Of a stretch of 64,000 nucleotides of DNA, positions 1 to 64,000 are shown one piece after another. Origin of the DNA: Candidatus Heimdallarchaeota archaeon (lineage in GTDB: Archaea; Asgardarchaeota; Heimdallarchaeia; JABLTI01); NCBI GenBank assembly GCA_018238155.1, contig JABCTZ010000036.1, positions 256,001 through 320,000 of the forward strand, written 5' to 3'. How positions within the stretch are numbered: the stretch's first letter is position 1; the number at the start of each line of letters is the position of its first letter. The position numbers and the translations under genes were made by a program. The notes beneath the pieces are model-generated. The model had not been told where the DNA came from and ran no database searches. It saw only the letters and a list, made by a program, of their open reading frames with translations.

Positions 1-1
1 A

Positions 2-415
2 GTGTTTCATTCAGGAAAGAATATTGATAGCGATGGTCATTTCTGTGAGCCACAATTATTTACTGAGGTTCTAACGGAGTTCCCCAAACTGACAATTGTT
101 CTTGCTCATCTTGGTAGTGGTTTTTGGGATCAAACAAAAAAACTTGTTAATGAGTTTTCTAATGTCTTCTTTGATACCGCAATAGCTATCTCTGGAATTT
201 ATGACCGCGATGAAAAAACACGAGAAAATTACCTATCGAATGAAGAAGCCGCTGACTTGATTGAAACAATTGGTGCTGATAGAATTATGTTTGGTTCTGA
301 TTTCCCTTGGGTAAATCCTGCTTGGGATATTCAGCGTTTACAACAGTTACCAATAAATGAGAAAGATAAAATAAATATCCTCGGAAAGAATGCAGTAAGG
401 ATATATAATCTATAA
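2..415 (+). CDS. Amidohydrolase family protein (Amidohydro_2 type), 5'-truncated by the window edge
   Basis: Motifs FHSG, VLAHLG, VFFDTA and IMFGSDFPW are typical of the Amidohydro_2 TIM barrel. The ORF is open at the window start. Confidence 0.85.
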   Translation: MFHSGKNIDSDGHFCEPQLFTEVLTEFPKLTIVLAHLGSGFWDQTKKLVNEFSNVFFDTAIAISGIYDRDEKTRENYLSNEEAADLIETIGADRIMFGSDFPWVNPAWDIQRLQQLPINEKDKINILGKNAVRIYNL

Positions 416-461
416 TCAGTAGATTATCCTTTCTTCTCTCTTTATTTTCTTTCTTTTTTTT
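405..461 (+). terminator. Putative hairpin plus pyrimidine/U-tract terminator
   Basis: ATAATCTA (405-412) / TAGATTAT (420-427) inverted repeat over the stop codon, followed by a ~30-nt C/T tract. Confidence 0.5.
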
Positions 462-575
462 AAAACAACTTTATCTTAAAGATGAGAAAAAAAAATAAGC
501 AAATCAATATACAATAGTTTAATTAATTAAAAAAATCCTTGTAAATTTATAATTTATTTGAGGTTGAAATTTATT

Positions 576-3344
576 ATGCAAAAATTTTACAAAAAATTGA
601 TAGCATTAGGTATGCTCCTTTTCATAATACCGTTTTTCTATTTTCCGTTGAACAGCAAAGCTTTGAATCAAGATAATACATCCTTTATAATACAAAACAC
701 AGATAGTTTTGTTGAAGATTTCACCAGTACTACATATAGAGATGGTGGCTCTACAGATGCTTTTGGATGGGGAATGGATACATTGACAAATAATAAGAAT
801 TTGACAATGACAGCACTAGATTTTGAAGCCTCCTTAAACCCAATAAGATCAATTGATGTGCAAGGAAGAAAAGTATATGCAGTTCAATATAATCCTGCTT
901 CAACAATGGAGTCATTGAATGTTTACAGCATAAACAATCCATCAAATATTTATCGAACAGGTTTTAGATCTTCATTGCAAAGACAGATGTCGATAGCTGT
1001 TTCAGGTGATTATCTCTTCGTAGGACGAGGTCCTACTGGACCTTATATTTCAACATATAATTACCAAGACCCATTCAGTATTGGTAGTCATCTAGGCAAT
1101 TTTGTTATAGATGGTACTCCATTAGATATAGAGATAAATGGATATCTTGTTTATTTCACTGTTTTTAATTCCATAAGTGGTTATTCACTTAGGGTTCTAA
1201 ATGCAGAAAATCCATCACTTTTTAATAATGTTATGCCTGCTTCATGGTCAGCAACTAATTTGTCTAAAGGAATAGCTATTGATGGTGATACTGCATACGT
1301 TGCAGCTCACACAGATGGTTTTTACATCGTTGATGTTTCAGATCAAAACAATTTTGTACAATTAGGTTGGACTGATACTCCTGGGGAAGCTACTGATGTT
1401 GTTATTGATGGAACTATTGCTTATGTTGCAGATGGCAATGCAGGTGTACAAATCATAGATATCAGTAATCCAGCTTCACCAGAAATCATTGCTACACATG
1501 ACACTTCTGGATATACACAAGAATTGGTTTTACAAGGGAACACTTTATTCATTGCTGATGGAGGTGGAGGAATTGTAATAGTTGATGTAGCAAATCCAGC
1601 ACATCCAGTATTCATTCCACAAATGCATTACCTCCCATATACATATGATGTTGATTTGTACGGAGGAGTGCTAGTGGTTGCAACTCAACTTGGCTTATAC
1701 ACATTCAGCTGTGGTCCAGGAATAACAAGAATCCAAAATGAAGTTTTTGCTAATCCATTCGATCAATTCAATGTTTTGGATGTAAGAGTAAAAGATGATA
1801 TTGCAATTTGTGTAGGCGGTGCAGATGGAATTTATACACTTAATGTCCGTGATCCAAATAACCCTATACTGCTCGATAGTCATATAGCAGCTTCTCCGGC
1901 ATTTTATCGAAAATTAGATGTTCAAGGAAACTTTGCTTATGTTACTGACTACGGAAGTGGTGGGGGTATTCGTGCTTATGATATAACTGATCCAAACAAT
2001 ATTGTACAAGCGGATTCTATTGGTCTTAATTATGCGTTAGATGTTGTTTTGTATGGAGATGTTGCTATTGTAGCTGATGGACCAGCTGGTATCTATATTA
2101 TGAACATAACAGATCCATATAATATGGTGTACTGGTGTTCTTTTACTGATATATTTAATAATGTAACAGCTGTTGATGTTCAATGTGGAAATCTATATGT
2201 AGTAGATGAAAATGGTGGTTTAATAACAAATAGTTTCTACGTTTTTGATATTACAGACATTGATGTCGAAGTATCAGTTGGAGCATATAGTGTAAACGCT
2301 GAATTTTTTGATATTTTTGTAGATGGAGATGTTGCATATACTTCTGATTTAGAAAGGATGTTACCTTTTAATATAACTGATCCAACTAATCCTTATTGGA
2401 CAACATGGACAAACAATGATTCATACGGAGTTTGGGGATTTGGTCCTTTTGCACTTAATGCTGCTGGTCAACATGGTGTTGATCTCGTGGATTGCACTGT
2501 TATGACTGCTAGTGATCCAACAATTTGTAGTTACCCCAATGCAACTGCTGCACTTCAGATAACAACATACGGTGATTACACTTACATAGCAAATACAACA
2601 AATCTTATTATTCTTCGTCACTTCGAAAGTCTTGCTGATACCTATGTTGCTGGGTCATCATTTGCACAATCATTAGAAGTAGATTCTACTGATTATTTGA
2701 TCTATAATGCTACTCTTACTCCAGATGATTATATACCATCATTAACAGCAATAAACTACTTTATGTCTGCAGATGGTGGAGTACACTGGGAAGCAGTAAC
2801 TCCAGGATTATTACATACTTTCCAAAATCCAGGAAACGATCTTCGATTCCACGTTGAGTTCTTTGGACCAAAATATGTAAGCCCTCAACTCTATGAAGTC
2901 AATTTGGTATACTTCTACAATGTAGAACCAGGTGCTCCAACACTTACTGATTTTGGAGATGTAGTTACTGTTACAGAATTGCATATCACATGGAATGCAA
3001 GTCTTGATGATTTTGGTATAGATCATTACCAATTACAAATGGCTAGTGATATCGGATTTAGTTCTATAGCTGATGAATATAATACTCCTACCTTATCACA
3101 AGATATAACCGGAATGGCGAATGGAAAATATTATTTCCGTGTTAGATCTGTGGATGTTTTTGGTCTCAATAGCGATTGGAGTAATACTGTTGAAGTCCAA
3201 ATTGAAATTCTAGTAACTAGTTCTCCTGGTATTATTTTTCCATGGTGGGCTTATGTCATCATAGGTTGTGGATTAGTGGCAATAATTCTCATAATAGTCA
3301 TTTCCGTTGTCATTTCTCGGAAAAAGAAGACTCTTACAAGATAA
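576..3344 (+). CDS. Membrane-anchored cell-surface LVIVD-repeat (beta-propeller) protein with fibronectin type III domain
   Basis: Signal peptide; repeats GFYIVDVSD, GVQIIDISNP, GIVIVDVANP; FN3-like segment (ITWNAS...YQLQ...YYFRVRSVD...SDWS); C-terminal TM helix and basic tail. ATG 576 preferred over TTG 558. Confidence 0.8.
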   Translation: MQKFYKKLIALGMLLFIIPFFYFPLNSKALNQDNTSFIIQNTDSFVEDFTSTTYRDGGSTDAFGWGMDTLTNNKNLTMTALDFEASLNPIRSIDVQGRKVYAVQYNPASTMESLNVYSINNPSNIYRTGFRSSLQRQMSIAVSGDYLFVGRGPTGPYISTYNYQDPFSIGSHLGNFVIDGTPLDIEINGYLVYFTVFNSISGYSLRVLNAENPSLFNNVMPASWSATNLSKGIAIDGDTAYVAAHTDGFYIVDVSDQNNFVQLGWTDTPGEATDVVIDGTIAYVADGNAGVQIIDISNPASPEIIATHDTSGYTQELVLQGNTLFIADGGGGIVIVDVANPAHPVFIPQMHYLPYTYDVDLYGGVLVVATQLGLYTFSCGPGITRIQNEVFANPFDQFNVLDVRVKDDIAICVGGADGIYTLNVRDPNNPILLDSHIAASPAFYRKLDVQGNFAYVTDYGSGGGIRAYDITDPNNIVQADSIGLNYALDVVLYGDVAIVADGPAGIYIMNITDPYNMVYWCSFTDIFNNVTAVDVQCGNLYVVDENGGLITNSFYVFDITDIDVEVSVGAYSVNAEFFDIFVDGDVAYTSDLERMLPFNITDPTNPYWTTWTNNDSYGVWGFGPFALNAAGQHGVDLVDCTVMTASDPTICSYPNATAALQITTYGDYTYIANTTNLIILRHFESLADTYVAGSSFAQSLEVDSTDYLIYNATLTPDDYIPSLTAINYFMSADGGVHWEAVTPGLLHTFQNPGNDLRFHVEFFGPKYVSPQLYEVNLVYFYNVEPGAPTLTDFGDVVTVTELHITWNASLDDFGIDHYQLQMASDIGFSSIADEYNTPTLSQDITGMANGKYYFRVRSVDVFGLNSDWSNTVEVQIEILVTSSPGIIFPWWAYVIIGCGLVAIILIIVISVVISRKKKTLTR

Positions 3345-3346
3345 AA

Positions 3347-3388
3347 AGTGATGTTTAATATAGCATCACTCTTTTCTTCCTTTTTTTT
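3347..3388 (+). terminator. Putative hairpin plus U-tract terminator
   Basis: AGTGATG...CATCACT stem (3347-3370) just after the stop, then CTTTTCTTCCTTTTTTTT. Confidence 0.55.
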
Positions 3389-3515
3389 GTCAAGAACCCA
3401 TAAACCGTTCAAATTAACACTAAGAATATATTTATTCTAAGTTGTTAAATTTACTAGATATCAAGTAGATATTGTGTTTGATCTCAAGTTATATGCTTAC
3501 TTACGGTGATATGAG

Positions 3516-4799
3516 ATGGGTCATAAGAAAGGACAGGAGATGAACAGTTATTTCAAACTTCAACAAAGATTAGATAGAGCTCCTCAAGGTGCTCCTCTTT
3601 CTAAGTCATTATTTGATATTCTCCAAATATTGTTTACAGATGAAGAAGCAGAACTTGTTTCAGTACTTCCAATTAATTTTGTCACTAAAGAAAAAGCAGC
3701 AAAAATTTGGAATAAAACACCTAATGAAGCTGAAAAAATACTTGATACATTGGCAAGTAAAGGGTTGATGCTCGATGGTTGCCAAAAAGAAATGCGAACG
3801 TATATTTTAGCACCACCAATGGCTGGTTTCTTTGAATTTTCTCTTATGCGCACGGATGGAAAATTCGACCGTAAAATACTCTCTGAATTATATCACCAAT
3901 ATATAAATGAAGAAGATGATTTTCTTTTTGCTATTTTTGATACTCAAACACCGATAGATAGAGTTTTTGTGCAAGAAGAAACAATAAAAGAAGAAGATCA
4001 TTCTATTGTTTTAGATTATGAACGTGCAACTCAAGTAATAGAAACAGCGAGTTGTATTACCGTTGGTACTTGTTATTGCAGACACAAGATGGAACATCTG
4101 GGAAAAGCTTGTGAGCAACCACAGGAAGTTTGTCTTACATTCAATGGTGCAGCGAAGAGTTTGTCAAAACATGGTATAGCAAAAGAAATTAGTAAAGAAG
4201 AAGCACGAAAAATACTTGATCAATGTGTAGATGCCGGTTTAGTGCAAATAGGTGACAATGTTCGTGAAAGTGTTGCATGGATTTGCAATTGCTGTGGTTG
4301 CTGTTGTGAAGCGATAGTAGCATATAAGAAACTAGGATTCAGTCCTGAAATCTATAGCAATTTCACTCCAGAAATAATCTCAGAAGATTGTACTGGATGT
4401 GGAATTTGTGTTAAAAAATGTCCTGTGGACGCTATAACTCTAATAACAACTGTTGCTAATCGAAAAATTGCTCAAATAAATTACGACCGATGTTTTGGTT
4501 GTGGTGTATGTGCTCGAAGTTGTAATAAAAATGCAATACAAATGAATCGCAGAGAGGACTTAATGTATACACCCAAAGATGCTTTTAATCGAGGTGTACA
4601 CATGGCAATTGACCAAGGAAAATTACAAAACCTTCTCTTTGATAACCAACATCTATGGACTCATAAGATGCTTCAGAAGTTTGTAGGCATATTGCTAACC
4701 CTCGATCCAATCAAAGCTGCCTTAGCAGATAGGCAATTACAATCAAAGTTCATTACTTTTGCAAGAAGGATGCAGAGGTTTCGGAAAACAAAGCTGTAA
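3516..4799 (+). CDS. 4Fe-4S dicluster domain-containing Fe-S protein
   Basis: CYCRH, CNCCGCCC and two ferredoxin motifs (CTGCGICVKKCP, CFGCGVCARSC); HTH-like N-terminus. Confidence 0.85.
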   Translation: MGHKKGQEMNSYFKLQQRLDRAPQGAPLSKSLFDILQILFTDEEAELVSVLPINFVTKEKAAKIWNKTPNEAEKILDTLASKGLMLDGCQKEMRTYILAPPMAGFFEFSLMRTDGKFDRKILSELYHQYINEEDDFLFAIFDTQTPIDRVFVQEETIKEEDHSIVLDYERATQVIETASCITVGTCYCRHKMEHLGKACEQPQEVCLTFNGAAKSLSKHGIAKEISKEEARKILDQCVDAGLVQIGDNVRESVAWICNCCGCCCEAIVAYKKLGFSPEIYSNFTPEIISEDCTGCGICVKKCPVDAITLITTVANRKIAQINYDRCFGCGVCARSCNKNAIQMNRREDLMYTPKDAFNRGVHMAIDQGKLQNLLFDNQHLWTHKMLQKFVGILLTLDPIKAALADRQLQSKFITFARRMQRFRKTKL

Positions 4800-5019
4800 A
4801 CATTGATTTTGAATATTCTTCTTATAAAAATAAAATGAAAGCTCTCTTTTTGAAAAATAAATTCTCTCAAAAGATATATAACCTATCAAACCATTTTCAC
4901 TACAAAAAAATCAGTAGTACATAAAATGAAGCAATAAAATAAAATAGGCAAAATCTTTTTATGTATACTAATTTAAATCAAAGAATTGATTTAGTCAAAA
5001 TCAAATAAGGCGATGCAAA

Positions 5020-5352
5020 TTGATTGACACTCAACCATTCACATTATGGATAGCATTAGGTCTAGTCCTTATCGCAGTCATTCTATTGTACCTACTGGGA
5101 AGACGAATCGCCCCTCGAAATCCCACACCAGCCAAGCAGAAAAGCTACGCATGCGGAGAAGACATGGAGGGCGGACAAGCACAATTTTACCCAAACGCAT
5201 TCATATTCGCAATCTACTTTACTATTTTTGACATCTTGGCATTCGTCCTTGCAACAGCAATGGTGACCCTGAATCAGGGTGTGGAATTTACAGCCATTCC
5301 AGCATTATTTGCCGGAATAGGTCTACTGGGAGTACTAACTCTCAGAAGGTGA
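5020..5352 (+). CDS. nuoA: Membrane-bound hydrogenase subunit, NuoA-like
   Basis: 3 TM helices, K-x-x-x-Y-A-C-G-E loop, FAIYFTIFD motif; first gene of the operon. Confidence 0.8.
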   Translation: MIDTQPFTLWIALGLVLIAVILLYLLGRRIAPRNPTPAKQKSYACGEDMEGGQAQFYPNAFIFAIYFTIFDILAFVLATAMVTLNQGVEFTAIPALFAGIGLLGVLTLRR

Positions 5353-5361
5353 TTTTAAGCT

Positions 5362-5868
5362 ATGGTACTACAAAAAATAATTACCTGGGCAAGAGTAAAG
5401 TCGCCATGGATTATCCATGTTAACACCGGAGGATGCAATGGATGCGATATCGAAGTTGTCGACGTTCTTACGCCAAGATATGACGTCGAACGATTAGGAA
5501 TCCTTATCCAAGGATCCCCGAGACATGCGGATGTACTTATGGTGACCGGACCTGCAACACAGCAGATGAAAGATCGCTTAAAGCTTTTACATGAACAGAC
5601 ACCAGACCCAAAATTTGTTGTCGCTATTGGCGCTTGCGCCTGTAGTGGAGGTATTTTTAGACACTCATATATTCCTTGCTTAGGAATAGATACCGTTATA
5701 CCGGTTGATGTCTATATCCCTGGTTGTCCACCAAAGCCCGAAGCGATTATCTATGGCGTCGCTCAATTGTTAGCAAAACTTCAAGGTAAAGACTCCCCAG
5801 TCATTACTCCAAAGAAGATTGCCCTCAAAGATCTTAAACAATCGATCGAGGAGGATCTAGCAAAATGA
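5362..5868 (+). CDS. Group 4 [NiFe]-hydrogenase small subunit (NuoB/HycG-like)
   Basis: GGCNGCDIE (hydrogenase-type CxxC, not the CC of complex I NuoB), SPRHADVL, GACACSGG, IPGCPP. Confidence 0.9.
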   Translation: MVLQKIITWARVKSPWIIHVNTGGCNGCDIEVVDVLTPRYDVERLGILIQGSPRHADVLMVTGPATQQMKDRLKLLHEQTPDPKFVVAIGACACSGGIFRHSYIPCLGIDTVIPVDVYIPGCPPKPEAIIYGVAQLLAKLQGKDSPVITPKKIALKDLKQSIEEDLAK

Positions 5869-6383
5869 GCAAGACACTACAAGATGAGCAGAAAATAGTT
5901 GACACTTTAAAAAGTCAATTTGGTAAGAAATTACTCGAGGCGAAGGTTCAGCGCGAACGAAGAATATTCGTTAAAGTTGCTAACCCCGACCATTTGGAGA
6001 TTTTCTCGTTTGCAATGAAAAAATGGAAAGCATGGTATTTGACAGCAGTATCTTCAATCGATAAACCTGATGGTACATTAGCTGCAGTATATCACTTTGA
6101 TATCCGTCCACCCTTCGGTGGTCAAGTAGCAATTTCTATGAATTTAATGATCGATTGCGAAAGCAGAGAAGAACCAAAACTTGCTTCATTATACAATCTT
6201 ATCAATGGCGCAGAATATTTCGAGCGCGAAGCACACGATTTGATGGGAATATTTTTCGAAGGAAATCCCAACTTAACCCGACTCATCTTACCTGATAGTT
6301 TCCCTGAAGGAGTTTATCCCCTGCGGAAAGATTTCCTTTTAGAGATACAGAAGGAAGAACAGGCAAAGAAGGAGAAAAAATGA
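5865..6383 (+). CDS. nuoC: NuoC-like hydrogenase subunit
   Basis: FEREAHDLMGIFFEGNPNLTRLILP...YPLRKDF signature; ATGA overlap with the previous gene. Confidence 0.9.
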   Translation: MSKTLQDEQKIVDTLKSQFGKKLLEAKVQRERRIFVKVANPDHLEIFSFAMKKWKAWYLTAVSSIDKPDGTLAAVYHFDIRPPFGGQVAISMNLMIDCESREEPKLASLYNLINGAEYFEREAHDLMGIFFEGNPNLTRLILPDSFPEGVYPLRKDFLLEIQKEEQAKKEKK

Positions 6384-6396
6384 GGTGATATGAACT

Positions 6397-7668
6397 ATGG
6401 CTGATAAAAAGAAAATAAAATTAGGATCACCCCAAACTGGCTGCAGCTCATGCATGCCTAATACTTTCGAAATACCTCTTGGACCTCAACATCCAGCTCT
6501 AAAAGAGCCAACCCACTTTCTATTAGAAGTGGAAGGTGAAATAATTGTTAATGCAACTCCAAGAATTGGCTACGTTCATCGAGGAATTGAAAAACTCGCT
6601 GAAACAAAAACATATTCTGCAAACCTAACACTCGTAGAACGTGTGTGTGGTATTTGTTCACATATTCATTCAATTTCCTTAGCAAATGCTGCAGAAGCGG
6701 CTCTCGCTTTAGAAGGATTTGAAGTGCCAATGCGCGCACAGTATATTAGAACAATCGTAGCAGAATTGGAACGTATTCATAGTCACATTCTTTGGTTAGG
6801 TGTAGCAGCTCATGAGATAGGGTTCGATACCTTATTTATGCTCTCTTGGAGAGATCGTGAACTAACAATGGACCTTTTAGAAGATATCTCTGGAAATAGA
6901 GTAAATTATGCTATGAACGAAATCGGCGGTTCAAGAAGAGATATGAGTCAAAGTCAAATTGATCGTATGTTCAAATATATGGACATTACAATTAAAAGGA
7001 TGGAACGATACAAAGATATCTGTCTAGCCGAAAATACCATTCGAATGAGAACAGAGAATGTAGGTATACTACTACCCTCAAAAGCTAGAGAATTATGCGC
7101 TTGTGGTCCAACTGCACGTGCATCCGGTATAGCTATCGATATTCGATATGATGATCCTTACTCTGCTTATGGAGAGTTTCGTGACATATTTAATGTCATA
7201 ACTTATGATACAAATGATGTATTCTCTCGAGTAGTTGTTCGTATCATTGAGACAATAGAAGCTTGTATATACATCAAATGGATGTTAAAGAATCTTCCAG
7301 ACGGACCAATATTCAAAAAAGCTCCAAGGAAAGTTCCAGAAGCGCAAATCTTGTCTCGAACCGAAGCACCAAGAGGTGAATTGATTCATTATCTTTGGTC
7401 AAACAATACCAACAAACCCTACAGGCTGAAAATAACAACACCAACACTTTCTAACATCAATTGTGTCCCTGAAATGATGAAAGGTGACTACTTAGCAGAT
7501 TCAACAATTACACTAGCATCTATTGACCCCTGTTTCAGCTGTGAAGACAGAATGATAACTGTGATAAACAAAGACCGAAGAAAAGCCAAGATAGAAACTT
7601 GGACTGAAAGCCAACTCAGAAAATACAGTAATGATTGGCACGCAACAAATAAAAGGTGGAAAAAGTGA
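6397..7668 (+). CDS. Group 4 [NiFe]-hydrogenase large (catalytic) subunit (NuoD/HycE-like)
   Basis: L1 motif ERVCGICSHIH and L2 motif DPCFSCEDR supply all four Ni-Fe Cys ligands; also GPQHP, GYVHRGIEK, EAPRGE and a C-terminal extension after L2. Confidence 0.93.
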   Translation: MADKKKIKLGSPQTGCSSCMPNTFEIPLGPQHPALKEPTHFLLEVEGEIIVNATPRIGYVHRGIEKLAETKTYSANLTLVERVCGICSHIHSISLANAAEAALALEGFEVPMRAQYIRTIVAELERIHSHILWLGVAAHEIGFDTLFMLSWRDRELTMDLLEDISGNRVNYAMNEIGGSRRDMSQSQIDRMFKYMDITIKRMERYKDICLAENTIRMRTENVGILLPSKARELCACGPTARASGIAIDIRYDDPYSAYGEFRDIFNVITYDTNDVFSRVVVRIIETIEACIYIKWMLKNLPDGPIFKKAPRKVPEAQILSRTEAPRGELIHYLWSNNTNKPYRLKITTPTLSNINCVPEMMKGDYLADSTITLASIDPCFSCEDRMITVINKDRRKAKIETWTESQLRKYSNDWHATNKRWKK

Positions 7669-8756
7669 CCGTTGTTTGGTGGATACTTACAATACTAGGA
7701 ATATTATTCTTCCCAGGTATTGGCTTCTGTATATCTATTGCATTACTTGATGAATGGATTGACCGGAAGTTTTACGCAGCCTTGCAAGACAGAATAGGTC
7801 CAGAACACGCAGGATTCAAAGGTATTTTACAGCCTTTGGCAGACTTCCTCAAGCTTATGGCTAAGGAAGATGTAGAACCAGCAGCAGCTGATAAATGGGG
7901 TATGCGATTCACAGCTATCATTGGCTTAGCAATACCACTAGTGGCATTATTGTTCATACCAATAATTGACACGACAGGGTTACTCTCATTTGAAGGTGAT
8001 ATTCTTCTCTTGTCATTCTTGACAACATTGATAGCTTTAATCATCTATTTAGCAGGATGGTTCTCCGCGAACAAATTGGCAATGCCAGGAACGATGCGAG
8101 CGGCATCACAACTCTTGAGCTATGAAATACCAATTCTATTAGCAATGTTCGCAGTAGCGTTACGGACACAATCTCTCTCACTTGCAGGGATAGTTCAGTG
8201 GCAACTTGATGCCCACAGACCAACATTATTTAGCTTACCAATGGTAGTCTTCTTCTTAGTTTTCTTGCTTTCATCGCAAGCAGAATTAGAACGAAGTCCA
8301 TTTGATATCCCTACAGCCGAAACTGAAATTGTTGGAGGATGGGAAGTTGAATATTCTGGGAAAAAGCTAGGCTTTTTCCGATTATCTGCAGATTTACAAA
8401 TGGTTTTCTCCGCAGGTTTAGCAGTGACCCTCTTTTTAGGAGGTCCAACTGGTATTGAAATGTGGATTCCTTCCTTTGCTGATTATTTAGCAGGTATCGA
8501 AGGCGTTTCAGCTATGGCAGTTGTTGCAATTCTCTACTATACAACAATGTTTGCTATAAAAACAACAATTATTGTTCTTATACTTTCAGCGTTTAGAGCT
8601 TTAATGGCGAGATTGCGTATTGAGCAATTCTTAGAATTTTCATGGAAATGGGTAATTCCAGTAACACTAGGTGTTTTTGCAATTACATTCTTCTATATTC
8701 CTTGGACAGACAAAGTTGTCTGGTCTCATTGGGAAGGACTCTTTGAGGTAACCTAA
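7665..8756 (+). CDS. nuoH: NuoH-like membrane subunit
   Basis: QDRIGP, GILQPLADFLKLMAKE, SYEIP, RSPFDIPTAETE, RLRIEQ. The GTG start at 7665 overlaps the upstream TGA and follows an AGGTGG SD. Confidence 0.92.
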   Translation: MTVVWWILTILGILFFPGIGFCISIALLDEWIDRKFYAALQDRIGPEHAGFKGILQPLADFLKLMAKEDVEPAAADKWGMRFTAIIGLAIPLVALLFIPIIDTTGLLSFEGDILLLSFLTTLIALIIYLAGWFSANKLAMPGTMRAASQLLSYEIPILLAMFAVALRTQSLSLAGIVQWQLDAHRPTLFSLPMVVFFLVFLLSSQAELERSPFDIPTAETEIVGGWEVEYSGKKLGFFRLSADLQMVFSAGLAVTLFLGGPTGIEMWIPSFADYLAGIEGVSAMAVVAILYYTTMFAIKTTIIVLILSAFRALMARLRIEQFLEFSWKWVIPVTLGVFAITFFYIPWTDKVVWSHWEGLFEVT

Positions 8757-8775
8757 AAAAAGGAGATGAAGAATT

Positions 8776-9195
8776 ATGCCACGACCCGGAGTAATAGTTT
8801 GGGAAGCACTGAGAAATGTTTTCAGTAAAAAGGCAACCATAGATTATCCATTCGAAGAAGGCGTTAAACCTTTAGTTGGTTTGCGTGGTGCACATATCCT
8901 CTACATTGATTTATGTACTGGTTGCAGAGCTTGTCAAAGAGCTTGTCCACCATTAGCTATTGAAATGGTTCCATCCGATTTAACCAAAACCGGAAAACGA
9001 CCTGTCATCAACTTAGGTCAATGTATCTTTTGTGGTTTATGTGAAGACGCATGTCGTTATGATGCACTCTTCTTAACTGACTACATCGAGCTTTCAGCCT
9101 TCCAACAAAAGGAGATGATTATCTATGAGAATGAACCCCCCAAAGGAACAAAAACTTCTGAAGGGGAAGAAAAACCGAAGGAGGAAGACTCCTAG
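8776..9195 (+). CDS. nuoI: NuoI-like 2x[4Fe-4S] subunit
   Basis: ATIDYPFE...LRG, CTGCRACQRACP, CIFCGLCEDAC. Confidence 0.9.
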   Translation: MPRPGVIVWEALRNVFSKKATIDYPFEEGVKPLVGLRGAHILYIDLCTGCRACQRACPPLAIEMVPSDLTKTGKRPVINLGQCIFCGLCEDACRYDALFLTDYIELSAFQQKEMIIYENEPPKGTKTSEGEEKPKEEDS

Positions 9196-9234
9196 TAAAA
9201 TTACTAGGACGAATTCATAGGAAGCGTGTAAGAT

Positions 9235-9534
9235 ATGGCACTCAACACAGTTTTGTTGATAATACTATTAGTTATAGTGATCATTGCCGCTATTTTCGCG
9301 ATAGAGTTGCGTGATTTAATTTATGCTGCTATTGCTTTAGCTGTACTAAGCATCGCTCTTGCTGGAGTATTCTGGATTCTAAACGCCCCCTGGGTAGCTC
9401 TCTTTCAATTGATGGTTTACGGCGGCGCTGTTACAGTATTACTTATTTCTACTGTAGCACTCACCGAACGCTTTGAAACTGGTGAACCCGCTGAGGATCT
9501 AGATAAACTGCTCCCAGAAAGCAGCAACACCTAG
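9235..9534 (+). CDS. nuoJ: NuoJ-like subunit, N-terminal half
   Basis: 3 TM helices and LNAPWVALFQLMVYGGAVTVL motif. Confidence 0.85.
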   Translation: MALNTVLLIILLVIVIIAAIFAIELRDLIYAAIALAVLSIALAGVFWILNAPWVALFQLMVYGGAVTVLLISTVALTERFETGEPAEDLDKLLPESSNT

Positions 9535-9547
9535 GAGGAAACTACTG

Positions 9548-9970
9548 ATGAACAGAAAAACAAGATCAATCATTCTATTCGCCTTTAGCATTATCCTCGC
9601 CTTAGGTGTATATGCGTTCATTATGTACGGTTTAGCCGACTTTAATGATCCAAATAATGGTACTAATGGTTTACGAGTAGATGAGTCTAATGATATTGCT
9701 AATCGAGCAATCGGTTATGGTTTAGTTGATCTAAACTCTAGCGATTTTTCCTCAATTGGTCTAGCTGTTGGACACTTTATTTGGGAAACCAGAGCAATTG
9801 ACGTTATTCTTATTGGAATAATGTTGTTCGTTGCATCCGAATCCGCTGGTGCAGTGGTTCAAGGTATGGAAACACAACGCAGCGAATTCCGCACTGAAAT
9901 GTGTGAAACAGACAAATTCATCATCTTGGAAGAAATGAAAGATGGTGAGAAACAAGAGGAGACAGACTAA
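9548..9970 (+). CDS. Small membrane subunit (NuoJ C-terminal half / MnhB-like)
   Basis: 2 TM helices with IWETRAIDV, resembling the R-x-x-D motif of MrpB/NuoJ-C; lies between the nuoJ-N and nuoK homologues. Confidence 0.6.
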   Translation: MNRKTRSIILFAFSIILALGVYAFIMYGLADFNDPNNGTNGLRVDESNDIANRAIGYGLVDLNSSDFSSIGLAVGHFIWETRAIDVILIGIMLFVASESAGAVVQGMETQRSEFRTEMCETDKFIILEEMKDGEKQEETD

Positions 9971-9972
9971 GC

Positions 9973-10311
9973 ATGGCTTTATCGATACCTTTTGACAATA
10001 TCTACTTAATCTTAGGTTTTTCAGTAGCCTTATTGGTTATTGGACTCTACGGATTAACCTCAAAACAGAATTTGATCAAGTTCTTGATCGCTATTGAGTT
10101 ATTGCTCGATGCTGCTCATTTGAACTTTATTGCATTTTCAAACATCATCGGAGGAAGTGCAGGATTAGTTGATCCATTACCACATGTTGTTGTTATACTC
10201 AGCATCTGTGTGGGTGGATGTGTCGCTGGCGTTGCCCTAAGCTTGATAATTCAAGCCTATCGTGTGCATGCCACTTTGAATAGTCGAAGACTAAATCACT
10301 TAAAACATTAG
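9973..10311 (+). CDS. nuoK: NuoK-like subunit
   Basis: IGLYGL..KQNLIKFLIAIELLLDAAHLNF; 3 TM helices. Confidence 0.88.
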   Translation: MALSIPFDNIYLILGFSVALLVIGLYGLTSKQNLIKFLIAIELLLDAAHLNFIAFSNIIGGSAGLVDPLPHVVVILSICVGGCVAGVALSLIIQAYRVHATLNSRRLNHLKH

Positions 10312-10326
10312 GAGATGAAAGAACAG

Positions 10327-12447
10327 ATGTTATTAGAATCTGCAGCAATAATGAACTGGGCTATCCCATTTGCAGGTGCACTAATTACTCCTATTATCGG
10401 CTTTATTGCAGGTAAATTAAAGGAAGGGTCTCAAGCCCAAAACGTGCTCCGAACAATCAGAAATTGGATGGCTGCATTTACATCATTCGTTGCATTTGTT
10501 TTCACAATGTTATTAGTGGTTGATGTTTTCAATGGCCAAGGTGGAGAAGCATTCGTAACCAATTGGTTCTGGAACATAGGCGACAAACCTTTTGCCGCAG
10601 GATTCGGTGTCCTTGTAGACCCACTGACGGTCTTAATCGCAGCATTTGCCTCAGGCATTGGTTGCTTGATTATGATCTATGGTGTCAACTACATGAAAGA
10701 TGACAAGCATCTTGACCGCTACTGGTTCCTTATGCAGATGTTTATTGGCGGAATGATATTCTTAGTAATGTCAAATAATTTCCTTCAATCATTCGTCGGC
10801 TGGGAAATAGTTGGATTCTGCTCATATGCATTGATTGGATACTTCTTTACTAAAAAAGGTCCCCAAGATCCAAAAGAGTTTACCTTGAAAGAGGAAACAG
10901 AAGGTGACTATAATGCTCATGCTGGATTCAAAGCATTCATAACAACCAGAATAGGTGATGTTATGCTGCTCACCGGTATACTCATTGTTTTCGCTGTTGC
11001 TGGTACTTTCAGATATACTGAATTATTATCAGACTTTTCTTGGATCACTGCCCTTCATAACAAGAAGATTCTTGTCTTAACTGCAATCCTCATTTTCGGT
11101 GGACCAATCGGCAAATCCGCACAATTCCCATTGCAATTCTGGCTTCCAGAAGCTATGGCTGGCCCCACAACTGTTTCAGCACTTATTCATGCTGCAGCAA
11201 TGGTCAAAGCCGGTGTCTTTATGGTTGTTAGAACCTACCCAATGTGGTACCTCGGATTACACGATCTACATATCGAAAATCTCCAAATCTACTTTATCTT
11301 TGTAGCTGCAATTGGTGGTTTCACCGCTCTTATGGCAGCGACAATGGGTACGTCCGCAACTGAATTGAAGAAAGTTCTCGCTTTCAGCACAGTGTCCCAA
11401 CTTGGTTACATGTTTATGGGATTGGGTGTTGGTGGCTTAATAGAACCAGTAGGCGGAGTCATGGGATACAACGGCTATTTTGCCGGCTCATTCCATATGC
11501 TCTCTCATGCTATCTTCAAAGCTTTACTGTTCCTTGCAGCTGGAGCTGTCATTCACGCCGTTCATACGAAATATATCGATGAAATGGGTGGTCTTCGCAA
11601 AGACATGCCAAAGGTCTTTTGGCCTATGCTTATCGGTGGTTTATCCTTAGCTGGTCTTCCTCCATTAGGAGGGTTCTTCAGCAAAGAATCAATCTTCGGT
11701 GCATGTTGGCATCTCGGAGAAGAAGGCAACATTGTAGGATGGATATTTTTAGTCGTCGGTGCAGTAGCTGCTGCTATGACATTCTTCTATACGATTAGAT
11801 TCTTGAGCCATACATTTGGCGGAGAGAAAACGGAGCATGTTAAGCACGCAGAAAAAGAACAAGGTGGTCACTTACACAAGTCATCAGCATTGCTTTGGGT
11901 TCCTTTAGTAATCCTTGCAGTTGGTACTATTGTAATTGGTTGGCTTGCACCTGTGGTTGAATTATTCATGAGCAAGAATGACTGGTTTGCAGCAGCAACT
12001 AACTTTACCGTAGCAGATTATCATATCCACTATGGTGAATCTTTGTTACATGCTTTTGGATCATGGACTTCTTTGATAACGCTAGGTGTTTTGTTAGCAG
12101 GTGGTATACCAGCTTACTTCTTATTCATAAGAAAACAATGGGACACCAAAGAAATACTCAAGAAGAACAAGTTTGTAAACGGTATCTACACCTTCTTCTA
12201 CAAGAGATGGTACATGAACCATGCAATCTATTGGTGTTTAAGAAAGTTCAAAGTACTAGCCGAATGGTTATACGAGAACTTTGACTTGAAAGTAATAGAC
12301 AAATCAAACTACTTAATCGCAGCTGGAACAATGAAATCGGGAGAAGTGTTCAGGAAGACCCACACGGGTATTCTTTCAGTGAACTTTCTTTACATGTTAT
12401 TAGGAGCAATAATCCTAATCGCAGTATTATTATTCATTCCATTCTAG
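10327..12447 (+). CDS. nuoL: NuoL-like antiporter-type subunit
   Basis: FVGWEIVGFCSYALIG, KAFITTRIGD, GKSAQFPLQFWLPEAMAGPT, HAIFKALLFL and a C-terminal lateral-helix region. ATG 10327 fits the GGAG SD better than 10315. Confidence 0.92.
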   Translation: MLLESAAIMNWAIPFAGALITPIIGFIAGKLKEGSQAQNVLRTIRNWMAAFTSFVAFVFTMLLVVDVFNGQGGEAFVTNWFWNIGDKPFAAGFGVLVDPLTVLIAAFASGIGCLIMIYGVNYMKDDKHLDRYWFLMQMFIGGMIFLVMSNNFLQSFVGWEIVGFCSYALIGYFFTKKGPQDPKEFTLKEETEGDYNAHAGFKAFITTRIGDVMLLTGILIVFAVAGTFRYTELLSDFSWITALHNKKILVLTAILIFGGPIGKSAQFPLQFWLPEAMAGPTTVSALIHAAAMVKAGVFMVVRTYPMWYLGLHDLHIENLQIYFIFVAAIGGFTALMAATMGTSATELKKVLAFSTVSQLGYMFMGLGVGGLIEPVGGVMGYNGYFAGSFHMLSHAIFKALLFLAAGAVIHAVHTKYIDEMGGLRKDMPKVFWPMLIGGLSLAGLPPLGGFFSKESIFGACWHLGEEGNIVGWIFLVVGAVAAAMTFFYTIRFLSHTFGGEKTEHVKHAEKEQGGHLHKSSALLWVPLVILAVGTIVIGWLAPVVELFMSKNDWFAAATNFTVADYHIHYGESLLHAFGSWTSLITLGVLLAGGIPAYFLFIRKQWDTKEILKKNKFVNGIYTFFYKRWYMNHAIYWCLRKFKVLAEWLYENFDLKVIDKSNYLIAAGTMKSGEVFRKTHTGILSVNFLYMLLGAIILIAVLLFIPF

Positions 12448-12461
12448 GAGGAAAAAAGTAA

Positions 12462-13985
12462 ATGTTTCAATACACACTAGTAGTTGCAATCTTTACCCTT
12501 CTCATTTCACCAATATTGGTATTCGTACTAGGAAAGTGGAATGAACACGTTGCAAAATGGACAGCATTCGGTGCAGTACTAACTTCAGCAATATTTGCTC
12601 TCTTAACAGTAGGAGATGTATTACTTCTCGGAGCATATACGGATAATTTAGGTGGCTTTACACTAGATTTGGGAGTAAAAGCTCTCTCTATTAATTTCAT
12701 TCTAGTGGCAGATTCACTAAGTCTTCCCATAGCTGGAGCAATCTATGTCCTCGCACTCGCTGTAATAATGTACAGCTTCGGTTACATGAAAGAACATAAG
12801 AATTTGGGACTCTATTATGCGCTCTTAGTTCTCTATGTTGCAGGAATGATCGGAGTAGTATTCGCAGGCGACCTAGCTTATTTCTATGTCTTCTGGGACT
12901 TGATGTTAATACCATCATACTTCATAATCGCGAACTGGGGTTCAAAACCAAACTCAGTGAAGATTGCATTCAAGTACTTCATCTTTACACATGTAGGTGC
13001 TATGGCAATTCTCATCGGTATTGGTGGACTCTGGGCATTCTCAGATTTCGGAGTAACAGGTGGTGCATTAACAATGGCTGGATTTACTCTCAGCAGCGGC
13101 ATCGCATCATCAACAATAAGATTGTTGACTTTGCTCTTCATAGTAGGATTTTCCGTCAAAATGGCGATATTCCCACTTCATACGTGGTTGCCAGATACTC
13201 ACGGTGAAGCCCCCACACCCATAAGTGCTATCTTATCCGGTGTAATGATTCAAACGGCAGCATATGCTATACTTCGGATCTGCACAGATATTATTGGCGT
13301 AGATGGTATGGGCGGATGGATGCGTTGGTTATTGATTGGCTTTGCTGTATTCACTATGTTATACGGCGGCATCATGGCAATAGCACAAAAGGATACCAAA
13401 AGACTCTTCGCGTACTCATCTATTTCGCAGATGGGCTACATCTTCTTCGGACTTGCCACCTTTACATCATTTGGTGCAACAGGTTCTATGTTTCACATCA
13501 TCAGCCACTCGCTCGCGAAAGGATCCTTGTTTTTGGTAGCAGGAATACTCATGACCCAAGTCGGTCATCACAAAGGACGTGAAATCAAGAAACTAGGCGG
13601 TCTTGGATTAAAGATGCCTATTACCGCAATTGTTGCTATGGTAGCAGCACTAAGCCTTGCAGGAACTCCACCGCTGGCAGGATTTATGTCAGAATGGATA
13701 ATCTTCTCAGGTGGCTTAGCCGCAAACGATACATTAGGAATTATAGCAGTAATATTTGCTATTCTCTCAACGGCTTTAACAGCGACTTATGTTCTTCTCT
13801 TCTTGAAGGATGTATTTTTGGGACCAGTAAAAGAGGAATACAAAGATGTCACAGATCCAAGTCCATATATGTGGGTACCCTTGGTTGTCATGGCAATCTT
13901 AAGCCTCGTAATTGGTATATTCCCAAAGAGTGCACTAATTTTCATTACAAATTATGTTGCACCATTATTCGCCGGAGGTTCATAA
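12462..13985 (+). CDS. nuoM: NuoM-like antiporter-type subunit
   Basis: [43 protein letters not shown]. Confidence 0.9.
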
Positions 13986-13989
13986 AACA

Positions 13990-15507
13990 ATGAATGTATT
14001 CTGGATACTCCCAATACTTATACCACTTGTTGGTGCAGCATTAATTGGTATACTTGGAAAAATAGCTCGCAAAGAATCAGCTAGCTGGAATTTAGCTTAT
14101 GCAGTAATCGCTAATGTTTGTTTATTAGCAGTTCTCGGAATTCTAATATCATTCCACACTTCATTAGGCTCTATTGTCAGCACTGAACTTAGTTGGAACA
14201 TTGGACCTGATGTAGGTGCAACTTTCAAAATGGACCATTTAACTTGGTGGTTAGTACTAATATTCGCCATCTTGGGTTCTGTCGTATCAATCTACAGCAT
14301 CAAGTATATGGATCACGACGATCGTATCGACCGATACTATCTTCTCTTACTCATACTTGTAGCAGGAATGATTGGTGTGATCATGTCAGGTGACATGTTA
14401 ACATTGTTTATCTTCTGGGAAACGATGAGCATAGCAAGCTATGTTCTTGTTGCTTTCAGAAAAGAACAACCAGAACCAATCGAAGCAGGTATCAAGTACC
14501 TCTTCATGTCTGCTTTTGGAAGTGTAATGATCCTCTTCGGAATGTCCTTAGCTTACGGAATCACTGGAACACTAAACATCGCTTCTATTGGTACTATCAT
14601 TGCAACCAAATTTGCTAGTGGTCTCTCTGGAGTTCACTACATAATTATTGCAAGTCTTATCATTGGTTTCGGTGTCAAAGCAGCAATCGTTCCATTACAC
14701 ACATGGTTGCCTGATGCACACCCCGCAGCTCCCAGCGGAATTTCCGCTATGTTGTCAGGTGTTGTCATCATGACAGGTATGTACGGTATGATCTACACTC
14801 TAACATCCTTCTTCCGACCTTCTGGAACAAACATAGGCTTTATCCTTCTCTGGATAGCAGTTATTACTATGGTTGTTGGAAACCTCCTCGCTTTACGACA
14901 AAACGATCTCAAGCGTTTGCTTGCGTTCTCTACAGTTCTCAACGTAGGTTTCATACTCTTCGGTCTTTCTATGGCCCTTACAGGCATTGACCAAGATGTA
15001 GCTCTCATAAGCGTTCAAGGTGGATGGTTCCACATCTTTACTCACGCCCTTGGTAAGGGATTAGCTTTTCTTGCCGCCGGAGCGATTATCTATCGCATCG
15101 AAGATCGTGGTTTAGATCGCATGGAAGGCATCGGTAGAAAGATGCCCTGGACAATAACGGCTCTCACGGTAGCTCTTTTGAGTCTTGCTGGTGTGCCTCC
15201 TCTTCCAGGCTTCTGGTCCAAGCTAAGCATTGTAATTGCAGCTGTTAGCTCTGGTAACTGGCAATATTATGTTGGAATAGTTCTATTCCTACTCTCTAGC
15301 GTCATCTCAGTAGTTTATTATTTGATTGTTCTACAGAAACTTTGGTTCAGCGAAACCAAAGAACATCTCAAGGATGTCAAAGAAACACCTATTGAAATTC
15401 TAATACCATTATACGTATTAGTTGTCGTGATGATTATTGTTAGTATCATTCCAGGCCGATTTGAAATGTTGGCCAAGCAAGCTGCTGAAACGGCAATGTT
15501 ACTGTAA
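13990..15507 (+). CDS. nuoN: NuoN/MrpD-like antiporter-type subunit
   Basis: [41 protein letters not shown] 13990 follows GGAGGT; the track start 13954 overlaps nuoM. Confidence 0.88.
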
Positions 15508-15550
15508 AACAAAATCGTTTACAAAATATAGAATTGCATGAAGTTTTTCT

Positions 15551-16720
15551 TCATGCGTTCAACTCTTTTTTTCTCTCTTTTCTTTGCCATTTCCATTTGA
15601 TTGTTTTTGTAGATAGAATTACCAATATTCCTCCAATGATGCCCGGTATAAGTACATTGAAGAATGTTTGTAGAATTGAAAGATTAATTGAAGCCGCATT
15701 GAATGAATCTGTAGTCATATTATTGTTTACAATCAGTAGTCCTAATAACACTCTAATAACCATATCTCGCACACCAATTCCACTAATGCTTATAGGAATA
15801 GCCATTGCAGAAATTGCTGCAACACATAAAACCGCTATAACGATTAATGGATTCTGTACAGAATTGAAGATTTCAATTTCAAATGCTTCTAATAAAATGC
15901 ATCCTTGTAGACCCAACAAAACCCAAAAAGTAACTGAAAGAGCAGCTAAAAGAATGTACTGCGACCATTGGTAATTCTTCTGGTGTTCATAAAAATCAGT
16001 AATTATTTCTTGAGAAGTTAACTCTATCTTGTTCTTTGCATTCTTTTTCTTGAACATTTTTGAAAGGTATTTTAGTATGAAATTTAGAATTGGTTTTGAT
16101 ATTTTTTCATTAAAAACTACTGCGATTAAACCAATGAATATTAGAAATCCAACACCAATAGCTCCTGGTATCCACCAAACAATTGAAGTAAATTCTAGTT
16201 TCATTATAGCTACTGGAACAGTAATACCTACAATGATGAATATTCCTGTTAAATCTAACAATCGATCAAATATAACAGAAAAAACCGATAAACCCATTTT
16301 GATTTCCTTTTGTTCTTTTGAGAGATACACTGCTCGTAAAACATCACCTATTTTTGCTGGAGTAATACTTGATCCAAAGGAACCTATAAGCACTAATCTC
16401 ATTGCTTGAAAGAAATGTATACTGTATCCGTGAGGTTTAAAAACTAGTTGCCATCGAATAGTTTTGATGATAAACAATAAGAAAGTACAACCTATTGCTC
16501 CAAAAATGAGTGCGATATTTGCATTTACTAAAGATTGTAAGATTAATTTTGAATCACTACTTAGTATCAAGTAGGTCATTAGTCCTAATGCGACAGTAAT
16601 ACCAAGAGCGAATTTCCAATATTTTTTCACTAGTAACTTTATTTGAGAGTCTTCACGCCTTTCATCTGGTTGTTGTTCATATATCTCTACTCTTTCAAAT
16701 TGGATGTTTTTTTCCGTCAA
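15551..16720 (-). CDS. Lysylphosphatidylglycerol-synthase-TM / flippase-like membrane protein (UPF0104 family)
   Basis: IRWQ, ITPAKIGDVLRAVYL, DRLLD, PISISGIGVRD; multiple TM helices. Confidence 0.85.
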   Translation of the reverse strand: MTEKNIQFERVEIYEQQPDERREDSQIKLLVKKYWKFALGITVALGLMTYLILSSDSKLILQSLVNANIALIFGAIGCTFLLFIIKTIRWQLVFKPHGYSIHFFQAMRLVLIGSFGSSITPAKIGDVLRAVYLSKEQKEIKMGLSVFSVIFDRLLDLTGIFIIVGITVPVAIMKLEFTSIVWWIPGAIGVGFLIFIGLIAVVFNEKISKPILNFILKYLSKMFKKKNAKNKIELTSQEIITDFYEHQKNYQWSQYILLAALSVTFWVLLGLQGCILLEAFEIEIFNSVQNPLIVIAVLCVAAISAMAIPISISGIGVRDMVIRVLLGLLIVNNNMTTDSFNAASINLSILQTFFNVLIPGIIGGILVILSTKTIKWKWQRKERKKELNA

Positions 16721-16773
16721 GTTAAACCCTTAAACAAGTCTTTTTCTGTCAATTCTACATCCATATTTTCCTT

Positions 16774-17793
16774 TCATGGGCTAAAGATTTCCGCTGAACT
16801 AAATTCTCTCTCAATCAATTTCTCGCTTGCGAGGAGTTTGCCATAGTTAACATCTTCCCAATATTGTGTGAAATCTTCTACAGCATCATAAATCGTTTTC
16901 TTGGGATGGTAGCCTAATAATCGTTTAGCTTTTCCAATATCTGCAAAAGTATCTTTTACATCTGCCTTGTTCATTTCACTATATTCTAGAATGGGTTCGA
17001 TGTCAGTTACTTCAGCTACAATGGCAAGAACTTCATTTACTGAAATCCTCGTTCCAGCACCTACATTGAATATTTGATGTTTTGCTTTTGGCATTGTTGC
17101 TGCTAAATGAAATGCTTGAACAATGTTTCCAACATGGGTCCAATCTCTAGTCTGATTTCCATTGCCAAAAATATTGATAGTTTCTCTATTTAGCACTCTT
17201 GAAATGAAAATATTAATAGCCATATCTGGGCGTTGCCGTGCTCCAACAACAGTAAATGGTCGAAGAATAGTGGTATCAAATTCAGGATAGAGATGATTGC
17301 ATACTGTTACTAATTTTTCACTCGTTAGTTTTGAAACACCATAAAAGCTAATAGGTTCTGTTGAATGCTCCTCATCCATTGGCATGTATTGAGTGGCACC
17401 GAAAACAGAAGAACTGCTAGTGATAACTGCTTTTCTAACATCATTCTCTCGAGACACAGAAAGAACGTTAGATGTTCCTTCCACATTTATTCTTAAAGCC
17501 ATTTCAGGATTTTCAGTTGAATACCGTACTCCAGGTTGTGCTGCTAAATGAATGACCGTCTCAATTTTATTTTTATGAATTGCTTTCACTAATTGTTTCT
17601 TAGAGAGAATATTTCCTTCAACAATTGTGCCACCTAGATCTTCAACATCTCTAGCATTTCTCCATTTCAAATATGGCGAATAGTAATCAGAAAAGCTATC
17701 GTAAATCGTTACTTTTTCATCCATTCCGAGAAGATATTTTGCTAAATGATGTCCAATAAATCCTGCACCACCTGTTATCAAGAAATTAGTCAA
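16774..17793 (-). CDS. NAD-dependent nucleotide-sugar epimerase/dehydratase (UDP-glucose/glucuronate 4-epimerase-like)
   Basis: ITGGAGFIG, HLAAQPGVRYS, SSSSVFG, YGVSK, RQRPDMA. Confidence 0.9.
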   Translation of the reverse strand: MTNFLITGGAGFIGHHLAKYLLGMDEKVTIYDSFSDYYSPYLKWRNARDVEDLGGTIVEGNILSKKQLVKAIHKNKIETVIHLAAQPGVRYSTENPEMALRINVEGTSNVLSVSRENDVRKAVITSSSSVFGATQYMPMDEEHSTEPISFYGVSKLTSEKLVTVCNHLYPEFDTTILRPFTVVGARQRPDMAINIFISRVLNRETINIFGNGNQTRDWTHVGNIVQAFHLAATMPKAKHQIFNVGAGTRISVNEVLAIVAEVTDIEPILEYSEMNKADVKDTFADIGKAKRLLGYHPKKTIYDAVEDFTQYWEDVNYGKLLASEKLIEREFSSAEIFSP

Positions 17794-17922
17794 TTTTTGT
17801 CAGCTCTTTAAGTGAATTCAACCTATCACTTGGGAATTTCTTATTTAAAGAGCTAACTGACAAAAATAGTACTCGAAATACTAAAAAAAAGAGTAAATGT
17901 GAGGAAAGTTTTACGAAACGGT

Positions 17923-18699
17923 TCATTCTGGATCGTAAGCTTTATCTAAAGCCTCACCAATACGACAATTTTCACCTGCATTCATTTTCGGACAAATGAC
18001 TTTTTCGGCGATTACATAATCAATATCAATTTTGTTTTGTGAGATAATTTCCTTCACACGTAGATAAGCGACATTTCTTGCTTTTTCATCAATGTCTATT
18101 TTTATTTTTTTGGCTTGTAATTTTCCATTGATAAATGATGGTCCTGATATCTTTAGTTCGAAACTTTCGCACTCGACATCTTCATCTACTTCAATTGACC
18201 CTCGTGCGATAATCGATTTCTCAACTTTAATATTCCTTTTTGAAGTGAACCCACCAATTGCTATCAGATTTTCCGCTTCAATTTTACGATCTGATACAAG
18301 TCCACCTTCTACTTCAATTAGTCCATCAACTTTTATTTCTCCACCTGCTTTCACTCCACCTTTAACCTCAAGAGTTGCAGCTTTTATTCCTTCGCCAACA
18401 TTTACTCCACCAGATACTACAATTTCTCTTCCTTGAAATTTTCCCCCAGCAGTTACTCCTCCTTCAATATTGACTTCATATTCAGCAATGATATCTGAAC
18501 CTACGGTAATTCCACCCAAAACTTCGATATCATTAGCCCAGAGGCTGCCATCAATTTTAATTGACCCTTTTACATTCACATCATTTGCGTTTAGACTTCC
18601 TTTGCAAGTCAATCCACCTAAGATACGTACTTGATCAAAATCTCCATCGCCAGATATTATTGTTCCGGCTAATCCTTTTAGGTCAGGTTTTTTACTCAT
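17923..18699 (-). CDS. Bactofilin-like (polymer-forming cytoskeletal) beta-helix protein
   Basis: Long run of Gly/Val/Ile beta-helix repeats (e.g. IEVLGGITVGSDI, LEVKGGVKAGGEI) ending in GENCRIG, like long Bacillus-type bactofilins. ATG 18699 follows an AGGTG SD. Confidence 0.65.
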   Translation of the reverse strand: MSKKPDLKGLAGTIISGDGDFDQVRILGGLTCKGSLNANDVNVKGSIKIDGSLWANDIEVLGGITVGSDIIAEYEVNIEGGVTAGGKFQGREIVVSGGVNVGEGIKAATLEVKGGVKAGGEIKVDGLIEVEGGLVSDRKIEAENLIAIGGFTSKRNIKVEKSIIARGSIEVDEDVECESFELKISGPSFINGKLQAKKIKIDIDEKARNVAYLRVKEIISQNKIDIDYVIAEKVICPKMNAGENCRIGEALDKAYDPE

Positions 18700-18908
18700 T
18701 TTAAACACCTATTTTTCTAATTGTCTATTTAATTCACTTTGTTATGGTTAGCTTTTCTTGAATAAAAATTAATCGAATTGTAGTTCTCTTTTAAATAGTT
18801 TTTTTTTCATAAAACGATTGAAGGTTTTTTTGAACCAATTACTTTAAAAACTTGGAGAATATTAAATTTATATTTACTTTAAAAAAGACTTTAAAATACG
18901 GTGAAGCA

Positions 18909-19658
18909 ATGCACTTTTACAACCCAACAAATTATGCATATCTTATTGGTGGTATTGTATCAATCATTGTTAGTATTTTAATTTTAACAAAAGATATTCG
19001 ACTTCCACTTAACATTCTATTAGCAACTACACTGTTCTTCTTTGGTATTTCGTTGTTGTTCAATGCTTTAACTTATCTTTTTACTACAATTGACCATGTA
19101 GGTGTGCAAATTATTCGAGATGTTTCCACAATTAGTGGTGGAATTGGTTCATTTCTTGCATTTATTACTGCTTTTACAATGTACAAGGGATTACACTATC
19201 TCAAAAAATGGCTCTTTATCATTCCAATTATAGTATTATGTATAGTAGATGTTACGATAGGAGCAATTTTTGATTATGTAGATACTGACAAAGTTTTGGG
19301 AGGAGTAAAAACAACTCAACCACTTTGGGTTATGATTTTTCTCTATGGGATACCGGTTATAATGCTAATTTTTAGCATCATCAATTTTTACCTTACAAGA
19401 AGAGAGGTAGAAGAGCAAATAATTAAAAAACGAATTTTATTTTTTATTCTTGGATTTTTCTTTCTGATTTTAGGTGTTCTGATATATGCCGTGTTTGGTA
19501 TTATAGAACAAGTTTTCGATTATCAATCTCAAACAGTGGAATACATAACTTGGATTTTTGCTTCACTCTCTTGGTGTGTAGGTCCCATACTAATGCTTGT
19601 GGGCTTTTATACTGGAAAATTCAGCAAAAATTCCACAGAAGAGATACAAGTTCTATAA
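18909..19658 (+). CDS. Stand-alone seven-transmembrane protein (HisKA_7TM-like)
   Basis: Seven hydrophobic helices and no output domain. ATG 18909 follows GGTGA. Confidence 0.6.
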   Translation: MHFYNPTNYAYLIGGIVSIIVSILILTKDIRLPLNILLATTLFFFGISLLFNALTYLFTTIDHVGVQIIRDVSTISGGIGSFLAFITAFTMYKGLHYLKKWLFIIPIIVLCIVDVTIGAIFDYVDTDKVLGGVKTTQPLWVMIFLYGIPVIMLIFSIINFYLTRREVEEQIIKKRILFFILGFFFLILGVLIYAVFGIIEQVFDYQSQTVEYITWIFASLSWCVGPILMLVGFYTGKFSKNSTEEIQVL

Positions 19659-19826
19659 AAACAAAAGGATCTTTTTTGTTTCCAATTTAGAATCTAAATT
19701 ATTGTCTATTAATTTCTTCAATAGTATAATTGGAACACTTTATAAATATTTGAGAGGTATAGTAATATGTGCTTGCAAGTGTTCAACTTGTCTTGCTAGA
19801 AAAATAGCCTAAACGGTGAAATTATT

Positions 19827-21446
19827 TTGAGGTCGAAAAATCTTGTATTAGTAACCTTTGTTCTTCTAATGCTCACACCAATCTTTGCAGTTAGTAGTAG
19901 TAGTGTACCAGATAAAACATACTCTACTCCCACAGATTGGAATTCGAGTGTAGGAGTTACTCCAGGGTTAACAATCAAATATACAATTAATGAGTTAGTT
20001 GCTCCATCAATGGATAATTTAACTATTCCAAATCTTGCCGGCAATTATCTCTATGTTAAAGTTATGTCCGTAGAAGATGATTATACATTCTCATCTGAAG
20101 AAGGTGTTCTCATTCGATATGGATTGGGTATTATTTTTAAAAAGGATGCGACATTCACTATTCGTGAAGGTTTTGCAGCAGCAGATTTTACTATACCAGC
20201 TGGTTCTGCAACTCCAGCAATGGTAATAGCTGGTGTTCCCCATTTTAATAATACTTTTGCACCCACATCTCCATTCTTCTTAAATAACGATTGGATTGAA
20301 CATAAAGATGTGTTAGATTCTCATGGGTTCAATGTTGTTGCTACTTCTTCTGAATTTGCAGTTTCCTTAAATAATGGAACTGGATCCATCTCAGCAAAGT
20401 GGCGAAAATCAGATGGTCTCTTGACTTCTATGGTTGTTGATGATATCTATGTAATGGGTATGAATTACTCAGGATTAAATTTGGATATCAGTCTATTATC
20501 GACAGAAGACAAAGGATTAGAGGTCGCTGTTGGTGATGAATTCATTTTGAAAAATGAATTTGCTTCTATGGAGATCACAGGTAGTGGTGATTTGTTTGAA
20601 ACAAATGAAACCCAATTCTCTTCTATGGAAGAAGAATATGAGTCAATTAAAGATGAGATAATGTTAAAATACACTGTTACAGAAATCGAAGGGTTATACT
20701 ACAAATGTGATGCTTCTGTTTTTGATTATGAAAAGAAAACTTTGGTTCCTTCTGAATTACCTGTTGTTTTCAATGGTTTTTTGGGTGCTATTGATGTTCA
20801 AGACCCACCTATGATTTATGATGCATTACTTGATCCACATATAACAAAAGGACCTGTTGCTTCAGCAACATATATTCCTGCAATTGCTCCAGTAATTACT
20901 CCTGATTTTGATATATACGGTGGATATTTAGTACTTGCAGACACATTAGTAGGTGTCTATTTGAATGATTTATTGGGCTTTTTACCAGCAATCTCTGAAT
21001 TGGAAGATCTTACTATAGATACTATCGAAGGAGACTTCTTCATGTCTGAGAAAAGAGGTTATGTCTACTTCCAAGAATCACTTAATGCTGAACTTTCATA
21101 CGATTATGAGATTTCTACTAGTCCTTTCTCTGCACAATTTACACTCGCATTTGATATTGGAGTTACTATTCAAGAAGAAGGATGGTTGGCATACCACGAA
21201 TCAGGTTTGGTCGCTGGAATGCGAATGAAATCAGATATTACTATAGAAGTAACTACAGATACATCTGTTTCAGGATTACCAACGGGTCAATTGACAATCC
21301 GTATTGACTTTAAGGTTGAAAATCCTGACTTTAATCCCCCAGATCCATTAGGTAGAGGTGTTATCCCAGGTTATACTTGGTTTGTAGTAATCCCAGCATT
21401 ACTCAGTCTTGCTGCAGTTGGTTTAATCTCTCGTAGAAGAAATTAG
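19827..21446 (+). CDS. Secreted cell-surface protein with PGF-CTERM-like sorting signal
   Basis: Signal peptide, acidic Ser/Thr-rich beta-type body, C-terminal IPGY-hydrophobic helix-RRRN. Confidence 0.7.
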   Translation: MRSKNLVLVTFVLLMLTPIFAVSSSSVPDKTYSTPTDWNSSVGVTPGLTIKYTINELVAPSMDNLTIPNLAGNYLYVKVMSVEDDYTFSSEEGVLIRYGLGIIFKKDATFTIREGFAAADFTIPAGSATPAMVIAGVPHFNNTFAPTSPFFLNNDWIEHKDVLDSHGFNVVATSSEFAVSLNNGTGSISAKWRKSDGLLTSMVVDDIYVMGMNYSGLNLDISLLSTEDKGLEVAVGDEFILKNEFASMEITGSGDLFETNETQFSSMEEEYESIKDEIMLKYTVTEIEGLYYKCDASVFDYEKKTLVPSELPVVFNGFLGAIDVQDPPMIYDALLDPHITKGPVASATYIPAIAPVITPDFDIYGGYLVLADTLVGVYLNDLLGFLPAISELEDLTIDTIEGDFFMSEKRGYVYFQESLNAELSYDYEISTSPFSAQFTLAFDIGVTIQEEGWLAYHESGLVAGMRMKSDITIEVTTDTSVSGLPTGQLTIRIDFKVENPDFNPPDPLGRGVIPGYTWFVVIPALLSLAAVGLISRRRN

Positions 21447-21460
21447 CTTTTACATAATGA

Positions 21461-21498
21461 AAGTGCGTAAGTTTCGCACTTCTCCTCTTTCTTTTTTC
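21461..21498 (+). terminator. Putative hairpin plus pyrimidine-tract terminator
   Basis: AAGTGCG (21461-67) / CGCACTT (21475-81) stem followed by a C/T tract. Confidence 0.55.
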
Positions 21499-21639
21499 AT
21501 CATCAAAATTTGTTTTTGAATTTAGCTCTTTTTAAATCAAATTTATCAAGTGTTCCAATGAAAAGGAGTTTATACTATCATAAGTTGAGTCTTTGCTTCC
21601 GCTTTAGGGATTTTGTGAGTAGACCTATTGAAATAGTCT

Positions 21640-23091
21640 GTGAACAAAATGGCTTCGGAATTAGATGATACTACTGATGAGCTGAACAAGTTCAAACAAT
21701 TTTATAAAGTTATTTTAGTTTGTCTAAGAAAATTATTGTTGATACCTGAAGTAAGGATCATTTTTCTGTTAGTAATTGTTCGTTTAGTGTTCATCGTATT
21801 TACTCACTGGGGCATGGATTTTGATTTTTATATTGAAGTTTCTCAAAGAATTTTAGCCGGGGAACATCTATATACTGATTTTGATTCCACTCATATGCCC
21901 TTAGTTGATTTAATTTATCTTGCAATGTACACCATTTGCCCTTGGAAAGGAAGTATTATTGCATTACGTATTTTTATGAAATTTCCTTTTCTCATATCTG
22001 ATATTGGAATTGCCTTGGCAGTAATGAAAATTATAGAATTTGATCGTAAAAAAGAATTTGTTGCTGACACTGAATTGACTGTAGAACAATTTGTTAGTAT
22101 TAGAAAAGCAAAATTGATTGCCGGCTATTTTATAGTATTTAGTTTACCTCTTATCTTTCAAACTAGTGGGGGAAGATACGATAGCTTGATGATATTCTGT
22201 TTTACTATGGTGGTTTATTATCTTCAAAGAAATAATTGGTTTGGAGTTGCTTTTTTTGCTGCTTTAGGTACTTCAACAAAATATATTGGCATTATCTTCC
22301 TTCCCTTTGTCATTTTCTGGATGCGTAAAGAAGATTTCAAACCATTTGTTTTTGGTTTACTTCTTGGTTTTTTGCCCATTTACCCTTTTCTCATTATTTG
22401 CCCTGAAGGTTTCATTAGTACTATCTTAAATCGTAGTAGTCATATTGTTTATGGTTTTTCACTGTGGCATGCGATTTATATTATTTGGAATAATTTTTCT
22501 TTAAAATATGTTACAGGTATTGAAGCAACTTATGATAGTAGTGGAGAACCTTGGTTTGTTTGTGATTACTATATGCCAGTTTTTATTGCTTTTTATTCAC
22601 AAATTTTTATTTTTTATTTGTTATTTTGGTGGAAGATTATGCGTTCAGAATCCATTGATCAGCAATCACTCTCAACTTTGATTAGTATAGTTTTTATTCC
22701 ACTGTTTATTTTTAGCTTAACCTTCAAAGCAATCAATATCCAAGTATTGGCTTGGTTTATACCGTATATTGCATTGAGAAGTAAATTTGATTTGGCTTTA
22801 GAATACACTTTTCTTACTATAGTAAATGGCTTTGGTTTGATAGTCTTTCAAGCATATCATCCTGTTCCTTTTGCAAAATTGTCCAATGCTGCTGCAGGAG
22901 CAGGCTCCGTGTTTGATTTAATTGTGATACAACCAGTAATCTATCTTAAAAATCAAACTTCAGAATCAGTTTGGGTCAGTGTTGTTTTTATATCAATATT
23001 CTGGTTTCTAATTCGAACTTCAATTGAATTGTTTCTCTGTTTCAAAGAGCTACTATCAAATGCACAACAAATAAGAATCTCTGCTAGTTGA
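21640..23091 (+). CDS. GT-C superfamily glycosyltransferase (GT87/PIG-M-like)
   Basis: Polytopic; DFDFY..S..IL.G.HLY, HMPL, KFPFLISD, GRYD, TKYIGIIFLP, NIQVLAWFIP. Confidence 0.7.
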   Translation: MNKMASELDDTTDELNKFKQFYKVILVCLRKLLLIPEVRIIFLLVIVRLVFIVFTHWGMDFDFYIEVSQRILAGEHLYTDFDSTHMPLVDLIYLAMYTICPWKGSIIALRIFMKFPFLISDIGIALAVMKIIEFDRKKEFVADTELTVEQFVSIRKAKLIAGYFIVFSLPLIFQTSGGRYDSLMIFCFTMVVYYLQRNNWFGVAFFAALGTSTKYIGIIFLPFVIFWMRKEDFKPFVFGLLLGFLPIYPFLIICPEGFISTILNRSSHIVYGFSLWHAIYIIWNNFSLKYVTGIEATYDSSGEPWFVCDYYMPVFIAFYSQIFIFYLLFWWKIMRSESIDQQSLSTLISIVFIPLFIFSLTFKAINIQVLAWFIPYIALRSKFDLALEYTFLTIVNGFGLIVFQAYHPVPFAKLSNAAAGAGSVFDLIVIQPVIYLKNQTSESVWVSVVFISIFWFLIRTSIELFLCFKELLSNAQQIRISAS

Positions 23092-23180
23092 TATATTAGT
23101 TATTTTTTCGTTTATTTCTATACTATAATTCAAATGATTTCTAAATACTTATTATAGCTTGTCTATTCAAGAAGAGTATC

Positions 23181-24137
23181 ATGGCTCAATGTAATTATCT
23201 TGGTTGTGAACGAAGTGAAGCACTACCATTTAAATGCAAATATTGTGGCAAATCTTTCTGTACGAAACATCGTCTTCCGGAAAATCATGCCTGTGAAAAA
23301 TTACATCTGAGTAAATCACCTATTTCTATTGAATCTAGCACTAAAATAGCAACTAAAGAACAGCTTGATTTTCAAGTTCCAAAAACTCGACAAGATAAAC
23401 GATTTACAACATATGATTTTGATGATGATTCACAATATTTTAGTAAAGGTTCGGATGGCAATATTTATTCTGTAAAATCTACAGAGAAACAAACACAAAG
23501 AAGAGCATTTTTTTCACAAGTGGGTGATTCTTTTACTACTGGAAAAGAATTTCTAGATATTTTAATAGCCTCTCTAATTGTTATGCTTTCCTTTGGTTTC
23601 ACAGCCATTGTTATGTCTCATGTTGGTTGGGTTTTTTCTGGTTTCATTCTTGCAATTATTCTAGTGTCATACCTCTCCACAATCATCCCCCGTAAATTAC
23701 TTGCAAAGAGATTTGGTTGCACTTCACGATTCATGTTAACCAAACTTGGTTTGCTGATTTCTGCTTTAACTATTATCTCTCCCATAAAGTATCTAAGCCC
23801 TGGAATGCTGGTGATTCCCGAGTTAGATTATATTGCAAAGAAAAGAAGTGGTATAATTAGTGCAGTTGGTTCAATGATTAATATTGCTCTTGGAACAGTC
23901 TTCATTATTCTTGGAATATTATTACCTGATTTCTCAATTGCAATTCTCATGCTAACTGGTGCATTCATCACTTCACAAATAACTCTCTTGAGATTAATTC
24001 CCATGCGTTTCTTACCTGGTAAGAGAATTTTAAATTGGAGTTGGCCTCTATTTACAATTATGCTAGTATTAACATTAGCAATCTTTATCTTATCAATTCT
24101 ATTTGGTGTAATGGGTCAACCTATTATAACAATCTAA
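23181..24137 (+). CDS. AN1-type zinc finger fused to a degenerate M50 (site-2 protease)-like membrane domain
   Basis: C-x4-C...LPFKCKYC-x4-C-x2-H-x5-H-x-C AN1 finger. The membrane domain aligns with archaeal M50 proteins but lacks HExxH and LDG. Confidence 0.75.
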   Translation: MAQCNYLGCERSEALPFKCKYCGKSFCTKHRLPENHACEKLHLSKSPISIESSTKIATKEQLDFQVPKTRQDKRFTTYDFDDDSQYFSKGSDGNIYSVKSTEKQTQRRAFFSQVGDSFTTGKEFLDILIASLIVMLSFGFTAIVMSHVGWVFSGFILAIILVSYLSTIIPRKLLAKRFGCTSRFMLTKLGLLISALTIISPIKYLSPGMLVIPELDYIAKKRSGIISAVGSMINIALGTVFIILGILLPDFSIAILMLTGAFITSQITLLRLIPMRFLPGKRILNWSWPLFTIMLVLTLAIFILSILFGVMGQPIITI

Positions 24138-26935
24138 TTTCTAATTGCAATAGCAATATTCTCTTTTGAAAATTTATTTATAGTTGGTAGAATTGTTAGT
24201 GCAGAAATTAACAATAACGCCAAAATAAATATTGGAATTCCAATGTAATCGAAGGAGAATGTATAGGGTAAAATATTATTGCTTGTGAAAATCGGGCGAT
24301 TTATAACCATTGCTAGAAATGCAAATGGTATTCCAATAATCAATCCGGCAATGATTGAAACAAAATTTACTATTAACAACTCATTCAAAATCAAAGTTAA
24401 TAGATTTCTATTTGAGTTTCCAATTGTATTCAAAATAGCATTGTATTGCTTTCTTTGTGTCATTAAGAATTCAAGATTTGTTAATAAAATTATCATTCCA
24501 ATAATATTTAACATAACAATTTGAAATAAAATAAATGAATTTGTTTTTGGTATATAGAGGTTGATGTATTGACCTACATACTGTTCATTAATTATCTCAG
24601 AGTTTATAGATAAAATATCAGTAAAGGTTTTTAGCTCTTCAATAGTCTCATCAAAGTTTGAGCTCTTTGTTTGTTTAGCCAGGAAGAGACTTGTGGCAGA
24701 AACAGCATAATCAATTTGTACCTTTCTCTGATTTACCAATATATATTCTTGACTTGTTTGACCAATTTCAATATTATCTCCATACGCCAAACCAAATCCC
24801 GGTGCAGAATGGATGATTCCTGAAACACTAAAAATTTCTATATAGCTTCTATTGGGCATTTCTCTAACAGGTATAATTGACCCTACAGTTAGATTCAGTT
24901 TTTTTGCGAGAACATCACTAACAATTGCTCCATCTTGAGTATTATTTAACTTTAGCAATGCAGTCTCAACATCACCATTTTGATTTGAAGCCATCTCCCA
25001 CCGACCGATATCCAGATATTTTATTGGATCAATTCCATGAACAGTAACGCTATTATAAATTAATTTACCTTCTACACTAAGTACAGGCATTACATCTTCT
25101 ATTCCTGTTATGTTGTTTAAGCTCTCACAAAAATCTATGTCAATATAGGATGTATGAATGCGAAAATCTGCTCCATTATTATAATTCTGTTCATCATAAT
25201 AATTTCCAGAATTAGTTGCATACATACTCAAATAGAAAACATTCACACTTGCTAAAATAATTAGAACCAAAAGCAACGAAGAAATCTTTGACTTGGAATG
25301 TTTAAACGTATTTGCAATAAAGAAAGAATTCTTTTTGAACAGTTTATCATATAAAGATTTTATTTTTCCCAACATTGACTTTATTCCGATTGATGCAATA
25401 AACGAAATTAACATTACTAGTAAAATTATGAGTAAAAAGCTTACCATATTTTGTTGTGTTTGTTCTTTAGTAAAATTATAGATTTCATTAATTTCAAGAA
25501 AGGATAAAATTCCAAATGCTAAGAGTAGAGCTACAATTGAAATGAATGCTGTTGAGATAGCAATTATTGAAGTGGTTTTTTGAATTCTTTCTCGATTTCT
25601 CTTTTGGTGTTCTTCTAAACCACTGTCAAAAATTGTGTTGAATTTAATTATTGCAAAAATACCTATGATTAAGAGAGTACTTAAACACATATAGAATAGC
25701 ATTGAAAATGGAAATATCACACTACTAATGAATTCAGTAAATGCTGCCCAAGTAAATGAACCAGAAGTAAATGCTGGTATTAAGGCTGCAATGCCAAAAG
25801 AGCTAGTTATTGAAATAATAAAACCAATTATTGTAAGTATCAGGAATTCTAATAATAAGACAGTAAAGACTTGCCATTTTTCTCCTCCCCTTTCCTTATA
25901 TGTGTCAATTTGATTCTTTCTATTTTCAATTACTATATTTGTTGTGAACAATGAAAGTATTATGCTTATTACAACAACTGGAATTGCAAATATCAAGGCA
26001 GATTTAGAGACGCTATAGGCTTTGTCTAATTCTTTGATAGGTGCTTCTAGAATCATAGATTGAGATGATTGATAGGCAATTTTTAATCTGCTAGTTAAAT
26101 CGCGAATTTTTGGCATAATTTGATCTATGCCATCTTTTTTGAGTAATTTAATATCGCACTTCACTAACAACTCTGGTTGTAAACCGTTTTGTTTCATAAT
26201 CGTTGTATGGTTTATCATATTTTCTGACAGAAAAATAATCGAATCTTTAAGAAAAGTTATTGGCAAGACTTTTTGGATCATGGATACTGTTGGAATAGTT
26301 CGATATATTCCTCTAATTGTTACATTATAGAAATGCTCAAGATCACAATTGAATAGATACACTTCCCCCATCTCTGGACCATTTTTTGCTATGCTGACGT
26401 TCATTTTCATTCCAGGTTCAATTTCATACCCATAAATCCGTTCAATTTCCTGTGCTTCAAATTCACTAATCAATACTTCATTTTCTTGTAATTCAAAATC
26501 ACCTTTCACTAGAAATTGTGATTGGATTCTTTGTATTGCTTCTTTTGGTAGGAGTATTAATGATGTTAAGGATACTGGATCGTTCATATCGTCCTGATCA
26601 TCTTCTGGAGCAAAACGATATGTAACTGGTTTGTCTTCAGCATTGAAAAAGGCAATATTATAGTAAATTTCTGCTATTTCTTGAACAATTGGATCATTTT
26701 CTAAGAATTCTTTGATTCCGGGTAAATCTTTGTATAAATAGGTTGAAACTTTTAATTCATAATCTTGATCCACTAAAAAATCTTGAGCAGCTAAGTCTTC
26801 AGCCGTTGAAGACCACAATTGTAGTGATAGCAACAAAGTTATTGATATTATAATCCCTAATGTATAGATTGTAGATTGCTTCTTACTGTTGGAAATATTT
26901 TTCAAAGCTGATGTGAAATAGAATTTAAAGCCCAT
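24134..26935 (-). CDS. FtsX/MacB-like ABC exporter permease (duplicated FtsX domain)
   Basis: Two repeats of TM, large extracellular domain and 3 TM helices; motifs ENRKNQID.YKERGG and QRKQYNAILNTIG. Confidence 0.85.
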   Translation of the reverse strand: MGFKFYFTSALKNISNSKKQSTIYTLGIIISITLLLSLQLWSSTAEDLAAQDFLVDQDYELKVSTYLYKDLPGIKEFLENDPIVQEIAEIYYNIAFFNAEDKPVTYRFAPEDDQDDMNDPVSLTSLILLPKEAIQRIQSQFLVKGDFELQENEVLISEFEAQEIERIYGYEIEPGMKMNVSIAKNGPEMGEVYLFNCDLEHFYNVTIRGIYRTIPTVSMIQKVLPITFLKDSIIFLSENMINHTTIMKQNGLQPELLVKCDIKLLKKDGIDQIMPKIRDLTSRLKIAYQSSQSMILEAPIKELDKAYSVSKSALIFAIPVVVISIILSLFTTNIVIENRKNQIDTYKERGGEKWQVFTVLLLEFLILTIIGFIISITSSFGIAALIPAFTSGSFTWAAFTEFISSVIFPFSMLFYMCLSTLLIIGIFAIIKFNTIFDSGLEEHQKRNRERIQKTTSIIAISTAFISIVALLLAFGILSFLEINEIYNFTKEQTQQNMVSFLLIILLVMLISFIASIGIKSMLGKIKSLYDKLFKKNSFFIANTFKHSKSKISSLLLVLIILASVNVFYLSMYATNSGNYYDEQNYNNGADFRIHTSYIDIDFCESLNNITGIEDVMPVLSVEGKLIYNSVTVHGIDPIKYLDIGRWEMASNQNGDVETALLKLNNTQDGAIVSDVLAKKLNLTVGSIIPVREMPNRSYIEIFSVSGIIHSAPGFGLAYGDNIEIGQTSQEYILVNQRKVQIDYAVSATSLFLAKQTKSSNFDETIEELKTFTDILSINSEIINEQYVGQYINLYIPKTNSFILFQIVMLNIIGMIILLTNLEFLMTQRKQYNAILNTIGNSNRNLLTLILNELLIVNFVSIIAGLIIGIPFAFLAMVINRPIFTSNNILPYTFSFDYIGIPIFILALLLISALTILPTINKFSKENIAIAIRN

Positions 26936-27194
26936 TTTTTAATCACTCTTTAGGGAAATAAGAGACTTCGGATTATCTTAACATCTAATTGATAAATAAC
27001 CAAAGTATTAATAATACTTAGTTAAACCTTGATAATTCCTTCAAATCAGAGTATTTTGATTTATAACATTGCAATGTCAATCTACTTTAGATTCTAAAGA
27101 AAATAGTAAATTAAGACTATTTGCTATGCTAGATACGAATAACAAGATATCTCTCTTAAAGAGAAAATATCACACGGATGAGGTTGTTATAATA

Positions 27195-29453
27195 ATGATA
27201 AAAAAACTTGCACTCAAAATTATTGGTATAGATTGTTCGGGTTGCGGAAAAAATTTTGAAAAGAAATTATTAGCTGAACAAGGAATAGTTGATGCAAGGA
27301 TAAACATTGCTTATAAGAAGCTGTTTGTTGATTATGATTCTACAATTATCACTGAAACTGAAATTCATGCTATAATAAAAAATTCTGGTTTTTCAATTGT
27401 AAAAGAGGAAACCTCAAAAAGGAAGCAAGACAATTCTGATTCTCCAAATAAGCGTTTTTTCAAATCGAGTATTTTCCTGAAAAAGGAAATTTACACAACA
27501 ACACTATCTGGAATTTTACTTTTGGTTGGAATTCTTCTAGAATTTGTTTTTAAATTTGAACTAGCTTCTCTCATTGTTTTTATTTTTGGTACATTGATTG
27601 GTGGTGTTTTCATCTTTAAAAAAGCCTTTTTTGCTGCAAAAACGCTAAATTTGGATATTAATGTTCTCATGACCATAGCAGCAATTGCTGCATTGATAAT
27701 TGGTGAAGAGGTTGAAGCAACAAGTATTGTGTTTCTGTTTTCCATTGCAGAATTAGCTGAGTCATTTAGTGTTGAAAGAGCAAAGAACTCAATTGAAAAA
27801 TTGATAGATTATGCGCCTTCTGAAGCAATTGTTCTTTTTGATAATAAAGAACGCATTATGTTGGCGGAGGAGGTCGAAGTAGATTCCCATATACTCGTTA
27901 AACCCGGTCAACGCATTCCTCTTGATGGGGAAATTTTCTCAGGTGAATCATATGTAAATCAAGCACCAATTACGGGAGAATCTTTACCGGTTTCAAAAAC
28001 AGTTGGTGATGAAGTATTTGCAGGAACCTTAAATGAGGATGGTGCTCTAATAATTAGAGTAACCAAACCATATGAAGAAATTTTCTTGAAGAAAATCATT
28101 GCATTGGTCGAAAATGCTGATCAACGTGCTCCCATAGATCGTTTTGTGGACACTTTTGCTAAATATTACACACCGATTATGTTTTTAGTTGCTTCATTAA
28201 CAATGTCTATTCCTCCATTAATCACTGGTGATCCTTTCATAGAGTGGGTTTACATTGCATTGATTGTGTTAGTCATTTCCTGTCCATGTGCTGTCGTCCT
28301 TTCAACACCAATCACAATTGTTACTGCTTTAAGTCGTTCAGCTCGTAATGGTGTTCTTATCAAAGGTGGTTTTTATATCGAAAGCATTAGCAAAGCTAAG
28401 GTTTTTGCTTTCGATAAAACAGGAACTTTAACTGTTGGGCAACCTCAAGTAGAAGAAATAATCTCTAATGGAGATCTTTCAAAAGAGGAATTGCTAAAGA
28501 TAACAGGCTCTCTTGAAAGTAATTCATCTCATCCAATAGCTCGTGCAATTAAAGAAAAGATGCATGAGAAAGATATTGAACCGTATCAAATTGAAGATTT
28601 CAAATCAATAGCTGGTATTGGTATACAAGGAGAAATAGATACTCAGCTCTGGACAATTAGTAGTCCAAGATTAATAATAGAGAGAGAATTAAACATTTCA
28701 GATTCTCTTGCATCAGAGATTTCTGTAAATCAATCTGAAATGAAAACTGTTGTTATAATCAGTAATGACACTACAGTTCATGGAATTATAACTATTAGTG
28801 ATCAGATGAAACCCCACGCAAAGGGTTTTGTTTGTGAATTGAAGAATCTCGGGGCAAAAAAAATCATTATGCTAACTGGAGATAATGCAAAAACCGCTGC
28901 TCGAGTAGCAAATGAATTGGGTATAGACGATTATCGTGCTGAACTTCTTCCAGATGAAAAGATGGCTTATATTGAAAAATTGAATGATGAATATGGTCAT
29001 GTTGTTATGCTAGGTGATGGAATCAATGATGCTCCATCTTTAGCTCTCGCAGAAGTTGGAGTTGCTATGGGTGCATCAGGTTCTGATATCGCTTTAGATA
29101 CTGCAAACGTTGTTTTGATGACTGATAGATTGGATGCACTTCACTATTTGATTACATTGAGCAAAAAGTCAATGAGTATAATCAAACAAAATATTGTTAT
29201 AGCTATAATAATTAAGCTGGCTCTTTTTGTACTGTCATATATGGGATTAATTCAATTATGGATGGCCGTATTAATCGGTGATATGGGTCTCTCTCTATTT
29301 GTAATATTTAATGCTATATTGCGTGCTCGAGGAAAGATGATGAAACATTTAAATTGCGACCAAAATTTATGCCTCCAAAATGAATCACTACTAAATATCT
29401 CAAGAGAGATTGCTTGCAAAACTGGTTGTGCGTGTATTCAGTGTCAGAGTTGA
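27195..29453 (+). CDS. zntA: Heavy-metal P1B-2-type ATPase (Zn/Cd/Pb exporter, ZntA/CadA-like)
   Basis: N-terminal HMA GIDCSGC, TGES, CPC, DKTGT, HP, GDGINDAP; TM Lys (IIIK) and D-x-G (GDMG) typical of P1B-2. ATG 27195 follows GAGGT. Confidence 0.9.
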   Translation: MIKKLALKIIGIDCSGCGKNFEKKLLAEQGIVDARINIAYKKLFVDYDSTIITETEIHAIIKNSGFSIVKEETSKRKQDNSDSPNKRFFKSSIFLKKEIYTTTLSGILLLVGILLEFVFKFELASLIVFIFGTLIGGVFIFKKAFFAAKTLNLDINVLMTIAAIAALIIGEEVEATSIVFLFSIAELAESFSVERAKNSIEKLIDYAPSEAIVLFDNKERIMLAEEVEVDSHILVKPGQRIPLDGEIFSGESYVNQAPITGESLPVSKTVGDEVFAGTLNEDGALIIRVTKPYEEIFLKKIIALVENADQRAPIDRFVDTFAKYYTPIMFLVASLTMSIPPLITGDPFIEWVYIALIVLVISCPCAVVLSTPITIVTALSRSARNGVLIKGGFYIESISKAKVFAFDKTGTLTVGQPQVEEIISNGDLSKEELLKITGSLESNSSHPIARAIKEKMHEKDIEPYQIEDFKSIAGIGIQGEIDTQLWTISSPRLIIERELNISDSLASEISVNQSEMKTVVIISNDTTVHGIITISDQMKPHAKGFVCELKNLGAKKIIMLTGDNAKTAARVANELGIDDYRAELLPDEKMAYIEKLNDEYGHVVMLGDGINDAPSLALAEVGVAMGASGSDIALDTANVVLMTDRLDALHYLITLSKKSMSIIKQNIVIAIIIKLALFVLSYMGLIQLWMAVLIGDMGLSLFVIFNAILRARGKMMKHLNCDQNLCLQNESLLNISREIACKTGCACIQCQS

Positions 29454-29575
29454 TAATTGTCTGCAAAATGACCATTTTACTTTTTTTCTTATTAAAATAT
29501 GCAGAGATTATCAACCTATTTAAATAGAAAGGAACACCATTCTTTTTGAGATTTAAATAAACAAGGTGTAAATTA

Positions 29576-30184
29576 ATGGCTATGAATATTTATAGTTCCA
29601 CTTCAATCCAATATTTATTAACAAAATGGTTTGATAAAGTGACTGAAAAACAAATACAATATACTGAATTACTTACTAATCACATTGAAACTAGTAACAA
29701 GAAAGTTCTTGGCATTGCGCTTGAGCTTCAAAAAATGCAAAATAAAATAGTGACACCAGAAGCACTTGCTAAGAAAGCAGAATTAATAAACAATGTATCT
29801 CAGATTGAACCTGATATCATATTATTAATTGAATTCATTTATAGCTACAAAAATCTGATGGATGAAATTGAAGGATTCAATCTAGAGCTTACTTCAAGAA
29901 AGAATATTCTAAAACTGATAAAATCAGAAATAGAGTACCTTAACAATTTAACAATTTCATTAAGAAATCTTATAAAATCAATAAATGCTGTTTTCAAATA
30001 TGGTTCAAAACCAAAAAAGAAAAATGAGGTTGAATTTGAACAATTTTTAAAATATTATTCAAAATTATTACGAAACCTAGGAAAGGAGTTTAGTAATTTT
30101 AAACTAGATTTTCAAAATTTAATAAATAAATTAGAAATTGAAGTAGAGCTAGCTAAGATAATTGATGAAGAAATTATTGAGTAA
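29576..30184 (+). CDS. Hypothetical alpha-helical protein
   Basis: 202-aa ORF with AAGGTG SD and amphipathic helices; no recognisable motif. Confidence 0.6.
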   Translation: MAMNIYSSTSIQYLLTKWFDKVTEKQIQYTELLTNHIETSNKKVLGIALELQKMQNKIVTPEALAKKAELINNVSQIEPDIILLIEFIYSYKNLMDEIEGFNLELTSRKNILKLIKSEIEYLNNLTISLRNLIKSINAVFKYGSKPKKKNEVEFEQFLKYYSKLLRNLGKEFSNFKLDFQNLINKLEIEVELAKIIDEEIIE

Positions 30185-30378
30185 TATTCATTTTTTGTAT
30201 TGAACTTCTTCTTACTTTCAATTCTTTTTTTTCTATCCAGAGATATTCAAGTGTCAATGTCAAGTAATTGCTCTAAATATGTTTTATTCGACCAAGGATA
30301 AATAAAGGAATTTCAACAAAAGATTTAAAGATAATTAAAGTTTCTCGAATATTATCAATAGTGCTTAGGTGAACATCA

Positions 30379-30732
30379 ATGCGTGCCGAAGAAGTTATCA
30401 ATTCAACAAAACCAAAAATGTTTGGAAATTGGCGAGAATATCCTCTTGAAATAAAAATTATGGATCTCTCAACACTCGCATGGTTAGCAATTTTTATTCT
30501 TCAAATAATATTTCTAATAGCTAATGTTGAAGCAAATATTCGAACTTTTCCAATGATTATGATGCCAATCTTCATGTTTGTTGTTACATTTTCATTACGA
30601 TTAAAATTAATTGATAAACCAACATTGATTAAGAATATTTTTGCAATCTGGGTAGTTATTTTTCTGTTATTTACCTTGAGCGCAATATTAGTTTTAGCTC
30701 TCTATCCGGCATTGATGCCTTCAATTACTTAG
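30379..30732 (+). CDS. Hypothetical membrane protein (3 TM)
   Basis: AGGTGA SD, three hydrophobic helices, downstream hairpin. Confidence 0.65.
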   Translation: MRAEEVINSTKPKMFGNWREYPLEIKIMDLSTLAWLAIFILQIIFLIANVEANIRTFPMIMMPIFMFVVTFSLRLKLIDKPTLIKNIFAIWVVIFLLFTLSAILVLALYPALMPSIT

Positions 30733-30765
30733 GGAAATTACTTTCCCCTTATTTCTTTCTTTCTT
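30732..30765 (+). terminator. Putative hairpin plus pyrimidine-tract terminator
   Basis: GGGAAA-TTAC-TTTCCC (30732-30747) followed by CTTATTTCTTTCTTTCTT. Confidence 0.5.
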
Positions 30766-30886
30766 GTAATGGATTACATTCAACTAGAATAATAAATCGA
30801 GGGATTAAAATATTAATAAACTATTTATTTATTGTAACTAAGTAAATAGTCTATTTCTAGACTTAGGAATAAAATGGTGTGATTCT

Positions 30887-31837
30887 TTGTCTCATAAAAA
30901 CTTGGCTGATATGTCTTCCTTAAATAAAGAACTCTTAGAGAAATTAACCAAAATGGGTTATAATACAATTGAATCACTTAGTTGGTTAACTCCTGATGAA
31001 CTCGCAGAAGAAATAAAAGTAGATATAAAAACAGCTCAAAAAATTATCACTGAAGCTATTTCAAATGTTGATTCTCAACAATTTTCTGCGGCAGATTTAC
31101 TTTTGAAAGAGAAACAAAAACAAAGAATTTCTACTGGCTCAAAGAATCTCGATGAACTTTTAGGTGGAGGAATTTATACCGGTGAAATTACAGAGATCTC
31201 TGGAGAATTTGCTACAGGTAAGACACAAATTTGTTTCCAATTATCTGTTAATGTTCAGCTCCCTAATATTCAAGGTGGCTTGGACGGTAGCGTTTATTAT
31301 ATAGATACAGAAGGAACTTTTTCCTCTACAAGAGTTGCTCAGATTGCTAGTGAAAGAGGTTTCGACCCCACAAAATTTCTCGAAAATATTGCTGTAACAC
31401 GTACTTTTAATTCTGATCATTTAATGTTTTTAATTATGAATGTAGAGAAAATAATTCGTCAAAGAAATGTCAAGCTCTTAATTATTGATTCAATAGCGTC
31501 ACATTTTCGTGCTGAATACATCGGTGATAATAAACTTGTTAAAAGACAACAAGTTGTGATGAGTTTAGCTGAAACATTGAAAAAATTGCTAGACCAGTTT
31601 GAACTTGCAATAGTAGTTACTAATCAAGTCATTGCTACATTTGATGAGAGTTTATTTGATAAATCACCTCATCCTGCGTTGGGATTTGCTTGGGCTCATC
31701 GCCCTCATCAACGACTTCTTCTTCGAAAAGGTCGTGGTCCTGCTCGTATTGCTAGAATGTATGATTCATCTAGATTGCCTGACAGGGAATGTATCTTCTT
31801 TTTAGCAAAGCGAGGAATAGTTGATACCGAGAAATAG
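30887..31837 (+). CDS. radA: RadA/Rad51-family recombinase protein (probably a paralogue of canonical RadA)
   Basis: N-terminal HhH-like domain, FSAA polymerisation motif, STGSKNLDELLGGG, Walker A GEFATGKT, YIDTEGTF, Walker B LLIIDS, TNQV. Confidence 0.85.
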   Translation: MSHKNLADMSSLNKELLEKLTKMGYNTIESLSWLTPDELAEEIKVDIKTAQKIITEAISNVDSQQFSAADLLLKEKQKQRISTGSKNLDELLGGGIYTGEITEISGEFATGKTQICFQLSVNVQLPNIQGGLDGSVYYIDTEGTFSSTRVAQIASERGFDPTKFLENIAVTRTFNSDHLMFLIMNVEKIIRQRNVKLLIIDSIASHFRAEYIGDNKLVKRQQVVMSLAETLKKLLDQFELAIVVTNQVIATFDESLFDKSPHPALGFAWAHRPHQRLLLRKGRGPARIARMYDSSRLPDRECIFFLAKRGIVDTEK

Positions 31838-31860
31838 GTTTGAAATTATTAAAATGATTT

Positions 31861-32562
31861 TTATTTTTCTTTCAAATGTTTTTTCCAAGAATTTTGAGGA
31901 ATATTTAGTATTGAAAGGATTTTTGACGAAGAAATTTCTCCTTCTCGAGTTATTTGAGGGACTGGTTGAATAGTAAAATCAATTATTGTTGATGGTTTTC
32001 TGTTTGAAATAACTCCAGAATCAAATATAGCATCAATTTCGGATTCATTAAATGATTTTACAATATCTTGAATATTATATGGGGTTGGTTTTCCAGTTTT
32101 ATTTGCACTTGTAGAAATCAAAGGTTTACCAAGTAGCTGGACAATTGAATTTGCAAATTGATTACTAGAAATTCTGAGTGCGATGCAATTTGAATTTACT
32201 TCATCTGGTATAATTGTTTTTTTCGGTAAAGCTATAACTAAAGGTCCAGGATGAAATCTTTGAATCAACTTTTTCGCAGAAGGACTCACTTCTGCAATTG
32301 TATTTATCATATCAAATGAGTCAACAATAATCGAAAGTGGGTGATCTTTCGGTCTATTCTTAATGGTAAAAATTTTTTTTACCGCTTGGACATTAAAAAC
32401 ATCACAACCTAGTCCATAAGCTGTTTCTGTTGGATAAACAATCACTCCACCATTATTCAAAATTTCAACTGCATTCTTAACAGCGGCAGTATTTTTTCTC
32501 TTAGGATCAATTTGTATTATGATAGTGTATCCCTCAAAATTTAAGTTGTATATTATATCCAT
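31861..32562 (-). CDS. sua5: L-threonylcarbamoyladenylate synthase (TsaC/Sua5 family, no SUA5 C-domain)
   Basis: VYPTETAYGLGC, KNRP, STSANKTG, PSTIID. The start codon is uncertain. Confidence 0.92.
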   Translation of the reverse strand: MDIIYNLNFEGYTIIIQIDPKRKNTAAVKNAVEILNNGGVIVYPTETAYGLGCDVFNVQAVKKIFTIKNRPKDHPLSIIVDSFDMINTIAEVSPSAKKLIQRFHPGPLVIALPKKTIIPDEVNSNCIALRISSNQFANSIVQLLGKPLISTSANKTGKPTPYNIQDIVKSFNESEIDAIFDSGVISNRKPSTIIDFTIQPVPQITREGEISSSKILSILNIPQNSWKKHLKEK

Positions 32563-33593
32563 TCAATTTTTACCTTATCACTACGCCAATCCGGTTTGAC
32601 TTGTGAATCACTTACTTTTAATTCGCCAGATGATTGATATTTTAATATACCACCCCAAGCAATCATTGTTCCATTGTCACTTGCAAATTGATATGGACAT
32701 ACAGAAAGAGTGAGATTCCAATCATCACAAATAGCTTGGAGCATTTCTTGAAATCGTTTATTTCGCGCAAAACCACCAACCACTAATAATTCAGTCATTC
32801 GAGTGTGAGCAATGGCTCTTTCAGCAATTTCTGTTAGCATGGATAAAGCAGTTTCTTGTAAACTATACGCAACGTCTGCGACATCAATCTTGTCTTCTTT
32901 CACTAAGCGAATAGCAGCAGTTAATAAACCTGAAAAACTAACACTCATTCCTTTCACACTATATGGCAGTTGATGATATATCTTACCTTGTGCTGCTACC
33001 TTATCAAAAAGAGGACCTGGCCACGGTTGTTCTGGGTCATGTATGCCGACTTCTCTCGAGAATTTATCAAAACAGTTGCCAACTGAAATATCTAAAGTTT
33101 CACCAAAGATTGTGTAATAATTATTTGTTAAGGAAGATATTTGAGTTGTTCCACCACTAACCAGTAAAATAATGGGATTTTGTGAACCTGTGAGTACTTT
33201 TCCAATTTCAATATGACTTACAACATGATTCACACCTACTAAAGGTACATCAAGAATTTTTGCTAAAGTTCTAGCTATGACAGCTCCTGTTCGTAAACAA
33301 GGACCCATTCCTGGACCTTGAGAGAATGAAATAAGATCAAGATCCTTAGACAACAACTTTGCTTTGTCAAGGGCTTCATTAATAAGTTTTGAACCTACGT
33401 CACTGTGATGTCTTGCAGCTTCTCTAGGATGTATTCCTTGACCAATTGGTGGCAAATAAGAGGAACGGCAGTCAGCTAAAACATCCCCTGAAGAATTTAT
33501 TATTCCCACTCCAAAAGTATGGGCAGTACTTTCAATGCCTAAACTAATCAAATCAAGATCTTCTTTTTTAGTCATTTTGAGAGAAGGATTCAT
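32553..33593 (-). CDS. kae1: tRNA N6-threonylcarbamoyltransferase Kae1 (KEOPS)
   Basis: LGIESTAHTFG, GIHPREAARHH, GPGMGPCLR, NHVVSHIEIG, VSGGTTQ, DNGTMIAW. Confidence 0.95.
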   Translation of the reverse strand: MNPSLKMTKKEDLDLISLGIESTAHTFGVGIINSSGDVLADCRSSYLPPIGQGIHPREAARHHSDVGSKLINEALDKAKLLSKDLDLISFSQGPGMGPCLRTGAVIARTLAKILDVPLVGVNHVVSHIEIGKVLTGSQNPIILLVSGGTTQISSLTNNYYTIFGETLDISVGNCFDKFSREVGIHDPEQPWPGPLFDKVAAQGKIYHQLPYSVKGMSVSFSGLLTAAIRLVKEDKIDVADVAYSLQETALSMLTEIAERAIAHTRMTELLVVGGFARNKRFQEMLQAICDDWNLTLSVCPYQFASDNGTMIAWGGILKYQSSGELKVSDSQVKPDWRSDKVKIEWI

Positions 33594-33715
33594 TTTTTCG
33601 TGCCCACAAACAGTAATTTAGTTATTAATTCAATTATTAATATAGTACACTTTAAAAAGCTAAATAAAATTTGGGAAAATACGAGTAACTAATTCATTAG
33701 AAATAACTGTTGGAA

Positions 33716-34018
33716 TTATTTATTATCAAGTACCAGTGGAAAAACAGTTGCTAGTGCATTGTAAATTGTTTGATTAACATAGCTATCGGCATCTGAAAGT
33801 ATTAACTCAAGTACTTTTTGAAGAACAGTTCCATCATTATCCTTGACCGTATCTTCACTGATAATTGCTGATAATGTTTGATGGGACGTGTGAACATATT
33901 TTCCTTCCTCAACTTTCTGATAACCAGCACTAACTAAAAGTTTGTGGATTTTCTTCAAATCTTTATCCAATTGTGGAGTTCCGATTCTAAGAATCATTGG
34001 TCTTTGTATTTCACCCAT
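33716..34018 (-). CDS. Hypothetical protein, closely coupled to the Arf-like gene
   Basis: 100-aa ORF 12 nt downstream of the Arf stop; GGAG SD overlaps that stop. Confidence 0.65.
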   Translation of the reverse strand: MGEIQRPMILRIGTPQLDKDLKKIHKLLVSAGYQKVEEGKYVHTSHQTLSAIISEDTVKDNDGTVLQKVLELILSDADSYVNQTIYNALATVFPLVLDNK

Positions 34019-34030
34019 TTTATTTTTCTC

Positions 34031-34570
34031 CTATAGTTTATCTAATTCAATAACAATCCATTTTATTGCTTCTTCTACACCTATTCCTTTAGTTGCTACA
34101 GTTGGTTGTATGTGCCAGCTGCGAGCACCCATTTTTTCCAGATTATCTAAATTACAAGCTTTGATAATTTCTTCTAATTGCATACATCCTTCAATATCTT
34201 GTTTATTTGCTATGACCAATAAGGGAACATCTGGAAATTGTGGATCAATCAGAACAGTCCAAAGCTCATTTTTTGCTTCTTCAATTCTTTCACGATCAGA
34301 TGAATCGATAACGAATATAATTGCACTTGCACCTCGCATTAATGTGCCCCATAAATTACGAAAATGCATTTGTCCTCCAAGATCAAAAACACTTAGATTG
34401 ACATTCTGTCTTTGTAAGACTTCTACATTGACACCTATCGTTGGAAGCGTTTCAATACTTTTCTCAAATCTAAGGAAATTTAACATGGTAGTTTTGCCAG
34501 CAGAATCGAGTCCTACAACTGCGATTTTAAATTGCTTTTTTTGTCGGAATAGTTTCTGTAAGAAGCTCAA
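34031..34570 (-). CDS. Arf-family small GTPase
   Basis: N-terminal amphipathic helix SFLQKLF, G1 GLDSAGKT, PTIG, DLGGQ, IFVIDSSDRERIEEA, NKQD, C-terminal G.EEAIKWI. Confidence 0.92.
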   Translation of the reverse strand: MSFLQKLFRQKKQFKIAVVGLDSAGKTTMLNFLRFEKSIETLPTIGVNVEVLQRQNVNLSVFDLGGQMHFRNLWGTLMRGASAIIFVIDSSDRERIEEAKNELWTVLIDPQFPDVPLLVIANKQDIEGCMQLEEIIKACNLDNLEKMGARSWHIQPTVATKGIGVEEAIKWIVIELDKL

Positions 34571-34743
34571 TGAAATCTTCCTCTATATTATGTCAATAAT
34601 ATTTTTTACTAATGATTACTTTTATTATGTTATAACAATTCTACTTTGTCATTCACTATTTCCAAATATAATTAATAAATCCATCTAAACCGCCATTCTT
34701 GAACGAATTTCTAAGAAAGGTGAAATATATTACCTCTAGCAAT

Positions 34744-35493
34744 TCAAATAAGATTTACTGTAATTTCTATTGTATCTAGTCTTTCATCGAACTTTACGAT
34801 ACCTTTGTTATCTAGATTTCTAAGTGCCTTCAAAATAATAACTGGAGGTGTTTTTGAAACTGATTTCTTCAGTTCATCTAAACCCATTGCTTGTTTGCGA
34901 TATGCAAGCGTTGAAAGTATATCTACTTCAGGTATATCGATACGAACTTCCTTTAAGAGGAAATCCAATATGGGACTTACTTGAACATTTTGTTCTTCTT
35001 CTTTTTTAATTTCATCTAATTGTTGTTGAATTTGTACAATTTGATTATTCATACGGTTTTGAGTAACCTCTTTTTCTGAGGTTTTAGCTTTAATGTTCTC
35101 TTTCAATAAAATAATTTGATTTTCTGTTGAGGAGAGTTCTGTTTTTAACTTGTTGAGATTCTTTTCTATTTGTTCCATTTCTAAGGTCAATTTATTACTC
35201 TTTTCTTGTTCTTCTGAAATATTTAATTTAGCACGTTCAGTTTGTTCATTTAATGTGTTAATATCACTTAGTAAACTCTTCTTTTCATTTTGAAGTTGTA
35301 TTTCATCTCGTTTATGATCATTGAGATTCTTTTCTAAATTTTGAGCATTTTGTTCTGCTTTTTCTAGATGAGAGAGTGCTTCTTTGATTTCTAGAAGAGT
35401 TGCTTCAATTTTTTGATGAATGTTTTGGTCCAATTTTTCTAAGCGTTCCTTTTCGGTTAAAATGCTTCTCTTTAAACTAACTAAGTCTGTCAT
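34744..35493 (-). CDS. Coiled-coil protein with C-terminal winged-helix domain
   Basis: ~170-aa heptad-rich region, then EVDILSTLAY...LDELKKSV...ILKALRNLDNKGIVKFD (wHTH pattern). Confidence 0.75.
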   Translation of the reverse strand: MTDLVSLKRSILTEKERLEKLDQNIHQKIEATLLEIKEALSHLEKAEQNAQNLEKNLNDHKRDEIQLQNEKKSLLSDINTLNEQTERAKLNISEEQEKSNKLTLEMEQIEKNLNKLKTELSSTENQIILLKENIKAKTSEKEVTQNRMNNQIVQIQQQLDEIKKEEEQNVQVSPILDFLLKEVRIDIPEVDILSTLAYRKQAMGLDELKKSVSKTPPVIILKALRNLDNKGIVKFDERLDTIEITVNLI

Positions 35494-35505
35494 TCAGTAT
35501 ACCTC

Positions 35506-36252
35506 CTAAAATTTTAAACTCCTATCAATGGTAATCGCACCTGATGATGAATCATATGTAATAAGTTTCCTTTTCATCAAACCTTCTAGTGTTTTTATTA
35601 TTAATTCATCTGAAATCCCGGTAACTTTTGAAATGGTACTTAAATCAGTATTTTTTCGACCTTCAAGTGAATTAATAATTTTTAATTCATTAAACTCAAC
35701 ATGATTTTTCTTTATGAGATATTCAAGAGCCATTCTTTCCCCTTTTATTCTTCTAAGGGTATCTTTTTTCGCTTCAATTTTCTTTTCAAACTCAAGGATC
35801 TTTTTTTCACTTGAGCTAACAATTTCTACAATATTATTAGATATTTTTTTGTTCTCTTCTGAAAAGTTTGAATATTCATCTTTAGCTCCTGCTTGCTTGT
35901 TTTTCGTTTCATTTAATTCTGAATTTATTTCTCTAAGTCGTGTTTCTAATTTAGCTCTATTGTCAACAAGTTCTGATAAATTTGATTGTGCTCCGGATAA
36001 TAGTGTTTCATTTGAACTCTTCTCATCTTTTAGTGTTGTAACCTCTCGAGTAAGAGCATCATTAGTTGATAAATAGTTAGAAATTTCATCTTTACGTTTC
36101 TTTTCAAAATTAATCAGATCCTCTATTGGATTTTTTAAATCTTCTAATCCTTTCTTAGTAACTTTAATTTTTTCTTCAAAATTACTGTTTAATTCTTGAA
36201 TTGTGAGCTCTGATTTTTTAATTGACGATTGTACTTCTGATATATCTGTCAT
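35506..36252 (-). CDS. Coiled-coil protein with C-terminal winged-helix domain (paralogue of neighbour)
   Basis: Heptad-rich region, then ELKIINSL...LSTISKVTGISDELIIKTLEGLMKRKLITYD. ATG 36252 follows GGAG. Confidence 0.75.
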   Translation of the reverse strand: MTDISEVQSSIKKSELTIQELNSNFEEKIKVTKKGLEDLKNPIEDLINFEKKRKDEISNYLSTNDALTREVTTLKDEKSSNETLLSGAQSNLSELVDNRAKLETRLREINSELNETKNKQAGAKDEYSNFSEENKKISNNIVEIVSSSEKKILEFEKKIEAKKDTLRRIKGERMALEYLIKKNHVEFNELKIINSLEGRKNTDLSTISKVTGISDELIIKTLEGLMKRKLITYDSSSGAITIDRSLKF

Positions 36253-36436
36253 AAATTGATTACACTCCACTTCTTTTATATACTTTTTTTCTGAAAAAGA
36301 TTTCGTTTCAATTAATACTTAGTTAATGATATTAATTAATTAGAACTATTCACTAATAAATTAATTTGGTGAAAGATTGAAGAAAAAAGTGAAAATTGAT
36401 TGAAATTTGTTATTTCAATCTTTTAGAGAGCTGCTT

Positions 36437-37822
36437 TTAATCCATATATACATGAGATGCAACTCGTTCTATTACTTCAAGCATTGCAGGTGTATGTTTT
36501 GCTCTAATTGCGTTAACAAAATCATCAGATGGCAAATTTAGTTTCTTAATTTTAGCCCAATCTTGAGAAATCTTCTCTATGAGCGAAACACGGTTAATCA
36601 ATAATGATACACATTCATTATGTTTCTGTTTGGTCATTGTTTGAATGATGTCATTTAAATAAATTGATGTCAGACCTTGGGAAACTTTCTTTTTATCCAT
36701 ATCTAGAATAACTTCATTTGAATAATAAGATAATAAATCTCGATTAACTCTGATAATATCTGCATCTCTAGGATGAATAAAATCTGCAGTATAATTTACT
36801 ATTCTAAGTTCTCTCTCAGGGGCAAAACATTGGATGGTATCAAGAATCATATTTAGTAAAACTTGATTTTTATCTGATTCTGGATCCAATACGATTAGTA
36901 GTAATTTTCTGCTAACTATTGCATCAAAAACTTGATCCATGCCTTTTTTAATTTGTTTAAGTAAGAATGGCATGTTTCCTTTGTCAGTATTTCTTTTTGT
37001 AACTTCTACCCCAAGAGTTCTTTGTGTATCTGGGGTTGAAGTTTGTGGTTGTTGTGTTGTAGTTGATGTTTGAATAGTAGTTTCTACAGGAGAGCTAACA
37101 GGTGCAGGTGCTGGAGTTGGTGTTGCACTTAAAGTAGCTGCTGCTGCAGGGGGAGGAGAATCTGAAAAAGATTTAACTGAATAATAAACTTTATTCCCCA
37201 TTTTTGTGGTGTAAAGAAAACCAGCATTCAATATTTCTTGGATTGTTGCTACAGCTTGTTGAGCTGAACTTTCAGTCATAGCTATGACTTCTTGAAAAGA
37301 TGCAATTTTAGCATCTAAAATTGAACGAGCTGTTTTTTGTAATCTTTGAGGAAGTTCCATAACACTAAGAGTATCTAATTCTCTTCTACTCCCAGACTTG
37401 GTCATTATTCTATTCTCAAAAGCACTTCGTAATTGGTCTAATTTAGCTACAAATCCCTGGAAAACTGAAACATCATCACCTTGCCAGTTCTCAACATAAT
37501 CTTGAGGGAAGATTGCATAGAAAAGTGTTTCAAGTTCAGGAAGTAAAATATCAAGTATTCCTTCTTCATTTGGATCAGAACTAACAACAAAAAATGCCGG
37601 ACCTACTTGCTTGTAAGTTAGTTTTAAATCACCAATCAATTCTTCATTTTGTTGTCCAATACTAACTTTGTTTAAAATGGAATCAATGATTGGTTGAAAA
37701 TCTCCCAAAGAATTTCCTTTTAATTGTGCTTGACCTGGTTCATAATTTCTGTAAACTAACGGAAAATTATTCTTTAAAATTAATACTCGTTTTATCAAAA
37801 CTTTCTTCTCCGAATAAAGCAA
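36437..37822 (-). CDS. Longin-like + wHTH + Pro/Thr linker + DENN/folliculin-like multidomain protein
   Basis: N-terminal longin-like pattern (VLIL..G/FPLVYR...FFVVSSD...F...F); wHTH (LPQRLQKTA...GFLYTTKMGNKVYY); PAPAP/TTTQQP linker; C-terminal DENN-like core. The start may be TTG 37798. Confidence 0.6.
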   Translation of the reverse strand: MLYSEKKVLIKRVLILKNNFPLVYRNYEPGQAQLKGNSLGDFQPIIDSILNKVSIGQQNEELIGDLKLTYKQVGPAFFVVSSDPNEEGILDILLPELETLFYAIFPQDYVENWQGDDVSVFQGFVAKLDQLRSAFENRIMTKSGSRRELDTLSVMELPQRLQKTARSILDAKIASFQEVIAMTESSAQQAVATIQEILNAGFLYTTKMGNKVYYSVKSFSDSPPPAAAATLSATPTPAPAPVSSPVETTIQTSTTTQQPQTSTPDTQRTLGVEVTKRNTDKGNMPFLLKQIKKGMDQVFDAIVSRKLLLIVLDPESDKNQVLLNMILDTIQCFAPERELRIVNYTADFIHPRDADIIRVNRDLLSYYSNEVILDMDKKKVSQGLTSIYLNDIIQTMTKQKHNECVSLLINRVSLIEKISQDWAKIKKLNLPSDDFVNAIRAKHTPAMLEVIERVASHVYMD

Positions 37823-38042
37823 TTATTTCATTTTAGTTCTGCTTTTACTAATAATAAATCCTTCTTTTAAGGATTTAGGCTTTCCTATTATGAATTTATT
37901 TATTTCTTAATTAAAAGAAAAGCTTTTATCGACCTATACAATGGAACATATCGACTCTCAAACTTTCAAGAGTTTTTAATGGAAAATATCAATTTTGGAA
38001 TAAAATGAAAAAATAATTTGGTCAAGTGCAGAGGAAAACTCA

Positions 38043-38897
38043 ATGGCATTTAGTCGTAGTGTAAATGAAGAAAAAGCCTATATTTCGTTCAATTTAGATC
38101 CACGAACTAAACTCTTAATCTTAATGGTGGTATCTTTACTATCTGTTGTAATAAGTGATTTTTTCTTCTTGTTAATGCTTTTTGATTTAGTATTACTTTT
38201 TGCTATTTTATCTAAAGCAAATATAATAAAAATTTGGAAATATGTTAAGCCAACAATTTGGTTAATCATACCGGTTTTTCTTATTCAAACAATTTTTTCC
38301 TATGAAAAATATGGTCCACTAGTAATACTCCCTGAAACTTGGAATCTTATAGGTGGTTTCGTATTAATTAGTGTTGGCTCTCTTTTTTATGCCGGAAGTA
38401 TTTGTTTGAGAATACTCATTCTAGCAGTATCTTCAAGTCTGTTCAGTTTAACTACAGATTCAAATGATTTCTTACATGCTCTTAGAAAGATAGGTTTTCC
38501 ATATGAAATTGCTGTTGTTACTGGCTTAATTATTTATTTTCTACCCATGGTTATTTCTGAAACTACTTCTGTAAGAAATGCGCTAGAAACGAGAGGAGTG
38601 AGTATAAGAAAAGGTCGTTTTCTATCAAGATTAATGACATTTAGAATATTAATCACAGCAATTCTAATGAACTTTATTGAGAAATCAAAATTTCAAGCAA
38701 TGGCAATGGATTCTCGAGGATTTAATTCAAAGATAAGAAGAACAACTATTTGTGATTTGAAGCTCAAAGTAAATGATTATGTGATCATGATTGTAGTAGT
38801 AGCCATATTTGCAGGTATATTCTATTATTTTTGGGAGGAAATAAATTTCTTAGAGAATATATTTGACTATTTTGGAAATATCTTTAACCCAAACTAA
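38043..38897 (+). CDS. ecfT: ECF transporter transmembrane component T
   Basis: LDPRTKL and coupling motifs ALETRG and AMAMDSRGF. Confidence 0.9.
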   Translation: MAFSRSVNEEKAYISFNLDPRTKLLILMVVSLLSVVISDFFFLLMLFDLVLLFAILSKANIIKIWKYVKPTIWLIIPVFLIQTIFSYEKYGPLVILPETWNLIGGFVLISVGSLFYAGSICLRILILAVSSSLFSLTTDSNDFLHALRKIGFPYEIAVVTGLIIYFLPMVISETTSVRNALETRGVSIRKGRFLSRLMTFRILITAILMNFIEKSKFQAMAMDSRGFNSKIRRTTICDLKLKVNDYVIMIVVVAIFAGIFYYFWEEINFLENIFDYFGNIFNPN

Positions 38898-38911
38898 AAG
38901 GTGAACAAAAA

Positions 38912-39697
38912 ATGTTAACAAAATTTATTGGAATAAGTGGTGCAAAGAAATCTGGAAAAACAACCACTATCGAAAAACTCGTACCAAAACTAAATGATTT
39001 AGGCTATAAAATTGGAACAGTAAAAATCGCTTTCAAAGATGTAACTATTGATGTAAATAACGAGCATTTTGATGTTATACGACATCGCAAAGCTAAACCT
39101 GCAAAAACATTATTCAAATCATCAATCGATACAACAGTCTTCATAAATAACGATTTAACTCTGAGAGAATCCCTGAGAGGTTTTGGAAAAGATCTTGATA
39201 TTGTTCTTTTAGAAGGGTTCAAAGAAAACCTTGTTGGATTTCCTCAGATTGTTTTGCTAAATGAGAAAGGGCAAGAATCAAAAGTTGTTGATGAATATAC
39301 AGTAGCAATATCTTCTATCCCTGAATTCAGCTTGAAAAGTTCTGATATGAGATTTGTTTCATTTGATAACCTAACGGAAATTGTTGTAGAGAAGTCTATG
39401 CCTTTATTTCCAGAACTTGATTGTAAACACTGTGGGTATGATGACTGCAACTCTTTAATTAAGGACATTATCCTCGGGAAGAAAAAAGTATTAGATTGTT
39501 ATGTCTTAGAAACAGAAATATCCGATCTTCTTTTACAGGTAAATAATAAAATCATCCCTTGTAATCCATTTGTTCGCACAATTCTAAAAAAAGTCATCAT
39601 TGCTGTTTTACAATCAATAAAAATAGAGGAAGATGATTTTTCTGAAATAGACATCAAAATCTTGTTAGATAAGAAAGAAAGGGAGGATATGAAATAG
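38912..39697 (+). CDS. mobB: Molybdopterin-guanine dinucleotide biosynthesis protein B with Fe-S domain
   Basis: GAKKSGKTT P-loop, DIVLLEGFK, LDCKHCGYDDC...C and an archaeal-type C-tail (VNNKIIPCNPFV). Confidence 0.85.
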   Translation: MLTKFIGISGAKKSGKTTTIEKLVPKLNDLGYKIGTVKIAFKDVTIDVNNEHFDVIRHRKAKPAKTLFKSSIDTTVFINNDLTLRESLRGFGKDLDIVLLEGFKENLVGFPQIVLLNEKGQESKVVDEYTVAISSIPEFSLKSSDMRFVSFDNLTEIVVEKSMPLFPELDCKHCGYDDCNSLIKDIILGKKKVLDCYVLETEISDLLLQVNNKIIPCNPFVRTILKKVIIAVLQSIKIEEDDFSEIDIKILLDKKEREDMK

Positions 39698-40225
39698 ATG
39701 AAGAAAGGATCTATTATTCTCTTGGTTATAATATTTAATGTTGTATTGGGAGCTTCATTAGTAGCTGTCTATTTTACTACCTTCAATCATAATGAACCTA
39801 ATGAAGAAGCGTGGATTTTAACCATAAAAGGTGATGTAGTTCAAGAACTCAATCTAACAATTAAAGATTTGGAGGTTATGCCGAATATTACTCGAGATTA
39901 CATTGTGCAAGGAACACCAACAACTAATGATACGTATACTGGTGTATCGTTATATTATCTTGTTACAGAAGTTGCCAATATAACTTTAGCAGCAACAATT
40001 AAAGTAATTTCTATTGATTTATTTTCGAATTCACTTTCATTAGACGAAATAAATGCTACACGTGATATAATAATTGCCCACAAAATAAACGGTGATAATA
40101 TTACAAGTCATTCAGATGGTGGGGTCGGACCTTTACGTTTGATTATCCCACAAAAATTTGAAGGAGAATATAACGGTCAATATTGTGTTAAATTTGTTGT
40201 AGAAATAAAAATAACTTTGTTGTAA
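39698..40225 (+). CDS. Membrane-anchored protein with sulfite-oxidase-type molybdopterin-binding fold (Oxidored_molyb-like)
   Basis: N-terminal TM; W.LTI.G.V, YTGVSL, IIIAHKING, GPLRLIIP, VKFV. No Cys at the Mo-ligand position. Confidence 0.75.
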   Translation: MKKGSIILLVIIFNVVLGASLVAVYFTTFNHNEPNEEAWILTIKGDVVQELNLTIKDLEVMPNITRDYIVQGTPTTNDTYTGVSLYYLVTEVANITLAATIKVISIDLFSNSLSLDEINATRDIIIAHKINGDNITSHSDGGVGPLRLIIPQKFEGEYNGQYCVKFVVEIKITLL

Positions 40226-40230
40226 AATTA

Positions 40231-40851
40231 TTGGAGATACCAATATTGAAACGATTCAATACCTTTGATTTAATAATGATTGCTCTGATGGCTGCATTAG
40301 GTCTAGGTACAAAACAACTGGTTCGTCCATTGGTTTCTCTAATAACTATTCCCTTGTTAATTCCCGGAGGAGCTTTAGCAGGTGGATTCTATATGCTATG
40401 GTTAGTACTAACTAAAAGATTTGTACCGAAATTTGGTTCTGGAATATTTTTTGGCTTAGTTCAAGCATTAGTTGTTATGATTATGCCTTTTGGGTCACAT
40501 GGCATTTTCACATTCATTACCTATTCAATGCCTGGTTTAGCTGTAGATCTTATTGAAATAATCTTTAGAAAAATGAAATCAAAATGGCTGACATCTATGC
40601 TTGAAGGTGCTCTATCTAATTTAGTGGGAACAATTGCAGTTTCAAGTATAATATTTGAATTATCTGTTGAAGTTTTACTCTTCGTAGGTTTATTAGCACT
40701 CTTTTCTGGTAATATTGGCGGAATAACTGCTTATTTAATTATTTCTCAAATTAAAGATCCATTAATTCAAGAATCAATTATAGAGAACCCATCTTTACAA
40801 ATGGAAAAAGAGGATCTACCTCATAGTGAAGTAGTTACCGAAATGAGTTGA
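40231..40851 (+). CDS. ECF transporter S (substrate-binding) component
   Basis: ~6 TM helices, N-terminal FDLIMIALMAAL (AxxxA motif), PKFGSG. The start may be TTG 40246. Confidence 0.8.
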   Translation: MEIPILKRFNTFDLIMIALMAALGLGTKQLVRPLVSLITIPLLIPGGALAGGFYMLWLVLTKRFVPKFGSGIFFGLVQALVVMIMPFGSHGIFTFITYSMPGLAVDLIEIIFRKMKSKWLTSMLEGALSNLVGTIAVSSIIFELSVEVLLFVGLLALFSGNIGGITAYLIISQIKDPLIQESIIENPSLQMEKEDLPHSEVVTEMS

Positions 40852-42426
40852 TTATAGCTCATCAAAAACTAGTTTTCCATTGAAAATTGTTCCAAGAACT
40901 TTTGTTTCTTTAATTTTCATAGGATCAATGTTTAGAATATCCTGATCTAGAATTACAAAATCAGCTAGTTTTCCAATTTCAATTGAACCTTTAATTTTCT
41001 CTTCAAAAGATGAATAAGCAGCACCAAGTGTGAAATAGTATAATGCTTCTTCTGCAGATATTCTTATAGCATCTATTGGATGTGCGGCAACAGACCATAT
41101 ACCAAGCAATGGATCTAAAGGCATATTATCAGAACCAAAGCACAATTTCGTCTTTTCATCAATTATTTTTCTAAATCTATTCAATAATTTATATCTCTCT
41201 GGTCCCAATTTGGTTTCATATAATTGTCCGGGTTGTCCCCATCTTCCGGGGAAATTTGGTTGCATTGATAAAACTAATCCTAAATCATTTACCTTTTTCA
41301 ATTGTTCATCCAAAAGGTATTCAGCATGTTCAATTCGATGCCGACCCTTTCTGACAAGTTCTGGATTGTTTATTTCTTCAAATGCTTTCAATACAAAATC
41401 TATTGCTTCGTCACCAATTGCATGTATAGCTGTTTGCCAATCATTTTCAATTGCAGTTCGAACGGTTTCATGGAAAACTTTCTCTTCAATGTAGAATCCA
41501 CCTTTAGTCGTTGTATCGTCAAAATATGGCTCCTTAAGTGCAGCAGTTCTTGCACCTATAGAACCATCAGTAAATATTTTCACTCCACCAATACGAAGAA
41601 TATCATCTCCAAATCCTGTTTTAATACCTGTATTGATGTAATTGTTAAACCGTAACCGAGGAACATTCATGTACACTCGAATTGTAAGTTCATTTCTTTT
41701 CCAAGCAGAAATATATGATTTTACACTGCGAACAGAAAGATTGTCTGTAACAGAAGTAACTCCAAGTGAATTGGCAAATTCGCAAGCGGTTTTTACTGCT
41801 TCATCTAATTGTTCTTGTGGTTTCTTCAACTTAGGTGAGGTAGCAATTCTATCAATTAGTGTATCTGTTAAAATCCCTAAAGGTCTTTTTGTTACTGGAT
41901 CCAAATCTAAATCCGGATCATCTTTAGCAATTCCTAGTTCTTCTAAGGCAAGACTATTTACTGCAATTAAGTGTCCACACACTCTGCGAATATAACATGG
42001 ATTTTTTGGTGCAATAGCATCCAATTCATCAAGAGTGAGATATCTTTTGTCATCCCAATTACTTTCATCCCATCTTTCACCAAAAATCCAATTTCCAGAA
42101 GGAGTCTTACTTACTTTCAGTAAAATTTCTTCCAGAGCTTCTTTTGGAGACTTTACTTTATTCAGCATAACATCTTTGAATGTTGCACTTATTGCCAGTA
42201 TATGTGTGTGAGTATCGTTGAAACCTGGGCACAGAAATCTACCTTTCAAATCCAAAATTCGTTTCACTTTGGAAAATTTTTCTTTTAGACCTTTTGTAGA
42301 CCCAACGGCGAGTATCATGCCATTTTGTACTGCGATAGCTTCTGCTCGCGGTTGCTTAGAATTTTGAGTGACTATATTTCCATTAATTATTAAGAGATCT
42401 ATTTGAGAGAACAAATTTATTACCAA
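40852..42426 (-). CDS. Amidohydrolase 3 family protein (YtcJ-like)
   Basis: PGFNDTHTH, GVKIFTDGSIGARTA, HAIGD, RHRIEHAE, FGSD, KGSIEIGKLADFVIL. Confidence 0.92.
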   Translation of the reverse strand: MVINLFSQIDLLIINGNIVTQNSKQPRAEAIAVQNGMILAVGSTKGLKEKFSKVKRILDLKGRFLCPGFNDTHTHILAISATFKDVMLNKVKSPKEALEEILLKVSKTPSGNWIFGERWDESNWDDKRYLTLDELDAIAPKNPCYIRRVCGHLIAVNSLALEELGIAKDDPDLDLDPVTKRPLGILTDTLIDRIATSPKLKKPQEQLDEAVKTACEFANSLGVTSVTDNLSVRSVKSYISAWKRNELTIRVYMNVPRLRFNNYINTGIKTGFGDDILRIGGVKIFTDGSIGARTAALKEPYFDDTTTKGGFYIEEKVFHETVRTAIENDWQTAIHAIGDEAIDFVLKAFEEINNPELVRKGRHRIEHAEYLLDEQLKKVNDLGLVLSMQPNFPGRWGQPGQLYETKLGPERYKLLNRFRKIIDEKTKLCFGSDNMPLDPLLGIWSVAAHPIDAIRISAEEALYYFTLGAAYSSFEEKIKGSIEIGKLADFVILDQDILNIDPMKIKETKVLGTIFNGKLVFDEL

Positions 42427-42462
42427 TTATTTGTAGAATTGCATTCTTTTTAGTTTTTCTAA

Positions 42463-43596
42463 TTAATTCAATAATTGATATAATAGTCCAAGCAAGAAAG
42501 CTAGACCAATAAACATGAAAATTCGGATTGCATACCTCATTAGTTGGCTTTGCAATATTTTTCTACTATTTCCAACAACATCCAATGATGGAACCTTTGG
42601 AGCATTATAATTGCTAATCAGCTCATTGATTAATTTTATAGTTTCGTTATTCCCATGATGAGAATATATTTTTTCATATAAATTTTGAGAAATGAAAAAT
42701 TCTTTGACCATTTCTGGATCAATATCTTCTTTTTCTAATTCTGCCTCTATTCTGCTAAAAATTTCTGAAAGAGCAAATTTATTATTGTTTTTAAAAGAAA
42801 GCTCAATTAGTACTGTAATGCCCGCCGGAGGAATCTTTTGAATCATTCTTTTCAAATATTGGATTTCCTTTTGATCATCTACAACAGAAGAAAGTTTGTA
42901 TTCTAAATCGGTTGTAGATAATTTTAAACAAGTAGTTATTTCCTTTTCAAAACCATATGGAATGGATAATGGTTGAAAGGCTTGAATATGCAAAATTCCT
43001 TGAAATAGTTCGTCAGATAGTGTTTCTTTTTTATAGTTTCTAATAAATTTTAGAGCGATATCCAATGCTTGAATTTCACCTGATAAAGAGAACCTATACA
43101 GAGCTGCTAGAAGCTTCTTTTCTTCAGAGAATCTAAAGAAAACGGCTTCCTCTAGAAATCTACCAAAGAAAAGAAGAAAAATGATTTCTAAACAACCAAT
43201 CATCAAACTAAATTCTAATTCTACAACATTAAATATCACACCAATAAAGAGGAGAATAAAAATTATTGTAGAAACAACATAACTAGTAACCAGTATTGCA
43301 TTCAAAATTCTAGTTCGTTTACAAATAGAGCATTCCAAACTTTCAAAATTGCCTAATATATTTGGTGATGATGAGGTTTTCTCCTTAATTCTTTCAAATC
43401 TTGATGGTTTAATGTGAATAGGAAAACCACATTTTTCACAACGTGCAATTGGTGATTGATTATTTTGTTGATTTTCAAGCAATTTCTTTTCATTCTCAAT
43501 AATTCGTTTAGTAACAAAAAGTCTTTGGTGATTTTCTTTACTATCAATTTTAGTATCAATCATCACTTCTTGGCAATAATCATCGGTCAATTTCAC
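42463..43596 (-). CDS. Hypothetical membrane protein with split zinc ribbon
   Basis: CEKC...CSIC, two TM helices, helical domain, C-terminal TM. Confidence 0.6.
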   Translation of the reverse strand: MKLTDDYCQEVMIDTKIDSKENHQRLFVTKRIIENEKKLLENQQNNQSPIARCEKCGFPIHIKPSRFERIKEKTSSSPNILGNFESLECSICKRTRILNAILVTSYVVSTIIFILLFIGVIFNVVELEFSLMIGCLEIIFLLFFGRFLEEAVFFRFSEEKKLLAALYRFSLSGEIQALDIALKFIRNYKKETLSDELFQGILHIQAFQPLSIPYGFEKEITTCLKLSTTDLEYKLSSVVDDQKEIQYLKRMIQKIPPAGITVLIELSFKNNNKFALSEIFSRIEAELEKEDIDPEMVKEFFISQNLYEKIYSHHGNNETIKLINELISNYNAPKVPSLDVVGNSRKILQSQLMRYAIRIFMFIGLAFLLGLLYQLLN

Positions 43597-43643
43597 AACA
43601 TCCTCTCTATCAAATGTTTAGTAAAAGTGTTTAAAAAAACATT

Positions 43644-43904
43644 TCACCTATCACTAGATTGCAGTTTCAAAATTTCCAAAGCTTTTCCAAGAACTTTTTC
43701 TGAAGAAAGTAAACTGTCAAAAGTAGAGCTATCATCTAATGAATCCTCAATTGTTTGAACAAAATCTACAAATTCAGGTGATTCTAGTAACTTTTTAATT
43801 TCTTTTTCTGATTTGGTGCTAATTTTTTGTTTTAAATCCTTAGTAGAATTTTCCTCATTAGTAATGAGAAGGTCTCGTAAGTTTTTCTCAGACATATTTA
43901 TCAC
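43644..43904 (-). CDS. Hypothetical protein
   Basis: 86-aa helical ORF co-directional with the downstream gene. Confidence 0.5.
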   Translation of the reverse strand: MINMSEKNLRDLLITNEENSTKDLKQKISTKSEKEIKKLLESPEFVDFVQTIEDSLDDSSTFDSLLSSEKVLGKALEILKLQSSDR

Positions 43905-44076
43905 AAGATATTCATTAGAATAATATTAAAACACCACAATCATGATAAACTTGGAATTTTTTATCATAGTGTGTTTATTATTTCCTCAACTGATATTTTT
44001 ATAAAGTGCAATTGCTTTCGTATGAAATCATTGATATATTTGTGAAATAAGACTACAATGAAACTATTAGCATAAT

Positions 44077-44628
44077 TTGAAGTTTGGAGTAATAAATGTG
44101 AAACTATTAGCAAAAGTTGTCTTAGCGGGAGATGGAGGAGTAGGAAAAACTACATTAATTCATCGATACATCACAAATAGTTTTATCGATTCCACTAAAA
44201 TAACAATCGGTGCTGCTTTTCATACGCACGAAATAGAAACAGAAGAACATAGCGTTTTAGTTCAAATATGGGATTTAGGTGGTCAAGAGCAATTTAAACA
44301 GATGGGCATTTTTGACAGATATTTCAAAGGTACCTCAGTTTCAGTTATTATGTTTGATCTAACTCGATTAAGTACAATTGAAAGTATCTATGAATGGGCT
44401 GATTTGGCTTTAGGTGCAAGTAACACTAAGATAATTCTTGTAGGTGGAAAAAAAGATTTAGCAGGTGGTATTATCTTTAATGAAGAAACATTCCCTGAGT
44501 TGTTTGAAAAATACGATTTCATTTCTTATCATGAAACATCATCAGCAACTGGAGAAGGTGTTCCTGAAGTTTTTCAATCAATTGCACAAACTATAATTGA
44601 TTTAACATTGGAGAAAAAATCTCTATAA
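44077..44628 (+). CDS. Rab-like small GTPase
   Basis: GDGGVGKT, TIG, WDLGGQ, atypical G4 GGKKD, TSSATG. The start may be GTG 44098. Confidence 0.9.
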   Translation: MKFGVINVKLLAKVVLAGDGGVGKTTLIHRYITNSFIDSTKITIGAAFHTHEIETEEHSVLVQIWDLGGQEQFKQMGIFDRYFKGTSVSVIMFDLTRLSTIESIYEWADLALGASNTKIILVGGKKDLAGGIIFNEETFPELFEKYDFISYHETSSATGEGVPEVFQSIAQTIIDLTLEKKSL

Positions 44629-44774
44629 ATCGATTATTTATCAAAGTTATTCAATTTAACATTAAATAGTATTTTAAAGTATTAATTATTTATAAATACG
44701 ATAATTATATATTGTAGAAGAACTAGATTCAATCGAAAATTACCTAAGTAAGAACAATTTGGAGATTCAATAGA

Positions 44775-45554
44775 ATGCCTACAAGTCCAGTAATTCAAGA
44801 ATTGAAATCAATTATAAGCTCAATTATATCACAAGGAAAAACTGGTAACATGCGGGCAGTTGTACAATCTCTTCATGAATTTGAAAAAAGGACAAAACAC
44901 AAAAAGAATGATCCTGCAATTCAAGTATTATCAGCACAAGCTTATCGGCATTCTTTAGAACCATTTGGTGTTGCCAAGAAATTCAAAGATGTTGAACTGA
45001 TGATAATAAAAATAGAACACCTTCTGAAAGAAAATCCAACATCTGAGGATATGCAAGAGATTTTCAGTGAAGCATTGAATGCTGCGATTTATCATTACAT
45101 AATGAATGAAAAGGAAAAGGAAATTCATCAAACTTTGACACGCCTCGGTGAATTTGCAAATAAAAATCAAGTAAATCCATTCGTACAATTTAATTACGCA
45201 ATGTCTCTTTCTAGAGTGGCAGAATATTTTGTGTCAAAGGAAAATAAAGAAGTTGCTTACAATATCTTATGGGAAATTATTGGTATAGTAACGTTCTATC
45301 CTGGAAAAGAAATCTTAACACAAGTTAGCGAAGGATTATTACAATGTGTGAAAATTGCTGGTGGTAGACTAACTATGATTGAATTAGATGATTTAGCTAA
45401 TCGAATTGATGAATTCATAAATTTCACAAACGAATTTGGAATTCAACAAAAATTAACTACTTGTCAGGGACTAATTGTTCAATTTGTTGCTGGATTACGA
45501 ATGAGAAACGGATATAGTCCTGATGGGAAACTACAAAGAATCTACAAGAAATAG
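44775..45554 (+). CDS. Hypothetical all-alpha (solenoid-like) protein
   Basis: GGAG SD; repeated amphipathic helix pairs. Confidence 0.6.
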   Translation: MPTSPVIQELKSIISSIISQGKTGNMRAVVQSLHEFEKRTKHKKNDPAIQVLSAQAYRHSLEPFGVAKKFKDVELMIIKIEHLLKENPTSEDMQEIFSEALNAAIYHYIMNEKEKEIHQTLTRLGEFANKNQVNPFVQFNYAMSLSRVAEYFVSKENKEVAYNILWEIIGIVTFYPGKEILTQVSEGLLQCVKIAGGRLTMIELDDLANRIDEFINFTNEFGIQQKLTTCQGLIVQFVAGLRMRNGYSPDGKLQRIYKK

Positions 45555-45567
45555 TTTGATTATCAAT

Positions 45568-46389
45568 CTAGGCACTTTTTTCAAGCATTTGATGTAATAT
45601 TGATTCTAGATGGGCTATTTGAACAATACCTACTAAATGCCTTCCTCCTGCGATAATTGTCGGATAGGCAGTAACTCCATACGCATCTACTATTTGAGGG
45701 TCGGTTTCTGCATCAATCGTTTCAACCTCTAAAGCAAACTTTTTAGCAACTTTCTCAATGTGATTTAAAGCAACTTTTGACCATGCATCTCCTTTCTTAA
45801 CAAAGAAGAGAATCTTAGTAGATATTTTTTCAATAATTTTCGGTGAAATATCAGGGATAGGAATAACACCTGACACAATTTGTTGAATAATTAAATTAAA
45901 AGCAGCATCAACATTTGTATCTGTTTTTGCACTTGTGAAAATCAAATTAGCTTTTGCTGCGGGAGTATCACCTAGAGTTTTTAGATTAAAAGATAATGGG
46001 AGTTGCTTTGTTTGTGCTAAATCGAGTTTAGTTCCAACTAAAATTACCGGAACATCCTTTTGGTTATTAGCCGTTCTAAGATCTTCATACCAACCTGATA
46101 AATTGTTAAACGTTTCAGGTTTAGTTAAGTCATAAGTTAATAGAGCTCCAGATGCCCCTTGCAAGTATCGCAAACCAATTTTCCGTCTGCTCTTTTGTCC
46201 TGCGATATCCCAAATCATTAATTTTACTTCTGCATCCGGGTATTCAAAAGTTCTAACATAAAAATTTAAACCCAAAGTGGTCATATAATCTCTGTGAAAT
46301 CTATCGTAAATATATCTTTGAACTAAACTTGTTTTACCTACTCCCGGATCGCCAAGTAAAACGATTTTTCTTTGGTACAATTTTGTCAA
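45568..46389 (-). CDS. Rab-like small GTPase fused to a C-terminal thioredoxin-like domain
   Basis: GDPGVGKT, TLG, WDIAGQ, TKLD, TSAK; C-terminal ...IDAETDPQIVDAYGVTAYPTII...G. Confidence 0.85.
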   Translation of the reverse strand: MTKLYQRKIVLLGDPGVGKTSLVQRYIYDRFHRDYMTTLGLNFYVRTFEYPDAEVKLMIWDIAGQKSRRKIGLRYLQGASGALLTYDLTKPETFNNLSGWYEDLRTANNQKDVPVILVGTKLDLAQTKQLPLSFNLKTLGDTPAAKANLIFTSAKTDTNVDAAFNLIIQQIVSGVIPIPDISPKIIEKISTKILFFVKKGDAWSKVALNHIEKVAKKFALEVETIDAETDPQIVDAYGVTAYPTIIAGGRHLVGIVQIAHLESILHQMLEKSA

Positions 46390-46460
46390 TAGATTCCAAC
46401 CTTATTAAGAAAGGAGTTCTAATTCCTTTTGTAAGTTTTGTTCTATACAACTAATAAATA

Positions 46461-47414
46461 CTAGTTTACTACTGTGGTAATTTCACATCCATTCTCAGTA
46501 ATAATAATTGTATGCTCGGCTTGAGCAACGGGGGTTTGACTTTTGCTAACTAACATAGGATACCGGGTCAATGTTTTATAAGAAATTAATTCTTTTAATG
46601 CTTCAAACAATCTTGTTTGGGACATTAGCTCTTTTAACCAGCGAAGAGCAAAAGGTAAATTACTATATTGTTCAATAAAATTAAGGATTGTTTTAGAATC
46701 CTTAGATTTTGCTTTTGAACCTATTTTTGAAAAAATATAGCTATATGATTCATCATAAATCTTCTCAGAGCCTTGTGATGTGGTTACAAAAGGTTCAATT
46801 GCTAAAACTTGTCCCACTTTTAATTTCGGTCCAAAAAAACCAAATTTAGGTTTTGAATTCGGAATACTAATGCCTGAGTGAAGTTTCCAACGTTCAATGA
46901 CATGCCCGGTTAGATCTGTTATTGGGATCAATCCTTCTCCACGAATTGTGGATTCAATTATTTCACCAATTTCCCCAGGACGAACACCAGGTTGAGCGAA
47001 TGCAATTGCTTTTTCCAAAGCTTTTTCTGCTACTTTTCTAAGTTGTAAGTGTTTTTTAGATCCTCCTACAGAAAAGGTTCTAGCATGATCAGAAATATAA
47101 CCATCAATATGTGCTCCTAAATCAATTTTAACAATTGCTCTTTCTGGTAAAATTAAAGAATCGTCAATAGGGGAAGTGTAGTGAGCTGCTATTTGATTCA
47201 CTGAAACGTTAACTGGAAATGCAGGCTCTGCAGAATGACTCTTTATGTCCCTCTCGAGAGAGTTGCAAATAATTTCCAACTTCCTATTTTTAGAAACAAG
47301 CCTCTTTGCTCTTCTCATAACAAGAGCAGCAATTCGTCCTGCTTCTCTGTATTTTTCTAATTCTTCATCATTTAATAGTGACACAGATGGATTCGCCTCT
47401 AAAACAGAAACCAC
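46461..47414 (-). CDS. map: Methionine aminopeptidase, type II
   Basis: AFPVNVSVN.IAAHYT, KIDLGAHIDGYISD, LTGH, AIEPF, LPFALRW insert, AQAEHTI. Confidence 0.95.
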   Translation of the reverse strand: MVSVLEANPSVSLLNDEELEKYREAGRIAALVMRRAKRLVSKNRKLEIICNSLERDIKSHSAEPAFPVNVSVNQIAAHYTSPIDDSLILPERAIVKIDLGAHIDGYISDHARTFSVGGSKKHLQLRKVAEKALEKAIAFAQPGVRPGEIGEIIESTIRGEGLIPITDLTGHVIERWKLHSGISIPNSKPKFGFFGPKLKVGQVLAIEPFVTTSQGSEKIYDESYSYIFSKIGSKAKSKDSKTILNFIEQYSNLPFALRWLKELMSQTRLFEALKELISYKTLTRYPMLVSKSQTPVAQAEHTIIITENGCEITTVVN

Positions 47415-47461
47415 AATACCTACACTGCCTATTTATAGTTTTGTTATCATTCATTTTTTTC

Positions 47462-48304
47462 CTATTTCATAAATAAATTCTTTATCCAGATCCAAGCTAT
47501 CAGAAATAATCTTCTGAGCTCAAATTGTTCTGGAATATTAATGACCATCCAAAATGGTAGAGATACATTGGAAATAACCAAATATAGAAACAAGGCAAAA
47601 AGACCAAGCGATAGCAAAATAACAATAATGTCCCACCATTTCAATTTAATAGAATAGAGAAATGTTCTATTCTTAGTTGCATTCCAACCTCGAGACTCAA
47701 TAGCTTCCGCTAGCTGCCAAGATCGTCTTAAAGCTGTAGCAAAAATTGGTATAAGAAGAGGAATCATATTTCTAACTCGTTTAAACAAATTACCACTATC
47801 AATTTGTAAACCACGAGACTTTTGAGCATCAATTATAATATTCGTTTCTTTTCCCAAAGTAGGGATGAATCTGTAAGCGGTGCTAATTGCCCAAGCAAAG
47901 GCATAAGGAAATCTGAATTTGATGAGTGTTTGCGAAATATCATCTGGGGAGACAGTTTGGAAATATAAGCCAAAGAATCCACTAAGTACAATCAATCTTA
48001 TTCCCAAAACAATTGCTTTTGTAGTTGGATGATCAACTTTTAAGAAAAGAGCATTTAAGACTACTATCAATAGAATAACTGGAGTTAAGAAGAGGAGCGA
48101 TTTTAACCATCGTTTCATGAAATTTCCAAAGAAAATCAAAGGAAGAAGAGCAACTAAAATTATACACAAAGGAATGATTTGATTAAGGTAAATGGCCAGG
48201 CAAGTAATCATAAAAATGAATAGTGTTTTTCCTCGAAGATCAACATAATGCAGAGGTGACTTTTGTTCAAGATAATTAAAATAATCAAGTATTTTTAAGC
48301 TCAT
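47462..48304 (-). CDS. ecfT: ECF transporter transmembrane component T
   Basis: SPLH.VDLRGK, AYRFIP, AQKSRG, AIESRGW. Confidence 0.92.
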   Translation of the reverse strand: MSLKILDYFNYLEQKSPLHYVDLRGKTLFIFMITCLAIYLNQIIPLCIILVALLPLIFFGNFMKRWLKSLLFLTPVILLIVVLNALFLKVDHPTTKAIVLGIRLIVLSGFFGLYFQTVSPDDISQTLIKFRFPYAFAWAISTAYRFIPTLGKETNIIIDAQKSRGLQIDSGNLFKRVRNMIPLLIPIFATALRRSWQLAEAIESRGWNATKNRTFLYSIKLKWWDIIVILLSLGLFALFLYLVISNVSLPFWMVINIPEQFELRRLFLIAWIWIKNLFMK

Positions 48305-48311
48305 ATCTTTG

Positions 48312-49160
48312 TCACCTACTTATTTTTTGCTGTTTTGAAAGCATAGTAAGTATATTTTCATATACTTCTTGTTCATTAATTGAGGTAGCAAAAGTGTCAT
48401 CAATTTGTTGAATTGAATAACACAAATCCAGTAATAGAGGGCTAACTAAATCAGTATCTTGAAGGAGAACTTTATCGGATAATATTTTGGTAGTCCCACC
48501 ATCAGCAATGACTTTTCCTTTTGAGAGTACAATAGCCCTTGGGATAAAATCTAAAATGAAATCCATATCATGAGAAACAACGACTACAGTAATTCCTTCT
48601 TTAGTTAGTTTTTTCAAGAATGAACCTAATTGTTTCTTCTGGCGATAATCCTGACCATAGGTTGGTTCATCCAGAACTAGAATTTGTTGGTTCATTGTTA
48701 AAACAGAAGCAATAGATACTAAACGCCTTTCTCCTCCTGATAATTCAAAAGGACTTCTCTCCAATAAATGTTCTATTTGAAAGATATCAATTAAACTTTT
48801 AATTGTAGCATCTCGAACTGATTCTTCTATCTTTAGATTTTTAGGCCCAAATTCAAGTTCTTTTATAACATTTTGAGCAAATAATTGATGATTAGGATTT
48901 TGAAAAGAGAAACCAATAATGGAAGCCATTTTTGATATTGGTTCTTTAACTATATCTAAACCATTTATTCTAACAATTCCTTCATTTGGTTTTAATAAAC
49001 CGTTGAAATGCTTTATTAGAGTAGTTTTTCCGGCACCATTTTTTCCTACTATTGCTACAAAATCTGCTTTGTTAATTTTAAATGTGATATCGTTTAGAAC
49101 GTACTCAGTTTTCGAATCATATTTGAAGGAAACATTCTCAAACTCTATCATCAATTTCAC
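48312..49160 (-). CDS. ecfA2: ECF transporter ATPase (EcfA2)
   Basis: GKNGAGKT, FQNPNHQLF, SPFELSGGE, LDEPTYGQD. Confidence 0.92.
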   Translation of the reverse strand: MKLMIEFENVSFKYDSKTEYVLNDITFKINKADFVAIVGKNGAGKTTLIKHFNGLLKPNEGIVRINGLDIVKEPISKMASIIGFSFQNPNHQLFAQNVIKELEFGPKNLKIEESVRDATIKSLIDIFQIEHLLERSPFELSGGERRLVSIASVLTMNQQILVLDEPTYGQDYRQKKQLGSFLKKLTKEGITVVVVSHDMDFILDFIPRAIVLSKGKVIADGGTTKILSDKVLLQDTDLVSPLLLDLCYSIQQIDDTFATSINEQEVYENILTMLSKQQKISR

Positions 49161-49163
49161 CAG

Positions 49164-50006
49164 TTATTTTAAAGTAGCAACAAACTCTTCGACAGTTAAT
49201 GGTATTGTGTTTGTTTTATCTTTCGATAAACCAATTTTTTCATCCAATTTTAGAAATAGGGAAGGGATTTTTGGTAGCATGCTTTCTGGAAACTCTTTAT
49301 TTTGAAATACTGTTTGAATATCCCCAAAAATCTTTAATTGTCCTTTTTCTAGGAAAGCTAATTTGTTAACAAAATTCAAGCATCTATCTAATCGATGCTC
49401 TGCAATTATTATTGTTTTTTTATGCTCAGTATTCAATTCATTGAGAAGATTAAGAATTCGCACCGCGCCCACTGGAGAAAGATGAGCAGTAATTTCATCA
49501 AGAACCAAAATTGGTGGGTTTAAAGCTAAAGCTGAAGCAATTGCAGTTAATTGTTGTTCTCCTCCTGAAATTGAATAGGGAGATTTATATCTAATTTCTT
49601 CTAAATTCAAAAGAGTAATTAATTCATCAACTCGAGACTTCATTTCATTCCTAGGAACACCAAAATTCTCCAAAGGAAAAGCAATTTCACGCTCAACTGT
49701 AAGGTTAGAAATCTGATTTTCAGGATTTTGAAATACAAAACCAACTTGCTTTGCTAAAAATGGTGTTTCACTTTCTAAAGTTGATTTGCCGAAAATTTCT
49801 ATAGAACCACCAAACCTACCTGCATGAAAATGGGGGATCAATCCATTCAAGCATTTCAATAAAGTTGATTTACCTGAGCCGCTAAATCCTGCTAATAGAA
49901 CAAATTCTCCTTCTATAACATCAAATGTAACACGCTTTAAAGCAAAAGAATCTGCATTGCGATACTTGAATGAAACGTTATCTATTTTTATTGCCGTTTC
50001 TACCAC
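49164..50006 (-). CDS. ecfA1: ECF transporter ATPase (EcfA1)
   Basis: GFSGSGKST, LNGLIPHF, FQNPENQ, ISGGEQQ, LDE, EHR. Confidence 0.92.
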   Translation of the reverse strand: MVETAIKIDNVSFKYRNADSFALKRVTFDVIEGEFVLLAGFSGSGKSTLLKCLNGLIPHFHAGRFGGSIEIFGKSTLESETPFLAKQVGFVFQNPENQISNLTVEREIAFPLENFGVPRNEMKSRVDELITLLNLEEIRYKSPYSISGGEQQLTAIASALALNPPILVLDEITAHLSPVGAVRILNLLNELNTEHKKTIIIAEHRLDRCLNFVNKLAFLEKGQLKIFGDIQTVFQNKEFPESMLPKIPSLFLKLDEKIGLSKDKTNTIPLTVEEFVATLK

Positions 50007-50055
50007 TAAATTAGCCTCAAGATATTATCAACTAAGAGAATAAGAATGATTATTG

Positions 50056-51063
50056 TTATAAATTGCTTTTTGCTTTAATCATTTTATCAAGAATGGAAAA
50101 AGCTGCTTTTCTTAATTCTGATTCTTCAATTTCGCTAGGGATGTTTAAAGCCGCAGCTGTTGAATGTCCACCACCATCACCATGGTATTTCTCACTTAGC
50201 ACTTTCATAATATCTCTGCCGAAATGAATATTTGTTGAGCTATAGAATATATTTCTAGCTCTGACATTTAAGCGAGTTTCATTTTTCCGTCTCGAGAATA
50301 TTAGAGCAACATCTGCACCCAAATCCAATATCGCACGAGCAGAAGAGCCTTCATGAGAACCGATGCTACTCCAAACAATGAGTTTGTCTTCAATTTTATG
50401 TAGATGAAGTCTGGACGCACATTTAATTCGAGCAACTTTGGTTGATTGATCAAAATTTCTTTGATTTAACTTTACTGCCAAATCATAATCTACTCCGAAT
50501 TTAAACATCTTATCAATTAGTGAAAGTAAATTTGGACTTAAACTATAGAATCTTCTACTATCAAAAATAATGCCTGAAAGCAATGTGTTTAATAATTTTA
50601 TATCTGGTTTTAAATCTAAATCAAAAATTAGTTCAGAAACCATTTCTGTTGCTGAAGTTCTTTCTTCTTCAACAAAAGCAATTGAAACATTATTTTCAGA
50701 GAAATCTGTTTTGGTGTGATGATCAATAATAACTAATTTTTCTTTAGCATGTGATAGAATGAGCTCCTTGAAAACACCAAATTGATTTGGAACATTGACA
50801 TCTACAATAACTATTAAATCATATTTTTTATCAGAAGTAGTAAGATAAGGTTTAGAATAATAGTCTAATAATGAGATTGCAGATTTACTAATACCATCTA
50901 TAAGAACATCAATTGAAGATTCCGGATGAAAGTTCCGAAGAATAAATTCGATACCAAACGCAGAGGAAACAGCATCTGGATCTACGCTCCGATGACCAAT
51001 GATAGCTATTGAATTATAGCTCCCTTTGGTAAGCTTTTCAATTAGCTTCTCTCTCACATTCAA
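50056..51063 (-). CDS. DHH family phosphoesterase
   Basis: H..VDPDA, IVIVD, IIDHH, GGGHSTAAA. Confidence 0.9.
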   Translation of the reverse strand: MNVREKLIEKLTKGSYNSIAIIGHRSVDPDAVSSAFGIEFILRNFHPESSIDVLIDGISKSAISLLDYYSKPYLTTSDKKYDLIVIVDVNVPNQFGVFKELILSHAKEKLVIIDHHTKTDFSENNVSIAFVEEERTSATEMVSELIFDLDLKPDIKLLNTLLSGIIFDSRRFYSLSPNLLSLIDKMFKFGVDYDLAVKLNQRNFDQSTKVARIKCASRLHLHKIEDKLIVWSSIGSHEGSSARAILDLGADVALIFSRRKNETRLNVRARNIFYSSTNIHFGRDIMKVLSEKYHGDGGGHSTAAALNIPSEIEESELRKAAFSILDKMIKAKSNL

Positions 51064-51389
51064 GAAGTGAATTTCTCCTCAAGTAATTTCTCCAAATCTG
51101 AGAAAGTTTCAGCCAAAGTTTCTTTGATAAGCTCCTCTTCACTATTAACTTTTTCAGGTTCAACATTACGAATAATATCAACACTAATTTGTAGATTTTT
51201 AGTCGAATTATCAATATCAATAACTATATCATAAAAATCAACTTTAGACTCTGGAACTCTCTTGTGAAGATTGCTTCGCGCAAGCTCGTATATCTCTTCA
51301 GAGATTTTTTCTATATCTTCTTCAGAGAGTTTCTTAAGACCTAAATTGGTAATCTTGTCAGATTGATTTTCTTCATTCAAAGAGATCAA
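51060..51389 (-). CDS. DUF3194-like archaeal protein
   Basis: Acidic ~100-aa protein (GLKKLSEEDIE...DIVID...ISVDI) in its usual position between pfdB and DHH. Confidence 0.7.
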   Translation of the reverse strand: MISLNEENQSDKITNLGLKKLSEEDIEKISEEIYELARSNLHKRVPESKVDFYDIVIDIDNSTKNLQISVDIIRNVEPEKVNSEEELIKETLAETFSDLEKLLEEKFTS

Positions 51390-51413
51390 ACCAAATATTG
51401 TATTAATTTAATA

Positions 51414-51782
51414 CTATTTTTGTTCAGTTCCTAAAGCAGCTTTGATGGTAACTTCTAATTCATCAAATTGTTTTTTGAGTTTTTCATTACTTTTTTCAGA
51501 TAATTTGATTCTCGTATTTGCAAGCTCTTTCTGATCAGTAAGCTTTTCTTTGGATTCCTTAATGGTACTTTTAACCATTAACCGACCAATACTTCGATAA
51601 CAAATTTCAGCATCAGGCATTTCATCAATCTCTTTGAGAGCTTTCTCAATTTCGATTTGTTCAATTTTTAATGCTTGAATTTGTTGTTGGAAAACTGACA
51701 TCTTTTGTTGGATGGCTTGATATTGTTTTATTTTCTCTTCTAATTGTGGACTTAATCCTTTAGACATAGTTTGTTTCTCCAA
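51414..51782 (-). CDS. pfdB: Prefoldin beta subunit
   Basis: LSPQLEEKIKQYQAIQQ...EIEKALKEI...CYRSIGRLMVK coiled-coil/beta-hairpin/coiled-coil. The start is probably ATG 51767. Confidence 0.92.
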   Translation of the reverse strand: MEKQTMSKGLSPQLEEKIKQYQAIQQKMSVFQQQIQALKIEQIEIEKALKEIDEMPDAEICYRSIGRLMVKSTIKESKEKLTDQKELANTRIKLSEKSNEKLKKQFDELEVTIKAALGTEQK

Positions 51783-51957
51783 AATTGAGCGTAATATTTG
51801 AACATCGTTGAGAGTATTTAAAGAAACTTTCGATTGAGTCTATAAAGAAGGGAGTAAAATTATTAACAACGATATTTGGAATGTTTTAAATAAAGGAAAA
51901 TACCAATCTAAATAACGGTATTAAAATAAATTACTATTTTAAAGGAGAAAAAATCAA

Positions 51958-52746
51958 ATGTCTTATTGTCCGTCATGTGGTGCAGAAATTGGGGACCATT
52001 TAGAATATTGTCCTAGTTGTGGAGCTCAAATCAATGCAGAAAATAAAGCTAAAATGGCACAACTTGATCATGATGAAATTCAAATGGCAAAGCCAGGTCA
52101 TGCTCAATTCCAACAAGAATTACCTCGATTGGTTCAGAGAAATTACCTTGTTTGGTTTCTATTGACAATTCTTACTGGATTTATTGGTTTAGTATACATT
52201 TATTTTGTATTTGATGATTTAAAAAATCTTGATAAATATCCTAAACCTGCAGGAGTGAAATCAACAGCTATCAATCAAAACACAATAATAATCGTTATTA
52301 TTCTTTATCTATTGGGTTTGAGTGTTATTGCAAATTATATCATAAATGGTAAAAAATATGGTATGTTCAATGATTACCTTGATACACACCCTCAAAAACA
52401 AATGAATTTACCATCTAAGAATTATATTAAATTAATGATATTTCGTGACATTATACAATTTATTGGATATGGCTTTCTATTAGCTGGTTTCTTTATTTTA
52501 TATGCATCTGCATTTGAAAGTGCAGGGGGATATATTTCAATTACAAATATTGGTCCTTTAAGTTCACTAATGGCGTTAAGTGCCAATATATTGGCAATCG
52601 TTTTCTTTAGCTTGGGTTCTATATTCTATATTCCTGGGCTAATAATAGCAATTTATATGATTGTATTGGATTTCAGATGGCAAGAAGCAATGAATGAACG
52701 TGTAAGAATCATTGATCCAAATTTCATTACGAAGGATTTCTTGTAA
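51958..52746 (+). CDS. Double zinc-ribbon membrane protein, tandem copy 1
   Basis: YCPSCG..YCPSCG and about 4 TM helices. Confidence 0.8.
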   Translation: MSYCPSCGAEIGDHLEYCPSCGAQINAENKAKMAQLDHDEIQMAKPGHAQFQQELPRLVQRNYLVWFLLTILTGFIGLVYIYFVFDDLKNLDKYPKPAGVKSTAINQNTIIIVIILYLLGLSVIANYIINGKKYGMFNDYLDTHPQKQMNLPSKNYIKLMIFRDIIQFIGYGFLLAGFFILYASAFESAGGYISITNIGPLSSLMALSANILAIVFFSLGSIFYIPGLIIAIYMIVLDFRWQEAMNERVRIIDPNFITKDFL

Positions 52747-52770
52747 AGAAATCACTTTTATCTTTTTTTT
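52735..52770 (+). terminator. Putative hairpin plus U-tract terminator
   Basis: GATTTCT-TGTAA-AGAAATC followed by a T-rich tract. Confidence 0.55.
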
Positions 52771-52985
52771 ATTATGAGACTCTTATACTCACTGAGCAAT
52801 ATGTGAAATTGTCTACAATAATAATTCAAAATAACCTTTAAACAGAAATTGATGATCTTGATAATCATTGAAAGATTTTCACAACTGAAAAAGTATTTTA
52901 CCTTTCAATTTGTAACACTTTAAATAGTAGAAAATACAATATCAAATTTAGGTTGAAAATTAATATTGAGGAGATACAAAATTAA

Positions 52986-53750
52986 ATGACTTATTGTCCG
53001 TCGTGTGGCGCAGAAATTGGGGACCATTTAGAATATTGTCCTAGTTGTGGAGCTCAAATCAATGCAGAAGATAAAAACAAAATACCAAAACCTGGTCATG
53101 ATGAAATTCAAATGGCAAAGTCAGGTCATGCTCAATTCCAACAAGAATTACCTCAACTAGTCCAAAGAAATTATTTAATTTGGTTTCTATTATCGTATTT
53201 AACGGGTGTTGTTATGTTCATTTACATGTACTTTGTATTTGATGATTTAAATAAACTCGATAAATATCCAAAACCAGCAGGTGTTAAATCAACATATCTG
53301 GACCAAAATACTGTGATACTGTATATTGTGCTCTATTTTCTAGGCTTTGGAATTATTGCAAATTATCTTGTCAATAGTAAAAAGTATGGTATGTTCAATG
53401 ATTATCTTGATACTCACCCTCAAAAACAAAATAAATTACCATCCAAGAAATACATCAAATTGATGATAGTTCGCGATATTTTAGGTTTCTTAATGAGTGG
53501 AGTTGGAATGGTCTTTTATTTTATTTTCCTTATAGGGTTTGATATGCTGAACATTGGATCTGGTATACCTACATTTTCAAATGCCATGTTAATAATGTCA
53601 ATCATTGCAATTGTCTTAACTGGTATATGTTTTGTTGCTGTCATGATAATAGCAATTTATCTGATTGTATTGGATTTCAGATGGCAAGAAGCAATGAATG
53701 AACGTGTAAGAATCATTGATCCAAATTTCATTAAGAAGGATTTCTTATAA
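52986..53750 (+). CDS. Double zinc-ribbon membrane protein, tandem copy 2
   Basis: Clear paralogue of 51958-52746. Confidence 0.8.
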   Translation: MTYCPSCGAEIGDHLEYCPSCGAQINAEDKNKIPKPGHDEIQMAKSGHAQFQQELPQLVQRNYLIWFLLSYLTGVVMFIYMYFVFDDLNKLDKYPKPAGVKSTYLDQNTVILYIVLYFLGFGIIANYLVNSKKYGMFNDYLDTHPQKQNKLPSKKYIKLMIVRDILGFLMSGVGMVFYFIFLIGFDMLNIGSGIPTFSNAMLIMSIIAIVLTGICFVAVMIIAIYLIVLDFRWQEAMNERVRIIDPNFIKKDFL

Positions 53751-53773
53751 GAAATCATCTTTATCTTTTTTTT
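53739..53773 (+). terminator. Putative palindrome plus U-tract terminator
   Basis: Perfect 18-bp palindrome GATTTCTTATAAGAAATC (53739-53756) followed by a T tract. Confidence 0.55.
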
Positions 53774-53872
53774 AAACAAAATATAAGCAGCTTTTTTTCC
53801 AAGTGAATCTAGAATATTACCTTACGTTAATAAAAACAAGAATCTTTTGAGAATGAGAATCCGTGATTAAAA

Positions 53873-54877
53873 ATGATGAATGTAAATATAATGAAACTAA
53901 TTATCGATCCATATGAGAGTGGAAAAGAAACTTTTGCTCATCAGATGGCGAGATTTTGGAATTATAAAGAAAAAACGCTAAAACTATTAAATACAAGCTC
54001 CAATTTTGTGTTTGATTTGAAAGAAAATAATTCCGAACGTATTTTACGAATAAGTCATCAAACAGAACGTACATTAGAACTCGTTCAAGCAGAGCTTGAT
54101 TTCATTTTATATCTCGATTCCCAGAAAATACCTGTAGCAAAACCAATCCCTTCGAATAATGGAAAAAATGTGGAACAACTTCAAACTGAACATGGCACTT
54201 TCAATGGAGTAGTTTTTGAGAAAATACCCGGAGATTACATTGATCTTGAAGATATGGAAGAATGGCAAATGAAGGATTGGGGGAAAATGATGGCAAGAAT
54301 GCATAATCTTTCCCTTAGCTATACGGCTCATCCTGAGAGAAGAAGGCGATTCTTCAACGAAGATATTGATCATTGGAAGAAGTGGATACCAGAAACTGAA
54401 ATTCGGTTCAAAACAAAGATAGATGAATTGAAGATTTGGGTTAAGAAGTTAGCAGAAAATGAAAATCAATTTGGATTGATCCATTATGATATGTCTTATG
54501 ACAATTTTATTTGGAGTGGAAAAGAATTATCAATAATTGATTTCGATGATTCAGCATATTATCCATTCGAAGCAGATATTGCTTTTGCAATAGATGAAAT
54601 CCAAACAATGAAAAATGGTACTGGCGAAAGAATATTTGATGCTTTTATTGAGGGATATTTATCCCAAAGAAAACTAAGAGATACTTGGAAACAAGAGATG
54701 GAACAATTCTTTGTTCTAGAAAATTTTCTAAAATACGCAAGAATGAGACGAGCCTATAATAACGTACAATTTGAAAATCTTCTGCCTTGGAGTGAAGAAA
54801 TGTATAAGCGACATATGGTATGGTTTACAAAAAAAGAAATTAAATTAGATGCTTTATTAACAAAAAAAAAAAATTGA
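53873..54877 (+). CDS. Aminoglycoside-phosphotransferase/type II homoserine kinase-like phosphotransferase
   Basis: ILRISH, ELDFILYL, GLIHYDMSYDN (HxDxxxxN), IIDFDD. Confidence 0.85.
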   Translation: MMNVNIMKLIIDPYESGKETFAHQMARFWNYKEKTLKLLNTSSNFVFDLKENNSERILRISHQTERTLELVQAELDFILYLDSQKIPVAKPIPSNNGKNVEQLQTEHGTFNGVVFEKIPGDYIDLEDMEEWQMKDWGKMMARMHNLSLSYTAHPERRRRFFNEDIDHWKKWIPETEIRFKTKIDELKIWVKKLAENENQFGLIHYDMSYDNFIWSGKELSIIDFDDSAYYPFEADIAFAIDEIQTMKNGTGERIFDAFIEGYLSQRKLRDTWKQEMEQFFVLENFLKYARMRRAYNNVQFENLLPWSEEMYKRHMVWFTKKEIKLDALLTKKKN

Positions 54878-54896
54878 GCGCTGTTTCTGAAAGAAG

Positions 54897-55739
54897 CTAC
54901 TTCCCTACAACAGCTTTTTTTGCTTTCTCTTTCTTTTTGCTTGTTCTCTTTTTATCTTTGTTCTCCTTTTTATGTAATAATTCTGGCGCTAAATTCAATA
55001 GTATTTCATTGTGTAATTTGTAAACAGAAGAATACAACTCCAGTAAAGATCCATTCAAAGCTAATACAAGATATGCAAAAGTAAAAATTAGTACAATGTT
55101 AAATGTATCTCCTCCACCATACATTATTGAATTCATAAACACTTCAACCCAGCCGATAATAAAACCGAATAGAGCAATTATTGGTAATGAAATTAATGGT
55201 GTCAATAGAAGCTTAGTTGGATACCCATCCTTGCTTATTTTATTGAATGCTAAACTTATAAAAATAAGCCCTATTGAAATAAACACAAAACACGTCAAAT
55301 CCTTGGCAATCAAAGTGCTGAAATAAAACTCGCTACCAACTATAAAGATTAGTGATATAACTGTAGTGAGAATATAATAACCAATATAGATGCCTATGAA
55401 AATATGGGCAAATCTTAAAGGCGATTTTTTTCTTCTATCAATTTTATCTCGAAGCTCATCAATTCCAAAAAATAACATAAATAACGCAGGAATATTGATG
55501 AATAAACAGATTAATTCAATAAACCAAATAGCTACTCCTGCTCCTTCATAACCAACTAATAAAAGGAGTGTTAATACAGTTGAAATTAGCTGTATACTTG
55601 TGGTTATCATTAGCATTTGAACGCTTAATTTAGTCTGTTGAATCCTCTTCACGAATTTCATATTATCGTTATCAAAATTATAACTTGTTGCCATGAAATG
55701 TTCCCAACAATATATTAAAATGATTACATATTTATACAT
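54897..55739 (-). CDS. Hypothetical polytopic membrane protein
   Basis: About 6 TM helices and a Lys-rich tail. The true start is probably MATSY. Confidence 0.65.
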   Translation of the reverse strand: MYKYVIILIYCWEHFMATSYNFDNDNMKFVKRIQQTKLSVQMLMITTSIQLISTVLTLLLLVGYEGAGVAIWFIELICLFINIPALFMLFFGIDELRDKIDRRKKSPLRFAHIFIGIYIGYYILTTVISLIFIVGSEFYFSTLIAKDLTCFVFISIGLIFISLAFNKISKDGYPTKLLLTPLISLPIIALFGFIIGWVEVFMNSIMYGGGDTFNIVLIFTFAYLVLALNGSLLELYSSVYKLHNEILLNLAPELLHKKENKDKKRTSKKKEKAKKAVVGK

Positions 55740-55935
55740 ATCTTAATCTTAGATTGAGATATTGATTAGAATATAATAGAAAGAAGTATCTTATCTCAAT
55801 CCTGAGATGCAATTTGTATAGAAAAAAACTTATTCTAGAAAATAACAAATACTATAAATCTGAAACAAATACTGCTATAAAGTGTTATTAGAAGATAAGC
55901 AAAGAAGACGTAGATAAAAAAAGAAGGTTAAAAAA

Positions 55936-56769
55936 GTGGCAAAAAAAGACTCATTTACTGTTGAACCTTTTCCTCGGTTTCGTGAGATAGTCATTGAATC
56001 GGTAAAAGCTGGGAAAAAGATGAATCATGTTACCGGAATGCCTATTTATGATGTGACAAAGGCTCGAGAGCTTATGCAAAAATATAAAGAAAAAAATAAG
56101 GAATCAGTGTCTTTTACAGCATTCATAATACATTGTCTGGGAAAAGCAGTAAGTGAATACAAACAAATACATGGGATACGAAAAGGTAGACGAAAAGTGA
56201 TTATTTTTGATGATATCAATATTCGGTTGAACATCGAAAAAGAAATAGATGGGAAAAAAACAGCGGTAATACATATTATTCGTAAAGCCAATAAGAAAAG
56301 TTTACGAGAAATACATGATGAAATCCGAAGAGCTCAAGGAGCAAAGGGTTACGCAAAAAAGGAAGTAGTCTCCCAAAAACAAAAAAAATCTCGCAAAGGT
56401 CAAAATAAGCTAATCTCTCTACCCAAATTTCTCAGAAGAATTGTTTGGTGGAAATTAAAACATGACCCATTCTTTATTCAGAAAAATTTAGGTACTGTCA
56501 GTGTAACCACTTTAGGAACGATGTTTAAGAAAGGTAGAGGTGGATATGCTATTACAGTTAGTCCACAGACATTGAGTATAGTAATAGGTGCAATAGAAGA
56601 AAGACCTGGAGTTGTAAATAAAAAAATCGAAATCAGAGAATACCTTTACTTAACTGTGTTGCTTAATCATGATGTAGTTGATGGAGCTGTAGCTGCAAGG
56701 TTTCTTGCTAGATTGGGTGATTTAATAGAAGAAGGATATGGATTATCTACTATCGAAGTTAAAAAATGA
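55936..56769 (+). CDS. Stand-alone 2-oxoacid dehydrogenase E2-like acyltransferase catalytic domain
   Basis: SFTAFII, GTVSVTTLG, HDVVDG (HxxxDG); no lipoyl or E3-binding domain. Confidence 0.85.
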   Translation: MAKKDSFTVEPFPRFREIVIESVKAGKKMNHVTGMPIYDVTKARELMQKYKEKNKESVSFTAFIIHCLGKAVSEYKQIHGIRKGRRKVIIFDDINIRLNIEKEIDGKKTAVIHIIRKANKKSLREIHDEIRRAQGAKGYAKKEVVSQKQKKSRKGQNKLISLPKFLRRIVWWKLKHDPFFIQKNLGTVSVTTLGTMFKKGRGGYAITVSPQTLSIVIGAIEERPGVVNKKIEIREYLYLTVLLNHDVVDGAVAARFLARLGDLIEEGYGLSTIEVKK

Positions 56770-56776
56770 AAAGCGA

Positions 56777-56806
56777 TATGGGAAATTCCCATACATATTT
56801 CTTTTT
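56777..56806 (+). terminator. Putative hairpin terminator
   Basis: TATGGGA-AAT-TCCCATA (56777-56793), then TTTCTTTTT. Confidence 0.5.
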
Positions 56807-56872
56807 AATCGCTTATATCACGATGAGATTGCTCTGTTTGTGGTAGAAGTATCTGATTTTCAACTAAGAAGA

Positions 56873-57697
56873 TTATTTGATTCTATTAAGAAATCCTAAA
56901 ATCACTTCATAGAAGATAGTTGGATTCTGATTCATCATTGCATGCCCTGCATTTGGAATATAACTAATAGGAAATTTCTTTGCCAATTTTTGTTCTGAAC
57001 TAAATTTCCCTTTATTATTTCCACCAAACATCACCAAAGTGGGTAAATCCAAATTTATAAGACGTTCAAATAAACGTCCACTTCTAGATTCTTTAACAAG
57101 ATCTAATGATGACTTATAGCTTGAAATTGGTCCTGCTTTTGCAAAAGATTTTGCATAGAGAAGATCGTAACCTTCTGCCATCTCTTCTAAACTATTTAGA
57201 ACAGTTGCAAAGCCAATGTGTTTCCATTCAGCTAAAGTATACTGTTCAATTATAGATAGAGAGAAGAAACAATCATTTTCATCCAAATTTCCTTCTGCAT
57301 AGATAATTCCTTTAATTTTGCTACCAAATATTTCTGCAAGAAAAACTCCTATAGGTCCACCCATTGAATGACACACGAGTATATAATCATCTGCTAATTC
57401 TAGTTTTCCAATTAGTTTTTGCAGTACCTTTGCTTGTGTATGCATTGAATATGTAAAAGTGGTTGGTGTTGTAGAGTCATAATGCCCAACTAAATCTACT
57501 GCAAGTAAACCATATTCTTTCAAGAGGTGATTGCTAAATGTTTCCAAAAAATCATTTTTGCTACTACCAAGTCCGTGGATAAAAATTAACGTTAAACCAT
57601 TGTTTGATTTACGATAATAATAACTCATCTGAATTCTAGAATCGATGTGCATTGTCAAGGATTGCATATTATCACCTGTGTGTATTTCAAGAATCAT
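56873..57697 (-). CDS. Alpha/beta hydrolase
   Basis: FIHGLG, DLVGH, CHSMGG nucleophile elbow, AGHAMM. Confidence 0.88.
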   Translation of the reverse strand: MILEIHTGDNMQSLTMHIDSRIQMSYYYRKSNNGLTLIFIHGLGSSKNDFLETFSNHLLKEYGLLAVDLVGHYDSTTPTTFTYSMHTQAKVLQKLIGKLELADDYILVCHSMGGPIGVFLAEIFGSKIKGIIYAEGNLDENDCFFSLSIIEQYTLAEWKHIGFATVLNSLEEMAEGYDLLYAKSFAKAGPISSYKSSLDLVKESRSGRLFERLINLDLPTLVMFGGNNKGKFSSEQKLAKKFPISYIPNAGHAMMNQNPTIFYEVILGFLNRIK

Positions 57698-57706
57698 TTT
57701 CTTCTC

Positions 57707-58642
57707 TTACTGGTTTGATTTAACAATTGTCAAATAGTTTGTTGTTGTTTTAAAGTCTAATTTTTTATAAAGTTTGTAAGCGGTAGTATTTTCCAAAGTT
57801 ACTGCTAAACCGATTTTTTTGTACCCTTTTTTAGTACACTCTGCAATTACTTTATTCGTAAGAGCCTTTCCTAATCCTTTGCGTTGATGATATGGAGATA
57901 CTGAAATTTCCGCAATGAAAGCAATCTCAGAGCTGGGTGAAATTATGAAGCTTAAACCAATAAGTCTGTTCTCAAAAATTATTTGAGGATTAATATTAAT
58001 ATCTAAATCTGTAAAATCATTTGAAATTTTACTAAAAATCTCCTTACTTTTTTCCGGTTCCAACATTTCCGGATAAATATATGTGTCTGAATGTTCTTTA
58101 GGATTTGCTTCTTTCATCAGTTGAAAAATTTCATCAATTCTTTCCATAGAAAATGGTTCAAAGGAATAGTTTTCCGGGAGTACAATAGGTAAAGATTGTT
58201 TTTTATGCAAATCTCGCATCATCTGAACTCTAGGGTAAACTCTAAAACCATCATTCTTCAAGGAATTTTCTAGAGATGATTCGAAATTTGCCGGCAAAGT
58301 TATTGTTTGTCTAAAATGTTTGAAACCCATTTCAAAAATTTTGTTTGTAAAAGTAGAAATCAATTTGTAGCCACAGTTTTCTAAATCGAATCCATCTCGA
58401 ATATAAAACCCTGTTGTTTCAACAATTTCTCTTTCGATATTACCAGCTAAAAACCCAATAGGATTACTATTGTGAAATGCAATAAAGATTATTCTCTTTT
58501 TCTCTTTGATTTTTTCAATTAAATCAGAAATGAGTTGCTCTATTTTTTTTTCATTTATCAACTTGAATGTTCTTTCAAGATATTCAGTAAATAAATCCAA
58601 AATATCGTTAATAGTTTCTCTTTGTTCAATAATTACCGTCAT
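57707..58642 (-). CDS. Tandem GNAT acetyltransferase
   Basis: ISVSPYHQRKGLGKAL, N..AYKLYKKLDF; a second, degenerate GNAT at the N-terminus. Confidence 0.85.
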   Translation of the reverse strand: MTVIIEQRETINDILDLFTEYLERTFKLINEKKIEQLISDLIEKIKEKKRIIFIAFHNSNPIGFLAGNIEREIVETTGFYIRDGFDLENCGYKLISTFTNKIFEMGFKHFRQTITLPANFESSLENSLKNDGFRVYPRVQMMRDLHKKQSLPIVLPENYSFEPFSMERIDEIFQLMKEANPKEHSDTYIYPEMLEPEKSKEIFSKISNDFTDLDININPQIIFENRLIGLSFIISPSSEIAFIAEISVSPYHQRKGLGKALTNKVIAECTKKGYKKIGLAVTLENTTAYKLYKKLDFKTTTNYLTIVKSNQ

Positions 58643-58790
58643 TTTTCAATCGAAATGGGGAAACGGTAGTATATTCTTAAAATTATTGGCAAGATAGGTA
58701 AAACTGGGGGGAATTCTTATTTTCAATAAAATCAAATATGAGTTTGTTTTATTTTAATAAATAAGTCAAATTTAACTGGAGAAAAATAAA

Positions 58791-59681
58791 ATGAACAAAG
58801 TGGGACTCATCGCTGATTCATCCTGTGATTTACCATTAGAAATCATTGGACAATATGATATTGATATTGTACCTGTTTCAATGTATTTTCCTAAAGAAAC
58901 AAGGACGCAATATATTGATATTACAACAGAAGAATTCTTTGAAAAATTAGTAGACGAAGATTTACATTGTACCACTGGTGTACCTCCTCCAAAAAGATAC
59001 ATAACAGCAATAAATTCTGCTTTAAGTAAAAATGAACAAATAATTATGTTACATCTTTCAAAGGATTTGAGCGGAATCTGGTCTAGTGGAGTTGTTCATG
59101 CAAAAAACATTGCTCCTGAAAGAATAACTGTTGTAGATGTAAGAACAACAACCAATGCATTTGGGTTAGTTGTGCTAAAAGTGGCAAGATTGATCAAAGC
59201 AGGTTTTTCTAAAGAAAAAATTTTGCTTATTCTAAATAAAGAGATTATTCCTAATATTCAGTTAAGCGCTTTTGTTGGGACATTAAAATATTTAAAACGT
59301 TCAGGAAGAATTGCAAGCCTTCAACACATTCTCGGTGAAATTTTCAAATTTAAACCTTTAATAATAATTGAGGATGGTAAACTGGAGTCACCAACAAAAG
59401 TTCGAGGAGAAAAAGCTTCTTTTAAATTTTTGGAAAAATTGGGTCGAAAATTAACTCAAGTGTTGCCAGATAATGAAACGTTAGTTGTAATCCATTCTCG
59501 AAACATCTCGAGAGCAAAAGAATTAACAAATATATTGCGGACTTTGAACAAGAAAAGAATTGAAATTTTAACATGGGAAATCGGTCCAGCAATAGGAGTA
59601 CATGTTGGACCTGGTGCATTAGGATTAACTTGGGTGGGAAAACCTACAAATGAATTATTAGAAAAAAGAACAAAAAAGTAA
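58791..59681 (+). CDS. DegV family fatty-acid-binding protein (FakB-like)
   Basis: IADSSCDLP, HLSKDLSG, LKYLKRSGRI, FKPLI, KVRG, IGVHVGPGALG. Confidence 0.92.
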   Translation: MNKVGLIADSSCDLPLEIIGQYDIDIVPVSMYFPKETRTQYIDITTEEFFEKLVDEDLHCTTGVPPPKRYITAINSALSKNEQIIMLHLSKDLSGIWSSGVVHAKNIAPERITVVDVRTTTNAFGLVVLKVARLIKAGFSKEKILLILNKEIIPNIQLSAFVGTLKYLKRSGRIASLQHILGEIFKFKPLIIIEDGKLESPTKVRGEKASFKFLEKLGRKLTQVLPDNETLVVIHSRNISRAKELTNILRTLNKKRIEILTWEIGPAIGVHVGPGALGLTWVGKPTNELLEKRTKK

Positions 59682-59731
59682 AAACCTAAAAGAAGTGAAG
59701 AATAGAATAAGAAAATTGGAATTCGTCCTGA

Positions 59732-60709
59732 TTAGATCGTTGATTTGATATATCGCTGAATTTCCTTTATTACATTTTGTTTCTCAGGTCCAAAAAGAAT
59801 CGTGTGATGGCTATCTGGAGCAAAAAAATCTTCTTTGATTTTACTATTCACTTGGTTGCGGATTTTTTCTGCATTGTATAAAGGAACACGGGCATCTTTA
59901 CCTGCAGTAATAGTTAGTATAGGTGCAGTTACTTTATGAATTTCCTCTCGAGCAATTTCCATTAATTCAAGAAGATTTTCAACTGCTTTGAGTGAAGAAA
60001 TGCGATAATTGAGCATTTTGTGTTTTTCCATCAAAGCAACTTCCTCTTTTCTTCGGGGAAAATATTTCAGTAAATCAGCAATTAAAAAAATATAATCTTG
60101 CATGAAATATTCAACTTTCACAGGAGCACACATAGTAACAATTGCATCAACAGGTTCGTTTGCAGCTAAAAGAAGTGACAAAGTTGCTCCCATCGAGTGA
60201 CCTACTAGAATAATCTTTGAACAAACCCGTTTCAGAAGATCATATCCCTCTTTAAATGACTTGTACCAATCTATCATATCAGTTTGTGCAAGATCTCCCG
60301 GGCTTGTTCCGTGACCTGCTAATAGCACTGCAAAGGTTGTGTATCCATTTTCTTTATTTAGGATCTGACCTAATTCTTCCATTTCTTGTGCAGTTGAACT
60401 AAAACCATGAGAAAGTAAAACACCAATTTCATTTCCTTGATTAAAAAATGGCCCTGCATTGTCACGCACACTACGTTCAACTTTGCTTGGGGCAAGATTA
60501 TCAATTACTGCAAATATAGATTGCATAGATGATGATGACGAAAAAGAGGAACTAGCATCTTTTCTTAAGAAATTGATAGTGAACGAATTAAACCAAGAAA
60601 ACATTTCTTTGTACGGAGATAGTACTTGCAAAGCGATTTCTCGATAGGAGATGTTTTTCTTCTTTTCTTTTGTTCCTTTAGTTTCTGCTAAAGATTGTTT
60701 TGAACTCAT
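59732..60709 (-). CDS. Carboxylesterase/monoacylglycerol lipase-like alpha/beta hydrolase
   Basis: GVLLSHGF, LAGHGT, GHSMG, D.RVP, SHH. Confidence 0.88.
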   Translation of the reverse strand: MSSKQSLAETKGTKEKKKNISYREIALQVLSPYKEMFSWFNSFTINFLRKDASSSFSSSSSMQSIFAVIDNLAPSKVERSVRDNAGPFFNQGNEIGVLLSHGFSSTAQEMEELGQILNKENGYTTFAVLLAGHGTSPGDLAQTDMIDWYKSFKEGYDLLKRVCSKIILVGHSMGATLSLLLAANEPVDAIVTMCAPVKVEYFMQDYIFLIADLLKYFPRRKEEVALMEKHKMLNYRISSLKAVENLLELMEIAREEIHKVTAPILTITAGKDARVPLYNAEKIRNQVNSKIKEDFFAPDSHHTILFGPEKQNVIKEIQRYIKSTI

Positions 60710-60735
60710 TTAATTAACACCAACAAAAAAATAAG

Positions 60736-61287
60736 TCATTTTTCTTGATCCGATTGTTCATCCATTTCTTGCTGCTTCATTTCTTCGACAGCCTTTCTGA
60801 ATTTATCAATTGGTTTATCCTTCTTGCGACCAAATTTAGTGACAATGGGAATTAATACTCCAAAAGTTAGTAAAGCTGCGATTGGAATTGTTGCCCAATC
60901 TAATTTTAATAAACCATTATTTGATGGAAAAGCTAAATCAAGTGCTAACAGAAGAACACTTGTACCTACCATCAATATTGGTCCAATAATCCAAGCAATT
61001 TCAGGTCGTTTGAAGATAATGAAGCTAACAACATATGCAAAAATTAATCCTCCAATTGGCCACCAAGCCCAATCGATATATAAAAAGGAATTATTTGGTA
61101 AAGTTACTATATCAATTACCAGTAAGAAAATACAAATTAAGACAATATTTAGTGGAGTTACCCACCATTTAAATTTTGGAATTCTATCCCAAAGTGTTCT
61201 TCTTCTTGAAGAACCTTCAATTGTTTCTTCTTTGCTTTGAAAAGAATTTTCCTCAATCTTGGGAGCTTTTGTATTCTTGTTGTTCAC
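60736..61287 (-). CDS. Hypothetical 4-TM protein with internal duplication
   Basis: LLVIDIVTLPNNSFLYIDWAWWPI is repeated as LLALDLAFPSNNGLLKLDWATIPI. Confidence 0.65.
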   Translation of the reverse strand: MNNKNTKAPKIEENSFQSKEETIEGSSRRRTLWDRIPKFKWWVTPLNIVLICIFLLVIDIVTLPNNSFLYIDWAWWPIGGLIFAYVVSFIIFKRPEIAWIIGPILMVGTSVLLLALDLAFPSNNGLLKLDWATIPIAALLTFGVLIPIVTKFGRKKDKPIDKFRKAVEEMKQQEMDEQSDQEK

Positions 61288-61404
61288 AGTTGTTTCTTCC
61301 TTCTTGTGAAAAGTTTACCACTAGCTATTTATTTGTTTAGAAATAAAAGTCTAATTAATTGTTTCTGAATAAAGAAAAAAATTGCTAAACAAGTTAAAAA
61401 GAAA

Positions 61405-61785
61405 TTAAAATTCAATGATGTAACGACTAAATTTCAAAAACCACCCTTCGTCATTTAAAAGCTCTGAATGAAGTCCTTCGCTCAAAGTAACAATATTTGT
61501 TCCATCAACTGAAATTTCAATATCCTTTGTTGTTTCATAATTCTCTTCCAAGGCAAAGAGAAAATCATGAATAGCAGTATCAATTCCTGCAACAAAACTC
61601 TTACGGATTGTTTCTCTTTGTTCAGAAGAGAACTCCTTCAAATCTTTCTGTATTTTCTGTAACGCAGAAGGTTTCCAGTAACCTATCAATAGTTTGTCGA
61701 AGAAATCTATTGCACTATCTCTCAAATTGCTTACTAGAAATTCGCCAAATTTATCTAATATAACTTCAGAACTCATTGTACTCAA
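61405..61785 (-). CDS. Hypothetical protein
   Basis: 126-aa ORF with conserved-looking D.AIHDFLF and SEGLH.EL...EGW...FS segments. Confidence 0.65.
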   Translation of the reverse strand: MSTMSSEVILDKFGEFLVSNLRDSAIDFFDKLLIGYWKPSALQKIQKDLKEFSSEQRETIRKSFVAGIDTAIHDFLFALEENYETTKDIEISVDGTNIVTLSEGLHSELLNDEGWFLKFSRYIIEF

Positions 61786-62043
61786 TTAAGAGTCATTTAT
61801 TGCCTATTTTAAATTCTTATTATCATTAAAATAGTACTCACATACTCTTAAGATAGGTAGTGATTGCTAGTCCTCCATAGTACATATTTGCTTTTATTGG
61901 TTGTTTTCTAGGTGTAATCATTAAATACAAAGCACAGAGTGGAGCAAATTTCAAAGTGCATCTTTTAGATTGGATTAAAAAGAGTCGTAAAATTCATTGA
62001 GGTTATCCGTGAGTTTTTTTTCCTGATTTTGTAAAATGGATTT

Positions 62044-63702
62044 TTACTCTTCAACTGAGAGAGCTAATCCATCTTTGTTTATTTTTCCATCTTTAAGATC
62101 AATAACTCGAGTGCCATCTCTAACTAAATTGATATCATGAGTTGTAATTAATAGAGTTACTTTGAAATTTCTATGCAATTCGTAAAGTTGATCCATAACA
62201 GTATCTGCAAGTTCAGAATCCATATTTGCAGTGGGTTCATCTAAAATGAGTATCCTTGGCGAACCAAATTGAGCAATAGCTAGAGAGGCTCTTTGTAATT
62301 CCCCTCCAGATATTTCTAATGGAAATGAATTTTTCCTGTGAGTGATTTGAAACTGATTAAATATGTTAGTAATCTCATTTTCAGGATAGTTATTTACTTG
62401 AATTGTTTTTCCGGCTAAAATATCTTTAACAAATAAGTTCTCTTGTACAGTCATAAATGGATGAAGTCCTCCTTGTTGAGAAACGATGCCAATATTGTTT
62501 CGTCTGAAATTTGCTCTAGCTGTATCATTGAGATTATGTAGAGGTTGGTTCAGAACGTTTACTTCACCTTCACTACTGTTAACCATGCCCGTTAGAAGTT
62601 TTATCAGCGTTGTTTTTCCAGAACCACTTGGACCAATTATGAAAGCAAATTCACCTTTAGGAATATCTAAATTAACATTAGAAATTGCTGCAACTTGAAC
62701 ATTCTTTGCCTCATAAATTTTCGACGCATTTTGGATATTGATATCAAGTTCTTTCTTCTCAAAATATTTTTCTGGTAGAGGAGCAATTTTAAGAGCTTTC
62801 TTCTTTTGCATCTCTTTTATCTCAATTCTCTTGGGAGGAATACCATCAGGGTGTTTAATAACCACTTTTGATTCTTCTGAAATCTCGAATTTCAAATTGT
62901 TACCTAGTTTCATCAATTTGAATATCTCATTAGGCAATCGTACATTTTGAGAAGAGTCTATTTGTGCGTTGAATTCCAAAGGGAAATGTTGTTTCTCAAA
63001 TTTGAAATCACCATCGGCACTAAATAAAGAGCTCACACGACCACTATGCATTTCACAGGTTTTATCAACGCCTTTTAAGAATCTTAAATCATGAGTAACT
63101 ACCAATACTGTGGTTTGATACTCTCGAGAGATTTCTCTCAGGATATCTTTAACTATTTGAGTATTGACACTGTCTAATTGACCAGTAGGTTCGTCACACA
63201 ACAGTAGGGGTGCATTTTTAGCAAGAATACAACCAATTGCTGTTCGAATCATTTCTCCACCTGACAAGAAACTAACACGTCTATTCGCTAGTTTGGACAT
63301 TTGTAATTTTTCTAGTATTTCTTTGTTTCTCCTTTTGTTTTCCGAGATATTCTTTGAACACAGACCGGCTGCAAACATTAGATTATCCATCACTGTTCCT
63401 GAAAGAAATAAAGTACGTTCTGGAAATTGATGAACCAAACCAACTGTGTTTAATCTATATGCTAACAATTCATCAAGAGTCATCTTTCCGAGTTGATACT
63501 CACCGATTCTCACTTCTCCACTTGAAATTGCTTCCATACCAGCGAAGATTTTGATTAAAGTAGATTTTCCAGAACCACTCGGACCAATTATTGATACAAG
63601 CTCGCCTTTCTTTATACGAAGATCTATTCCTCTTAAAGCAGCTACTCGAGTTTTTGTCTCTGGATCGGCATAAATCTTTATAACATCATTGCATTCAATC
63701 AC
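62044..63702 (-). CDS. ABC exporter ATP-binding protein: two LolD/MacB-type NBDs joined by an AbrB-like domain
   Basis: Two full sets of Walker A, signature, Walker B and H-loop motifs; linker AQIDSSQNVRLPNEI...LKFEI. Confidence 0.88.
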   Translation of the reverse strand: MIECNDVIKIYADPETKTRVAALRGIDLRIKKGELVSIIGPSGSGKSTLIKIFAGMEAISSGEVRIGEYQLGKMTLDELLAYRLNTVGLVHQFPERTLFLSGTVMDNLMFAAGLCSKNISENKRRNKEILEKLQMSKLANRRVSFLSGGEMIRTAIGCILAKNAPLLLCDEPTGQLDSVNTQIVKDILREISREYQTTVLVVTHDLRFLKGVDKTCEMHSGRVSSLFSADGDFKFEKQHFPLEFNAQIDSSQNVRLPNEIFKLMKLGNNLKFEISEESKVVIKHPDGIPPKRIEIKEMQKKKALKIAPLPEKYFEKKELDINIQNASKIYEAKNVQVAAISNVNLDIPKGEFAFIIGPSGSGKTTLIKLLTGMVNSSEGEVNVLNQPLHNLNDTARANFRRNNIGIVSQQGGLHPFMTVQENLFVKDILAGKTIQVNNYPENEITNIFNQFQITHRKNSFPLEISGGELQRASLAIAQFGSPRILILDEPTANMDSELADTVMDQLYELHRNFKVTLLITTHDINLVRDGTRVIDLKDGKINKDGLALSVEE

Positions 63703-63708
63703 TTTTCT

Positions 63709-63999
63709 TCACTCCTGCTTAACAGGTTTATACCTGTAGATTTTTGGTATAATCGCTAGTAGGAATCCTAGAGTAGAAATTGTTAAACCTACTAAAATAG
63801 CCACTAATACAAACCAGAATGCGATTCCTGGTTTATATGGATAAAATTCCTCTCTAATATTCAAGAATAATAGTGCAATTGGTCTTATTAACGGCAAAGA
63901 GAGTAAAATAGCAGAAATCATTGGTAATGCATTGATCAGAAGATACTCGAAAGTGAAAATACCTATCATCTGTTTTCTAATTGCACCAACACGATAAAA
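63709..63999 (-). CDS. FtsX-like ABC permease, C-terminal part (truncated by the window edge)
   Basis: Frame open to the edge: FYRVGAIRKQMIGIFTFE, then 2 TM helices; lies directly upstream of the ABC ATPase. Confidence 0.75.
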   Translation of the reverse strand, partial: FYRVGAIRKQMIGIFTFEYLLINALPMISAILLSLPLIRPIALLFLNIREEFYPYKPGIAFWFVLVAILVGLTISTLGFLLAIIPKIYRYKPVKQE

Positions 64000-64000
64000 T

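Follow-up and report, generated by a model that had tools for sequence, protein, structure and literature searches.

Positions 33716-37822 of the window, the 64,000-nt stretch of Heimdallarchaeial DNA analyzed here, carry five consecutive open reading frames (ORFs), all on the minus strand (Table 1). On balance, we consider it probable that this locus is a mosaic: three separate expression units that differ in evolutionary age and have come to lie side by side in one Heimdallarchaeial family. The first unit would be monocistronic, encoding a folliculin/SMCR8-like longin-winged helix-DENN protein with its own terminator-like signal. The second would be a bicistronic, Asgard-wide pair of coiled-coil genes (CC1 and CC2), and the third would combine an Arf GTPase and a 100-aa protein in a bicistronic unit behind a conserved upstream element. 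A functional link between the first and third units is possible. All five genes of the original prediction were recovered with gap sizes in agreement, and its domain identifications hold as judged by Pfam, an AlphaFold2 model and structure and profile comparisons.

Table 1. Genes and candidate signals of the locus (positions in the window).
Feature	Position	Strand	Description
Longin-DENN protein	36437..37798	-	longin / winged-helix / linker / DENN-like, 453 aa from TTG 37798
CC1	35506..36252	-	'A-type' coiled coil (~170 aa) with C-terminal MarR/TrmB-like winged helix; first gene of tandem pair
CC2	34744..35493	-	'B-type' paralog, 249 aa; second gene of pair
Arf-family GTPase	34031..34570	-	ortholog of GerdArfR1, 179 aa
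Small protein	33716..34018	-	alpha/beta (beta-alpha-beta4-alpha), 100 aa
Terminator-like hairpin (36398-36420) and T6 run (36383-36388)	36383..36420	-	just downstream of longin-DENN stop codon
Conserved 17-nt element TTAGATGGATTTATTAA	34672..34688	-	~105 nt upstream of Arf start

The longest ORF of the longin-DENN protein reaches position 37822. The TTG at 37798 is the likelier start, because orthologs begin with MIKRV at this point and three of them have stop codons upstream. For CC1 (ORF 35506-36270), the ATG at 36252 is likelier, giving an MTD N-terminus as in CC2 and the orthologs. Spacers of only 12 nt separate CC1 from CC2 and the Arf from the small protein, and the second gene of each pair is preceded by a Shine-Dalgarno-like sequence (GGAGG and GGAG, respectively). 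Longer spacers lie between longin-DENN and CC1 (166 or 184 nt), between CC2 and Arf (173 nt) and between the small protein and Kae1 (122 nt). A hairpin with a T-run of 5-10 follows the longin-DENN stop codon in all nine genomes of the genus (9/9), with differing stem sequences. The 17-nt element TTAGATGGATTTATTAA is near-invariant in nine genomes, the spacer around it having diverged, and occurs only once in the genome when 0-1 mismatch is allowed; its probable role is that of Arf promoter (BRE/TATA-like) or regulator site. Together, the hairpin and T-run after longin-DENN and the conserved element before Arf point to three transcription units. Of the co-directional module originally proposed, co-direction and adjacency stand, whereas the intergenic signals speak against one shared unit. 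Note that these terminator and promoter calls are sequence patterns, and that both read-through transcription and a post-translational partnership are compatible with separate promoters.

Across the 83 genomes of the class, only a single family (f1) yielded orthologs of the longin-DENN protein, of the Arf and of the small protein; we assign it to the Gerdarchaeales (Heimdallarchaeia) because of the GerdArfR1 match described below. Within it, 11 genomes from two genera preserve the five-gene order. However, synteny within this family says little, since the entire 13-gene block from RadA to amidohydrolase is collinear and the flanking housekeeping genes are conserved equally well. A conserved functional neighbourhood was not found: the linkage is confined to f1, where the flanks are conserved too, and the CC pair occurs elsewhere with other neighbours. 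The proposal of a single module of regulator, rod-like effector and switch thus fails the synteny test set beforehand wherever this can be applied, as the CC pair lacks a nearby Arf or DENN gene at all 34 loci examined outside f1.

CC1 and CC2 are collinear and 23% identical (E 7e-5), and both are ~250-aa coiled coils with a MarR/TrmB-type winged helix at the C-terminus. A profile of the C-terminal domain matched MarR (9.6e-6, 2.4e-5), Lrs14, TFE and Lrp/AsnC winged helices in the PDB; among 30 family members, Pfam MarR_2 and MarR were matched in 5 and TrmB in 4. The pair was detected in 192 of 251 Asgard genomes (E<=1e-10) and was tandem and co-directional at every locus examined (35/35). In a tree, a single branch (support 95/90) split first-gene from second-gene copies. 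On the basis of this tree and distribution, CC1 and CC2 are ancient paralogs forming a phylum-wide, self-contained tandem unit. The 20 loci outside the class shared no neighbour, and no GTPase, DENN or longin match occurred within 4 kb of the pair (20/20). Outside family f1, none of the 34 loci examined had a nearby Arf or DENN gene, and a small GTPase (Ras-like) adjoined the pair in one. In this genome (G022, of another family) the GTPase gene lies directly downstream of the pair, while its congener G014 has none; the G022 neighbour hints at a recurrent CC-GTPase link. The pair resembles GRIP-domain golgins in having a long coiled coil, a small C-terminal globular domain and, here, an adjacent Arf gene. 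It differs from them in that its C-terminal domain is a MarR/TrmB-type winged helix and in being kept across Asgard archaea without an adjacent GTPase. The two proteins would most likely pair in parallel as a heterodimer, giving a coiled-coil rod ~170 residues long that bears two MarR-like heads. Their constant pairing amid changing neighbours suggests a housekeeping role of their own, probably in nucleic-acid or protein anchoring, rather than that of an Arf-specific effector. Our literature search found no paper on this pair, whose members are labelled 'hypothetical protein' wherever the sources give them a name.

Profile and alignment matches identify the GTPase as a true Arf, orthologous to the crystallised GerdArfR1. 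It matched Pfam Arf (PF00025) with E 1.5e-52 and 178.1 bits (cut-off 22.3) over profile positions 3-171 of 174, and aligned end to end with GerdArfR1 (PDB 8OUN; E 8.9e-99, ~83% identity by our count). The G motifs GLDSAGKT, DLGGQ and NKQD, which correspond to the P-loop GxxxxGK[ST], switch-2 DxxGQ with the catalytic Gln and NKxD, are invariant in 11 orthologs, and the N-terminus SFLQKLFRQKK, a predicted amphipathic helix lacking Gly2, is conserved among the orthologs. In the Arf family, such a helix is coupled to an interswitch toggle. GerdArfR1 is a Gerdarchaeales Arf-related GTPase with structures in the GDP form (8OUN) and the GTP form (8OUM) (Vargova et al., bioRxiv 10.1101/2024.02.28.582541; later Nat Microbiol 2025). 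Its N-terminal amphipathic helix is visible in the crystal and is required for GTP-dependent membrane binding (bioRxiv 10.1101/2024.02.28.582541). The two GTPases come from different species, but have every G motif in common, and the N-terminus of the window's Arf, likewise lacking Gly2, is predicted to be amphipathic as well. The text of the preprint contains no mention of neighbourhood, synteny, operon or coiled coils, so the genomic context of GerdArfR1 appears not to have been analyzed there.

The small protein was modelled by AlphaFold2 with a pLDDT of 85 and gave no clear fold match (best VIA Z 8.9; Atlas MoaD_arch cluster, TM 0.63/0.73). Its identity across 11 related genomes is 63-90%, compared to 77-92% for the Arf. 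Being co-translated with the Arf at a 12-nt spacing that is kept across two genera, it would be the most likely direct partner of the GTPase. A paralog of the small protein in sister genomes adjoins no GTPase.

The longin-DENN protein had no Pfam match at all, the Folliculin, DENN, uDENN and Avl9 models being without a match at E<=1, and a sequence search returned only 36 relatives among 1.8 billion representatives. Its AlphaFold2 model (pLDDT 84) comprises a longin domain (residues 1-130), a winged helix (143-207), a disordered linker (212-261) and a DENN-like domain (273-453). The longin fold matched the VAMP7 longin with a VIA Z of 14.3 (117 residues, rmsd 2.4) and Sec22b with Z 13.7. The DENN fold matched the folliculin C-terminal DENN domain 3v42_B (Z 14.2, 172 residues, rmsd 3.2), DENND10 (Z 13.5) and SMCR8 706-911 (Z 11.4). 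At full length, FLCN (Z 13.8) and SMCR8 (Z 13.1) were matched; Foldseek matches were DENND1B, FLCN, FNIP2 and SMCR8. The closest Atlas cluster is from Heimdallarchaeota and carries PF11704 Folliculin on 23% of its members. The modelled architecture is thus folliculin/SMCR8-like with an inserted winged helix, folliculin and SMCR8 being nearest. An N-terminal longin and a C-terminal DENN fold are common to this protein and FLCN, SMCR8 and DENND1. In contrast to these eukaryotic proteins, with which it shares ~10% sequence identity, its lobes are separated by a winged helix and a disordered linker of 50 residues rich in Pro, Ala and Thr. Heimdallarchaeial proteins with the longin and DENN order of folliculin have been noted before (Liu et al., bioRxiv 10.1101/2020.10.19.343400).

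In the GAP-type longins FLCN, NPRL2, SMCR8 and C9orf72, a GP motif lies where the second longin strand starts or just ahead of it, and the catalytic arginine finger is in the longin domain beside this motif (Traffic 2025, PMC12290439). In 12 orthologs and 3 paralogs of the protein described here, P13 is invariant, but the residue preceding it is F, L, H, Q, V, K, T or S, never G. No conserved Arg was found in longin residues 63-110, the region where a finger would be expected by analogy with folliculin; R17 in strand 2 and the arginines of a GSRR loop at 136-139 are conserved. Given the lack of this glycine and of a conserved arginine in residues 63-110, an exchange-factor or scaffold role appears favoured over that of a folliculin-type GAP. 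Folliculin/FNIP and SMCR8/C9orf72 are GAP complexes for RagC and Arf1, while DENND1 proteins are Rab GEFs. Unlike in the two GAP complexes, no partner subunit of the present protein has been identified. The protein is one of a small family of DENN-like Asgard proteins, which are probably platforms or regulators for small GTPases.

The longin-DENN protein may serve the neighbouring Arf as a lineage-specific scaffold, exchange factor or GAP subunit, either alone or together with the small protein; the CC pair would then merely lie between them. We regard this reading as rather unlikely, although it has several points in its favour. DENN-like domains occur in nine genes of the genome, three of which have a small GTPase gene no more than 2 kb away, two of them in tight coupling, compared to 6.6% expected for random positions; the regulator-Arf link therefore stays plausible and the proximity may be functional. 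An operon of LAMTOR1-like, Rab-like GTPase and DENN genes has been predicted across Asgard archaea (Liu et al., bioRxiv 10.1101/2020.10.19.343400), and whether ArfR or Rag GTPases partner folliculin/SMCR8-type Asgard longins has been asked (Traffic 2025, PMC12290439). The analogy with GTPase-regulating longin-DENN proteins that had guided the original prediction is fair; predicted operons of this kind are published, and this genome has two tightly coupled DENN-GTPase pairs. However, both tight pairs involve Ras/Rab-like GTPases, not Arf, and two unrelated genes and a terminator-like signal fill the 1.9 kb between longin-DENN and Arf. That no arginine finger was found in the expected longin region also counts against this reading. 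Compared to the predicted operon, the locus has an Arf in place of a Rab-like GTPase, and no Roadblock or LAMTOR-like gene was seen. While the longin-DENN protein does occur in the same genome family as the Arf and the small protein, any lineage-specific gene set would be distributed in this way, and related genomes do not count as independent cases.

In eukaryotes, coiled-coil tethers are recruited by Arf and Arl GTPases. By analogy, the CC heterodimer could be a golgin-like effector recruited by Arf-GTP, completing a module with the DENN-like regulator, the Arf switch and the small co-factor. The adjacency and co-direction of the five genes, their order in the two genera and the Ras-like GTPase of G022 would fit this arrangement. 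It is nevertheless improbable, given the 34 loci at which the phylum-wide pair lacks Arf and DENN neighbours, the equally conserved flanks and the signals favouring three transcription units; moreover, the resemblance of the CC heads is to DNA-binding winged helices (MarR, Lrs14 and TFE), not to Arf-binding domains of the GRIP or GAT type. Equally doubtful is that the units do not interact at all, the Arf and small protein sharing only a transcript. With ~52 small GTPases, 9 DENN-like and 18 longin-like genes in the genome, some adjacency is expected by chance, and the small-protein paralog without a GTPase neighbour would agree with this. In contrast, the conserved 12-nt spacing and the high conservation of both proteins argue for a partnership, as such bicistronic pairs usually cooperate. 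The mosaic of three expression units remains our preferred explanation.

Expressed in yeast or studied in vitro, Asgard Arf GTPases act as nucleotide-controlled membrane switches. Which regulators and effectors they have natively is explicitly stated to be unknown (Zhu et al. 2025, PMC11914678), and the question of which GTPases the folliculin-like Asgard longins serve has been posed (Traffic 2025, PMC12290439). The Arf gene here lies beside those of a folliculin-like longin-DENN protein and a small co-translated protein, and its ortholog GerdArfR1 has already been purified and crystallised, which makes direct biochemical tests practical. Because the evidence for a joint module is weak, the value of the locus is a short candidate list of Arf partners, rather than a finding on trafficking or a demonstrated trafficking module. 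The Asgard-wide CC/winged-helix pair, separated out by this analysis, merits study on its own. It is a long shot that a GerdArfR1-type Arf has its native regulator (an exchange factor or GAP subunit) in the longin-DENN protein, with the 100-aa protein as effector or chaperone and the CC rod recruited to the membrane by Arf-GTP; if true, a single locus would encode a functioning archaeal forerunner of tethering driven by Arf.

The Asgard genome from which the window (C15:256001-320000) is taken comprises 4.08 Mb in 46 contigs, with ~31% G+C. ORFs fill positions 33716-37822, in agreement with the original prediction of five consecutive genes on the minus strand. Kae1 and Sua5 are the downstream neighbours of this set on the same strand, and a divergent ECF-transporter/MobB/molybdopterin-domain cluster lies upstream. 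The start of the longin-DENN protein is most likely the TTG at 37798 (453 aa), because ortholog starts at this point read MIKRV or VIKRI, three of them with stop codons just upstream. For CC1, the first gene of the coiled-coil pair, the ATG at 36252 is the most likely start, because the resulting MTD start equals that of the second gene, CC2, and of all orthologs. Apart from coiled-coil noise, Pfam and NCBIfam searches found nothing for four of the five proteins.

Genes, candidate transcription signals and domains of the longin-DENN protein (nucleotide coordinates are window positions)
Feature	Position	Strand	Basis
Longin-DENN gene	36437-37798	-	
CC1 gene (A-type)	35506-36252	-	
CC2 gene (B-type)	34744-35493	-	
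Arf gene	34031-34570	-	
Small-protein gene (100 aa)	33716-34018	-	
Hairpin	36398-36420	-	folding and cross-genome comparison
T6 run after hairpin	36383-36388	-	cross-genome comparison
17-nt element TTAGATGGATTTATTAA	34672-34688	-	genus-wide conservation in the diverged CC2-Arf spacer, ~105 nt upstream of Arf start
Longin domain	residues 1-130		AlphaFold2 model
Winged helix	residues 143-207		AlphaFold2 model
Disordered Pro/Ala/Thr-rich linker	residues 212-261		AlphaFold2 model
Alpha/beta + helical C-terminal domain	residues 273-453		AlphaFold2 model

The longin-DENN protein had no match in Pfam or NCBIfam, and phmmer, run exhaustively against 1.8 billion representatives, recovered only 36 relatives. 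AlphaFold2, with 38 relatives aligned, produced a confident model (pLDDT 84), for which Foldseek found full-length matches to DENND1A/B, folliculin, FNIP2, DENND10 and SMCR8. VIA scored the longin part at Z 14.3, the comparison with the crystallised folliculin DENN domain at Z 14.2 (172 residues, rmsd 3.2), and full-length FLCN and SMCR8 at Z 13-14. In the Atlas, the nearest neighbour is a Heimdallarchaeial cluster in which 23% of members carry the Folliculin Pfam family. Thus, the proposed longin-winged helix-DENN reading stands, with the AlphaFold2 model, Foldseek, VIA and the Atlas cluster in agreement. The winged helix is called because of the AlphaFold2 topology and the TrmB-bearing Atlas neighbours; a single-sequence search of this segment against the PDB returned no meaningful match.

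The combination of longin and DENN is already known in kind from Asgard archaea. Asgard DENN proteins were reported earlier, as were the folliculin-type longin+DENN order in Heimdallarchaeial proteins and a predicted DENN/Rab-like GTPase/LAMTOR1-like operon (Liu et al., bioRxiv 10.1101/2020.10.19.343400). The winged-helix insertion is a variation that is conserved. In Hodarchaeales, ~365-aa proteins contain the winged helix and DENN part without a longin of this type. The source genome encodes a 767-aa paralog with longin, winged-helix and DENN parts alike (C39:182739-185039) and a 394-aa winged helix + DENN protein (C6:75733-76914). Because all of these proteins carry both, the family's conserved core seems to consist of winged helix plus DENN. 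Conservation in the longin-DENN protein peaks in DQLRSAFENRIMTK-GSRR at the longin/winged-helix junction (residues 120-140), including the conserved G-S-R-R loop (residues 136-139), where model confidence is low. A G-x-R-[RK] loop is also retained in 770-aa paralogs. The signature of GAP-type longins is a GP motif plus an arginine finger (Traffic 2025, PMC12290439). In contrast, the longin-DENN proteins have the proline invariantly and the glycine never, and no Arg is conserved in residues 63-110, the zone in which the finger is expected by analogy with folliculin.

CC1 and CC2 are collinear at 23% identity and their C-termini match winged helices, in line with the paralogous coiled-coil-winged-helix pair that had been claimed. 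A profile of the last ~80 residues recovered solved MarR, Lrs14, TFE and Lrp winged helices from the PDB (best E 9.6e-6), and several family members matched Pfam MarR, MarR_2 and TrmB. With the whole-length profile, the PDB matches were all coiled coils, of myosin, SMC and tropomyosin. An ESM Atlas feature search with CC2 returned only unnamed Asgard clusters; the source databases name the proteins, where they are named, 'hypothetical protein'. We considered the CC proteins as divergent, CdvB-like ESCRT-III with a C-terminal winged helix and set this reading aside, with two canonical Snf7 genes present elsewhere in the genome and no Snf7 among the top families matched by CC family members.

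The CC pair is nearly universal among Asgard archaea, with 192 of 251 sampled genomes containing it at E<=1e-10. In each of the 35 loci inspected (window 34744-36252; loci including L085-L098 and L128-L147), the two genes lie in tandem and point the same way. A single branch of the maximum-likelihood tree (95/90 support) splits first-gene from second-gene copies, and therefore the duplication and the A-then-B order are older than the class. Neighbours of the pair vary by family (ABC ATPases, Hsp20 and radical-SAM, or subtilase), and no neighbour shared across loci was found. In 20 loci from other classes, there was no GTPase, DENN or longin match within 4 kb. Outside f1, the Heimdallarchaeial family that holds the source genome, a small GTPase adjoins the pair in 1 of 34 loci: G022, from another Heimdallarchaeial family, has a 188-aa Ras-family GTPase directly after it (L089:6997-9146, contig C7). 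Its congener G014, where the wider locus is the same, has no GTPase beside the pair. An Arf next to the CC pair is specific to one family, and the pair itself is a predicted heterodimer gene pair, old and self-contained.

The Arf call was borne out by a Pfam Arf score of 178 bits (cut-off 22.3), the highest among the ~48-52 small-GTPase genes of the genome. Its alignment with PDB 8OUN/8OUM (E 8.9e-99, ~83% identity by our count), the crystallised Gerdarchaeales Arf-related GTPase GerdArfR1, runs from end to end and places f1 in Gerdarchaeales. Related proteins carry the source names Heimdallarchaeota and Hodarchaeales. GerdArfR1, with crystals covering both nucleotide states, has an N-terminal amphipathic helix and lacks Gly2; its membrane binding in yeast depends on GTP and on the helix (Vargova et al., bioRxiv 10.1101/2024.02.28.582541). 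The text of that study contains no gene-neighbourhood analysis.

Orthologs of the small protein (63-90% identity) are present in 11 of 11 other f1 genomes, always directly 3' of Arf where the contig allows. Arf and the small protein are the best-supported candidate functional pair at the locus. The AlphaFold2 model (pLDDT 85) has a beta-alpha-beta4-alpha order, for which neither Foldseek (best E 0.02) nor VIA (best Z 8.9) gave a convincing match, and an ESM Atlas feature search yielded nothing of use. KA1 domains and a DEPDC5 segment (VIA Z 6-8) were taken to reflect a common alpha/beta arrangement; the closest Atlas cluster, a 'MoaD_arch' domain (TM 0.63/0.73), is not convincing. In sister genomes (L044-L054), a 30%-identical paralog sits away from any GTPase, between ~440-aa and ~405-aa Cys-rich genes; it was not found in the source assembly.

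Transcription-unit signals were read from cross-genome comparison and folding. A sigma-70/intrinsic-terminator consensus scan gave counts like those of shuffles; the scan, not built for archaea, missed the AT-rich hairpins. GGAG(G) is present in the 12-nt CC1-CC2 and Arf-small protein spacers of all genomes compared. In 9 of 9 genomes, a 4-9-bp hairpin and then a run of 5-10 T lie 3' of the longin-DENN stop, with stem sequences varying between genomes: the pattern of a putative conserved terminator. The element TTAGATGGATTTATTAA occurs once in the genome and resembles a BRE/TATA promoter or a regulator site. Should it serve as promoter, Arf would have a 5' leader of ~75 nt.

In the class (83 genomes), full-length longin-DENN orthologs, Arf orthologs (E<=1e-35) and small-protein orthologs were found only in the two genera of f1, and five-gene synteny was seen only in this family. 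Within f1, a 13-gene block from RadA to an amidohydrolase is collinear throughout, and conservation of the five genes therefore holds no specific signal. Checking other DENN-like, CC-like and Arf paralogs revealed no second copy of the arrangement in the genome. Of its nine DENN-like-domain genes, three have a small GTPase within 2 kb, compared to 6.6% for random positions, which is in favour of a regulator-GTPase link; both tight DENN/GTPase pairs involve Ras/Rab-like GTPases. On contig C4, a 328-aa DENN-like gene is followed after 15 nt by a 202-aa Ras-family GTPase (L149:2382-3992; C4:33881-35491), and a 565-aa DENN-like gene faces, in convergent orientation, a 153-aa unknown gene plus a Ras-like GTPase of 228 aa (L148:1140-4031). 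Complex prediction for the longin-DENN protein and Arf, run without controls, scored 0.00, below the mark, and speaks neither for nor against binding.

In conclusion, the locus is best read as three predicted units. An integrated five-gene module, as originally proposed, is not supported for the CC pair, whose neighbours change outside f1; the longin-DENN protein and Arf may be functionally linked. As a predicted conserved Asgard heterodimer, the CC pair may merit separate study.

Follow-up and report, generated by a model that had tools for sequence, protein, structure and literature searches.

Eukaryotic kinetochore and meiotic coiled-coil heterodimers tether or space cellular structures, and obligate heteropairing is also a property of keratins. 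MarR-family regulators are homodimers formed via short flanking helices, with a basic wing that contacts DNA. Hop2–Mnd1 is a parallel heterodimer of paralogues of ~20 % identity with juxtaposed winged-helix domains (WHDs) (PDB 4y66; PMC4402518). Its WHDs are N-terminal and as a pair bind DNA, whilst its rod is ~15 nm long and comprises three kinked leucine zippers with capping helices (PMC4402518). In CdvB and ESCRT-II the winged helix (wH) also serves to dock proteins, and proteins combining a wH with a coiled coil, such as arCOG11741, are encoded in archaeal ESCRT loci (PMC10936438).

The window analysed herein (the whole 64 000 nt stretch of Candidatus Heimdallarchaeota DNA, from a Heimdallarchaeia metagenome-assembled genome) contains two adjacent genes, A and B, with the following features.

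35506..36252, minus strand: gene A, 248 aa, with a coiled-coil rod, a mildly basic neck and a C-terminal winged helix; the upstream gene in all pairs
35710..36252, minus strand: A rod, residues 1–181, with heptad positions a = 29, 36, ... and d = 32, 39, ...
35509..35691, minus strand: A winged-helix head, residues 188–248
35494..35507, minus strand: A–B spacer, 12 nt plus an AGGAGG Shine–Dalgarno-like site overlapping the stop codon of A
34744..35493, minus strand: gene B, 249 aa, with a coiled-coil rod, an acidic neck and a C-terminal winged helix
34984..35493, minus strand: B rod, residues 1–170, with heptad register and discontinuities identical to those of A
34933..34974, minus strand: B neck, a helix at residues 174–181 plus an acidic loop
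34747..34932, minus strand: B winged-helix head, residues 188–249

A sequence-only reading of this DNA had described two genes 12 nt apart, encoding 248 and 249 aa, each with a long coiled coil and an alignable C-terminal winged helix–turn–helix (wHTH), and this description is confirmed. By AlphaFold2 and by sequence, each protein consists of a heptad coiled coil of ~170–180 residues followed by a C-terminal wH; both heads are wHTH domains by fold and sequence matches, and are homologous to one another (hhalign 98.8 %). In the AlphaFold2 model of B, residues 2–170 form one straight helix, with pLDDT >90 over most of it, and the length of the rod is estimated at 25–26 nm. The heptads of A run unbroken from residue 29 to 148, with register shifts near residues 25–29 and 148–155. 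A precedes B in 140 of 140 unique pairs, and the intergenic gap falls between −4 and ~29 nt in nearly all of them (−1 in 48/140); the two genes are probably translationally coupled. A scan of the locus for promoters and terminators returned results at chance level.

When two helices form a parallel coiled coil, each g position lies opposite the e′ position five residues further along the partner chain. Both rods display a hydrophobic period of 3.5 residues, with shared register and shared discontinuities near residues 25–29 and 148–155. As common ancestry alone could explain a shared register, inter-helix charges were tested, with g–e′ charges scored over 16 heptads in 140 pairs. Cognate A–B combinations have a mean of 6.7 attractive and 2.2 repulsive g–e′ pairs, compared to 2.0 attractive versus 2.5 repulsive for AA and 1.9 versus 2.0 for BB (per side); the net attractive values are +4.6 to +5.3 for cognate A–B, −0.9 for AA and +0.1 for BB. 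The net falls to ~0 when the A–B register is shifted by 7, 14 or 21 residues, and to between −0.1 and −0.4 when A is combined with B from other genomes or clades (−0.12 ± 0.33 for B of another genome). The two g–e′ classes rank first and second amongst 147 heptad-pair classes (0.19 and 0.14; sd 0.03), and the best antiparallel register reaches 0.046, about a quarter of the g–e′ value. With each clade (<30 % identity) counted once, cognate A–B exceeds shifted and foreign controls in 17 of 20. In 5000 permutations within classes the value of +5.3 was never reached, whichever half of the rod was taken, and the Heimdallarchaeota pair by itself has nine attractive versus one repulsive g–e′ pair (P=0.004), although the clades are partly dependent and the P-values therefore overstate the significance. 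In the register used, no g–e′ signal is seen for a longer copy of the pair, of Lokiarchaeia type, or for one other clade. Phylogeny would hardly produce charges specific to a single geometry and to the cognate partner and, since complementarity is confined to cognate chains that lie parallel and in register, A and B very likely form a parallel, in-register heterodimer.

The two chains were also compared in other ways. Mutual information computed with 20 letters places 38 of the top 200 values on the diagonal versus 16 expected, a modest excess, and with a reduced alphabet there is no diagonal enrichment. The necks complement each other too: B carries a net negative charge over residues 170–191 in all clades (mean −3.8), and the counterpart in A is positive in 77 %. 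Co-folding in ESMFold2 scored 0.58 for A–B versus 0.00 for the best control, with at least 98 % contact agreement between runs and a partner pLDDT of at least 84; 58 of 80 solved complexes and 2 of 110 mismatches attained the mark, but scores of 0.60 or under account for only 7 of the 80 solved complexes and for both mismatches. Co-folding is accordingly rated as weak support for the pairing. A widening of the hydrophobic stripe at the N-terminus, which might hint at a tetramer, is only slight.

With regard to distribution, profile searches for A and B across 301 Asgard genomes gave strong matches to both genes in 144 genomes and no strong match to either in 145; A stands alone in 1 genome and B in 11, and the B-only cases that were inspected lie at the end of a contig or contain a broken frame. 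Amongst the carriers that have a name are Odinarchaeum yellowstonii (WEU40272.1), Baldrarchaeia and lineages of the Heimdall group, and most members of a large family (f14, inferred Lokiarchaeia) also carry the pair. Searches of 41 family f11 genomes (inferred Thorarchaeia) did not find it, nor was it found in several closed genomes, including one of 4.4 Mb and one of 6.0 Mb. In near-complete genomes within carrier families both genes are missing together, and such joint absence from closed or near-complete genomes indicates that cells can do without the pair and that its two genes are retained or lost together. A tree built on the C-terminal 100 columns of A and B splits all A from all B by one branch (100/98), with largely mirrored subtrees, which places the duplication before the split of the carrier classes. 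Across the 140 pairs the median identity between lineages is only 18–19 %, and the invariant neck leucine falls at residue 178–181 in ~90 % of both chains.

Beyond the Asgard genomes, a representative library of 1.84 billion entries was searched with a Heimdall-based profile, and the matches checked by name were Asgard or unnamed; as far as searched, the pair is Asgard-restricted. Neither Pfam, NCBIfam nor the ESM Atlas supplies a named family for A or B, with the ESM Atlas clusters consisting of unnamed archaeal proteins, Promethearchaeota being commonest, and no paper on the family was found within the literature library searched. Together, the g–e′ charges, the register and the joint presence and loss of the genes, along with the weak co-folding result, strongly support the earlier proposal that the chains run parallel in a heterodimeric rod of ~25 nm bearing two wH heads. 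We conclude that A and B constitute a real and ancient Asgard rod, very probably heterodimeric and as yet unnamed, that varies a known architecture.

Several variants of the pair were also observed. Some f14 genomes carry a longer version (~284–289 aa; L165–L167), followed by a small gene that appears longin/roadblock-like by eye. Two copies exist in some lineages, either in tandem (f17) or dispersed (f18) (L042:6566-9679 and L113; L139 and L140), and for these duplicated pairs the cognate score equals or exceeds the swapped score in most cases of a small sample. At L046:5989-6618, where a contig ends, a B-type C-terminus follows a ParB-like N-terminal peptide, probably through misassembly.

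A strictly kept rod length, the obligate pairing of unlike chains, the net acidic charge of the rod and weak matches to the Pfam Filament and crescentin families would all suit a heterodimer that is the building block of an intermediate-filament-like polymer decorated by wH heads. We regard such a polymer as very improbable, however, as these matches lie below cut-off, as do those to SMC and ATG16, and are of a kind that coiled coils in general give, the rod is not divided by linkers into segments as intermediate-filament proteins are, and no antiparallel charge register is prominent. SMC and Rad50 proteins differ in possessing an ABC-ATPase head and a hinge or hook, whereas A and B are ~250 aa, have no ATPase domain and match such coils far below cut-off.

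The genes surrounding the pair include an Arf gene directly downstream and a RadA-like gene at a distance of 2.9 kb, both of which the sequence-only reading had put forward as leads, together with the neighbouring 461-aa gene. These leads did not hold up: of 44 larger loci, only 3 have the RadA-like, Arf, Kae1, 100-aa and 461-aa genes beside the pair, and these 3 belong to the family of this genome, and no neighbour recurs beyond the family level in 40 loci of ~13 kb (neighbours were clustered and read, and in part annotated by profile). In other families the neighbours, as read from their sequences, are unrelated, e.g. ABC transporters, a radical-SAM gene and glutamate dehydrogenase. As the RadA and Arf linkage is confined to one family, local context provides no evidence for a role in recombination or trafficking; moreover, the genome holds 4 RadA-like and ~14 Arf-like matches.

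Some of these neighbours have features of their own. Positions 33716-34570 of the window encode a GTPase of the Arf family and, after it, a conserved protein of 100 aa; both are linked to the pair in this family only. The 461-aa protein (36437-37822) has a Pro/Thr-rich linker, is conserved in the family and has 4 matches in the genome; the label 'DENN-like' given to it finds no support in Pfam, NCBIfam or PDB sequences. Two more small-GTPase-like genes lie at 44077-46389, the second apparently with a C-terminal thioredoxin-like extension (by eye).

In build the known system nearest to the pair is Hop2–Mnd1, each being a paralogue pair that forms (for A–B, by computation) a parallel coiled-coil heterodimer with two wH domains at one end, but the polarity is reversed, with the wH C-terminal in both chains of A–B (residues 188–248) and N-terminal in Hop2–Mnd1. 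The rods also differ, that of A–B being one straight helix of ~170 residues and ~25 nm, and that of Hop2–Mnd1 ~15 nm, kinked and capped. Neither TBPIP (PF07106) nor Mnd1 (PF03962) is among the listed Pfam matches of A and B, the Mnd1 structure 4y66 appears only at E-values of 0.075–0.5 amongst generic wH matches, and a search of the same genome for Hop2 and Mnd1 returned nothing over cut-off; the sole weak match therein reads as a DtxR-like metal regulator. The likeness to an inverted Hop2–Mnd1 that had been suggested for this locus accordingly stands for the architecture, but lacks a specific sequence link: the pair resembles Hop2–Mnd1 in build and is not a member. That the heads hold dsDNA whilst the rod engages a RadA filament, activating the recombinase, would fit this common design and the nearby RadA-like gene, and yet is the least probable of the roles considered, with only a very slight chance of being right. 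Besides the reversed polarity and the dissimilar rod, the linkage to RadA does not extend past one family, the heads are not basic, and the pair is repeatedly lost although RadA is a core archaeal gene.

ESCRT components offer a second comparison. Like CdvB/ESCRT-III (2xvc), A and B have a helical body followed by a C-terminal wH that perhaps docks a protein, at a similar overall length, but they lack the Snf7 helical-hairpin core (the AlphaFold2 helix is straight, with canonical two-stranded heptads), they are an obligate two-gene heteropair, and they have no ESCRT gene neighbourhood. Specifically, neither Vps4/CdvA nor other ESCRT genes recur beside the pair in the 40 loci of ~13 kb. ESCRT-II (Vps22/36 and Vps25) has tandem wH domains per chain and no long rod, in contrast to the single wH of each A and B chain; a separate EAP30-family gene is located elsewhere in the genome. 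Fold searches yielded generic wH matches alone, none of them prominent, a result that excludes no wH family. The resemblance to Ska1 and ESCRT-II claimed by the sequence-only reading was singled out by no sequence or fold search, and the absence of Ska1, which has a microtubule-binding C-terminal domain and a trimeric N-terminal coil, from the listed matches does not amount to its exclusion. An adaptor or tether of the membrane-trafficking or ESCRT machinery, partnered by the Arf GTPase encoded nearby or by wH proteins of ESCRT, draws on the adjacent Arf gene of this family, the docking role of wH modules and the wH–coiled-coil proteins in archaeal ESCRT loci (PMC10936438), and a weak match to the CdvB wH 2xvc (E-value 0.03–0.04). 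We nonetheless consider it improbable, as the Arf neighbour is limited to those 3 loci and the genome has ~14 Arf-like matches, there is no recurrent ESCRT cluster, ESCRT-III hairpin or membrane anchor, and 2xvc ranks amongst generic wH matches.

The heads themselves are closest in sequence and structure matches, albeit weakly, to wHTH domains of the MarR, Lrp and Lrs14 types, with 32 of 83 B members matching the MarR profile at E ≤0.01. Whilst the fold and a B arginine at the usual MarR-like DNA-contact position of helix 3 are held in common with these regulators, A and B are a heteropair joined via a 25-nm N-terminal rod rather than by short dimerization or ligand domains, and their wing is not basic. 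Conservation is asymmetric between the chains: in A it concerns mainly core residues, whereas the wH of B bears the most conserved surface of the pair, with E189 invariant (140/140), K209 kept in 94 %, P216–P217, and R222-T223-x-K225, position 222 being mostly Arg. Helix 3 of B opens with Pro-Pro and aliphatic residues.

It is possible, if rather unlikely, that the heads of this same heterodimeric rod bind DNA, with rods arranged tail-to-tail so as to bridge or space it in a nucleoid-organizing or segregation-accessory role. The MarR, Lrp and Lrs14 resemblance, the retention by B of K209, R222/T223 and K225, a mildly basic helix 3 in both chains, and DNA binding by the paired WHDs of Hop2–Mnd1 (PMC4402518) argue in this direction. 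Conversely, the wings are slightly acidic (net charge ~−0.5), and the heads are neutral to acidic, at +0.1 for A and −1.1 for B, whilst the median over 24 further wH-like domains from the same genome is +2, a crude comparison. Nor does the pair track the kleisin ScpA (present in 9/21 genomes with the pair and 9/20 without), and a core segregation machine would not be missing from several closed genomes; a phyletic comparison with FtsZ/tubulin was uninformative, as these are universal.

Kariarchaeaceae-type proteins contain 3–7 tandem neck and wH units and no rod, demonstrating that the head is a portable module. Such tandem proteins of 400–850 aa, related to the B head and in one case named as Kariarchaeaceae, were seen at L169:5001-7556, L170:5001-6251 and L171:5001-7367. 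Given this portability, the neutral-to-acidic heads, the slightly acidic wings and the Pro/aliphatic start of helix 3, a protein-binding head is favoured. Our best guess, which we hold tentatively, is therefore a fixed-length spacer whose B head binds a putative protein partner; we favour this over DNA bridging, with trafficking, filament and recombinase roles less likely. In such a spacer, A and B would be co-translated as obligate partners, and their rods in all likelihood zip up parallel and in register into one coiled coil of ~25–26 nm. The basic A neck and acidic B neck would probably clamp the two wH heads side by side at the C-terminal tip, where the protein partner may be gripped by a conserved surface on the head of B (E189, K209, P216–P217 and the start of helix 3). 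The N-terminal ~45 residues could anchor a second structure or another rod, and the complex as a whole may serve as a non-essential spacer or tether of fixed length.

Asgard archaea, the closest prokaryotic relatives of eukaryotes, possess long cellular protrusions and complex envelopes. Homology searches fail on coiled coils, and for this reason most Asgard structural proteins have no assignment. The rod of A and B has varied in length by only a few residues from a time preceding the separation of the Heimdall, Loki, Odin and Baldr lineages, and so ancient and constant a length implies that a conserved distance is being set. Division of the rod between obligate heterodimeric paralogues is a eukaryote-like design already present in Asgard archaea. 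As the proteins are small and soluble, and include a copy from the thermophilic Odinarchaeum (WEU40272.1 and its upstream neighbour), the question of partners is directly testable.

The same genome also encodes a single-gene relative of 159 aa (L174:5311-5787; G000 C41:287310-287783), which can be aligned over its neck and head to A as well as to B (hhalign 96–97 %). This family is present in 67 of 72 high-quality Asgard genomes, including ones without the pair, and has a strongly conserved head but belongs to no named family. It shares with A and B the homologous neck and C-terminal wH as well as a Pro/Ala-rich start of helix 3, but differs in being a single gene with a shorter, variable rod (~90–160 aa) and a more basic head. 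The contrast between this variable rod and the fixed length of A–B indicates that the latter is a real constraint, and the single-gene family may represent a homodimeric ancestral state. In the source genus, the 159-aa gene lies near RpoK and an EAP30 (Vps22/36) gene. A broader and more speculative proposal, which we rate as unlikely, is that the pair is one branch of an unrecognized Asgard-wide superfamily, with a universal single-gene form, a fixed-length heterodimer and tandem-head derivatives, that would together make up a dedicated structural system: a 25-nm ruler tethering the chromosome to the cytoskeleton or membrane, or spacing two cellular structures.

A fourth, more distant protein with a coiled coil and C-terminal wH (~209–217 aa) is encoded at L173:6906-7556 (G000 C21:142905-143555), ~4 kb from genes for UEV-Vps23 and Vps28. 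In Odinarchaeum, a look-alike of this fourth protein (L150:11818-12495) is located 4 kb from the pair.

Follow-up and report, generated by a model that had tools for sequence, protein, structure and literature searches.

The molybdenum and tungsten cofactors (Moco and Wco) are regarded as too labile for trade, and every cell is assumed to synthesise its own supply; for haem, the Shr and Isd systems capture the cofactor at the cell surface. The only documented uptake of Moco found in our literature search is that of C. elegans, which takes up dietary mature Moco by a transporter that is unknown (PMC7849362, PMC9793310); according to the C. elegans paper, no uptake of exogenous Moco had been seen in another organism. 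As far as our search found, uptake of ready-made cofactor has not yet been shown for any bacterium or archaeon, and in the literature searched, limited mostly to open papers, an ECF importer for the molybdenum or tungsten cofactor is nowhere described.

PruR (A. tumefaciens Atu3496; PDB 7kos, 7kom, 7kp2 and 7rkb) is a small stand-alone exported protein with the SUOX fold and no metal-ligand Cys, which functions in DcpA-type signalling. It binds monapterin and neopterin, not Moco, for which its pocket is described as too short (PMC11194511). YkoEDC, a group I ECF transporter for thiamine/HMP (5edl), has a six-helix S component belonging to Pfam PF09819 and a dedicated T component, and its operon is led by a TPP riboswitch.

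Here we describe a cluster of four genes in a Heimdall-type Asgard archaeon (Candidatus Heimdallarchaeota archaeon; genome 90.7% complete) that combines proteins related to both. We consider it likely that the cluster is part of a dedicated ECF importer of ready-made, metal-loaded pyranopterin cofactor, its binding and transport being inferred; in our best reading the substrate is mainly the tungsten cofactor, and the molybdenum cofactor in some variants. Like dietary uptake in C. elegans, such a system would use mature cofactor from other organisms, but there the transporter is unknown. Compared with Shr and Isd, the proposed system would capture a metallopterin and use an ECF-type step to cross the membrane.

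Organization of the locus

The window analysed is a stretch of 64,000 nt (GCA_018238155.1, contig JABCTZ010000036.1, positions 256,001-320,000 of the forward strand), and positions are counted from its first letter. The four tightly packed, co-directional ORFs noted in a preliminary description are all present, as listed in Table 1, with gaps of 14, 0 and 5 nt if the longest ORFs are used. The last of these gaps holds only for the longest S-component ORF. Its homologs begin at the TTG, which has GGAG 9 nt upstream and is probably the true start, and the gap then becomes 20 nt.

Table 1. Coordinates of the cluster and of the second ECF module within the window
Feature	Position	Strand	Length	Remarks
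EcfT (PF02361, E 1e-25)	38043..38897	+	284 aa	transmembrane coupling component, module-dedicated
MobB-like P-loop protein with C-terminal 4-Cys Fe-S domain	38912..39697	+	261 aa	PF03205 and PF04060, PRK14494-type
Membrane-anchored PruR-like pterin-fold domain	39698..40225	+	175 aa	PF00174, six sequons
ECF S component, uncharacterised PF09819 subfamily	40246..40851	+	201 aa	from TTG 40246; longest ORF from 40231
Separate general ecfA-ecfA'-ecfT module	47462..50006	-		Pfam

The arrangement could have been unique to this genome, which would have counted against the original proposal. It is not: the same gene order occurs at the same chromosomal site in all eight related Asgard loci, one of which is truncated by a contig end, and the arrangement is therefore not due to chance. 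An RNA family scan found no known family in the leader within the window, and a promoter and terminator scan of the locus gave signals at chance level only. A query for sequencing runs that include the locus listed none.

The surface protein

The 175-residue protein matches PF00174 (Oxidored_molyb) with 44 bits against a cut-off of 24, and has a single strong hydrophobic helix at its N-terminus (19-residue hydropathy of 2.9 from residue 6). All six N-x-T sequons previously listed are present, at N52, N63, N77, N94, N119 and N134. N63 is found in 23 of 28 Asgard homologs and N94 in 27 of 28, and the mean number of sequons per homolog is 4.1 in Asgard archaea versus 0.5 in bacteria. The protein faces outward, and we infer that it is glycosylated.

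A search of PDB sequences with the single sequence gave no match, and the relationship to PruR is visible only by fold search. The structure was predicted with high confidence (pLDDT 90.7), and the top fold matches are PruR 7kp2 (Z 17.3, rmsd 2.3) and 7kom. The Moco domain of the sulfite oxidase family (SorA, SoxC, YedY/MsrP) also shares the fold (Z 11-16) and, around the site where the pterin sits, the GP-x-R/L and K motifs, present here as the GPLRL and VK motifs noted earlier. However, the surface protein lacks the dimerisation and catalytic extensions and the partner cytochrome of that family, and the SorA ligand Cys aligns with a Cys-free stretch at Q71-G72, in agreement with the earlier reading that the metal ligand is missing.

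In a sequence-profile alignment D107, F109 and C163 occupy the positions of PruR N102, Y104 and W160, so that the pocket Asn is replaced by Asp; the PW motif is absent. D107 is invariant, and position 109 is either F or Y. C163, the only Cys in the protein, stands in place of the pterin-stacking Trp of PruR and is kept in 27 of 28 Asgard homologs; at this position there is Cys in this Asgard group and Trp in 38 of 47 bacterial homologs. The closest fold is that of a proven non-catalytic pterin binder, which fits the suggestion of a non-catalytic surface binder, although binding itself is inferred.

Like PruR, the protein is a small exported SUOX fold without the metal-ligand Cys. It differs from PruR in its membrane anchor and in its association with a transporter, as a separate partner or as a fusion. 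No DcpA/DTB regulator lies beside it, and its neighbours are the ECF and MobB genes. The Moco-fold gene is a neighbour of the S-component gene in 77 of 80 loci, and in other Asgard families the S component is fused to a Moco-fold domain. Co-folding of the surface protein with the S component gave a score of 0.27 against a mark of 0.32, and we count it neither for nor against an interaction.

The S and T components and the supply of ATPases

The S component matches PF09819 with 51.5 bits and is predicted to form six helices. The best Foldseek matches are S components, all weak (E 0.01), with YkoE 5edl at the top (TM 0.63, 14% identity, E 0.01), and a profile search of PDB sequences gave no match. 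A T component is found in 67 of the 80 S-component loci. The genome carries only two EcfT genes, and the one in the cluster is the top match in the genome to the T proteins linked to the bacterial operons. It is placed in a clade of its own, to which the general T at 47462 does not belong; the branches in this tree are long, and we claim no direction of transfer.

Genes for the EcfA/A' ATPases are present in 63 of 72 bacterial loci and missing from the cluster in this Asgard group, so that here, unlike in YkoEDC, the ATPases lie outside it. There are two candidate sources: the module within the window (48312-50006), and an orphan ecfA-ecfA' pair on contig C39 (170931-172591), which adjoins a second mobB. 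A metagenome scan with the EcfA of this pair found a single close relative, whose contig of 2 kb does not reach far enough to reveal the adjacent genes.

MobB, tungsten enzymes and genes for cofactor biosynthesis

The P-loop domain of the MobB-like protein matches PF03205 with 71.5 bits (cut-off 26.6). It reaches 73.1 against a cut-off of 76.2 for TIGR00176, and as a PRK14494-type protein it remains below the NCBIfam cut-offs. mobB is a same-strand neighbour of the S-component gene in 54 of 80 loci. MobB had been proposed to channel the cofactor to dinucleotide attachment. We find no support for this step, because we found no genuine member of the bis-PGD or XDH enzyme families in the genome; the customers are therefore the AORs. 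We infer instead that MobB-FeS is a cytoplasmic receiver or chaperone for the imported cofactor. The only MobA-like match in the genome is a below-cut-off domain fused to an HD domain, and the only match to PF00384 is a truncated NuoG-like subunit rather than a bis-PGD enzyme.

The genome contains five genes for AOR-family tungsten enzymes, with EYE/FET and DxxGxD-type motifs. Profile searches of the genome found no MoeA_N, MoaE, Mob_synth_C or MoaC, and tblastn found no match to TupA, TupB, MoaB/MogA, MoeA, MOSC or MoaC queries. Hence none of moaA, moaB, moaC, moaE, moeA and tupA was found in this 90.7% complete genome, which is the combination of missing biosynthesis and encoded enzymes that the preliminary description had suggested looking for. 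The few candidates were rejected: the sole MoCF_biosynth match is CinA-like, the PF12849 matches have no similarity to TupA queries, and the tblastn match to MoaA is short and generic radical-SAM. Both moaC and moeA are absent from all nine genomes of this Asgard group, each of which carries 3-9 AORs. We note that the gene absences rest mostly on incomplete assemblies.

Distribution across genomes

Among 181 Asgard genomes the S component occurs in 47 and moaC in 79, with no overlap. The exclusion holds within one family of 42 genomes (22 with S versus 13 with moaC) and also inside single genera; in another family, the lone moaC-positive genome has a tup-moa-moe island instead of the S system. 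Neither marker was found in 55 of the 181 genomes at the cut-off used. Of five such genomes that were checked, one has no Moco-fold gene and four have one, two of these in divergent ECF operons and two beside other ABC genes.

In Cloacimonadota the S component is found in 73 of 76 genomes that have AOR and lack moaC, versus 2 of 8 that have both. In Clostridia all 17 S carriers have AOR (background 39/300) and 16 of them keep moaC, while the S system is present in only one of four genomes with AOR and without moaC. MoeA is absent in 29 of 50 carriers. Related genomes are not independent, and Fisher values therefore overstate the association. The linkage of this S family to Mo/W genes is conserved across phyla, as the initial proposal required, and on the evidence of gene content the distribution mirrors loss of cofactor biosynthesis.

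Bacterial operons

The Moco/Wco riboswitch RF01055 is found upstream in 17 of 18 bacterial loci, and no TPP riboswitch was matched upstream of any of the 18. In 16 of the 18, RF01055 lacks P3, the type tied to the tungsten cofactor (PMC2408646). The bacterial operons thus resemble that of YkoEDC in having at their head a riboswitch for the likely substrate. The single P3-containing riboswitch leads an S-binder-mobA operon that adjoins formate dehydrogenase; this genome has neither moaC nor AOR. Some bacterial operons adjoin AOR or a moa-tup-moe operon. In many relatives the system also includes a phosphoesterase at the cell surface and a kinase in the cytoplasm, suggesting dephosphorylation outside the cell and re-phosphorylation inside. 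The host cluster has neither, and elsewhere in the host genome we found neither a fused phosphoesterase nor an orthologue of the kinase from these operons (best match E 1e-6).

Proposed function and alternatives

The original idea is that a cofactor-dependent archaeon uses an ECF system with a non-catalytic surface binder to import a Mo/W-pterin cofactor. Every genomic test suggested with it gave support: biosynthesis genes were not found alongside five AORs, the linkage crosses phyla, the fold matches PruR, and the bacterial operons carry the riboswitch. Binding and transport are inferred. We propose that the anchored PruR-like domain would bind the pterin end of cofactor that other cells, or enzymes from such cells, have released in anoxic sediment, and would shield it. 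It would then hand it to the S component, which would topple through the membrane upon ATP hydrolysis by EcfT and an EcfA/A' pair encoded elsewhere. MobB-FeS would receive the cofactor and assist in the assembly of W-bis-pterin or in its delivery to the five enzymes of the AOR family. Since none of MoaE, MoaB/MogA, MoeA and TupA was found in this genome, the imported molecule must come with its metal and dithiolene already in place. Several points argue against the importer: the PruR pocket is described as too short for Moco, Cys replaces the stacking Trp, most clostridial carriers keep moaC, 55 of the Asgard genomes showed neither marker, free cofactor is labile (PMC9793310), the gene absences come mostly from incomplete assemblies, and there are no binding or transport data.

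The alternative that survives best, which we regard as unlikely, is import of a metal-free precursor (cPMP or molybdopterin) or of a dephosphorylated or oxidised breakdown product, to be finished by unrecognised enzymes; MobB-FeS, for example, could be an insertase or reductase of a non-canonical kind. Small pterins fit well into pockets of the PruR type, the phosphoesterase and kinase show that many relatives process the substrate chemically, and in M. extorquens MobB is required for tungsten incorporation (PMC13197769). However, the M. extorquens protein works with MoeA1, which is missing here together with the other late enzymes listed above and TupA, and the carriers without MoeA are in the majority.

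Import of another pterin or vitamin (folate, methanopterin, or thiamine precursors as for YkoE), with the tungsten link due to a shared anaerobic lifestyle or ancestry, could draw on the inclusion of YkoE in PF09819, its rank as best fold match, and the ligands of PruR. We think this very improbable: identity to YkoE is low with no PDB sequence match, the leader is a Mo/W riboswitch and not TPP, THF or B12, S and moaC exclude each other inside single families and genera, and surface pterin-fold binders and mobB or mobA accompany the operon. Uptake of tungstate or molybdate, or an extracytoplasmic redox system with catalytic Moco-fold proteins, is in our view just as improbable, even though RF01055-type riboswitches also control oxyanion transporters, riboswitch-led S. 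wolfei genes were first read as sulfite oxidases (PMC2408646), a conserved Cys lies near the pocket and genes for FMN-binding, ApbE and ferredoxin proteins occur in some bacterial loci, since an oxyanion is useless without the pterin pathway, not found here, and the domain is only about 140 residues long, has no Cys as canonical ligand, and occurs in fusions with S components and with S-layer scaffolds.

Returning to import of finished cofactor, it seems probable to us that auxotrophy for the tungsten cofactor is shared by many Asgard archaea and by most Cloacimonadota, which harvest intact W-bis-pyranopterin from neighbours by means of PruR-like domains and ECF import. If so, Wco and Moco would be cross-fed vitamins in anoxic communities, exchanged for the moa/moe pathway even inside single genera. 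This would account for the ability of AOR-rich Asgard archaea and Cloacimonadota to do without cofactor biosynthesis, and would point to a missing growth factor for their culture. A defined importer would make cofactor transport directly testable in culturable Clostridia, and the binders could serve to stabilise or deliver cofactor in tungsten-enzyme production and in research on Moco deficiency.

Surface proteins in Firmicutes

Some Firmicute loci encode S-layer-anchored proteins of 1200-2100 residues with Moco-fold domains. One of these that was scanned also contains Shr-like haemoglobin-interacting domains.

Gene cluster and its chromosomal site

The four tightly packed, co-directional ORFs of the preliminary description were recovered, with gaps of 14, 0 and 5 nt. 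Judging from its homologs, the S gene probably begins at TTG 40246 rather than at the start of the longest ORF. The nearest relatives bear the label Ca. Heimdallarchaeota, and eight related Asgard loci have an identical gene order at an identical chromosomal site. In three of these (L007, L010 and L011) a second Moco-fold gene directly precedes ecfT, and the apparent orthologue of that gene is a second membrane-anchored paralogue on contig C29 of the genome holding the window (G000).

Features of the cluster, its surroundings and related loci (C29 and C39, other contigs of G000; L-numbers, compared loci)
Feature	Location	Strand	Match or remark
EcfT	38043-38897	+	PF02361
MobB domain with C-terminal four-Cys Fe-S domain (MobB-FeS)	38912-39697	+	PF03205, PF04060
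175-aa Moco-fold protein (binder)	39698-40225	+	Oxidored_molyb, weak yet above cut-off
S component	40231-40851	+	PF09819
Amidohydrolase_3 (YtcJ-like)	40852-42426	-	
Flanking Asgard block	34031-37822, 44077-46389		
Complete ECF module	47462-50006		
Second Moco-fold paralogue	C29, about 19900-20590 (L002)		
Orphan ecfA-ecfA′ pair	C39:170931-173099 (L141)		
MobA-like NTP-transferase with HD domain, 671 aa	C39:66310-68325 (L124:1462-3477)		similar-length matches in three relatives
Moco-fold gene with ABC importer, family f2	L108:5617-12274, L109:566-7232		
Divergent S homolog and operon	L128:5468-7711		

The flanking block, in identical order in L005–L011, encodes an Arf-like GTPase, two coiled-coil proteins and a 461-aa protein without Pfam matches, and two Ras/Rab-like GTPases. 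The Amidohydrolase_3 gene lies tail to tail with the S gene in all related Asgard loci; nothing indicates that it is part of the importer system. L006 (DATKZI010000004.1) is fully syntenic with the Heimdall-type locus though titled Bathyarchaeia, probably a mislabel, and P0012 and P0045, labelled Zixibacteria, may also be mislabelled.

The cluster has no ATPase gene. G000 has two EcfT genes, the cluster's own and that of the complete module. The orphan ecfA-ecfA′ pair has no T gene nearby; it abuts a second, short mobB, with which it converges. Among the genome's proteins, the first subunit of the pair matches bacterial operon-linked EcfA best. This pair is the likelier, though unproven, ATPase partner.

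Cofactor need and biosynthesis genes

G000 (90.7% complete) encodes five proteins of the AOR family of tungsten enzymes. No MoeA_N, MoaE, Mob_synth_C or MoaC domain was found in this assembly, and tblastn with archaeal and bacterial TupA, TupB, MoaB/MogA, MoeA, MOSC and MoaC gave no match; as far as this assembly shows, this is the combination that the preliminary description proposed to check for, W/Mo enzymes without the synthetic genes. The sole MoCF_biosynth match is CinA-like and was rejected as a cofactor gene. In the other eight genomes of this Asgard group moaC and moeA were likewise not found, with 3–9 AORs each.

The earlier proposal that MobB channels the cofactor to dinucleotide attachment is not supported here. 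The cofactor of AORs is a W-bis-pterin without nucleotides, searches of G000 gave no XDH-family gene, the sole PF00384 match is a truncated NuoG-like subunit rather than a bis-PGD enzyme, and the only MobA-like domain is below cut-off and fused to an HD domain; the dinucleotide step therefore has no customer in this genome. Tungsten incorporation in M. extorquens requires MobB, together with MoeA1 (PMC13197769), and we infer that MobB in G000 more likely receives or delivers cofactor.

Distribution across genomes

AOR was present in all 50 other carrier genomes tested, of which 26 lack moaC and 29 moeA; one of them, a Cloacimonadales genome in a single chromosome, has one AOR gene and three of the XDH family. 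Among 181 Asgard genomes, 47 have an S homolog and 79 have moaC, with no overlap, and the exclusion holds inside family f10 (22 against 13 of 42 genomes) and inside genera g42 and g52. The p-values of the Asgard and Cloacimonadota tests overstate the significance, since related genomes do not count as independent and most of the assemblies have gaps in coverage. AOR is nearly universal in Asgard (172/181), and its co-occurrence is therefore uninformative there. The sole moaC-positive genome of family f16 has no S gene and carries a tup-moaB-moeA-MOSC-moaA-moaC island. At the cut-off used, neither marker was found in 55 of the 181 genomes, which also speaks against strict replacement of synthesis by import; of five examined further, two have divergent ECF operons with a binder (one with a PF09819 S component and kinase), two have a binder next to other ABC genes, and one gave no binder match.

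In Cloacimonadota (121 genomes) the S gene occurs in 73/76 genomes with AOR but without moaC, in 2/8 with both, and in 13/37 without AOR. In Clostridia (300 genomes) AOR is present in 17/17 strong S carriers, compared with 39/300 overall; however, moaC is retained in 16 of the 17, and just one of four genomes with AOR and no moaC has the system. These counts speak against strict replacement of synthesis by import, and we therefore read the clostridial system as salvage that runs beside synthesis, the usual situation for vitamin importers.

Riboswitch RF01055 lies just upstream of the operon, on the coding strand, in 17 of 18 bacterial loci. Sixteen copies lack stem P3, a form tied to tungsten cofactor, and such RNAs precede supposed sulphite oxidase genes in S. 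wolfei (PMC2408646), whose products, we infer, may be binders of the importer type. The one copy with P3 stands in front of a minimal operon of S, binder and mobA that adjoins a formate dehydrogenase, in a genome with no moaC and no AOR; riboswitch type, accessory gene and customer thus change together. No RF01055-type RNA was found in the window; the leader of the cluster matches no known RNA family.

S component and gene neighbourhoods

The S model has six helices, and its top fold matches are ECF S components. The first, YkoE, shares the fold but only 14% identity, with a weak E-value in the fold search. One conserved S peptide matched 333 stretches in GTDB genomes and, as judged from sequence, the protein is a member of a distinct PF09819 subfamily. 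Linkage of this subfamily to Moco-fold genes, for which a neighbourhood survey had been proposed, was borne out: in its best 80 loci, counting same-strand genes, S is accompanied by a Moco-fold gene 77 times, by EcfT 67 times and by MobB 54 times.

A Moco-fold/phosphodiesterase-superfamily surface protein and an APH/Kdo-like kinase each occur in 35 of the 80. Further genes are present in part of the loci: a TonB-dependent receptor in Cloacimonadota and unclassified bacteria, and in Firmicutes S-layer-anchored proteins of 1200–2100 aa with several Moco-fold domains. In other Asgard families a Moco-fold domain is joined to the C terminus of S, in the order tandem Moco-fold surface protein, S fusion, ECF A-A′, T. 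In family f10 the surface protein instead joins a calcineurin-like phosphoesterase to the Moco fold, and the APH/Kdo-like kinase again lies next to it. Because two unrelated phosphoesterase folds are recruited beside one kinase, this suggests, by inference, a phosphorylated substrate, as pyranopterin is.

The binder and the proposed route

The structure model of the binder (pLDDT 90.7) is closest to PruR (7kp2, Z 17.3, rmsd 2.3 over 133 residues; Foldseek ranks 7kom first), followed by sulfite oxidase family enzymes. PruR, a SUOX-fold protein that is exported and non-catalytic, has been shown to bind pterins, which are held between Tyr and Trp with an Asn hydrogen bond; the pocket is said to be too short to take Moco (PMC11194511). 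By profile alignment, the binder has D107 in place of Asn (invariant in 64/64 alignment rows), F109 in place of Tyr (Tyr in most rows) and C163 in place of Trp (Cys in 27/28 Asgard, Trp in 38/47 bacterial homologs). The binder likely binds pterin; that it holds the entire cofactor is an inference resting on context and not on the pocket.

It carries a single N-terminal anchor helix and six sequons. Two of the sequons are conserved in most homologs from Asgard, whose average is 4.1 compared with 0.5 in bacterial homologs. These features fit the surface glycoprotein originally envisaged, although its glycosylation and outward-facing position are predicted from sequence features alone. The canonical metal-ligand Cys is missing, in agreement with the claim that the protein is non-catalytic.

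We propose that the binder would capture metal-loaded pyranopterin and pass it to the S component, that the ECF transporter would import it, and that MobB-FeS would route it to the AORs. We consider this the most likely route, but it has no biochemical demonstration: the genes, fold, linkage, AORs and the synthesis genes not found support the core idea of a cofactor importer, whereas the dinucleotide step is not supported and both binding and transport are only inferred. Import of a metal-free precursor or breakdown product is conceivable, if unlikely. We attach very little weight to import of another pterin or a vitamin, and equally little to oxyanion uptake or surface redox catalysis. For import of metal-loaded pyranopterin, the transport machinery (ECF) is of a known kind; no description of the substrate class, the PruR-like capture domain or prokaryotic cofactor auxotrophy was found in searchable papers, and exogenous Moco uptake is stated as not observed outside C. 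elegans (PMC9793310).

Variant loci

In family f2, where moaC is rare and AOR universal, a Moco-fold gene and the genes of a classical ABC importer (for a solute-binding protein, a 1034–1066-aa permease and an ATPase) are arranged head to head; together they may provide a second route, not of ECF type, for the identical cofactor. At L022, L053 and L058 (also L015 and L038) the bacterial versions include genes for FMN-binding, 4Fe-4S membrane, ApbE and NusG-II proteins, a hint that surface binders receive electrons from a flavinylated source. The divergent S homolog of L128 has no binder; its operon also encodes a ModE-like regulator together with a methyltransferase and an NTPase. The methyltransferase-like/NTPase pair is found again next to L043, L049 and L070.
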